A DNA stretch of 24,331 nt from an uncultured Methanosarcinales archaeon (GTDB lineage Archaea; Nanobdellota; Nanobdellia; Woesearchaeales; ARS49), in NCBI GenBank assembly GCA_964413955.1, contig CAYPUD010000002.1, forward strand, positions 1 through 24,331. The letters are read 5' to 3'. The notes under the pieces were generated by a model. The model was not told the origin of the DNA, did not search any database, and saw nothing but the letters and a program-made list of their open reading frames with translations. Each line of letters opens with the position of its first letter. Positions within the stretch are counted from its first letter, which is position 1. The translations under genes and the position numbers were made by a program. This document shows, in pieces, positions 1-24,331 of this stretch.

Positions 1-35
1 TAAGATTCTTTTGCTGGTTTTTATGACATTATTCG

Positions 36-180
36 CAAACAGGACGCCTCTTGTTTAAATAAAGAGTTTTCTTCTGTTGCATCTCACATTGCTTCGGACG
101 CCCTCTTGTTCAGTTCAGGAGCTTTCTGTCCCTGCTCATTACACAATCCCTTGCGCTCATTTTTCATCTGAAGAATTATT
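36..180. repeat. Copy 1 (partial) of a dispersed non-coding element: AAACAGGACGCC followed by 2 clear and 1 degenerate ~55-nt-periodic palindromic units
   Basis: Units ctcttg-tttaaat-aaagag (48-66), ctcttg-ttcagtt-caggag (103-121) and degenerate tcattt-ttcatct-gaagaa (157-175). 36-70 closely matches 18349-18380 and 24270-24304. Confidence 0.75.
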
Positions 181-205
181 TGCCCTGCTTGTTTCAACAT
201 TTATT

Positions 206-1012
206 TCATGGCATTTCCACTATCTTCTTTGTTGCGTCTAAGAACGCTCTTGCTCTTTTCTTGTATTTCATGAACTCGCTTCCTGAGACTTTTGTTTTTT
301 CTCGGTGCATGATCTGTTTGGCTAACTTGTAGAAGAAGTCCATTGTCGCCACATGCTTTCTGTTCAGCAATCCTCTTTTTACAAGTTTTTTGTCAAGCAT
401 CCCTGCCACTTGTTTTGGTATTGGAGGGACCTCTCCCATTTTCATTAATGCGGCGTGCGCTGCATCTATTACCCCCCAATATAAATCAAGCGTAGCTTGA
501 ACTAGATGCCAGTCTGCATTCAGCAATGATGCTGGCGCTCTTGTAAAATATGTCCATATGCTTTCTTTTGTTGGCCTTATCTTGCCTTCAAACAATAAGT
601 GCTGCACTGGCTCAAACAACCCAACATCATACAGAGGAACTCCATCTCTTAGCATATTTATTATTATTGGGTCTCCGTTCCTGACGCTTTCCCAGAATGA
701 TGTAAGCTTCAGCGTTGTTATGTGCAATCTTTTGCTCACCTTCGCTGCTGTATTCTCAACTATGACCCTGTATGCTTGGATGACTTCTGGGCTTAGTATT
801 TGTGTCATGTCATCAATTATTAGAAGCACGTCTATGTCTGGTTCATATACTGGATGTTCAGCTCTTGCTGTGCTTCCGAAGAGTATCGCTGATTTCAGGA
901 AATCTTCCAGTTCTTTCTTTAACAATTCTGCAAATTTTTTTGCGAGTTCAAAATCGCTGCTGATGTATTTTGGTATGTTAGGATGTTTCCTTTTCTCTAC
1001 TACAAACTTCAT
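206..1012 (-). CDS. Nucleotidyltransferase (MNT/Pol-beta fold) fused to a C-terminal HEPN-like helical domain
   Basis: LFGSTAR...DIDVLLI fits the GS...DxD NTase motif. The C-terminal DAAHAALMKMG...KQIMH segment resembles HEPN helices. A TATA box lies upstream. Confidence 0.8.
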   Translation of the reverse strand: MKFVVEKRKHPNIPKYISSDFELAKKFAELLKKELEDFLKSAILFGSTARAEHPVYEPDIDVLLIIDDMTQILSPEVIQAYRVIVENTAAKVSKRLHITTLKLTSFWESVRNGDPIIINMLRDGVPLYDVGLFEPVQHLLFEGKIRPTKESIWTYFTRAPASLLNADWHLVQATLDLYWGVIDAAHAALMKMGEVPPIPKQVAGMLDKKLVKRGLLNRKHVATMDFFYKLAKQIMHREKTKVSGSEFMKYKKRARAFLDATKKIVEMP

Positions 1013-1033
1013 ATTCTCTTATAATGCGCTTTT

Positions 1034-1047
1034 TTTATTAAGGTTTT
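1034..1047 (-). promoter_or_regulatory. BRE-TATA promoter for the MNT-HEPN gene
   Basis: Minus strand aaaacc-ttaataaa, with the first TATA base about 29 nt before the ATG at 1012. Confidence 0.55.
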
Positions 1048-1118
1048 AGTATCACTTCAGGATGGTTAGCTGTTTTTTTTGGCTTTTTTTTTGTGTTTTC
1101 CTTACTTTGGCTTGATTG

Positions 1119-1134
1119 CAAAACTTTTTATAAA
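1119..1134 (+). promoter_or_regulatory. BRE-TATA promoter for ORF 1155
   Basis: caaaac-tttttataaa about 30 nt upstream of ATG 1155. Confidence 0.6.
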
Positions 1135-1154
1135 GGCTGGGTTTTCTTTTTCTT

Positions 1155-1685
1155 ATGGGGGATGATAAAATCTTTGTTGCGGAAGAAATCGTTTCTGAGC
1201 CCTCTGAAAATTTTGAGGCTAAGCGTATTGAAATCTTGGTCAGGCAGATCTTAAAACAAAATCCTGATGAAAAAAGAAAGCTTGATGATTATTTCAAGGA
1301 TATGCCTGGCCTCAACAAGAATGATGACGACTGGCTGAAGTTTGACGCTGACCTTTTGAAAGAGTCTGAATACAGCCAATTCCTTGGAGATGACACTTCT
1401 TATAAGTTAACTGTGAATGATGGCAAGAATATTTTTGAGGGTTATTATGAGAAAGCTATGGACGAGTTAAAGAAAGTAAAAGATAATTCTTATACTGCTT
1501 TGGGCAGGCAGATAGAGTCTGAGAACTTGCGAAATGCTTTGGTGATTATCAAGGACAAGAAGGAGCGTAATATTGATTCATTTTTGTTTGATTCTGCTAA
1601 GAAAGCTGCTGTTGATGCTTACAAATGGAGCAGCATTGTCTGGTGGCAGATGCTTTATGAGTTGCAGGGTAAAGTTGTTTTTTGA
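1155..1685 (+). CDS. Hypothetical acidic, probably helical protein (176 aa)
   Basis: ATG-initiated ORF with its own TATA box that fills the gap between flanking genes. No motif recognised. Confidence 0.7.
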   Translation: MGDDKIFVAEEIVSEPSENFEAKRIEILVRQILKQNPDEKRKLDDYFKDMPGLNKNDDDWLKFDADLLKESEYSQFLGDDTSYKLTVNDGKNIFEGYYEKAMDELKKVKDNSYTALGRQIESENLRNALVIIKDKKERNIDSFLFDSAKKAAVDAYKWSSIVWWQMLYELQGKVVF

Positions 1686-1716
1686 TCCTTTCAGGCAACC
1701 GCTTCAGACAGAGCCA

Positions 1717-2388
1717 TTAATACACCATGATGTTGTGGTCCGCTCTTTTCAGATAGCCTCTGGTGTTGTTTTTTTCTGACACGAAATGAGCGAATTCTCT
1801 GCCTGATGCTTTTACTGTCTGGATGATCTGTTCTATTGTCTTTCTGTGGTCTGCGAATTGTTTTATTCCCACGCTTTCTGGTGCATAAAGGTATAATTTA
1901 GCTTTTGTTGTTAAGATGTCTGTCAAGTATGCCAAAACCCCTTTTTCACCTTCATAGTCTGCCAGATGGGTCGGGTCTATAAAGAATAGTGAATCCTCAT
2001 CAGCTAAAGATATGTATTCATCAATATAGTCCTGGTAAGTTTCAAAAACGTCAACTTTATTCCCGTATGGTTGAACATTCGCTCGCAACTCTTCACGCAG
2101 CGCACTATTTTTCTCGTTCAGATACGCATGAAAATCTCTTCCAGAATTGCTTATCATTTCTAATGCAAGAATTGCTGCTCCTTTAAACTCATTGTCAGTT
2201 CCTCTGTTGTATATTCCTGCTCCTGCAAACAGGTCAAAATATTTGAAGACGTCGTCAGGATCAGTTGTTTCTTGTTTGTTCTGCTTCAAATTCACTGTGT
2301 TGAGAATTTCTTTTAAGAAATCGCTGAAGTGTTTCTGTTTTATTCTGTCTGTGAGGTTCTGTGGAGAATATCCTGTCTTGTTTTTCAT
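1717..2388 (-). CDS. Class I SAM-dependent methyltransferase-like protein (TcmP/RlmJ-like)
   Basis: YFDLFAGAGIY (motif I), LNEKN (motif II acidic residue) and FFIDPT (DPxx-like motif IV). Confidence 0.7.
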   Translation of the reverse strand: MKNKTGYSPQNLTDRIKQKHFSDFLKEILNTVNLKQNKQETTDPDDVFKYFDLFAGAGIYNRGTDNEFKGAAILALEMISNSGRDFHAYLNEKNSALREELRANVQPYGNKVDVFETYQDYIDEYISLADEDSLFFIDPTHLADYEGEKGVLAYLTDILTTKAKLYLYAPESVGIKQFADHRKTIEQIIQTVKASGREFAHFVSEKNNTRGYLKRADHNIMVY

Positions 2389-2413
2389 TTTTATTTTGTC
2401 TGTCTTTGTTCGC

Positions 2414-3124
2414 TTATTGGTTTACTTTCATTCCTGTCAGTTCTCCTGTTCCATCATCTTCCATTATGACTTCCTTATAGGATATGCCTTCTTGCAGCAT
2501 TTCTTTTATCATCAGTCCATCTGAAGGTATTATTTTTGCTGGCAGTTCATCCAGATTGAACCATGCGAGCTGGCCTTCTTCTCCTGATGTAAATTCTTCG
2601 CTTTTTGATTCTAACTCGCAGAGGAATATGACGAATGCGTGTTTTATCTCATCGCCTTCTTTTACTCTTTCATGCAGCACCCCTCTCACACCTTTGAACT
2701 CGCAGTCCAATCCTGTCTCTTCCTTGGCTTCTCTTATTGCGCAGTCTTTTATTGATTCTTTCATTTTTAGTTTGCCGCCTATCATTCCCCAATATCCTTG
2801 GTAAGGCCTTTTTACTCTCCTTAACAAGCATATCTTGTTCTTGTGCTTCACTGCTGCAACTATCACTGTCAAAGGGCCTGTTTCCCTGCCAGTGAGGTGG
2901 GCGAAGAAAGGGAGCATCTGTTCTGCTTTTTTTGTCAGCTTGTAATATTCGTCATCTTTTTCAAGCAAGCCGTCTTTTATCATCATATCAAGATGATAGC
3001 TTAATGTGTTTGATTTGAGCTCAAGGCTTTTCTCTATCTCATTGAATTTGAGCATCCTTTTCTTAATGAACAGCTTGAAAATGTCTTCTCTTTCTTTTTT
3101 TGCGAGTGTTGTGTTTGATTTCAT
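2414..3124 (-). CDS. N-terminal winged-HTH plus C-terminal Nudix domain; putative transcription regulator
   Basis: wHTH pattern FNEIEKSLELKSNTLSYHLDMMIKDGLLEK...YKLT and an intact Nudix box GKLKMKESIKDCAIREAKEETGL. Confidence 0.85.
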   Translation of the reverse strand: MKSNTTLAKKEREDIFKLFIKKRMLKFNEIEKSLELKSNTLSYHLDMMIKDGLLEKDDEYYKLTKKAEQMLPFFAHLTGRETGPLTVIVAAVKHKNKICLLRRVKRPYQGYWGMIGGKLKMKESIKDCAIREAKEETGLDCEFKGVRGVLHERVKEGDEIKHAFVIFLCELESKSEEFTSGEEGQLAWFNLDELPAKIIPSDGLMIKEMLQEGISYKEVIMEDDGTGELTGMKVNQ

Positions 3125-3149
3125 CTTATTTTATTGAAATTGTCTTTTT

Positions 3150-3164
3150 CTTATTAATTTTTCC
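3150..3164 (-). promoter_or_regulatory. BRE-TATA promoter for the wHTH-Nudix gene
   Basis: Minus strand ggaaaaa-ttaataag about 33 nt before ATG 3124. Confidence 0.55.
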
Positions 3165-3207
3165 TCAAGAAAGTTTGACTGTTGTGTTCTTTCCTTCTGT
3201 CTTTCTG

Positions 3208-3226
3208 GTCTTGGCCAACTCAAGAT
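3208..3226. promoter_or_regulatory. Isolated palindrome TCTTG-N7-CAAGA matching the unit of the dispersed arrays
   Basis: gtcttg-gccaact-caagat. A second CTCAAGA half-site lies 55 nt away at 3164-3170. Confidence 0.45.
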
Positions 3227-3227
3227 G

Positions 3228-3740
3228 TTACGAGAACTTGTAGCTAAAGTACTTGTCTATGTCTGGCACTATATCAAATTCTTTTATTTCTTCTGGGCTG
3301 ATCCACACGTATCTTTCGTGTTCCCAATCCAGCCTGATCTCAGGTATTTTTTCCAGTTCAGCTAAAAATGGAAACACTATCCAGGTCTTATTGGTCTGGC
3401 CATCATGGTATTCTATTGCTTCTCCTTTCTTTATTGAAGTTACTTTATCTGCTGTTATGCCTGTCTCTTCCTCCAGTTCTTTCAGAGCTATTTCTTTTGC
3501 TGTGATTGGCCTATCAATATAGCCCCCTATGTTTGCCCACTTGCCTTTGTATGAGCTGACTTTCTGGCTTCTTTTAAGGAGTAGGTATTTCTCGCAGCAC
3601 TTGACCAATAAAGTGACTACTGGCGCTATTTCAGAATCTGAATAGTTCACTCTTCCGTCTGGAAATTTAGGGAGTCTTTCCTGGAATTCTTTCACCAGTG
3701 TTATTTCGTCTTTCATCCTGTTGTTATTTGTTTCATTCAT
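3228..3740 (-). CDS. Nudix hydrolase
   Basis: LLLKRS...YKGKWANIGG followed by the Nudix box variant GYIDRPITAKEIALKELEEETGI, and C-terminal LDWEH...WI. Confidence 0.9.
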   Translation of the reverse strand: MNETNNNRMKDEITLVKEFQERLPKFPDGRVNYSDSEIAPVVTLLVKCCEKYLLLKRSQKVSSYKGKWANIGGYIDRPITAKEIALKELEEETGITADKVTSIKKGEAIEYHDGQTNKTWIVFPFLAELEKIPEIRLDWEHERYVWISPEEIKEFDIVPDIDKYFSYKFS

Positions 3741-3807
3741 TTTTGTTTGTTTGGCTTAAGATCAGATTTGCCTTAGATCTGGTTTGTCTGTTATAGAATC
3801 AATCATG

Positions 3808-4500
3808 TCAGTCTGTCTGAAATAAAACATTTCTTTCATCCCCTTCAGGGTATGGTTGTCTGGCGCATTTTATTGACGTGTCCAGCCACGCATCATAACC
3901 TAATGCCTTTACTGCGTCTTCAAAGAAGGATATTGTTTCTGACAAAGCTCTGTAGGGTTTTCTGAATGTTATCCTTTCCAGGACTTCTCTTTTTATCAGG
4001 CAGCAGCTTAGTGCCGCAGCGCCTATCTTTATCATCCTAGGCTCATTCAGCGCTTCTGGCCTCAGCAATTGCAGATAATTGTCTTCTATCAGCTTATACA
4101 TAGGCGGCGCTATTATTTGTTGGCCTTTGTACATAAGAACGTTCAGGTATGCTGCTGTGATGATTTCCTTATCTTTTTCCAGCAATCTTATAAGAATATC
4201 TTTTGGCATCAGGACATCTGAATCTAAGAACAGGACATGGCTGTAACCTTCCTCAAGCGCGTAGTCTCTCAGGAGGTTTCTGTTGCTCACTGCTTGTTCA
4301 AGCTCATTGTCAAATTTCTCTTTGTTCCTCAGCGTCTTTAGTTTTGTTTTTTCAAGTTCTTCAAGGTATTTGTAATTCTGTTTTGACACTACAAAGATCA
4401 CATCAAACTTTCCTTTTAATTTCTTGAATTGTTGTGTGAATTTCTCAAACAAGTGTGTGTGCTTATCTTCTGGAAATACTGCAATTAGTGTTTTTGTCAT
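3808..4500 (-). CDS. GT-A fold (GT2-like) glycosyltransferase
   Basis: RNLLRDYAL...YSHVLFLDSDV (DxD motif) and IGAAALSCCLIKREVLE. Confidence 0.8.
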   Translation of the reverse strand: MTKTLIAVFPEDKHTHLFEKFTQQFKKLKGKFDVIFVVSKQNYKYLEELEKTKLKTLRNKEKFDNELEQAVSNRNLLRDYALEEGYSHVLFLDSDVLMPKDILIRLLEKDKEIITAAYLNVLMYKGQQIIAPPMYKLIEDNYLQLLRPEALNEPRMIKIGAAALSCCLIKREVLERITFRKPYRALSETISFFEDAVKALGYDAWLDTSIKCARQPYPEGDERNVLFQTD

Positions 4501-4635
4501 TTTTTCTTTTTTTTAGCATTATTTTTATTTTCTTTTTTGTTTTTAAATAAGTTGTATTTTTTTCTTTTTAAACTTTTAGCAAAGCTATTAAATTGATCTT
4601 ATTTACCTTGTTTTAGGGGGTTATTTTTTTTGAAA

Positions 4636-5139
4636 ATGAAGTTGTATGATTTGTTTCAGGAAATCTTTAAGTATAGATCTTACGCAGATAATTTTGATAT
4701 TTCTGTTGTGAGTGGTATTGAGTTTGTCAGCCCTAAGCCTGAATTGAAAAAAGATCTTCCTGAAATAATTAAGTCTCTTTTGACATTAAGTGAACAGGCA
4801 AAGGTTCTTTTGGGAAGGGATTCTTTTTATGGTGTCTCTAAAGTGCTTGACAATATAATCTCAAAAGCTGATTCTGCTCTTCGCCATTATAATAATCTCA
4901 TCAAGATTGAGTCTGAGCCTTTCCTTAAGAGCCTTTATGTTTCTTTCGGAAAAAAAGAGGATGAGGGTCCTTCAGGGCAGGATGATTATCATGTTGATGA
5001 TTCTGCAAAAGCAGAGAGTGAAAGCCTCTTTTATGTCAATTGCCTGCGTGCTTTTTCTTTGGTCAAGAACTTAAAGGAGGGTTTTAGCAAGCTTACTGAG
5101 ACTGGCAATCTTGAGAGGAGCAGTCTTTCGCCTGAGTGA
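4636..5139 (+). CDS. Hypothetical protein (~167 aa)
   Basis: ORF fills the intergenic space, preceded by an aggggg RBS-like run. The start is TTG 4630 or ATG 4636. No motif recognised. Confidence 0.65.
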   Translation: MKLYDLFQEIFKYRSYADNFDISVVSGIEFVSPKPELKKDLPEIIKSLLTLSEQAKVLLGRDSFYGVSKVLDNIISKADSALRHYNNLIKIESEPFLKSLYVSFGKKEDEGPSGQDDYHVDDSAKAESESLFYVNCLRAFSLVKNLKEGFSKLTETGNLERSSLSPE

Positions 5140-5226
5140 GTTTGAATTTTTTTGTTTGTTGTGTTCCTGCCCAAAATTTGTTTGATCAAAAGTGTTTTTT
5201 AAGAAATAATGCGTGCAATAGATTAA

Positions 5227-5361
5227 TCACTCTTCTTCTTTTTCTGCTTCTTTCTTGAGTTCTTCAAGTTCTTCTTCTGAAAGTTCTTCTTCTTTTTTTT
5301 CTATCTCTTCCCAGAGTTTCTTGACTTCTTCATCACTCTTTTTTTTGTTTTCTTCAGCCAT
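5227..5361 (-). CDS. Small acidic Glu/Lys-rich protein (44 aa), not in the ORF track
   Basis: Hand translation gives MAEENKKKSDEEVKKLWEEIEKKEEELSEEELEELKKEAEKEEE*. The ATG is 7 nt after the rps7 stop. Confidence 0.6.
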   Translation of the reverse strand: MAEENKKKSDEEVKKLWEEIEKKEEELSEEELEELKKEAEKEEE

Positions 5362-5368
5362 TTTAGAA

Positions 5369-5965
5369 TTATCTGCTTCCGTCTGCTTGCCTTTCTATTT
5401 CTAGTTTTTTCTGTATCGCCAGACTCTTGTTTTGGTCTAGTTTGTAAGCTCCTAATAATTCTTCTGATAGTGCTTCTGGAAAGCTTTTCTTTTTGTTGAA
5501 GCACTTTTCGTATGTCCCTTGTGAGAAGAACTTTAGCGCAATATCAATTCTTCTTTGTGGTGCGCAGTCCACTGCTTTTGGATACCTCGCTCCGCCATAC
5601 TCTATGGTCACTATCTCCTCTCGTGGAGCTGCATTCTCTAATGCCTGCACAAAGACTTTTATTGGGTTCTCCCCTGTTTTTTTCTCTATGATTTCAAATG
5701 CTTTCTGGACAAGCTTGTATGCTTGTGGCGCTGTTCCTGTGCAATGCCCTGAGCTTCTCTTGTGTTTTTTTCCTTTATGCCCTGGAACCATCACTCTGTT
5801 GATCAGCCTTTCCACTATGAATGTCTTGCTTTTGTGGAATCTTTTTCCTGCATACCTTGCTCCTGTTTTCGGGACAATTCTTGGATCTAGTGTCACATAT
5901 TTTTTAAGCCCAGAATCCTCTACCTTGATTCCTTCCACACTCCATTTGTTGAATGCTAATACCAT
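5369..5965 (-). CDS. rps7: 30S ribosomal protein S7 (uS7)
   Basis: IVERLINRVM, ENAAPREE, AVDCAPQRRIDIAL and operon position. Confidence 0.97.
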   Translation of the reverse strand: MVLAFNKWSVEGIKVEDSGLKKYVTLDPRIVPKTGARYAGKRFHKSKTFIVERLINRVMVPGHKGKKHKRSSGHCTGTAPQAYKLVQKAFEIIEKKTGENPIKVFVQALENAAPREEIVTIEYGGARYPKAVDCAPQRRIDIALKFFSQGTYEKCFNKKKSFPEALSEELLGAYKLDQNKSLAIQKKLEIERQADGSR

Positions 5966-5967
5966 TT

Positions 5968-6405
5968 TTACTTCCTTGCTTTTTCTATTTTGCCTCTCAA
6001 CAAGGCATTGAGGCTCTGATCATTTACTTTAAGCACTTGCCACCTGACCCCTGGGATGTCTCCTTTTGATTTCCCCTTTGTGCCACCTATGCACTCTATC
6101 AGGACTTCGTCGTGCTCATCAACTAGCTTTTGCGCCCCGTCCCCTGGAAGGAATGCTGTTATCTGCCTGCCGTTCTTCACTAATTGTACCCTTACGCATT
6201 TTCTCTTTGCGCTGTTTGGCTGTTTTGCTTCCAACTCGAGTTTTTCAAGGACAATGCCTTTTGCCTGGCTTGATCCCACTAATGGGTCTGATTTCTTTTT
6301 TAGGTTGAATATTCGTCTGACATACTTATCATTCATCAGAAGCCCTTTGTGCCTTCTCTTCTTCAGGGCTTTTGCTGTGTTTTGTCCTTTTGATTTGTTT
6401 CCCAT
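5968..6405 (-). CDS. rps12: 30S ribosomal protein S12 (uS12)
   Basis: [25 protein letters not shown] and GDIPGVR. Confidence 0.97.
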
Positions 6406-6442
6406 TTTTGTTTTACCTTTTGTTGATTTTGACTTGTTTCGC

Positions 6443-6856
6443 TTATTTTACTTTTAGTTCATCTATCGGAAAAAACCTTTTGACTATCTCCTCATATGCT
6501 CTTAATATTGAGGCATTTCTTCCTATGAGCAAGCCTCTGCTTTTTAAATCTTTTGCTGTCATCTCAATTATTCCGTCTGTCTGCTCTACTGATTCAAGAT
6601 GCAATGGTGCTACGAGACTCTTGATGAATTCTTTTACGTCCTCACTATACCCTGCAATCTTAATCTTTTTCTTCAGTTTCTGTTCAAGTTTTTTTGCATT
6701 CGCTCCTCTCTGGCCGACTGCTGTTCCAACGTCTTTCATGTCCACAATGAATATTATTTGGTTGTCTTGAATTATGCAGTCTTTTGGAGTTACTCTTGTT
6801 ATCTTCTCGAAGATTGTCATGAATTGCATTGATTTAATATCAAATACTTTCTTCAT
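6443..6856 (-). CDS. nusA: Archaeal NusA-like transcription factor (two KH domains)
   Basis: [13 protein letters not shown] and [10 protein letters not shown] motifs, between rpl30e and rps12. Confidence 0.93.
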
Positions 6857-7128
6857 TTAAGAACTCCTAAGACTGAAACTGTGTGTTGTCTCTTGCATAG
6901 TGTGCCTAGTTCTTCATTGTCCAAGTCAACTATTTCTAATTCTGTGCCTGTCAGTCTGCAGTATTTCTCAAAGTCCTCTTTCATGCTTTCTGAACTGTTC
7001 TTTGACAGGATTACTTTTGCCAGCTCTTTGTTCAACAGTTTCTTTTTTGTCTCTTGCGCGCCTATCTTCACTTTGTTTTCTGCGATCCTTTTTCTCAGAT
7101 CTGTTGTTAATTCTTCTGTTTTTGCCAT
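6853..7128 (-). CDS. rpl30e: 50S ribosomal protein L30e
   Basis: KVKIGAQETKK and ELGTLCKRQHTVSVLGV, in the conserved position after rpoA''. Confidence 0.9.
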   Translation of the reverse strand: MAKTEELTTDLRKRIAENKVKIGAQETKKKLLNKELAKVILSKNSSESMKEDFEKYCRLTGTELEIVDLDNEELGTLCKRQHTVSVLGVLK

Positions 7129-7175
7129 TTTTCCTTTACGTTGTTTTTTATTTTTTTAATTTTTTGTTTTATTGC

Positions 7176-8327
<1,152 letters not shown>

Positions 8328-8361
8328 TTAATGATCTGCTTATCCTGATCCTTTATATCCT

Positions 8362-11145
8362 TCATACTAATTTGTTTATTCTTTCCACGTCGATCATGCC
8401 ATTCTCTGATCTTGACACGTCTATGTTGTCTTCTCCATAACTGAATTGTATTATCCTTCCGTTCGCATCCCTCACTGTTCCATCGTACTCGACTCTCAGG
8501 TCCTGCAGGGTGTTCGCTAATCTTCTGTAGAGGTATCCTGATTTTGGTGTTCTCAGCGCTGTGTCCATAAGCGCGTCTCTTCCTGTCATTGTTATGAAGA
8601 ATAATTCTGAAGGCTTCAGCCCTTGCTTGAACCCTACATCTATGAATCCGTGAGCTTCTGTTCCCAGATCACCTTTTGGGAAACAGCTCAACGTTCTTCC
8701 CTTATAGCCTTTTTCTATTCTTTTTCCTCTGAGCGCTTGCTGTCCTACGCATGCAGCCATCTGCACTATGTTCAGGATATTGCCTCTCGCACCAGAGTTT
8801 ATCATCGCAACTGTCAGGTTTTTTTGGTCATCCACATTATCTTTGACAACTTGTCCGATTGCGTTTCTTGCTTTGTTCAATCTTTCCAGGATCTTTAGCT
8901 CTAAGGTCTCTTTTACTGTCCTTCCTGGGAATGCTTCTAATGTGCCTTCTTCTGATTGTGCTATTGCTGCTTTCACGTCTGATTCTGCTTCTGCCAGTAT
9001 CTGGTTTATTTTTTCCACAGCTTCTTCAGGCATGTCCTCATCTGATAATCCTGATGTAAGGCCGTTTATCATGAGGTATTCACAGCCTAATTTCTCGATC
9101 TTATGCAGTATCTCCACTGTTTCTGCTGGTCCGTTGTTCTTGTGCAGTGTCCTGAGCAGCAGTCCTTCTCCTTCTCCTCCTATTGATTTGCTATCTATGT
9201 ATCCTTTCTTTATTTTGCCGTTCTCTATGATTACTTCGTCTCCCCTCTTTGTTTTCCCTATGTAATTGCAATCGTCAGGAAGCAAACAACTGAATATTTC
9301 GTTTCCGCTCACTTCTTGCTTGTTTGGCAGTTTTGAGAAGTCCGTAACGCCCACTGTGCATAGTAATTGTATTGCGTCTTCTCTCGACATTTTTCCTCTT
9401 TTGGTCAACAGATAGTTTCCTGATATTGCATCCTGTATACAGCCTATGACGCTTAGCCCGTATCTTGGGCTTATGATCTGTGTTTGGACTTCCATCAGTA
9501 TTTCTGCTTCTGCTCTGGCTTCTTCTGTCTGAGGTATGTGCAGGTTCATCTCGTCTCCGTCAAAGTCTGCGTTGTAAGGATTGCACACTGCTGGATTTAA
9601 CCGCAGTGTCTTGTTTGGAAGCACTCTTACTTTATGGCACATCATGCTCATCCTGTGAAGGCTTGGTTGCCTGTTGAATAATGCTACATCTCCGTTTATC
9701 ATGTGCCTCTCTACAACATAGCCTGGCTGGATCTCTTCTAACAATGCTTCTTTTGTCTCTTCTGTTATCTTTTTCTTTTTGCCATCTGGCCTTATTATAT
9801 AGTTGGCTCCTGGATATTTTGTTGGGCCATTTTCTATGAATTTTTTCAGGTATTCCATGTTCCAGTCATTCACTGTTTCTGGTACTGTGAGTTTTTTGGC
9901 TATTACCATCGGCAGCCCTACCTCATTTATTCCAAGCATTGGGTCTGGTGAGATGACTGTTCTCGCGCAGAAGTTGGTTCTCTTTCCTGCCAGATTATGC
10001 CTTATTCTTCCTTCTTTGCTTTTGATTCTTTCTGTTATTGTCTTGAGTGGCTGTCCGCTCCTGTGCCTTGCCGGCGGTAGCTGAGATATTGAATTGTCAA
10101 AGAATGTTGTGACATGATACTGCAAGAGATCCCACAAATCCTCAACTATAATCTCTGGTGCTCCTGCGTTGATGTTCTCAAATAGCCTTTGGTTTATCCT
10201 CACGATGTCTGCCAGTTTATGCGTCAGGTCATCCTCGCTTCTTTCTCCTGACTCTAGTGTTATTGATGGCCTTACTGTTACTGGCGGTATTGGCAGCAAT
10301 GTAAGGATTGTCCATTCTGGCCTTGCTGTTTTTGGGTTGAGTCCGAAGAGTTCAGAATCGTCATCACTTATTTTCTCTAATAATGCTCTTATCTCTACAG
10401 GAGTTATTCTTTTATCTCCTTCTATGAATGTGGTTGGCTTCTCCAGAGTGATCTTCAGTTGTTTTGCTTTGCAGTGAGGGCATTTTGTCGTTGTTTTCAG
10501 GCTGTCTATTATTGTTTTCACAGCAATCCATCTTTTCTCTATTCCATGCTCTTTCTCTATCCTGTCAAGGTATGCTTTATACTTCCCTATTTTCTCCTGA
10601 GGTATCAATATCCTGCCGCATTCCCTGCAGAAGCTTCTGAGCAATAATTGTATGACTTTTGCAAACTTTACATGAATAACTGGCCTGGCTAATTCTATGT
10701 ATCCGAAGTGGCCCACGCATTCTTTGAGTTTTCCTCCGCAGCTCTTGCATCGCAGGCCTGGGTCTATGACTCCTAACCTTACGTCCATAAGGCCTCCATC
10801 CACTGGATAGCCTTCTTTATCATAGAGTTCTGGCGTCACTATTTTGGCCATCGCCATCTTTTTGATCACTTTTGGGCTGAGTATTCCGAATGAGATGCTG
10901 CTTATCTGCTTGAAGACGTGCTGTTGCATTGCTTCTATGCTTTCTCTTGACAGTTTTTGTTTCTCGATCTTTGTTATTTTTTCTTCTTCTGGCTGGGTCC
11001 CTTCGTTCTCTTGTTCTGTTTCTTTTGTCTCTTTTTCCTGCACTTTTGCAGTTTCCTTCGCTGCTTTCTTTGTTGCATCTTTCTGTTTTATCTCTGTGTT
11101 TTCTTGTATTTTCTCGTTCTCAGTTTTGTTTTTTTCTTCTGCCAT
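8362..11145 (-). CDS. rpoA1: DNA-directed RNA polymerase subunit A' (Rpo1N) with an N-terminal E/K-rich extension
   Basis: Catalytic NADFDGD, CVGHFGYIELARP, NRQPSLH and DTALRTPKSGY. A ggtggg RBS precedes the ATG. Confidence 0.98.
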   Translation of the reverse strand: MAEEKNKTENEKIQENTEIKQKDATKKAAKETAKVQEKETKETEQENEGTQPEEEKITKIEKQKLSRESIEAMQQHVFKQISSISFGILSPKVIKKMAMAKIVTPELYDKEGYPVDGGLMDVRLGVIDPGLRCKSCGGKLKECVGHFGYIELARPVIHVKFAKVIQLLLRSFCRECGRILIPQEKIGKYKAYLDRIEKEHGIEKRWIAVKTIIDSLKTTTKCPHCKAKQLKITLEKPTTFIEGDKRITPVEIRALLEKISDDDSELFGLNPKTARPEWTILTLLPIPPVTVRPSITLESGERSEDDLTHKLADIVRINQRLFENINAGAPEIIVEDLWDLLQYHVTTFFDNSISQLPPARHRSGQPLKTITERIKSKEGRIRHNLAGKRTNFCARTVISPDPMLGINEVGLPMVIAKKLTVPETVNDWNMEYLKKFIENGPTKYPGANYIIRPDGKKKKITEETKEALLEEIQPGYVVERHMINGDVALFNRQPSLHRMSMMCHKVRVLPNKTLRLNPAVCNPYNADFDGDEMNLHIPQTEEARAEAEILMEVQTQIISPRYGLSVIGCIQDAISGNYLLTKRGKMSREDAIQLLCTVGVTDFSKLPNKQEVSGNEIFSCLLPDDCNYIGKTKRGDEVIIENGKIKKGYIDSKSIGGEGEGLLLRTLHKNNGPAETVEILHKIEKLGCEYLMINGLTSGLSDEDMPEEAVEKINQILAEAESDVKAAIAQSEEGTLEAFPGRTVKETLELKILERLNKARNAIGQVVKDNVDDQKNLTVAMINSGARGNILNIVQMAACVGQQALRGKRIEKGYKGRTLSCFPKGDLGTEAHGFIDVGFKQGLKPSELFFITMTGRDALMDTALRTPKSGYLYRRLANTLQDLRVEYDGTVRDANGRIIQFSYGEDNIDVSRSENGMIDVERINKLV

Positions 11146-11154
11146 TTACCCACC

Positions 11155-12957
11155 TTAGTATTTTGGTTTAAGCTTTAGCTTAGGGCTTATACCTAATGCC
11201 TTCAGTTCATCTAGTATCAGCTTGAACGCATAGCTTATTTCCACATCATTTATTTCTGCATTATCGCCGCAGATCGGACAGTATCTCTTGTCCTTTATGT
11301 GATCATACATCGCTATCATTCCGCATCCTTCGCACACTGGCACGACTGTCTTGTCTGAGTCAAACCTTTCTTTTAGTAACAGGCTTGCGCCATGAGCGAC
11401 AAATGTGTCTTTCTCCATCTCTCCTAGTCTCAGACCTCCCTCTTTCGCTCTGCCCTCTGTTGGTTGTCTTGTCAGCAATTGTATTGGTCCTCTTGCTCTG
11501 CTCTGTATCTTGTTTGCTACCATATGTTTCAGTCTGAGATAGTACATGTTTCCTATGTATATTCTTGCAAGGTATTTTTCTCCCGTCACTCCATTATACA
11601 TGACTTCTGTTCCATTCTCCATGAAGCCGTGGCTCAGCAGCTCCTTCCTTAGCTCTTCTTCTGATTCTCCGCTGAATGTGGTTCCGTCAACAAACCTGCC
11701 TGATAATGAGCCAACTTTGCCTGCGAGCAGTTCAAGTAAATGCGAAACAGTCATTCTGCTTGGGATCCCATGTGGTGTGAATATTATGTCTGGCCTTATG
11801 CCTTTTGCAGTGTAGGGCATGTCACTCTCTGGAACTATCAATCCTACGACTCCTTTCTGTCCGTGCCTGCTGACGAACTTATCTCCTATCTCTGGTATTC
11901 TTTGGTCGCGAATTCTCACTTGAACTAATTTATTTCCTTCTTCATTTTCAGTTATTGCCACGAAATCAACTATCCCTTTCTCCCCATGCCTTAAGGAAAT
12001 GCTGCTTTCTTTTCTTATGTTTGTTGATAAGCTGTATTCATCCATCGAGCTGAGGAATCTTGGAGGGCTCACTTTTCCTATGATGACGTCTTCTTCTCTC
12101 ACAACAGCCTCTGGATAGACTATTCCGTCCTCTTCTAACAGCCTGTAATCATGTTCGCTCTTGTACCCTTTCACATCCTTATCTGGTATTGATATCTGAT
12201 CCATCAATCCTCCTGAATATCTTAGTTCTTCTGTCACTGCTGGCCTGAAGTATGTTGCTCTTCCAAATCCCCTCTCTATGCTTCCTTTGTTGAGAACGAC
12301 TGCGTCTTCCATGTTGAACCCTTTGTATGTCATGACCGCCACAACTATGTTTTGTCCGCTCGGGTGCTTATCATAATCTGAGAGATCATGCATTATGCTT
12401 TTTGTGACTGGCATCTGAGGGTAGTGCAGCATATTTACGTCCATATCCATCCTCAACAAGTAATTAGCTGTGTACAAGCCTGTGCTTTGCTTCATGTTTC
12501 TGCTTCCGATGATCAGCCTCGCCCCTTGTATGTAATCTCCGAAAGGGATCAAGCTTGCTGTCAATCCCAGCATCACTAATGGTGACAACTCTAAGTGTGT
12601 GTGTTTCGGCGTCAAGTCCTCTTCTTTGAACGCAACAAGAGCGTCTTCTTCTTCTGAAGCGTCAAGAAATTCTATGACTCCTTGCTTAACTAGTTCATCC
12701 CAACTCAGCTCGTTTCTTTGCAATTGTTTTATGTGTTTCTCAGTCAGGAGAGGGATGCCGTCCTTCACCACGACTAATGGCCTCATCACTCTTCCTCTGC
12801 TTGAATCAATGAATATTTGATCGATACCTTCATCATATCTTATGTTCACTTGGTAGGATATGGCTGCTTGCCTCCTCTGTGTCTTGAATGATTCGACGAA
12901 CTCTCTCGCATCATCTACATCCCCTATGTATTTTCCGTTCAGCAGGACTTCTGTCAT
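11155..12957 (-). CDS. rpoB1: DNA-directed RNA polymerase subunit B' (Rpo2C)
   Basis: GDKFVSRHGQKG, RQPTEGRAKEGGLRLGEME and a C-terminal CxxC...CxxC zinc site. Confidence 0.98.
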   Translation of the reverse strand: MTEVLLNGKYIGDVDDAREFVESFKTQRRQAAISYQVNIRYDEGIDQIFIDSSRGRVMRPLVVVKDGIPLLTEKHIKQLQRNELSWDELVKQGVIEFLDASEEEDALVAFKEEDLTPKHTHLELSPLVMLGLTASLIPFGDYIQGARLIIGSRNMKQSTGLYTANYLLRMDMDVNMLHYPQMPVTKSIMHDLSDYDKHPSGQNIVVAVMTYKGFNMEDAVVLNKGSIERGFGRATYFRPAVTEELRYSGGLMDQISIPDKDVKGYKSEHDYRLLEEDGIVYPEAVVREEDVIIGKVSPPRFLSSMDEYSLSTNIRKESSISLRHGEKGIVDFVAITENEEGNKLVQVRIRDQRIPEIGDKFVSRHGQKGVVGLIVPESDMPYTAKGIRPDIIFTPHGIPSRMTVSHLLELLAGKVGSLSGRFVDGTTFSGESEEELRKELLSHGFMENGTEVMYNGVTGEKYLARIYIGNMYYLRLKHMVANKIQSRARGPIQLLTRQPTEGRAKEGGLRLGEMEKDTFVAHGASLLLKERFDSDKTVVPVCEGCGMIAMYDHIKDKRYCPICGDNAEINDVEISYAFKLILDELKALGISPKLKLKPKY

Positions 12958-14441
12958 TGGCCGACCTCCTTCAGGCCTATGCTTTTCATTACCTGAATCA
13001 CATCTTTCTCTTTTGTTTCGCCTGAAACTATTGATAATAACGCGAGATTTTTTCTTAGTCCTATGTTTGTTCCTTCTGGTGTTTCTGCTGGACAGAGCCT
13101 TCCTAGATGTGTTGCATGCAGTTCTCTTGCTTCAAAGTTCTCCTGTGATGATGATAGTGGGCTCACTACCCTTTGCAGATGAGACATCGTGCTTAAGAAA
13201 TTCAGCCTTTGCATCCTTTGGCTCACTCCTTTTCTTCCGCCCACCCAGTTTCCTGTTGCCATCGCGCCATATATCCTGTTGGTAAGCAGTTTGTCTCTTA
13301 TTATTGCTTTCACGCTTGGAAACTTTCCTCTTTTAACTATCCTTTGGAAATTGTAGAGCATATCTCCTATCAGGACTTTTAGGTTTGTCCTGAAAAGGTC
13401 TGAAAGCAGCTCTCCTGAGAGCTTGATCCTCTTGTTCATGTAATGGTCCTTATCATCGACTGGCAGTTCTCCTTTTGATACCATTATGTATTTTTTCAGG
13501 TATTTACAGATGTTGTATGCTTTTTGTTTTCTGCTTTCCATATCTACACCTATGTGGGGCAGCAGATATCTGTCCAGTATCTCTTGCATCCTTTCTAGTC
13601 TTGCTTCTTTTGTCTGTGTTATTCCCGCTATCTTTCCAAGCTTGTCCAGCGCGTCTTCCTGTGTCTTGACATCTGCAAACGAAAATAAGTTTATCAGAAC
13701 AGTATCGTCCTGCTTGTCCTTGAATATTGCATTCATCAATTCTTCATCGCTCATCATTCCAAGCGCTTTCAATAAGAGTATTACTGGCGCTCTTTTCACT
13801 CTTGTGAAGCTTATGTAGAATATTGAGTCTTTCATCTGTTCTATAGTGTGAGGTATCTTATATGGGCCATACTCACTGAACACTTTTCCAACATAATGCA
13901 CTGGTCCTGTCGCATTGCTTACCAAAAACTTGTTTGCTCCCAAATCTTCTATGTGGACTAATACTCTTTCTGTTCCATTGATCAGAAAGTATCCTCCTGG
14001 ATCGTCAGGGTCCTCTCCTTTCTCTATTAGCTCTTCCCTGCTTAGCTTATGTAAGTAGCAGTAGTTGCTGTGCAGCATTATTGGGATGCTTCCTACTTGT
14101 GTCGTGAATGTTTCTCTTTGGACATTGTTTATGTGCGAGCTTACTTCTATGAACATTGGAGCTGCATAGCTTAGCTTCCTCAGTCTTGCTTCTGAAGGGT
14201 ATATTGATCGTTTGCTTCCGTCTGCTTCTGTAATCTCTGGCCTTCCTATCCATATCTTATCAAGCCTTATCTTGAAGCTTTCCACATTTGGCGGTATGAT
14301 CGTCGGTTCTATCTCTTTGTTCTCTTCAAGTATTGCCTGAAGTTCTTGTTCTATAAAATAATTGAAAGACTCTATTGTTGACTTAACGAATCCGTTCTCG
14401 TCAAAGAACTTTTTTATCAATAATTTGCCGTAACTAGTCAT
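12954..14441 (-). CDS. rpoB2: DNA-directed RNA polymerase subunit B'' (Rpo2N)
   Basis: GGYFLINGTERV, SHLQRV and GRLCPAETPEGTNIGLRKNL. It overlaps rpoB' by 4 nt. Confidence 0.98.
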   Translation of the reverse strand: MTSYGKLLIKKFFDENGFVKSTIESFNYFIEQELQAILEENKEIEPTIIPPNVESFKIRLDKIWIGRPEITEADGSKRSIYPSEARLRKLSYAAPMFIEVSSHINNVQRETFTTQVGSIPIMLHSNYCYLHKLSREELIEKGEDPDDPGGYFLINGTERVLVHIEDLGANKFLVSNATGPVHYVGKVFSEYGPYKIPHTIEQMKDSIFYISFTRVKRAPVILLLKALGMMSDEELMNAIFKDKQDDTVLINLFSFADVKTQEDALDKLGKIAGITQTKEARLERMQEILDRYLLPHIGVDMESRKQKAYNICKYLKKYIMVSKGELPVDDKDHYMNKRIKLSGELLSDLFRTNLKVLIGDMLYNFQRIVKRGKFPSVKAIIRDKLLTNRIYGAMATGNWVGGRKGVSQRMQRLNFLSTMSHLQRVVSPLSSSQENFEARELHATHLGRLCPAETPEGTNIGLRKNLALLSIVSGETKEKDVIQVMKSIGLKEVGQ

Positions 14442-14676
14442 TTATGACCCTCCTGTAGAATGTTGTTGTTCCTGCTGTTGGGCTTTGACGCACTATCTTT
14501 ATTACATCGCCTTCTTTCACATCAAGTTCAGCTATCGCAGGATCTGATTTTAGTATGCATGGAAGATTTTCAAGAGCAAAACCTTGCTTCTCAAACAGGC
14601 TCTTTTTTTCTTTTTCGCTGATCAAAGAGTGCTTTGGCACGAGTACGTGTTTTCTGACATCAAATTTTTTTGCCAT
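14434..14676 (-). CDS. rpoH: DNA-directed RNA polymerase subunit H (Rpo5)
   Basis: HVLVPKH, LPCILKSDPA and GDVIKIVRQSPTAG...YRRV. Confidence 0.97.
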   Translation of the reverse strand: MAKKFDVRKHVLVPKHSLISEKEKKSLFEKQGFALENLPCILKSDPAIAELDVKEGDVIKIVRQSPTAGTTTFYRRVIND

Positions 14677-14709
14677 TTTGGGTTTTCTCCTGTTTTCTGA
14701 AACTATAAC

Positions 14710-14820
14710 CGGACCGGAAGGGATTCGAACCCTCGACCACTCGGTTTCCTTTTCAATTGATCTCTCAATTGATTGCTGGAATTAAAAGCCGAGTGCTCTA
14801 CCAGGCTGAGCTACCGGTCC
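14710..14820 (-). tRNA. tRNA-Lys(UUU) with a 37-nt intron at position 37/38; CCA not encoded
   Basis: Acceptor GGACCGG/CCGGTCC, D arm GCTC-AGCCTGGTA-GAGC, anticodon stem CTCGG/CCGAG with CT-TTT-A, and T arm GAGGG-TTCGAAT-CCCTT. The exons sum to 74 nt. Confidence 0.95.
14746..14782 (-). other. tRNA intron with bulge-helix-bulge ends
   Basis: CTTT (positions 32-35) pairs with intron AAGG, with 3-nt bulges TAA and AAA. Internal hairpin CAATTGA-GAGA-TCAATTG. Confidence 0.9.
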
Positions 14821-14903
14821 TTTTTCATTGTGTTTCTTTATGTTTGTCTTTTTGCTTGTATTGCTTGCAGCTTGGTCCCTTGTGATTTTCCTTGTTTGTT
14901 TTG

Positions 14904-14951
14904 TTTGAATTTGAGATTGGATGTGAGATTGGGTGTGTGGTTGGGTGTGAA
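14904..14951. repeat. Degenerate 12-bp tandem repeat x4
   Basis: tttgaatttgag / attggatgtgag / attgggtgtgtg / gttgggtgtgaa. Confidence 0.55.
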
Positions 14952-15065
14952 ATAGCTGTTCAGAATATACAGAATACATTTGAGCGCCAATGTCAGAATG
15001 ATTTTGCAAAGTATGTCCCCTCATTGAGCATTATACCTACTTTCTTTAGCTGATTTCCCAAATAG

Positions 15066-15090
15066 TTTATAAGCGGTTTATAAATGTTTC
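15066..15090. promoter_or_regulatory. Tandem TATA boxes; probable divergent promoter for the tRNA-rpo operon (-) and galT (+)
   Basis: tttataag (15066) and tttataaa (15077) are 11 nt apart. The minus strand reads gaaaca-tttataaa, like other promoters in the window. Confidence 0.55.
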
Positions 15091-15203
15091 GGTAAGGTTA
15101 TTGTTTTTTGTTGTTTTTTGCACTATTTAATCAGCCTTTTGGATGTTTTTTGGATAATTTTTTAAAATTGTCCTGCATTTTTCTTATTAAAGAGGTGATT
15201 TAT

Positions 15204-16175
15204 TTGGAAGAATTGCGTAAAGGTGAATTGCGTAAAGATTACATTCTTGATAATTGGGTCTATTTTGTGCCTGGGAGAAAAACCAGACCCAGAGAACTTC
15301 ATTCACATAAGCATTCTTTAAGTGTGCCTTCCGCTAAAAGAATTGATTTTTTTGCTCCTGGTAATGAGCATCTTTGTCCTCCTGAGATCGGAAGAATTCC
15401 TGATAAGAATGGGTCTGGTTGGAGCATCCGTTGGTTTGAGAACAAGTTCCCTGCTTTGACTCCAGAAGGCTCTCCTGACATCTTCAGAGAGAATGATTTC
15501 TTTGTCCACTCTTCTAACTTTGGCTTCCATGAGATCATTGTAGAGACCCCTAACAACGAAAAACAATTACATGATTTCAGTGTAGAAGAAACTGCTCAGC
15601 TGTTGAGGGTTTATTCTGAAAGGATCCTTGCATTAGGGAAGAAAGATGGTATAAAGTATGTTCTTGTCTTCAAGAATTTTGGTGCTAAGTCAGGGGCAAG
15701 TATTATCCATTCTCACAGCCAGGTGATCGCAACAAGCCTCATCCCTCCTATTGTTGCTAAGAAAGTCTCTGCAAGCAACAAGTTCATTGAATGCCCTTAT
15801 TGTAGGATAATTGAAGCTGAGAAGCATTCGCCAAGGCTCTGTTTTGAGAATGAGTTTGGTATTGCTTTTTGCCCTTATGCTTCTGTCTATAATTACGAAT
15901 GCTGGATTTTTCCTAAATCTCACTTGGAAAGGTTTGAGGATTTTGATTTTGAGAAAACAGCTGAGTTATTGTATAAAGTTTTAGCAAGACTCAAGAAGCT
16001 TGACGCCAGTTATTGCTTCGCAATTCATTATGCTCCTAAGGGCTCAAGACTGCACGCTCATATTGTTGTGATGCCTCAGATCGCAACTTGGGGAGGGTTT
16101 GAGAGAGGAGGAGGTTTTGTCATCAACACTGTCTTGCCTGAAGATGCTGCAAGATTTTATCGTGGAGAAGAATAA
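15204..16175 (+). CDS. galT: GalT/HIT-family hexose-1-phosphate nucleotidyltransferase (GalT-like)
   Basis: ELRKDYILDNWV, NKFPAL, GFHEIIVETP, GASIIHSHSQ (HxHxQ) and CPYC. The start is placed at TTG 15204 after the gaggtga RBS. Confidence 0.9.
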   Translation: MEELRKGELRKDYILDNWVYFVPGRKTRPRELHSHKHSLSVPSAKRIDFFAPGNEHLCPPEIGRIPDKNGSGWSIRWFENKFPALTPEGSPDIFRENDFFVHSSNFGFHEIIVETPNNEKQLHDFSVEETAQLLRVYSERILALGKKDGIKYVLVFKNFGAKSGASIIHSHSQVIATSLIPPIVAKKVSASNKFIECPYCRIIEAEKHSPRLCFENEFGIAFCPYASVYNYECWIFPKSHLERFEDFDFEKTAELLYKVLARLKKLDASYCFAIHYAPKGSRLHAHIVVMPQIATWGGFERGGGFVINTVLPEDAARFYRGEE

Positions 16176-17874
16176 ATATTTCATTGATGGTTTTAATGGT
16201 GATTTTGTTTTTCTTAGTTCAAGCCCTTGCTCAAAGTTTGGCGGTTTTTTCGCAAGGTTGGGTAATGATTGGTTCAGGACAATTTCTTTTATTGAGAATC
16301 TTGAATGTGCCTGCTGTCTTGAGGGTGGGTTTTATTTTCGCGCAGACGGAGATGTTTTCCTTGATTGTAGAAGGATCTTTGATTTGAGGGCGTGGGGCAG
16401 GCATTATGTTGTTTCTATTAAAGGCAATCACTTTGGCAATGTTGAAGACTATTGTGTGGTTGTCAGGTTCAGTAAGGTGAATGATCCTAAAGAGCCTTCT
16501 GGCGAGGAATACTCTTTGTTCCTTGCTATCAGAGGTGATTTTTCTTTTTCTCTCTCAGAGGAATGGGTTAAGCATGAGTATCCTTTTGATCTGGAGCGGA
16601 ACAGTCCGCCGTTCTCAAGGTTTGTTTTTCGTCTGGGCAGGATCTCAGGAAGCGCTTGCATGAGTGTTTCCTTTGATGAGGCTGATGCTGTTAAGAAAGT
16701 GAAAATCCTCCATGAAAGCTTAGATAAGTTATTGTTGCAGAAAGAGCTTGTTGTCGAGTCTTTCGCAGAAGGGATTAAAGATGTTGTGCCTGTCTTACCT
16801 GTCAAAAGTGTCAAAAGTGCTAAACTTAGAAAAACAGCAGTAAATAAATCTCCTGACTTTATGACAGCAGCTGCCGCAGCCGCTGCAAGAAGTTTGTTTT
16901 CTTTGAGTTATGATGATAGTCTTTTAGCAGGCATTCCTTGGTTTGTTTATTCTTGGGCAAGGGATGAGCTGATCTCAAGCAAAGCTTTATTTTTGCTTGG
17001 CAAGAAAGATTTTGCTAAGAGGATTGTCTTCAAATGGCTTGACAGGCTTTCTGGTATTAACCTGAGAACTCCTCTTGGAATAATGTCAGATTCTTGGTGG
17101 CTGTTCCTGAGGGCTGAGGAGATGCTTGATTCTTTGAATAGGTCTGAAAAAACTAAGCTCAAGAGGGTGTTGAAGGATAATTTGAAGAAGATAGTATTAT
17201 CTAATGGGCTTGTTCTAAATGGTCCTGATCAGTCAACTTGGATGGATTCTCTTAAACGCAGGGGCGCCTTAGAGGTTAATGCTCTTGTTCTTGCTGGCTG
17301 CAGATTGGCTGATGTTCTAAAGATAAAAAATTTCGGTAAAGAATTAAGAGCTGATGTCAGAAAAATTTTCTTCAGGGACGGGCGTTTGAAGGATTGTGTT
17401 GGTTGTGTTGGAGGTAATGTTGTCAGGCCTAATGTCTTTATCGCTGCTTATGTTTATCCAGAGCTCTTGAGCAGAAAAGAATGGTGTGAAGTTTTTGACA
17501 ATGCTTTGAGAACGTTGTGGCTTCCTTGGGGCGGCCTCTCGACAATTGATAAAAGCTCTTCCCTTTTTCATAAGACGCATACTGGCGAGAATCCTGAAAG
17601 TTACCATAATGGCGATTCTTGGTTTTGGATCAATAACCTGGCTGCAATTGTCTTGCATAGGTTTGGAAAAAAGAGATTTTCTTTTTACATTAACAAGATT
17701 GCAGAAGCTAGCTCAAAAGAAATTCTTAAGATGGGCGCTATTGGCCATCATGCAGAGCTTAGTGATGCGCAAAAATTAAGTTCTAAAGGCTGTTTGTCTC
17801 AGGCTTGGAGCGCTGCTTTGTTTGTTGAGTTGATGTTTGAATTAAGCAAAAGTAAAACAAAAAAAGTGAAATAA
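16144..17874 (+). CDS. Amylo-alpha-1,6-glucosidase / glycogen debranching enzyme-like (alpha/alpha)6 hydrolase
   Basis: WARDELIS, TWMDS, RPN, YHNGDSWFW, ELSDA and CLSQAWS. The start is uncertain (TTG 16099, ATG 16144 or GTG 16162), and all three overlap the galT end. Confidence 0.85.
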   Translation: MLQDFIVEKNKYFIDGFNGDFVFLSSSPCSKFGGFFARLGNDWFRTISFIENLECACCLEGGFYFRADGDVFLDCRRIFDLRAWGRHYVVSIKGNHFGNVEDYCVVVRFSKVNDPKEPSGEEYSLFLAIRGDFSFSLSEEWVKHEYPFDLERNSPPFSRFVFRLGRISGSACMSVSFDEADAVKKVKILHESLDKLLLQKELVVESFAEGIKDVVPVLPVKSVKSAKLRKTAVNKSPDFMTAAAAAAARSLFSLSYDDSLLAGIPWFVYSWARDELISSKALFLLGKKDFAKRIVFKWLDRLSGINLRTPLGIMSDSWWLFLRAEEMLDSLNRSEKTKLKRVLKDNLKKIVLSNGLVLNGPDQSTWMDSLKRRGALEVNALVLAGCRLADVLKIKNFGKELRADVRKIFFRDGRLKDCVGCVGGNVVRPNVFIAAYVYPELLSRKEWCEVFDNALRTLWLPWGGLSTIDKSSSLFHKTHTGENPESYHNGDSWFWINNLAAIVLHRFGKKRFSFYINKIAEASSKEILKMGAIGHHAELSDAQKLSSKGCLSQAWSAALFVELMFELSKSKTKKVK

Positions 17875-17913
17875 AATAGGAAATAATGGAATGCAAAAAA
17901 AAAATTGTATTCC

Positions 17914-18105
17914 TTAGATTACAATTCTAATCTTCTTGTCAGAACTGCCTGGTTTTCTGATGTTCACTAATTTATAATCTTTGATATTGTGTTTTTCAGC
18001 ATATGCCTTTGCTGCTTCTTCTGTTTTGAATGTCTTTGGCCTTTTCTTTCGTGGCTTTATCTTTGCAGCCCTTCTTCTTCTCCTTTTTACTGTTTTGTTT
18101 GCCAT
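17914..18105 (-). CDS. Small highly basic protein (63 aa), putative nucleic-acid binding
   Basis: Arg/Lys-rich N-tail plus RPKTFKTEEAAKAYAEKH. Its own TATA box is 30 nt upstream. Confidence 0.8.
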   Translation of the reverse strand: MANKTVKRRRRRAAKIKPRKKRPKTFKTEEAAKAYAEKHNIKDYKLVNIRKPGSSDKKIRIVI

Positions 18106-18127
18106 GTTTTGCTTTAATCTGTAATTT

Positions 18128-18142
18128 CTTTTTAAGCTTTTC
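18128..18142 (-). promoter_or_regulatory. BRE-TATA promoter for the 63-aa gene
   Basis: Minus strand gaaaagc-ttaaaaag, with the first TATA T at 18135. Confidence 0.6.
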
Positions 18143-18150
18143 TTTAATTT

Positions 18151-18490
18151 GGCTAAGTCAAGTTAAGTATGTCTTTGCCGCCAAGCATAGTATTTAGTTA
18201 GATTTTTTCAACACAAATCTTATTTTTAGTCCAAAAAGATCTTCTGCCCATTTTTTTTGCTTAAGAAAAGACTCTATACCCTAAAACCTGCTAATAACTC
18301 TGCGATTTTTCTTTCAGAATAAAACAGCAACAATATCTGTTTGCGTCCAAACAGGACGCCTAATGTTCAGCTCAAGAGTCTCCCCGCTTCTGCGTTACTA
18401 AGGACATCCTCGCTTATTGCTCATGTTCAAGAGTATTCTCCCTTGCTCAAAACATTTTACAGTACACTTCTTGTTCAGCCTAGGAGTATT
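18151..18490. other. Copy 2 (complete) of the dispersed non-coding element: conserved end motif, hairpin and three ~54-nt-periodic palindromic units (ncRNA, MITE or operator array)
   Basis: ggctaagtca...tgccgccaa (18151-18184), tatttttagt (18221), tgcgat (18301), hairpin gcgtcc-aaaca-ggacgc (18343-18359), and units at 18360-18378, 18414-18433 and 18468-18486. Collinear with 24121-24305. Confidence 0.75.
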
Positions 18491-18631
18491 TTTCTAGTTC
18501 TGTTTTTGTCATGGTTTGTTGATCTGTTACTCTGAGCGATTGTTGGTTTTTTCTTGTTGAGTTTTTGCTTGTTTAGGCTTTTGCCTTAATATTTCATGAC
18601 ATTTATATACTTGTTTTGTTTTTTTTGTTGT

Positions 18632-19225
18632 ATGGACATTAAATTATCTCAAAAGGTCTTCAAGGCTTTGGCCAGTCCCACGAGGATATCTATCCTTAAG
18701 GAATTGGATAGGAGAAGGTTCACGCAATCAGAGCTTTCTGAGAATCTTGGTTTTGCTGTTCCTACTATCAAACAGCATTTGCAGGATCTGGAAAAAGCAG
18801 GCCTAGTTAGCTGCATTGAGAATGGCAGAAAGTGGAAGTATTTTGAGCTCTCTAAAGAGGGCAAAGCTATCCTGCATCCTGAAGAAAAAAAGATCTGGAT
18901 CTTGCTGGGAACTTTTGCAGTCAGTGTTGTCGGAGGAATTATTGCTGCTGCTCAGAGATTCATTTCTCATTCTAGTGCGGATGAAGGCAGGTTGGCTTTA
19001 GCTGAAAATTACGTTGCCACAACAGCAGCTCAAAAAGGAAATGTTGTTTTTACTGGATCCCCTGTTGCGCATGCTTCAACTGCCAATTTTCCTGTCCTTT
19101 TTTTTGTTTTTATTGCTCTGGCAGTCATTAGTTTTTTGGGTGTTTTGTTTTTTTTGGCCAGAAGAAAGAGGATGATGAGGTTGCTGAAATCTGCTGGAAG
19201 CTTATCTGGAGGTAAAATAAAATGA
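18632..19225 (+). CDS. ArsR-like winged-HTH regulator with two C-terminal transmembrane helices
   Basis: FKALASPTRISILKEL...SELSENLG...TIKQHLQDLEKAGLV, with hydrophobic IWILLGTFAVSVVGGIIAAA and VLFFVFIALAVISFLGVLFFL. TATA at 18602-18609 supports the ATG at 18632. Confidence 0.85.
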   Translation: MDIKLSQKVFKALASPTRISILKELDRRRFTQSELSENLGFAVPTIKQHLQDLEKAGLVSCIENGRKWKYFELSKEGKAILHPEEKKIWILLGTFAVSVVGGIIAAAQRFISHSSADEGRLALAENYVATTAAQKGNVVFTGSPVAHASTANFPVLFFVFIALAVISFLGVLFFLARRKRMMRLLKSAGSLSGGKIK

Positions 19226-19965
19226 GATGGATTAATTTTGTTTTTGTTTTGTTGGCTTTTGTCTTTTTTGTTGGCTGCACTCAGCCCCAGACAATTGTTG
19301 TTGACAAAGAAAATACTAAAGACCTGAACTCTTTGGTTGTTCAGGGTGTTGCAGATTTTGACACTGCTCCTGATGAGGCTATAATCACTTTCGCAATAGA
19401 AACTCAGGATAAGGATGTCAAGATTGCTCAGGATGAGAACAGGAAAAAGGCTAATAGTGTGATGCAGGCTCTTTCCAGCAAGGGTATTGGTCATGATAAG
19501 ATTGAGACTTCTTATTATAACATTCAGAAGATCAGGGAATGGGATCATGAAACAAGAAAGCAAGTGGATAAAGGGTTCAGAGTCACCAATAGGATAAAAG
19601 TTACTGTTGATGAGTTGGATAAGGTTGGAGAGGTTCTTGATGCTATTGTAAAAGCAGGAGCCAACAGGGTTGATGGTGTTGATTTTGGGTTGAGTGATAA
19701 GAAAAAGACTGAAGTGAAATCAGAAGCCTTAAGGATCGCTGCTAAGAACGCTAAAACAAAGGCAGAGTCTTTGGCTGTTGGCGCTGGCGTCACTCTTGGA
19801 AAGGTGCTGAGCATCCAGGAAATCGCTTATGACATTTATCCCATCAGGGCTTATGCTAAAGAAGCGGTTATGGCTGGAGAAATGGATGAGAATTTTCCTT
19901 CAACTCAGATAAATCCTGAGCAGGTGCACGTAAATGTTAAGGTCAAGGTCGTTTATGCGATCTGA
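19222..19965 (+). CDS. SIMPL domain (DUF541) protein with signal or lipoprotein-like peptide
   Basis: VVQGVADFDTAPDEA, GFRVTNRI, VLDAIVKAGANRVDGVDFGLS and ALRIAAKNAKTKAESLA. ATGA overlap with the upstream gene. Confidence 0.92.
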   Translation: MRWINFVFVLLAFVFFVGCTQPQTIVVDKENTKDLNSLVVQGVADFDTAPDEAIITFAIETQDKDVKIAQDENRKKANSVMQALSSKGIGHDKIETSYYNIQKIREWDHETRKQVDKGFRVTNRIKVTVDELDKVGEVLDAIVKAGANRVDGVDFGLSDKKKTEVKSEALRIAAKNAKTKAESLAVGAGVTLGKVLSIQEIAYDIYPIRAYAKEAVMAGEMDENFPSTQINPEQVHVNVKVKVVYAI

Positions 19966-20134
19966 TTTTTTTTCTTTTTTTTGATAAATTTCTTAGATTG
20001 GATCGTTTAGGTATTTATCTAATTCATATTTCCTCATGGTTCAACACCTTATAAAAAAGTCTGTTGTTGATTATTGGGTAGCTGTTTTTAGAGCTGACTG
20101 GATGACTTTATCTTTTTCTACAACGTTCTTTTGA

Positions 20135-20150
20135 CAAAAACATTTATATA
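20135..20150 (+). promoter_or_regulatory. BRE-TATA promoter for the secreted paralog pair
   Basis: caaaaaca-tttatata. Confidence 0.65.
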
Positions 20151-20188
20151 CTCTTCTTGTTTTAATTGCTGTGAAAAGAGGTGTAGTT

Positions 20189-21010
20189 ATGGGAAGAGTT
20201 AAAATTTTGATTAGTTCATTGCTTATTTTGCTTATGTCTGTTGTTGCTGTGAGCGCTGCGCTTTCTTACTATTATTATCCTCCTGCTTATGGTGGACAGT
20301 CTGCTTATTACAGGAGACATTATTATTCTCCTGCATCCCAAAAGCTTTATTTTGGCCAGGCTTATGGCAAGCCTTTAGGGGGTTTTGGTTCTAAAGGGAC
20401 TTGGAGTTCTTATTCAAGGGTTAGTGGAGGCCTGAAATCTCCGACAAGCCCTTCCTCTAATTTAGCGACAAATTCATTCACTCCCATGGGCAGGAACCCT
20501 AATGTCGTCAGTAATTGGGACCCTAATTTTAGGGGTTATAATAGGATAGACACTTCTGTTGTTCTTGAGCCTTATAACTTAGGCTTTCAGATTAGGCAGG
20601 GCTTAAGGGTCTTTCCTAGAGGTTCTGCAAGATTGATCAGCCAGTTCGGTAATTTTGGCAGTGGAGCAAGGAGCAGCCCATGGCAAAGCAATAACAAAGC
20701 GCCTCAGAGTGAGATTTATGTTCAGGCTAGGGATCTTCCTCCTTTAGGTAATGCTGAAAGGTATGAACTGTGGCTGTTTGATTCTGATTTTGGTAGAAAG
20801 CAGAGTTTAGGACTGATTTATGGAGGTCTTGGAGGAACCATTCGGGATAAAGTTCAGATCTCTAAGCCGATCCAGCAGTTTGATTTTGTTGGTATTAGCA
20901 GAGAGCCTTACCCTGATCTTGATCCTACCCCTAACAGGATTGTCTTGATCGGTGCTATCAATCCTGCTCGGCAAAAGGAAGTTGAAGCTTTTGTGAGGAC
21001 ATTAAAATGA
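20189..21010 (+). CDS. Secreted protein with a Tyr/Gly/Ser-rich N-region and a C-terminal RskA-C-like beta domain
   Basis: Signal peptide, then DLPPL...YELWLFD...SLG...ISREP...P...VLIG. The gaggtg RBS supports the ATG at 20189. Confidence 0.75.
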   Translation: MGRVKILISSLLILLMSVVAVSAALSYYYYPPAYGGQSAYYRRHYYSPASQKLYFGQAYGKPLGGFGSKGTWSSYSRVSGGLKSPTSPSSNLATNSFTPMGRNPNVVSNWDPNFRGYNRIDTSVVLEPYNLGFQIRQGLRVFPRGSARLISQFGNFGSGARSSPWQSNNKAPQSEIYVQARDLPPLGNAERYELWLFDSDFGRKQSLGLIYGGLGGTIRDKVQISKPIQQFDFVGISREPYPDLDPTPNRIVLIGAINPARQKEVEAFVRTLK

Positions 21011-21642
21011 GAAAGTTCAAATCTTTTAGGTCAGTTTTTAGTGTGTCTGTTTTGCTTGCTTTATTGCTGCTTTCCTCATTCGCTGTTGCTAAAGTTTATC
21101 CTGATAAGAAGGTCACCGTCGCTGAGAAGGGTCCTTGGAAGATCACGCATTTTGATTCAAGGATTCTGCCTGTTCGTTTTCAGACTTTTGTTTACATGCA
21201 GCCTACTTATTTGGATCCTTACAAAGGCACTGGCAGGGGCGGTTATCCTCCTTTTTGGCCTAGAGCGACTGCTTACATCCGCAGTTCTGAATCAGCTGGT
21301 TATCCCAGAACAACAGTCACAATCAATACTAAAGACTTGCCGTCTAGTTTTGAGAATCCTGTCTTTTTTGAGGTCTGGTTGTATGACGATGATACTGAGC
21401 AGGCCTTGAGTCTTGGTGTTTTCTATACCAGCATGGGTGGTAGTGCTAAGTTTGAATACAATTATAAGAATTATATTGGGCCTTATGATAGGATTCTGAT
21501 CACTATTGAGCCTTTTTATGATGATGATCCTGGTCCTGGCTCAGTCATTCTTGAAGGCAGGATTTCAAAGCCTTTCTTTTTCAGGCCTCAGCCTAAGCAG
21601 ACTAGGATGATTACTGATGTGATTAAGGAGAACATAATCTGA
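21007..21642 (+). CDS. Secreted paralog of the upstream protein (RskA-C-like domain)
   Basis: Signal peptide, then DLPSS...FEVWLYD...SLG...ITIEP...PGSVILEG. ATGA overlap with the upstream gene. Confidence 0.75.
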   Translation: MRKFKSFRSVFSVSVLLALLLLSSFAVAKVYPDKKVTVAEKGPWKITHFDSRILPVRFQTFVYMQPTYLDPYKGTGRGGYPPFWPRATAYIRSSESAGYPRTTVTINTKDLPSSFENPVFFEVWLYDDDTEQALSLGVFYTSMGGSAKFEYNYKNYIGPYDRILITIEPFYDDDPGPGSVILEGRISKPFFFRPQPKQTRMITDVIKENII

Positions 21643-21704
21643 AATTATTGTTTTTTTTCTTTTTCTGTTTTTCTTCTTTTATTAGTTGCTTTTGTGATGT
21701 TTTT

Positions 21705-22667
21705 TTATTGTTTGCTTCCTTTTCTTTTGATCGCTTTCTTTACTGCTTTTGTTATGCTTTTCTCGTCCAGCCCGTAAAGCTTATACAATTCTTCCGCTTT
21801 CCCTGACTGACCAAATCTGTCTTTTACGCCTATGAATTCTATTGGCACAGGGTATTCCTGAGAGAGCATTTCTGCAACTGCGCTTCCTAATCCTCCTGCA
21901 ATCTGGTGTTCTTCTGCTGTCACTATAGCTTTTGTTCTTTTTGCGAATTGAATTATTTCTCTGTCAAGAGGCTTTATTGTGTGGCAGTCTATCACGCTCA
22001 CTTTAATACCTTCTTTTTCCAGTGTTTTTGCTGCGTTTAATGCTTTTTCTACCATGTATCCTGTTGCGATTATTGTTGCATCCTTTCCTCTCTTTAGGAC
22101 ATTGATTTTTCCTATCTCAAACTTATCTGTCATTCTTGTTATTATGTTTGCTTTTGCTCTTCCTAATCTCAGATAGCATGGCCCTTTTATTATCTTTAGC
22201 ATTGCTTTTGTTGCTTTCTTTGCTTCATTGTAGTCGCAGGGTGATATGACTGTCATGTTTGGCATTGTCCTCATAATTGCTATATCCTCAAGTGCTTGGT
22301 GTGTCGCGCCGTCCTCTCCTGTGTTTATTCCACAGTGTGTTGCAGCAATTTTTACATCAGCTTGATTGTAGCAGACGTTTATCCTTATCTGGTCGAGTGT
22401 TCTTCCTGGTGTGAATACCCCAAAGCTTGTTGTCACTGCGGTCTTGCCTGCTAGTGCCAGTCCTGCTGCTATGCCTATCATATTTTGTTCTGCCACGCCG
22501 CATTCAATGAATTGTTCAGGAAATTTTTCTGAGAATTCTTTTACTCTTGTGCTTTCTCTTAGGTCTGCTGTCAGGACTATCAAATCTTTTTTTTTCTTTC
22601 CTTCTTCTAGCAGAGCTTCTCCAAATCCTTGCCTTGTTGATTTTTTTTCTTTCATTTTTTCTTTCAT
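21705..22667 (-). CDS. Transketolase, C-terminal (pyrimidine-binding) subunit
   Basis: GVAEQNMIGIAAGLA, GEDGATHQALED and AEEHQIAGGLGSAVAE. Confidence 0.96.
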   Translation of the reverse strand: MKEKMKEKKSTRQGFGEALLEEGKKKKDLIVLTADLRESTRVKEFSEKFPEQFIECGVAEQNMIGIAAGLALAGKTAVTTSFGVFTPGRTLDQIRINVCYNQADVKIAATHCGINTGEDGATHQALEDIAIMRTMPNMTVISPCDYNEAKKATKAMLKIIKGPCYLRLGRAKANIITRMTDKFEIGKINVLKRGKDATIIATGYMVEKALNAAKTLEKEGIKVSVIDCHTIKPLDREIIQFAKRTKAIVTAEEHQIAGGLGSAVAEMLSQEYPVPIEFIGVKDRFGQSGKAEELYKLYGLDEKSITKAVKKAIKRKGSKQ

Positions 22668-22780
22668 TTTGAGACTGTTTTGGCTTTTTTAGCCATCGCA
22701 TTGATTTTTGTTGTTAGGAATAGACCAGCATTATCATCTTCTGCTTGTTGCGTAAATTGTTGCATGAATGATTGTGTGAT

Positions 22781-22794
22781 GAAAAGGTTTAAAT
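22781..22794 (+). promoter_or_regulatory. BRE-TATA promoter for the LMW-PTP gene
   Basis: gaaaagg-tttaaat about 32 nt before ATG 22820. Confidence 0.55.
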
Positions 22795-22819
22795 CTTGTT
22801 CAGGATTTATTTTGCCTGT

Positions 22820-23143
22820 ATGAAATTGTTGTTTATCTGCAATCAGAATAAGAATCGGAGCAGAACTGCTGAGATGATCTTCAAAGGCAGGTTCGAGACA
22901 AGGTCTGCTGGCCTTTACTGCGCTGAGCCTGTTTCTGAAGAGCAGGTCTCTTGGGCTGATATTGTTTTTGTTATGGAGGATGCTCAACGCAGTGAGCTTG
23001 CCAGAAGGTTCCCTAAGCAGTATCTGCTTAAGAGGATCATTTCTCTGAATATTCCTGATGTTTTCCATTTCAATCAGCCTGAGCTTATTGATATCCTCAA
23101 AGCAAAAGTTGGGGATGTTTTGGCAGGCCTGCATATTTCCTAG
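22820..23143 (+). CDS. Low-molecular-weight protein tyrosine phosphatase-like protein
   Basis: LLFICNQNKNRS (Cx5R-S P-loop), RSAG, WADIVFVME and LNIPD. Confidence 0.9.
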   Translation: MKLLFICNQNKNRSRTAEMIFKGRFETRSAGLYCAEPVSEEQVSWADIVFVMEDAQRSELARRFPKQYLLKRIISLNIPDVFHFNQPELIDILKAKVGDVLAGLHIS

Positions 23144-23243
23144 CGCTTTTCGATTCTGCTTTTTTGTTCTCATGTTTTTTTGTCGCATTTTTTTTGTCTT
23201 GTCTTTTTTACTCTTCTTCATTACGCATCTCTTTTTGATGATC

Positions 23244-24071
23244 TTATCTTTCGCCAAGTTCTTTCAGGGCAAGTTTGGCTTGCGCTTCATCTGGCGCTTT
23301 GCCATGCCATTCGCTTTTTCCTTCCATGAAGCTGACTCCTTTTCCAGGAATTGTGTTGGCTATTATCGCTGTTGGCTTTCCTTTTGTTTTTCTTGCCTGT
23401 ACGCATGCTTTTATGATCTCCTGTATCTTATTCCCGTCTATTTCTATCACGTTCCATTTGAATGCAATGTATTTTTTCTTGAGAGACTCTAATGGCATTA
23501 TTGCTCTTGTTTTTCCGCTTAATTGGATGTGGTTCCTGTCTATTATGTTTATCAGATTGTCAAGCTTGTTGTTTCCTGCAAACATTATCGCTTCCCAGGT
23601 GTTTCCTTCATCATGGTCTCCGTCGCTCGTTATGCAGAACACTTTTGCCTTGTTCTTGTCCATCTTCAAAGCAAGAGCCTCTCCTATTGCTATGCTTAAG
23701 TTTAATCCTAATGGTCCTGAGCTTGATTCTAGTGCTGGAAGATCAACATAACTAGGATGGCCTTGTAGTCTGCTTCCTAATTTTCGCAGTTCTAAAAGTT
23801 CTTTTTTTGGGAAGTATCCTGCATAAGCCATTGCCGCATATCTTGCTGGACACACATGGCCATTGCTTAGGATGAGCCTATCCCTGTTTTTCCATTTTGG
23901 ATTTTTGGGATTGTGTTTCATCACATTGAAGTATAGTGCTGTCATCACGTCAGCGATTCCTAAAGATCCTGCAGGATGCCCTGACCTTGCTTCTGTTATC
24001 ATCCTGATTATCTCTATCCTTAGCTTGTTTGCAATCACTTCTAATTTCTTTATGCTGTTTATTTTCACCAT
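23244..24071 (-). CDS. Transketolase, N-terminal (TPP-binding) subunit
   Basis: SGHPAGSLG, DRLILSNGH, LQGHP, SDGDHDEG...N and TIPGKGVSFME...WHG. Confidence 0.96.
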   Translation of the reverse strand: MVKINSIKKLEVIANKLRIEIIRMITEARSGHPAGSLGIADVMTALYFNVMKHNPKNPKWKNRDRLILSNGHVCPARYAAMAYAGYFPKKELLELRKLGSRLQGHPSYVDLPALESSSGPLGLNLSIAIGEALALKMDKNKAKVFCITSDGDHDEGNTWEAIMFAGNNKLDNLINIIDRNHIQLSGKTRAIMPLESLKKKYIAFKWNVIEIDGNKIQEIIKACVQARKTKGKPTAIIANTIPGKGVSFMEGKSEWHGKAPDEAQAKLALKELGER

Positions 24072-24098
24072 CTTTTTTGTTGTTATTGTTCTCTGTTA

Positions 24099-24113
24099 TT
24101 ATAAATGTTTTTC
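24099..24113 (-). promoter_or_regulatory. BRE-TATA promoter for the transketolase genes
   Basis: Minus strand gaaaaaca-tttataa, with the first TATA T at 24105. Confidence 0.65.
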
Positions 24114-24120
24114 TCAGTAA

Positions 24121-24331
24121 GGCTAAGTCAACTTTAGTGTGCCTATGCCGCCAAACGTGGTCCTCGAATGATTTCTTTCTGCATAGGTTTATTTTTAGTT
24201 TAAAACAACATTCTGTCTTGCGATCTTTATCTTCCGAAAAGAACTTCAACAAATAATAAGTACGCGTCCAAGCAGGACGCCTATTGTTTAACTCAAGAGT
24301 TTTCTTCCGTTACTTTTCACAGCATCAAGAA
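24121..24331. other. Copy 3 of the dispersed non-coding element (cut by the window end)
   Basis: ggctaagtca...tgccgccaa (24121-24154), tatttttagt (24190), tgcgat (24219), hairpin gcgtcc-aagca-ggacgc (24264-24280) and unit ctattg-tttaact-caagag (24281-24299). Confidence 0.75.

Follow-up and report, generated by a model that had tools for sequence, protein, structure and literature searches.

A conserved 22-bp box at the promoter of a winged-helix–Nudix gene family from DPANN archaea, a probable autoregulatory operator

Among the closest described systems are several from bacteria. NrtR proteins, which are Nudix-related regulators of bacterial NAD metabolism, comprise an N-terminal Nudix domain followed by a C-terminal winged-helix (wHTH) domain, and their operators, which precede NAD metabolism genes, are palindromic over 21 bp and have the core GT-N7-AC (PMC2330246). 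MsNrtR has been termed an auto-repressor (PMC6800001), and the site of a further regulator, NadR, is TGTTTA-N6-TAAACA (as quoted in PMC2330246). Regulation by proteins that carry a fused enzyme is not a new principle, as NrtR, NadR and BirA precede the family described here. Archaeal regulators such as TrmB/TrmBL1, MDR1, Phr and LrpA have operators that lie either just before the BRE or in the interval from the TATA box to the TSS, a placement that determines which of TFB/TBP and RNA polymerase is blocked. The genomes of DPANN archaea are small, with few recognisable regulators and, to our knowledge, almost no experimentally defined operators. In the literature searched, no description of an N-terminal wHTH–Nudix regulator in archaea was found.

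The DNA analysed, hereafter the window, is a 24,331-nt stretch from a DPANN archaeon with a G+C content of ~39%, to be placed in the Woesearchaeota by the labels attached to near-identical proteins, and originates from hydrothermal and marine sediment metagenomes. An earlier note on this DNA had described a wHTH-Nudix gene and proposed that its product controls its own promoter, together with a set of repeat arrays, through a palindrome in the upstream spacer. This spacer (3125–3227, 103 nt) is bounded by two minus-strand genes, which encode a stand-alone Nudix hydrolase of 170 aa (3228–3740; Pfam NUDIX, 56.5 bits) and the wHTH-Nudix protein of 236 aa (2414–3124). Along the minus strand, the stop codon of the former is followed by 2 nt, the flagged palindrome, 38 nt, TCTTGAG, GAAAAA, TTAATAAG, 25 nt and the ATG of the latter. 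The promoter of the wHTH-Nudix gene (3150–3163, minus strand) thus consists of a BRE-like GAAAAA (3163–3158) and the TATA box TTAATAAG (3157–3150), placed 26 nt upstream of the ATG at 3124. Because the TATA box occupies −33 to −26 relative to the ATG, a position conserved in an upstream alignment of 16 orthologues, the usual archaeal TATA-to-TSS distance implies a leaderless or near-leaderless mRNA.

A TcmP-like gene with methyltransferase-like motifs (DLFAGAG, FFIDPTH) starts 25 nt past the wHTH-Nudix stop codon (1717–2388, minus strand, 223 aa). Its match to NCBIfam model TIGR04474 is sub-threshold (43.9 bits against a cut-off of 53), and a homologue is found directly downstream, at −25 to +13 nt, in 10 other loci of the group formed by the window and its close relatives (group 1). 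Synteny makes this gene a probable operon partner, presumably co-transcribed, and therefore a probable co-regulated gene. The arrangement of a stand-alone Nudix gene upstream of the wHTH-Nudix gene, both in the same orientation, recurs in L089/L096. The operator matrix described below has no match in 3741–3807, in front of the 170-aa Nudix gene. The neighbourhood comprises Nudix, TcmP-like and glycosyltransferase-like genes and none for NAD metabolism. A direct repeat of ~16 nt (CAGATCTAAGGCAAAT / CTGATCTTAAGCCAAAC; 3749–3786, minus strand) lies just upstream of the 170-aa Nudix gene, with no clear TATA box beside it.

The wHTH-Nudix protein was analysed with Pfam, a family alignment, an AF2 model, Foldseek and a PDB profile search, which bore out the Nudix domain named in the earlier note and predict a winged helix before it. 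The AF2 model (pLDDT 88.6) comprises an N-terminal winged helix at residues ~10–63, two linker helices and a Nudix fold, the latter delimited by Pfam at residues 86–204 and scoring 72.1 bits against PF00293 (cut-off 21.1), which places it in the Nudix superfamily. The Nudix box is intact (G117-X5-E123-X7-R131-E132-A-K-E135-E136-T-G-L), and since G117, E123, R131, E132, E135 and E136 are invariant or at least 90% conserved among 44 family members, catalysis is probably retained. The best Foldseek matches are MTH1/MutT, with TM values of 0.7–0.79 on the target; PDB profile matches fall only on the Nudix part, with MutT and MTH1/NUDT1 at the top, and the ADPRase entries 3o8s and 4kyx and the NrtR-type entry 2fml rank lower in the PDB sequence list. 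Over the N-terminal part, the PDB sequence search returned no match; HTH_45, DUF7347, HTH_5, HTH_20 and NCBIfam ArsR/SmtB models match weakly, all below their cut-offs, and no curated NCBIfam model reaches its cut-off on the protein. The predicted topology of this domain is that of a wHTH, α1-β1-α2-α3-β2-β3, at a pLDDT of ~90.

More than 100 full-length relatives were found, mostly labelled Woesearchaeota, Nanoarchaeota or "archaeon". A search of 1.84 billion cluster representatives yielded 120 proteins at E ≤ 1e-30, and by our own count roughly 70 of 150 among the matches listed contain both domains, which makes this a family of modest size. The proteins are best read as an undescribed DPANN family that combines an N-terminal wHTH with a putatively catalytically intact MutT/MTH1-like Nudix domain. 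A Methanosarcinales protein with the same HTH-then-Nudix order (L012:2989–3600) shows 27% identity and a degenerate Nudix box, and no CTCAA-N6-TTGAG box is found upstream of its gene; it may represent a non-catalytic relative that is either independent or older.

Orthologous loci were collected by exact-protein look-up and by a metagenome profile scan with an N-terminal alignment, and the DNA upstream of the start codons was taken. A profile built from the full-length alignment fell on the generic Nudix box and returned nearly all unrelated Nudix genes, with one usable orthologue (L008). Upstream of ~80 wHTH-Nudix orthologues, one conserved element was observed, TTCCTCAA-N6(5)-TTGA(C/G)TAA, located 1–3 nt from the TATA box and with a recurring core of CTC(A/G)A-N6(or N5)-T(T/C)GA(G/C). 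In the window, this element corresponds to TTCCTCAAGAAAGTTTGACTGT at 3161–3182, with the core CTCAA-N6-TTGAC at 3164–3179. It takes in the second CTCAAGA (3164–3170) that the earlier note had regarded as a half-site of the flagged palindrome: this heptamer lies, as claimed, exactly 55 nt from the palindrome and adjoins the BRE/TATA of the wHTH-Nudix gene, and it does contain one arm of the conserved box, but its GA falls within the non-conserved spacer of that box.

A matrix was built from 38 unique orthologue boxes, with the window copy excluded. This copy scored 25.5 bits, compared with 5.0 bits for the runner-up in the 24-kb window. At their own promoters, 69 of the 83 entries, which correspond to 64 unique loci, reached at least 15 bits, and the strict box pattern was present in 56 of 68 orthologue upstream regions. 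Entries below 15 bits mostly lacked upstream sequence, had a mis-set start or carried the one-letter variant CTCAG...TTGAC, which scores ~4 bits in L008 and L123 and is weaker in L140; the matrix scan detected no box in L124, L131, L135–L137 and L141. Protein identity among box-bearing orthologues ranges from 86% down to 36%, across many different gene neighbourhoods. In the upstream-region alignments, box and TATA are invariant and the flanks unalignable, and the box columns are likewise invariant among 16 close upstream regions. The 18-mer CCTCAAGAAAGTTTGACT of the window recurs identically in L128, there in the opposite layout, with a protein that is 49% identical to that of the window over the matched N-terminal region.

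The element is thus conserved at the promoter of the regulator itself, in 64 unique loci, and rare elsewhere. No other strong site was found in the ~470 kb of orthologue flanks beyond the orthologues' own promoters, with L105 as one unclear case; other strong flank matches proved to be promoters of further orthologues whose starts had not yet been set. Within the window, the matrix found no second site. As the box is unique in the window and in these flanks, it is specific to the wHTH-Nudix gene. The centres of its two half-sites are separated by 11 bp, roughly one helical turn, or by 10 bp in the N5-spacer group, which would allow a dimer to bind along one face of the DNA. From this footprinting we infer binding, and the wHTH-Nudix gene very probably regulates itself via the box at 3161–3182. 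The autoregulation proposed earlier is thereby supported, through CTCAA-N6-TTGAG/C (3164–3179) rather than through the palindrome at 3209–3225, which is not conserved.

Variation of the box follows that of the protein. The third helix of the wHTH, the recognition helix, carries a conserved RSNxLSYHL, in which x, Thr40 in the window protein, is Met in 15 of 15 CTCGA-type loci and never Met in CTCAA-type loci, and Lys in 18 of 20 N5-spacer loci. This correlation fits co-evolution of protein and site, with the proviso that the groups are clades and the correlation is confounded by shared ancestry.

Two promoter layouts were distinguished, in both of which the TATA box lies 1–3 nt from the TTCC end of the operator box. 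Among distant orthologues (36–60% identity; group 2), the order is ATATTTAAATA, box and, within 0–6 nt, the ATG, whereas in group 1, i.e. the window and ~20 close relatives, the module is inverted with respect to the gene and reads box, 3 nt, TATA, ~25 nt and ATG. The box accordingly occupies ~−55 to −40 from the ATG in ~20 group-1 loci and ~−20 to −1 in group-2 loci. With the gene on the operator side, as in the distant orthologues, the box fills the interval from the TATA to the leaderless start; with the gene on the TATA side, as in group 1, the GGAA at the flank of the operator overlaps the BRE. A divergent gene for a Nudix hydrolase of ~168 aa shares a common near-palindromic TATA in 37 of the 72 loci with enough upstream sequence, and the group-1 layout exactly matches the one seen by this divergent gene in group-2 loci. 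The TATA–operator pair thus behaves like one fixed module that has been flipped, with respect to the regulator gene, between lineages. The divergent Nudix proteins of L110–L174 (e.g. L157:2712–3224 and L120:418–906) carry a long insertion inside the Nudix box (PGGKLE...~25 aa...REVxEExGL), and their common TATA ATATTTAAATA sits in a ~50-nt spacer.

We read the box at 3161–3182 as the operator of the wHTH-Nudix protein, at which a bound dimer would repress its own gene until relieved by a nucleotide. We infer binder, sign and ligand, and assign this reading a probability of about 0.7. A dimer would bind the palindrome TTCCTCAA-N6-TTGA(C/G)TAA through its N-terminal winged helices and would exclude TFB or RNA polymerase in both layouts by masking the BRE in group 1 and the TATA-to-start interval in group 2, which makes auto-repression the most likely action. 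Repression would extend to the downstream TcmP-like gene in the window and to the divergent Nudix gene elsewhere, and would probably be relieved by a nucleotide substrate bound (or turned over) by the MutT/MTH1-like domain; that the ligand is a nucleotide is a guess from the fold class. Two observations argue against this reading: the window box precedes the BRE/TATA, as the sites of archaeal activators can, and a minority of orthologues have a variant box only or none detected.

An alternative is a dual mode of action, in which the protein would activate its own gene in the window layout, by recruitment of TFB/TBP, and repress it in the other. Position-dependent dual regulation has been described for TrmB-family regulators, and it would suit both the shift of the box from ~−20 to −1 in group 2 to ~−55 to −40 in group 1 and its location upstream of the BRE/TATA relative to the divergent Nudix gene in group 2. 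Occlusion is more plausible than recruitment, however, given that the GGAA flank, only 3 nt from the TATA, overlaps with the purine-rich BRE position; positive autoregulation without an off-switch is also less common, and we consider this alternative, though the main one, unlikely.

The flagged palindrome, TCTTG-gccaact-CAAGA (TCTTGgccaactCAAGA, i.e. TCTTGGCCAACTCAAGA), does exist at 3209–3225 as an exact 5+7+5 palindrome, beginning 3 nt past the stop codon (3228–3230) of the Nudix gene upstream. No further exact TCTTG-N7-CAAGA occurs in the window, against an expectation of 0.07 and with at least one copy in 7 of 100 shuffles, for a motif chosen after the fact; by our own estimate, some palindrome with 5-bp arms within a 103-nt spacer is unremarkable. 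A search upstream of the orthologues, as proposed in the earlier note, revealed that the motif is absent from the closest ones, L088, L089/L096 and L090/L095 (72–86% identity), all of which bear the box. Two of these spacers measure only 54–58 nt. The operator matrix gives no position overlapping 3200–3237 above 0.2 bits. A role as hairpin or terminator was rejected, as the RNA fold is less stable than shuffles (z = +1.28) and no T-run follows. The palindrome at 3209–3225 is specific to this species and in all likelihood fortuitous.

Its right arm also starts a near-operator, CTCAAGATGTTACGAG (3219–3234; CTCAA-N6-aCGAG), which overlaps the stop codon of the upstream gene. This stretch might serve as a weak auxiliary operator that acts by cooperativity or looping across the five helical turns to the main operator, with the palindrome as a by-product. 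It has one core mismatch when read on either strand and lies exactly 55 nt from the main operator, a proximity for which we estimate p ~0.03, post hoc. Across the 64 loci, four of nine secondary near-sites lie at 53–59 nt from the main operator, but such near-sites occur at background density and this statistic, too, is post hoc. The matrix score is ~0.2 bits, and window sites with at most one operator mismatch number 7 against 6.5 ± 3.2 expected, i.e. chance frequency. The near-operator is not conserved in close relatives: the closest orthologues lack it, and in two of them the spacer is too small to accommodate it. It is a weak lead, a possible weak auxiliary site or a chance match, and we consider the auxiliary role improbable.

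It may also be asked whether the box is bound by another factor, or is a gene-specific core-promoter element, with the wHTH-Nudix protein binding elsewhere or not at all, given that wHTH domains can also make protein–protein or RNA contacts. In ~470 kb, however, the box occurs only at the wHTH-Nudix promoter; it has remained next to the gene despite rearrangements and an inversion of its orientation, it varies together with the recognition helix, and its dyad geometry suits a wHTH dimer. We regard this explanation as improbable.

The arrays constitute a separate subject. The family (r0k, r18k, r24k, r30k) comprises at least four paralogous intergenic elements that share one orientation and fall within 31 kb, at 1–205, 18126–18490 and 24096–24331 of the window, the last continuing to ~24511 in contig coordinates (L091:7087–7526), and at L091:5810–6453, past the right end of the window. 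Each has a conserved leader of ~200 nt (GGCTAAGTCAAnTTnAGT...GCCGCCAA, TTTATTTTT, CTGCGAT and the hairpin GCGTCCAArCAGGACGC), followed by 2–5 degenerate tandem units of 54–55 nt, whose conserved part is directional, with the 33-nt consensus GCACGCCTCTTGTTCAGCCCAAGAGTTTTCTGC. The number of units at one locus varies between assemblies (2, 3 or 5), and the contig ends inside one array copy. One copy folds with an RNA z of −4.67, and Rfam gave nothing significant in the array regions at E ≤ 1; array-matching sequencing data are DNA metagenomes only, and a search for RNA runs covering the wHTH-Nudix locus likewise returned none. Several identities were considered and rejected. Coding repeats of 18 codons are open in one frame in r30k, while other copies, by our own reading, contain in-frame TAA; CRISPR is at odds with "spacers" that are homologous within and between loci and with degenerate repeats; conserved operators of the ArsR-type gene are at odds with syntenic relatives that have short array-less spacers (66–118 nt); and the array unit has a single match in viral contigs, in apparent coding sequence and consistent with chance.

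The earlier note had equated the spacer palindrome with that of the arrays. Every array copy has at least one arm mismatch, however: the unit "arms" are complementary at only 2–4 of 5 positions in 16 of 16 units. An array-unit matrix gives 30–48 bits to true units and −11.8 bits to 3202–3234, and neither an array leader nor tandem context is present in 3125–3227, which sets this spacer outside the array family. At the syntenic position, the arrays are missing in three relatives with an adjacent ArsR-type orthologue, which have spacers of 66–118 nt beside that gene, and one of these array-less relatives (the genome of L088/L176) carries the wHTH-Nudix gene. Since the arrays are absent from these syntenic spacers and give no match to the operator matrix, we read them as a lineage-specific repeat family, unrelated to the wHTH-Nudix operator, and not as the regulon that had been suggested. 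The model in which the protein recognises TCTTG-N7-CAAGA, with 3209–3225 and the half-site 3164–3170 as operators and the arrays as regulon, could invoke the low expectation of 0.07 exact palindromes per window, the 55-nt spacing equal to the array period in r0k and a mild enrichment of matches with at most one mismatch (5 against 1.78), but it is largely refuted and very improbable, as this enrichment stems from the array copies themselves, the palindrome is missing from all close orthologues, the conserved box letters are CTCAA/TTGAG and not TCTTG/CAAGA, the operator matrix gives no match in the arrays, the array-unit matrix rejects 3202–3234, none of the 16 array units is a perfect palindrome, and the arrays are missing from the syntenic spacer of three relatives, one with the wHTH-Nudix gene.

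Genes next to the arrays include transketolase, nitroreductase, glyoxalase and ArsR-SIMPL. The transketolase is split (21705–24071, minus strand) into an N-terminal gene (23244–24071) and a C-terminal gene (21705–22667), between which lies an unannotated ORF of 185–197 aa (22664–23257). A 33-nt promoter/leader block (ACATTTATATACT...) is found at 18599–18631 and 20140–20172, before the ArsR-type and RskA_C-like genes, and the probable start of the ArsR-type gene is 18632, which yields 197 aa and agrees with the gene call on the contig, and not 18596. A tRNA gene with a 38-nt intron (14710–14820, minus strand; Rfam tRNA, 59 bits), missed by ARAGORN in bacterial mode, is the only element of the window above the Rfam gathering threshold.

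Comparison of sequences has thus yielded a regulator family, a 22-bp site, two promoter layouts and a candidate specificity residue. The orientation flip of the TATA–operator module represents a natural experiment on operator position versus regulatory outcome in archaea, and the fusion of a MutT/MTH1-like domain to a DNA-binding domain points to feedback control over nucleotide "house-cleaning" enzymes. Going beyond auto-repression, we tentatively entertain, as a possibility, that these proteins are bifunctional enzyme-repressors that would sense their own MutT/MTH1-like substrate, for example damaged or non-canonical nucleoside triphosphates, and de-repress themselves and a partner Nudix gene via the two-way TATA–operator module. 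If true, archaea would thereby have their first described regulator of nucleotide-pool sanitation, and DPANN archaea one of their very few defined regulator–operator pairs.

As in NrtR, a Nudix fold and a winged helix are joined in one polypeptide, a palindromic operator of ~21–22 bp lies near the promoter, repression is proposed to be relieved by a nucleotide-type ligand, and autoregulation, frequent in NrtR, is likely. The analogy drawn in the earlier note therefore holds for the logic of a Nudix domain fused to a wHTH and fails for family membership. The wHTH is N-terminal here (residues ~10–63) and C-terminal in NrtR; the Nudix domain is closest to MutT/MTH1 here and is of the ADP-ribose pyrophosphatase type in NrtR; the Nudix signature is fully conserved here and often degenerate in NrtR. 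The operator, TTCCTCAA-N6-TTGAsTAA, differs as well, there are no NAD-gene neighbours, and the promoter setting is that of an archaeal TATA/BRE. The protein looks like a fusion independent of NrtR. With NadR of enterobacteria and BirA it has in common an N-terminal HTH attached to a nucleotide-handling enzyme, a hyphenated palindrome and, presumably, the principle that the enzyme domain supplies the metabolic signal; their enzyme folds, however, are unrelated (NMN adenylyltransferase/ribosylnicotinamide kinase and biotin ligase), and their targets are bacterial promoters of other pathways. The predicted wHTH topology would be compatible with ArsR/SmtB, with weak HTH_5, HTH_20 and NCBIfam ArsR/SmtB matches below cut-offs, but the sensor here would be the Nudix domain. 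TrmB/TrmBL1, MDR1, Phr and LrpA, finally, belong to other protein families, and what sets the present family apart from them is a fixed TATA–operator module that is found in either orientation relative to the gene.

Follow-up and report, generated by a model that had tools for sequence, protein, structure and literature searches.

A MITE-like transposon family in a DPANN archaeon with promoter-facing ends at a near-constant distance from TATA boxes

The window, which is the whole stretch of DNA analysed here, is 24,331 nt long. Among its genes are split rpoB, rpoA'/A'' and genes for ribosomal proteins, and it belongs to an archaeal chromosome. One of this organism's proteins appears in a public MAG under the name Candidatus Woesearchaeota, and the host of the element described below is Candidatus Woesearchaeota, a DPANN archaeon. 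The genomes of DPANN archaea are among the smallest and densest known. At the gathering score, the only Rfam match in the window is a tRNA at 14710-14820; it spans 111 nt against a model of 71 positions, which suggests an intron.

Three stretches of the window are related to each other: 1-200 (copy c0), 18151 to about 18585 (c18), and 24121 to the end (c24). They have in common the hairpin GCGTCC-AARCA-GGACGC, and downstream of it they carry degenerate units of about 55 nt (GGACGCC-TMTTGTTYARCYCAARAGTTTTCTG...). Only two places in the window, 18151-18182 and 24121-24152, match the motif GGCTAAGTCAA-N14-TGCCGCC exactly, each on the + strand. With up to three mismatches there are still only two matches, with 0.01 expected by chance, and two matches were reached in none of 100 shuffles.

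The first of these matches opens c18. Its left inverted-repeat end (TIR-L, 18151..18190, + strand, GGCTAAGTCAAGTTAAGTATGTCTTTGCCGCCAAGCATAG) is an exact match to the pattern, is recognised by the TIR profile with E = 4e-11, and recurs in inverted form as the right end of complete copies at other loci. It is followed by an AT-rich leader with T-runs (18191..18342, +), which includes one leader unit (..AACTCTGCGATTTTTCTTTCAGAATAAAACAGCAACAATATCTGTTT) that is present in one to three copies per element elsewhere. Next comes the conserved hairpin GCGTCC-AAACA-GGACGC (18343..18359, +), assigned from the repeat family, and then three tandem units, degenerate and about 55 nt in length (GGACGCC-TAATGTTCAGCTCAAGAGT..., 18354..18500, +). 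The unit profile matches 18354-18398; the later units were identified in the sequence itself. The region at 18501..18585 (+) is tentatively taken as the decayed right end, as it has no match to the TIR profile and aligns poorly. Within it, GGCTTTTGCC at 18576-18585 may be a remnant of the right tip and resembles the tips of L015 and L019b (GGCTTTGCC, GACTTTGCC). By analogy with complete copies, the 9 bp at the left tip (ctttaattt, 18142..18150) occupy the position of a target-site duplication (TSD); this assignment is weak, and the possible right-hand partner, ttaatattt at 18586-18594, is only a partial match.

Genes start on both sides of c18. To the left, on the minus strand, lie a BRE-like hexamer AAAAGC (18141->18136) and the TATA box TTAAAAAG (18135->18128), together 18128..18141 and read from the sequence. 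This promoter drives a neighbour outside the element, a gene for a very basic protein of 63 aa (17914..18105, minus strand), which is an ORF with no Pfam hit that is also called on public contigs. To the right, on the + strand, lie the TATA box TTTATATA (18602-18609) and the start codon (18632-18634) of an ArsR-family gene identified by an HTH_5 hit (promoter and start, 18602..18634). The start at 18632 is supported by a 197-aa gene call on contig L001, and the TATA box is about 16 nt from the tentative right tip. The promoter-proximal flank orthologous to this side is kept in a relative of 83% identity (L024).

Copy c24 is built in the same way. Its TIR-L occupies 24121..24160 (+ strand, GGCTAAGTCAACTTTAGTGTGCCTATGCCGCCAAACGTGG, profile E = 4e-11), and its interior (24161..24331, +) contains a leader, the hairpin (24264-24280) and a first unit (24275-24323). 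On contig L001 the copy can be read for about 200 nt beyond the window end, up to the promoter of a nitroreductase gene. As in complete copies, the 9 bp at the tip (tctcagtaa, 24112..24120) correspond by analogy to the TSD position; no right-hand partner was found for them, since c24 is truncated on that side. Beside them, on the minus strand, are a BRE-like hexamer AAAACA (24111->24106) and the TATA box TTTATAAT (24105->24098), together 24098..24111 and again read from the sequence. The gene of the transketolase N-terminal subunit follows at 23244-24071 (minus strand, Pfam Transketolase_N). Copy c0 (1..200, +) is the distal part of a third element and has no TIR; it has two units, at 42-95 and 96-143, besides a broken hairpin (31-50), and borders directly on the stop codon of a minus-strand gene at 206-1012. 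Its upstream half, on L007 and L005, has more units and a GCGCGC-AAACA-GCGCGC hairpin.

A preliminary description of this DNA placed the conserved end 15 nt from a divergent TATA box at both sites, with a BRE in the interval and unrelated genes downstream. Direct reading of the sequence confirms the spacing. At c18, positions 18136-18150 (gcttttctttaattt) are the 15 nt between the tip and the minus-strand TATA box at 18135->18128; at c24, the same interval is 24106-24120 (tgtttttctcagtaa), next to the box at 24105->24098. At both sites the BRE-like hexamer is formed by the 6 nt next to the TATA box. The genes are indeed unrelated, one without a Pfam hit and the other with a Transketolase_N match. 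Their ATG codons, at 18105 and 24071, are 45 and 49 nt from the c18 and c24 tips. In the same organism, 83 called gene starts show a peak of TATA-like motifs at -34..-29 relative to the ATG, so that both boxes in the window are placed as real promoters of leaderless genes. The same description also called c18 and c24 full copies, which is wrong: neither has a recognisable right TIR, and c24 runs past the window end.

Further copies were all obtained by scanning metagenomes with the hairpin pattern, which returned nine loci, all in one sample; the missing parts of the window copies were taken from public contigs of the same organism. Repeat regions in metagenomes can be misassembled, and L001 and L017 diverge inside an array. 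The tips read GGCTAAGTCAAC...GCCTATGCCGC, and the far end of complete copies, ...GCGCGGCATAGGCACTAACTCNTTTAAGTTGACTTAGCC, repeats the GGCTAAGTCAA-N14-TGCCGCC motif in inverted form. A TIR profile built from the tips recovers 15 distinct tips. Left and right tips have the same terminal 12-14 bp. Compared over their length, the two arms agree at about 30/37 positions and differ by a 6-nt indel that is constant.

Five copies are complete, with TIRs of about 37-40 bp at both ends and sizes of 286, 295, 495, 520 and 598 bp. They are arranged in the order TIR-L, AT-rich leader with one to three leader units, hairpin, one to six tandem units, and TIR-R. The tandem units are about 55 nt long (54-62 nt), and their number varies among copies. 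There is no transposase gene inside the complete copies, whose longest ATG-initiated ORFs have 24-56 aa.

Several copies are flanked by direct duplications of 9 bp. The duplication is perfect at L017 (CGTCGGTGC, 9/9) and L019b (TTGTTAGAG, 9/9), nearly so at L020 (TTTTTCA[A/G]G, 8/9) and degenerate at L022 (5/9). At L019, a perfect duplication (GAATTGCAA, 9/9) flanks a TIR-L...TIR-R pair that encloses 1.69 kb, including a second, inner TIR-L and an operon of an ArsR (HTH_5) and a TauE/SafE gene; the inner left tip matches the shared right-hand repeat at 6 of 9 positions. This stretch behaves like a composite transposon, with nested insertion at one hot spot as the alternative. The combination of long TIRs and 9-bp TSDs indicates DDE-type cut-and-paste or replicative transposition, and not a REP/BIME-RAYT system. 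The latter (HUH) reading was rejected on these features, despite the presence of GC-rich hairpins in both orientations.

The family is dense in its host. A single contig of 31.6 kb has four copies, and about 100 kb of the same organism contain at least 12 sites, or roughly one copy per 8 kb. Many copies are decayed, and several arrays have no TIR at all. No convincing alignment was obtained for right TIRs of c18 and c24, both of which are old insertions whose right TIR has been lost. A search of about 110 kb with the TIR profile and for ORFs found no transposase or autonomous partner carrying these TIRs, and a paralogy search among 122 ORFs found no multicopy ORF as a transposase candidate. 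In the GTDB species representatives, the GGCTAAGTCAA-N14-TGCCGCC motif gave five hits, all bacterial, where about 17 would be expected by chance according to a hand estimate; the family is therefore absent from these representatives. The viral contigs that were scanned contain no element, the sole match being a conserved phage coding region that matched by chance.

Related genomes provide some history for both window sites. The preliminary description had proposed looking for an empty site in close relatives, and one was found, in a distant relative of 76% amino-acid identity. There, the divergent nitroreductase/transketolase pair of the c24 locus is 76 nt apart and element-free, with the arrangement TATA-11 nt-TATA. 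In a sister lineage that is 81% identical to this relative (L027), the same site holds a different array, with hairpin units of about 50 nt and a shared AACTCTGCG motif. Either the gap between the two promoters was colonised repeatedly, or an ancestral element was cleanly lost. At the c18 locus, the 83%-identity relative has a decayed copy that retains the hairpin, so the c18 insertion is old and predates the split. The surroundings of the three copies with perfect TSDs were also compared between assemblies of the same species; filled/empty polymorphism was absent, as all available assemblies carry the elements.

The hairpin of the interior has the form N6-AARCA-N6, in which the AARCA loop stays the same while the stem varies (GCGTCC/GGACGC, GCGCGC/GCGCGC, GCGCAC/GTGCGC, TGCGCC/GGCGCA, TGAGCC/GGCTCA). 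Thirteen variants are fully paired, and pairing holds in 72 of 72 cells, with the caveat that some of the variants came from a search in which pairing was a condition. Double, compensatory changes occur at three of the six pairs, and this level was reached in none of 500 shuffles. A recurrent variant in the middle of arrays, TTATTCGCAAACAG(G)ACGCC, is unpaired. In long copies, the hairpin together with a unit is also present in inverted orientation close to the left end, and the inner part of TIR-R resembles the beginning of a unit. Both observations fit subterminal repeats acting as additional binding sites for the transposase, or a foldback-like origin, and not a single oriented RNA.

With the additional copies, the distance between tips and promoters can be examined across the family. 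A TATA box 13-16 nt from the tip, combined with an ATG 43-49 nt away, is found at 7 of all 15 tips and at 7 of the 8 that face a promoter. Moving outward from each of these seven tips, one meets 9 nt at the TSD position, then a 6-nt A-rich, BRE-like hexamer (AAAAGC, AAAACA, AAATTT, TAAACT, TAACAT, CAAGTT or TAACCT), and then an 8-nt TATA box. The ATG distances are +45, 49, 45, 45, 44, 43 and 45. Six of the seven start codons open an ORF of at least 60 aa; the remaining one (L020_R, +43) is on a contig that stops 164 nt beyond the tip, which cuts its ORF short. Left tips account for four of the seven cases and right tips for three, and the tentative right tip of c18 would be an eighth case. Since the 15 nt consist of the 9-bp duplicated target and a 6-bp BRE, insertion took place about -37 to -45 from the start codon. 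The insertion thus sits just outside the BRE/TATA core of a leaderless gene.

Not every end has a promoter at this distance. The right end of L017 is the exception among the promoter-facing ends, and there is likewise none on either side of L019b. The ends that do not face gene starts are turned towards gene 3' ends, at a distance of 3-81 nt from the stop codon. The L017 insertion, which lies away from a gene promoter, has an A/T run, AAAAAA-TAAAAAAA, at the same offset.

Five further promoter-facing ends, gathered irrespective of promoters, keep the fixed offset. Under a uniform intergenic null, the spacing is expected at 1.1% of positions per end, and the probability of 7 out of 15 is about 1e-10; for the five ends outside the framing of the hypothesis it is 2e-7. 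A stricter null takes selection into account. It requires that genes stay intact (a TSD may restore a stop codon), that at least 36 nt of promoter are left, and that the insertion lies within 150 nt of the start. Under this null, 8.7% of permitted positions give an ATG at 43-49 nt, and the probability of at least five of six independent ends is 2.7e-5, with a range to 2.7e-7. Eight promoter-facing ends are a small sample, the 43-49 window was fixed post hoc, and the starts are simple ORF calls. Even so, placement of the tips about 15 nt upstream of the TATA box is statistically solid and not a coincidence. The preliminary description fairly regarded two cases as too few to decide this, and expected that other copies at random distances from promoters would speak against a relationship. 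With 15 tips, coincidence is excluded; seven of eight promoter-facing tips lie at 13-16 nt. The phrase "exactly 15" is correct for the two window copies and too strict for the family.

Taken together, the conserved end is very probably the left TIR of a non-autonomous, modular, MITE-like DNA transposon in a Candidatus Woesearchaeota genome, with a target preference beside TATA/BRE as part of this joint best explanation. In the mechanism we propose, a DDE-type transposase acting in trans would make a staggered cut of 9 bp. It would prefer targets that flank the TATA/BRE region, which is judged somewhat likelier than selection alone. The attraction could come from A/T-rich, bendable DNA, or from TBP/TFB bound there. 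In a very compact genome, purifying selection would then purge those insertions that break genes or promoters. The favoured account is thus a true preference for the 9 bp beside BRE/TATA, sharpened by selection.

The most serious alternative is that selection alone produced the pattern. Insertion would then be nearly random, survivors would be limited to the few nucleotides between a neighbour and the BRE, and the 9-bp TSD would restore the flanks. In its favour, many spacers are tiny (0-60 nt), divergent gene pairs are 8-157 nt apart, and the element-free c24 site leaves only the 11 nt between its two TATA boxes. The upstream stop codon at L022 lies inside the TSD, c18 sits midway between two divergent promoters, and compact sites tolerate only about 12-20 target positions, so clustering is partly forced. 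However, at 8.7% of permitted positions, seven hits in eight are very unlikely. Tips at 36-42 nt are absent, although BRE and TATA would stay intact there. Spare spacer was ignored at L020 (80 nt) and at the outer site of L019 (about 20 nt), and both insertions are still beside the BRE. Nor do the TSDs show a common sequence of the kind expected if promoters had a sequence-specific requirement at -37..-45. Decayed copies such as L014 and L018 have units that reach the TATA box directly, which means that there is no strictly protected boundary at -45 and that trimming alone is no explanation. The missing 36-42 nt tips, the spare room, the A/T run at L017 and these trimmed copies together favour targeting over compactness alone, and selection as the only cause is possible but unlikely.

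Target preference leaves room for more than one cue. The insertion of L017 at a non-promoter A/T run hints that a feature of the DNA is what attracts the transposase. A more specific proposal is that the transposase reads TBP/TFB bound to the BRE-TATA region and bending it, and cuts the 9 bp just upstream of the BRE; by analogy this may be so, but we consider it rather doubtful. The preliminary description had suggested a mobile element inserting at a fixed offset from the bound pre-initiation complex. The mobile element is borne out by the TIRs, the 9-bp TSDs, the multiple copies, the composite with its cargo and the empty site, and the offset is borne out as well; guidance by the complex is only one of its possible causes. 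If guidance by TBP/TFB is true, this would be the first archaeal transposon targeted by the basal transcription machinery, a DNA-transposon counterpart of Ty3 and TFIIIB, and the promoter flank would be a safe harbour for an element in a genome nearly without spare DNA.

It is also conceivable, though improbable, that the TIR or the element is a regulatory module, as another suggestion of the preliminary description had it. The element would then provide a putative site for a transcription factor or a domesticated transposase, and its activating, repressing or insulating effect on the promoter would have preserved it at a fixed phase upstream of the BRE. The TIR would occupy about -46 to -85, a region typical of archaeal upstream activating sites. 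Because left and right tips end in the same 12-14 bp, either orientation offers the same site. ArsR-family regulators lie behind two of the tip-adjacent promoters, and c18 is older than the split from the 83%-identity relative, where the hairpin has been kept. Against this, the neighbouring genes are functionally unrelated (the basic 63-aa protein, transketolase, an NMD3-like protein, ArsR and others), many copies face gene 3' ends, and many TIRs have been lost while the promoters stay. As transposition is still needed to account for the TSDs, a regulatory role would supplement the transposon explanation.

The last suggestion of the preliminary description, a structured non-coding RNA whose inward transcription would use the same TATA box, itself roughly symmetric, is disfavoured and appears very unlikely. 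The hairpin would suit it, with pairing kept by compensatory changes and one G-U pair on the + strand, as would the terminator-like T-runs that follow the hairpin in some copies. A permissive Rfam search around the element, however, gave only chance-level hits (E >= 0.4), leaving the RNA without a match. As only 15 nt separate the TATA box from the tip, transcription directed inward would begin within the TIR, about 8-10 nt from its end, and runs of T5-T8 in the leader would end a + strand transcript within about 60-110 nt. Four left tips and three or four right tips share the offset, so that transcription into the element would yield sense RNA in some copies but antisense RNA in others. The hairpin plus unit also occurs in inverted copies within one element. 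A degenerate CRISPR-like array, which the AT-rich leader of about 200 nt, the palindromic repeat and the 54-62-nt units bring to mind, can be dismissed almost entirely: the units are alike over their full length with no unique spacers, the repeats are not identical, the arrays are dispersed copies of one to six units each that are bounded by TIRs and TSDs, and cas genes are absent among the neighbours examined.

Several other candidates were tried and rejected. A protein-coding reading, based on a 100-aa minus-strand ORF across c24, is interrupted by a stop codon in c18. The tRNA-like minihelix GGCTAAG...CTTTGCC-G-CCA pairs poorly in c24 and has no D or T arms. Arrays of C/D-box or H/ACA sRNAs were discarded because neither strand of the units shows proper C, D or ACA boxes or pockets. 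For origin-recognition boxes or iterons, the dispersed copies are too numerous.

The transposon reading has consequences whichever cause of the offset is correct. If the offset reflects targeting, the family would be a simple system for the use of a TBP/TFB-bent promoter, or of A/T-rich DNA, as a landing mark by a transposase. To our knowledge, this question could so far be approached only through eukaryotic retroelements. If the offset reflects selection, the tips would map where the minimal archaeal promoter starts, about -36 to -45, at single-nucleotide resolution. Either way, many unrelated promoters acquire new DNA immediately upstream, including hairpins, T-runs and possible protein-binding sites. 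As the elements can also carry genes, as in the case of the ArsR-TauE operon, they are likely to influence regulation and gene flow in uncultured hosts. For annotation, the family accounts for contig breaks here and for unusually long intergenic regions.

In kind, the element resembles the prokaryotic MITEs, which are short and non-coding, have TIRs and TSDs, occur as intergenic copies and are mobilised in trans (PMC10969869). Like these IS derivatives, such as the SM families of Sulfolobus and the haloarchaeal MITEs, it is short and non-coding, with TIRs, TSDs of fixed length and many intergenic copies. Unlike them, it has an interior of leader units, a co-varying hairpin and a variable array, with no deleted transposase gene, and its host is a DPANN archaeon. 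A fixed offset of about 15 nt from TATA is absent from the MITE review (PMC10969869), which has MITEs mostly intergenic. The literature search found descriptions of MITEs and of BrickBuilt, and nothing specific on fixed promoter-offset insertion of archaeal transposons.

The closest architectural parallels are the BrickBuilt MITE and the BOX elements of pneumococci. The latter are organised as boxA-(boxB)n-boxC. A leader, tandem 23-mers and a tail whose ends are inverted make up BrickBuilt (PMC4596501); the MITE review (PMC10969869) also mentions BOX. The match is by architecture only, homology not being expected between hosts of different domains: in each case a leader and a tail with inverted-repeat ends surround a variable number of tandem units. 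The elements also share a strictly intergenic location, a multicopy state and a narrow host range. BrickBuilt differs in being bacterial, with units of 23 nt as opposed to about 55 nt in an archaeal host. It also lies 49-591 nt from genes with no fixed offset and has its own bidirectional promoters, whereas the present element keeps a fixed offset from host promoters and has clear 9-bp TSDs.

For the offset itself, parallels can be found among eukaryotic retrotransposons. Ty3 is guided by TFIIIB to integrate at Pol III start sites, and the Dictyostelium elements TRE5-A and DGLT-A integrate upstream of tRNA genes, at about 50 bp. The archaeal homologues of TBP and Brf1 are TBP and TFB, and in all these cases the distance to a promoter built on TBP and a TFIIB-family factor is nearly constant, a resemblance that offers no more than a lead. 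The eukaryotic elements are retrotransposons with integrases and demonstrated protein contacts, whereas the present element, with its TIRs and 9-bp TSD, belongs to the DNA transposons. Its offset is upstream of the BRE (-37..-45), in contrast to the start site used by Ty3. Composite transposons, in which two IS or MITE ends mobilise the genes between them, finally have a possible counterpart in L019, where TIR-L and TIR-R in inverted orientation surround the ArsR-TauE operon within a perfect 9-bp duplication; unlike these, it is a single example whose left element is a bare end. The element is thus a new MITE-like family in a DPANN archaeon, of a kind that is already known, and its unusual property is the promoter offset.

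The tips of the element, the outer ends of TIR-L and TIR-R, occur in variants that tend to be paired within a single copy. The pairs are GGCAAAG/GGCAAAG, GGTAAAG/GGTATAG, and AGTTAAG/AGCTAAG in the complete copies L019b, L020, and the inner copy of L019, respectively, all from the window's own species. This pairing suggests either that the subfamilies go back to separate master copies or that one end has been corrected to resemble its partner.

The hairpin can also be found in a short form that lacks TIRs, at unrelated loci in two organisms (L020:10640-10770 and, in a relative, L024:6220-6330). This form consists of a small hairpin (GAGCC-N4-5-GGCTC), about 45 nt, the main hairpin, and a T-run. 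One of the two lies directly upstream of a tRNA gene promoter. The hairpin module may be independent of the full element, acting for instance as a small RNA or in termination.

Two of the promoters adjacent to tips have ArsR-family (HTH_5) regulators downstream (window 18632-19225 and L019:2218-2481). This may be coincidence, or it may hint at a protein that binds the element. Beside another tip, the minus strand of the window (17914-18105) encodes an extremely basic protein of 63 aa (MANKTVKRRRRRAAKIKPRKKRPK...) that matches no family. Contigs of three different metagenome samples code for an identical protein.

In the relative GCA_974442395.1, the gap between the nitroreductase and transketolase promoters is occupied by an array 368 nt long (L027:8814-9183), made up of six units that each measure about 50 nt. 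Each unit contains a small GC hairpin, with the loop CTTG and co-varying stems, and a AACTCTGCG-like motif. The array is a repeat family, either different from that of the window or strongly diverged, at the same inter-promoter site. In the window, a 197-aa ORF without a Pfam match (22664-23257, minus strand) separates the genes for the N- and C-terminal transketolase subunits. In three relatives (L023, L024, and L027) these genes abut or overlap, and nothing intervenes.

Two assemblies of the window's species, L001:2457-2690 and L017:9155-9312, are 99.8% identical as far as the middle of the tandem array of one element; beyond that point their flanking sequences differ. Either strains were rearranged by recombination between copies, or one assembly is chimeric at the repeat. 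The SIMPL-domain protein (window 19222-19965) is only 96% identical to its L001 counterpart, compared with 99.8% for window and L001 overall; this is a local hotspot of strain variation.

An Rfam tRNA match (59 bits) on the minus strand at window 14710-14820 suggests an intron, since it spans 111 nt; ARAGORN found no tRNA anywhere in the window.

Outside the window, in the same organism, a TIR-L/TIR-R pair (L019:1878-3565) is flanked by a perfect 9-bp duplication, GAATTGCAA. Between the two ends lie the genes of an 87-aa ArsR-family regulator and a 275-aa TauE/SafE permease, together with another TIR-L in an inner position. The GC content of this cargo is 0.355, versus 0.388 for the locus. The pair looks like a composite transposon bearing cargo genes.

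Follow-up and report, generated by a model that had tools for sequence, protein, structure and literature searches.

What is the intergenic segment that begins at position 18151 of this archaeal DNA, in which a conserved scaffold is followed by a GC-rich hairpin and a short periodic array? The window (the whole stretch of DNA analysed, 24,331 nt) carries genes for the archaeal RNA polymerase subunits A', A'', B' and B'', for ribosomal proteins and for an intron-containing tRNA. Among reference genomes, a Woesearchaeota MAG is the closest, its B' subunit sharing 80% amino-acid identity. The tRNA was located by Rfam at 14710-14820 on the minus strand (111 nt, 59 bits; presumably with an intron), and ARAGORN in bacterial mode called none in the window. 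The "scaffold, hairpin and mini-array" is very probably one copy of a high-copy, non-coding MITE family of a Woesearchaeota genome, and the evidence for this assignment is presented below.

Copies in the window and in longer contigs

Three copies are present in the window, designated A, B and C in the order of their positions (Table 1). An earlier note on this DNA, made from the sequence alone, had described the segments starting at 18151 and 24121 as collinear, and pairwise alignment of 18151-18490 with the region from 24121 to the window end bore this out. The end motif of both copies spans 34-40 nt and was recovered by nhmmer; the 40-nt box common to copies B and C opens with GGCTAAGTCAA. 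The motif tatttttagt was found at +70 in copy B and at +69 in copy C, tgcgat occurs in both, and each has the hairpin GCGTCC-AARCA-GGACGC, the right arm of which coincides with the opening 6 nt of array unit 1. The partial third copy, A, was found at 31-190, with two units. All three copies (3 of 3) are intergenic and in the plus orientation, and the called genes of the contig have no recorded transposase, cas, tnpB or RT domain, again as had been described.

Two claims of the earlier note had to be amended. The extra segment of ∼51 nt exists, but pairwise alignment places it in copy B and not, as had been stated, in copy C; it represents a second, diverged "M" module. The periodic array of copy B has a well-conserved first unit, but the later units have decayed. 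In the coverage profile, copy B strongly resembles other copies as far as ∼18390 and weakly beyond that point, and no homology is left by ∼18495. Copy B has no recognisable 3' inverted repeat; a decayed one ending at 18585 was considered and rejected, as it showed no measurable similarity. In all three window copies the 3' inverted repeat is not recognisable and the L-type repeat alone has been kept, and the mobility of these copies therefore rests on their membership of the family. Copies B and C are probably immobile relics, the 3' inverted repeat of which would have been lost or recombined away.

Positions 1 and 24331 of the window both lie inside repeat copies, and the contig was thus evidently broken by the assembler at the repeat family. 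In another sample the organism is represented by a 31.6-kb contig (L001/L004/L008), which reaches beyond both window ends and contains a fourth copy (D) after the next gene downstream of copy C. In longer contigs of the same organism copy C has three units in all (L004:7477->∼7190), and copy A is the tail of a six-unit array.

Two of the genes that neighbour copy B deserve a remark. For the ArsR-type HTH/membrane gene at 18596-19225 (plus strand), ATG 18632 is the probable start rather than the initial ATG of the reading frame, 18596; TTTATATA is present at 18602-18609, 30 nt upstream of ATG 18632. The divergent gene at 17914-18105 (minus strand) encodes a very basic protein of 63 amino acids (MANKTVKRRRRRAAKIKPRKKRPK...), which has no Pfam match and is identical in three other metagenome assemblies.

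Table 1. Element copies, their parts and nearby promoter motifs in the window, and perfect target duplications of complete copies in other contigs.
Feature	Position	Strand	Description or evidence
Copy A, 3' part of a 6-unit array	1..190	+	5' part beyond the window start, seen in L011
Units of copy A	42-99, 98-148	+	
Hairpin remnant of copy A	31-47	+	ATTCGC-AAACA-GGACGC
TATA-like hexamer CTTAAA of the divergent 63-aa gene	18131..18136	-	14 nt outside the end of copy B
Copy B, MITE-like element	18151..18495	+	L-type terminal inverted repeat, scaffold, hairpin, one good unit, decayed units
L-type terminal inverted repeat of copy B	18151..18190	+	GGCTAAGTCAAGTTAAGTATGTCTTTGCCGCCAAGCATAG; nhmmer E 2.4e-8
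Second M-like module of copy B, diverged	∼18241-18290	+	Pairwise alignment
M module of copy B	18296..18341	+	AACTCTGCGAT + T-run + ...GAATAAAAC; HMM annotation
Junction hairpin of copy B	18343..18359	+	GCGTCC-AAACA-GGACGC
Array unit 1 of copy B, ∼55-nt minisatellite unit	18354..18412	+	Unit HMM match 18354-18380
Decayed further units of copy B	18413-18495	+	Coverage profile
TATA box TTTATA of the divergent transketolase-N gene	24100..24105	-	15 nt outside the end of copy C; ATG 24071
Copy C, cut by the window end	24121..24331	+	
L-type terminal inverted repeat of copy C	24121..24160	+	nhmmer E 2.6e-10
Junction hairpin of copy C	24264..24280	+	GCGTCC-AAGCA-GGACGC, followed by unit 1 (24275-24329)
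Perfect 9-mer duplication	L057		GCACCGACG; 9/9 identical
Perfect 9-mer duplication	L069		CTCTAACAA; 9/9 identical
Perfect 9-mer duplication	L070		CTATTTAAG; 9/9 identical
Perfect 9-mer duplication	L068		AATGATTGC; 9/9 identical

A dispersed family with inverted repeats and target duplications

The distribution of the element was assessed with HMMs for four modules and with sequence patterns. The HMMs yielded at least 43 loci (clusters) in contigs of this Woesearchaeota population that total ∼220 kb; the similarity is thus not limited to the copies in the window, and the family is a high-copy one. It accounts for ∼6% of the bases in these 220 kb, a density that is over-estimated because the contigs were found through the element itself. 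One degenerate unit pattern matched 28 contigs in the JGI metagenome Ga0164318, which contains the organism (among these, L075 is the same contig as L006). Patterns for the end motif and the unit, exact or degenerate, gave chance single matches only in 596 Gb of GTDB species genomes, with the exception of contig L158, which belongs to the same population. Chance alone thus falls far short of explaining the similarity among the copies. No match was obtained with three patterns in the IMG/VR viral contigs, nor was the element found in phage and plasmid collections or in 1.19 Mb around the RNA polymerase operons of 80 related species (Woesearchaeota/Nanoarchaeota). The existence of very MITE-rich Woesearchaeota genome(s) has already been noted in a census (PMC11602168).

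Eight complete copies of 281–520 bp were identified; copies with an X array are longer. Each is bounded by terminal inverted repeats of ∼40 bp (GGCTAAGTCAACTT...). With nhmmer we obtained 42 inverted-repeat matches, the pairs of which are inverted and 281–520 bp apart; the far end of many copies is the 5' box in reverse complement. The order of the modules in a complete element is the L-type inverted repeat (GGCTAAGTCAACTTTAGTGTGCCTATGCCGCC...), an optional X array, one to three M modules (each consisting of AACTCTGCGAT and a T-run), a 6-bp GC hairpin, one to six tandem units of ∼55 nt each, and the R-type inverted repeat, which ends with ...GGCACTAACTCATTTAAGTTGACTTAGCC. There is no coding capacity: only short open reading frames are present, with stops in all frames. 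The predicted fold of a complete copy goes through the inverted repeats, which form a terminal stem (z −3.4).

The complete copies are flanked by direct repeats of 9 bp, which are perfect in four of the eight (Table 1) and match at 6–7 of the 9 positions in the other four. Mismatched pairs of flanks, used as the null, gave at most 6 matches and mostly no more than 4. Inverted repeats of ∼40 bp together with 9-bp duplications are the signature of a DDE transposase, and we are therefore confident that the element is a MITE, a non-autonomous transposon of the DDE type that harbours an internal minisatellite. The MITE would be moved in trans by a DDE transposase whose staggered cuts are 9 bp apart. 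No autonomous element with inverted repeats like GGCTAAGTCAACTT was found in the collections searched, in which this organism is incompletely covered. Beside a lone inverted repeat of L069 the adjacent genes proved to be ArsR/TauE and not a transposase.

The X module consists of hairpin-plus-unit repeats arrayed in inverted orientation, and every repeat has a complete hairpin of its own (for instance TGAGCC-AAACA-GGCTCA). It is present in L034, L036, L041 (for example at L041:8927-9180), L051, L058 and L062. Long copies thereby carry opposed arrays (X and units), which is reminiscent of foldback elements.

Strains differ both in the number of units and in the flanks of the copies. At the same locus two, three or five units were found in L005, L004/L006 and L007, respectively, which derive from different samples. 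Tandem units would expand or contract via slippage or unequal recombination. Which flank joins which copy differs between L004 on the one hand and L057 and L066 on the other: the same copy has different flanks depending on the sample (L004:5940-6390, L057:9155-9674, L066:∼5770-6316). The transketolase gene in L005 (L005:1494-1785) likewise has other upstream neighbours. All contigs are metagenomic and some "recombinants" could be assembly chimeras, and the flank differences thus reflect either recombination between dispersed copies or such chimeras. A clean empty site was not recovered among the strains compared, which differ in unit number and flanks. The differences in unit number and flanks are as expected for a minisatellite inside a dispersed repeat.

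Spacing between element ends and promoters

When the flanks of the 27 unique element ends were read outward, ten had a TATA-like hexamer beginning at offset 14 and fourteen had one beginning at 14–16, with a background rate of 0.005 per position (P about 1e-16). From the element end to the next ATG the distance is typically ∼45 nt. Since TATA-like hexamers in this organism peak 29–31 nt before the ATGs, the hexamers near the element ends are real promoters of leaderless genes. At the perfect duplications the layout is element end, 9-bp duplication, ∼5 nt (the BRE position) and TATA. Copies B and C of the window conform to the spacing rule on the side of the divergent 63-aa and transketolase genes, respectively; at copy B the ATG of the 63-aa gene (18105) lies 45 nt from the element end.

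An insertion sequence (IS) of the same population shows a comparable spacing. Contig L158 opens with a MITE end that is 99% identical to L051, followed by an IS of 1124 bp (166-1289) that has GGCTTTGTAGAAACCC ends and encodes a DDE_Tnp_1 transposase of 343 amino acids. This transposase has 152 homologues, most of them on short unlabelled metagenome contigs; the few named ones are mainly from Nanoarchaeota, Woesearchaeota or Aenigmatarchaeota. IS of this type (IS4/IS5 superfamily, ∼1.12 kb, ends GGCTYTGYAGAAACCC, transposase of 330–345 amino acids) are found at L158:166-1289, L159:2202-3324 and in L160-L177, which are DPANN and related metagenome contigs. Duplications of 8–9 bp flank the IS copies at a dozen other sites. 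The right end of the IS is 14–16 nt from a TATA-like motif in 11–12 of 12 sites, the left end in none of six. Beyond the right end, the ATG of the next gene is ∼45 nt away (up to ∼90) and the gene has the same direction as the transposase gene. L158 (QMZS01000053.1) is labelled Aenigmatarchaeota (Guaymas B56_G9), whereas its MITE end and flank are 99% identical to those of Woesearchaeota contig L051; this conflict may reflect mis-binning or an element common to DPANN lineages.

The IS ends (GGCTYTGYAGAAACCC) and those of the MITE (GGCTAAGTCAACTT) have only GGCT at the tips in common, and a role of the IS as mobiliser of the MITE is therefore not supported; distant members of the IS transposase family (55% identity) showed no MITE-like ends. 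Because an IS with unrelated ends has the same register, the spacing points to the choice of the insertion site rather than to a function of the MITE box.

This bears on the possibility that the element is a promoter-associated regulatory module. The terminal box might activate or insulate from an upstream site whose distance to TATA is held constant, as the 14-nt spacing at half of the ends would allow, and the body, with its T-runs within the M modules, might terminate or insulate read-through between neighbouring genes. BOX, Correia and BrickBuilt elements alter the expression of neighbouring genes, as outlined in PMC3049150 and PMC4596501. We consider such a module unlikely as the explanation of the element: the IS has an equal spacing, three of the eight complete copies have a promoter at neither end, and the target duplications show that the copies arrived by transposition. 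A regulatory role is compatible with the MITE explanation as a secondary, co-opted effect.

Overall, the fixed register suggests promoter-registered integration. The transposase would choose a site in a fixed register just upstream of BRE/TATA, and the duplication would then leave the promoter intact. It is conceivable, although we put this forward tentatively, that DPANN transposons (the MITE and the DDE_Tnp_1 IS) integrate in a fixed register because their transposase reads the TBP/TFB-bound promoter or its bent DNA and not simply a sequence motif, in which case this would be an archaeal counterpart of Ty3/TFIIIB targeting. With similar caution, such recognition could account for the order of 9-bp target, ∼5 nt and TATA and for the fixed orientation of the IS. 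Sequence-directed targeting is an equally possible alternative to protein-guided targeting. The Ty3 retrotransposon targets TFIIIB-bound Pol III promoters, and by analogy, if integration were registered to a TBP/TFIIB-like complex, both the 14-nt rule and the biased orientation of the IS would follow. As a eukaryotic LTR retroelement, Ty3 uses an integrase, whereas the present element is an archaeal DNA transposon and its protein contact is hypothetical. A full-text literature search on promoter- or TATA-targeted insertion in archaea gave nothing relevant.

Structure, relation to known systems and significance

The junction hairpin was compared across 32 copies: 98.4% of the cells are paired, compensatory changes are present at three of the six pairs, and none of 500 shuffles was as good. 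G-T and A-C intermediates are equally common, and thus neither strand is favoured. Within the element only the junction hairpin covaries; the stems of the units do not. These data show that the complementarity of the hairpin is actively maintained, with some selection on structure, which plain "junk" does not explain; the hairpin may act in a transposition intermediate or as an RNA or DNA structure. The left arm always matches the 6-mer that opens the first unit (32 copies), and units open with at least five different 6-mers.

The earlier note had raised the possibility of a structured non-coding RNA, in which a scaffold and a guide-like array would serve an effector encoded elsewhere. The order of scaffold and periodic array, a TATA-like sequence ∼15–25 nt before the GGC start of copies B and C, and the covariation of the junction hairpin are in line with such an RNA, which would be tracrRNA-, omega-RNA- or crRNA-like. 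The remaining results do not support it, and we regard it as very unlikely. The unit stem CTCTTG/CAAGAG is 75% paired, which is no better than in shuffles (487/500), and RNAalifold predicted no pairs in the array units. The "variable" parts of the units are 59% identical to each other, compared to 32% for shuffled sequence, and are therefore diverged paralogues and not independent guides. Targets for the variable segments were sought in ∼330 kb of DNA from the same population, with one match compared to six in the shuffled control. The fold of copy B is not unusually stable relative to shuffles (z −0.9 and −1.1 for the two strands). Rfam searches with the window and the complete copies, at gathering and permissive thresholds, gave no match to the element and only sub-threshold noise; the single match in the window is the tRNA, outside the element. 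The scaffold contains runs of T5–T8, which would terminate archaeal RNA polymerase. Furthermore, the nearby TATA boxes belong to divergent genes, and the dispersal is explained by the inverted repeats and the target duplications. ARAGORN found nothing within the element. Readings as C/D-box RNA, H/ACA RNA, split tRNA or coding repeats were considered by eye and dropped, given that conserved boxes are lacking, that the GC 6-mers in later units have nothing to pair with, and that every frame contains stops.

A non-autonomous mobile element had also been considered in the earlier note, and this has held for the kind of element, a MITE, but not for the proposed IS200/IS605 or REP type. That a Y1 (HUH) transposase moves the element as hairpin-ended single-stranded DNA, as in IS200/IS605 or REP/RAYT, is most improbable. 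Each copy does have a GC-rich hairpin and the copies are intergenic, but the hairpin is internal and not terminal, and the ends are ∼40-bp inverted repeats with 9-bp duplications. Y1 transposition (IS200/IS605) yields neither such inverted repeats nor target duplications, and no TnpA, RAYT or TnpB gene is present in any contig examined. The repeat-spacer-like periodicity of ∼55 nt would be in line with a CRISPR array that has decayed together with its leader, or with an old segmental duplication of local origin, but the probability of this is negligible given the inverted repeats and target duplications, the >40 dispersed loci with the same scaffold, a constant part that is only ∼76% alike, "spacers" that are mutually homologous (59%), the lack of cas genes among the called genes of the contig, and the lack of a CRISPR-DR match in Rfam.

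The MITE is functionally closest to BOX and to BrickBuilt-type modular MITEs, a class defined not by homology but by its architecture, in which end modules are combined with a tandem module that varies between strains. The pneumococcal BOX element (boxA - boxB(n) - boxC; PMC3049150) is likewise modular, intergenic and non-coding; its conserved end modules pair mutually, its tandem internal modules vary in number between strains, and it is regarded as MITE-like and can adjoin promoters. BOX has a bacterial host and no sequence relationship to the present element, and its tandem module is 45 nt compared to ∼55 nt here (PMC3049150). Unlike BOX, the element is bounded by clear inverted repeats of ∼40 bp and flanked by 9-bp duplications; it also has an additional M module, a junction hairpin with compensatory changes and a fixed spacing relative to archaeal TATA boxes. 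The abstract of the study on the BrickBuilt MITE of Porphyromonas gingivalis (PMC4596501) describes an element composed of leader, tandem minisatellite and tail; its ends are small inverted repeats, and it is always intergenic, multi-copy and of limited host range, all as found here. By the same account BrickBuilt differs in its 23-nt unit without a spacer-like part, its 19 copies and its bacterial host; promoter activity resides inside that element, and the abstract mentions no fixed distance to host promoters (PMC4596501).

At the level of the ends, the element resembles the IS903 group in its GGC termini, its 9-bp duplication and the implied DDE chemistry. Insertion sequences of this group, in the IS5 family, have GGC ends and a 9-bp duplication. 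The co-occurring DDE_Tnp_1 IS of the population has GGCT termini. The inverted repeats of the MITE match no IS found in the population. The mobilising enzyme might belong to this family.

We know of no IS903-group element that targets promoters. The element is thus a MITE of a known general kind, in which the set of modules, the compensated hairpin and the promoter register are, as far as checked, new.

For annotation, the family explains why intergenic regions of this Woesearchaeota resemble "structured RNA arrays" and why its contigs break there, and its recognition should keep such loci from being filed as CRISPR-like or guide RNAs. A single modular MITE makes up ∼6% of the sampled DNA (over-estimated, as stated above) in a reduced DPANN genome; it varies in unit number and may mediate rearrangements between strains. 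If the spacing to TATA reflects true target selection, the element would offer a simple and testable example of archaeal transposition guided by promoters, and could be a natural tool that places DNA just upstream of archaeal promoters. The target duplication would in that case preserve the promoter, and the elements could spread through a tiny, gene-dense genome without inactivating its genes.
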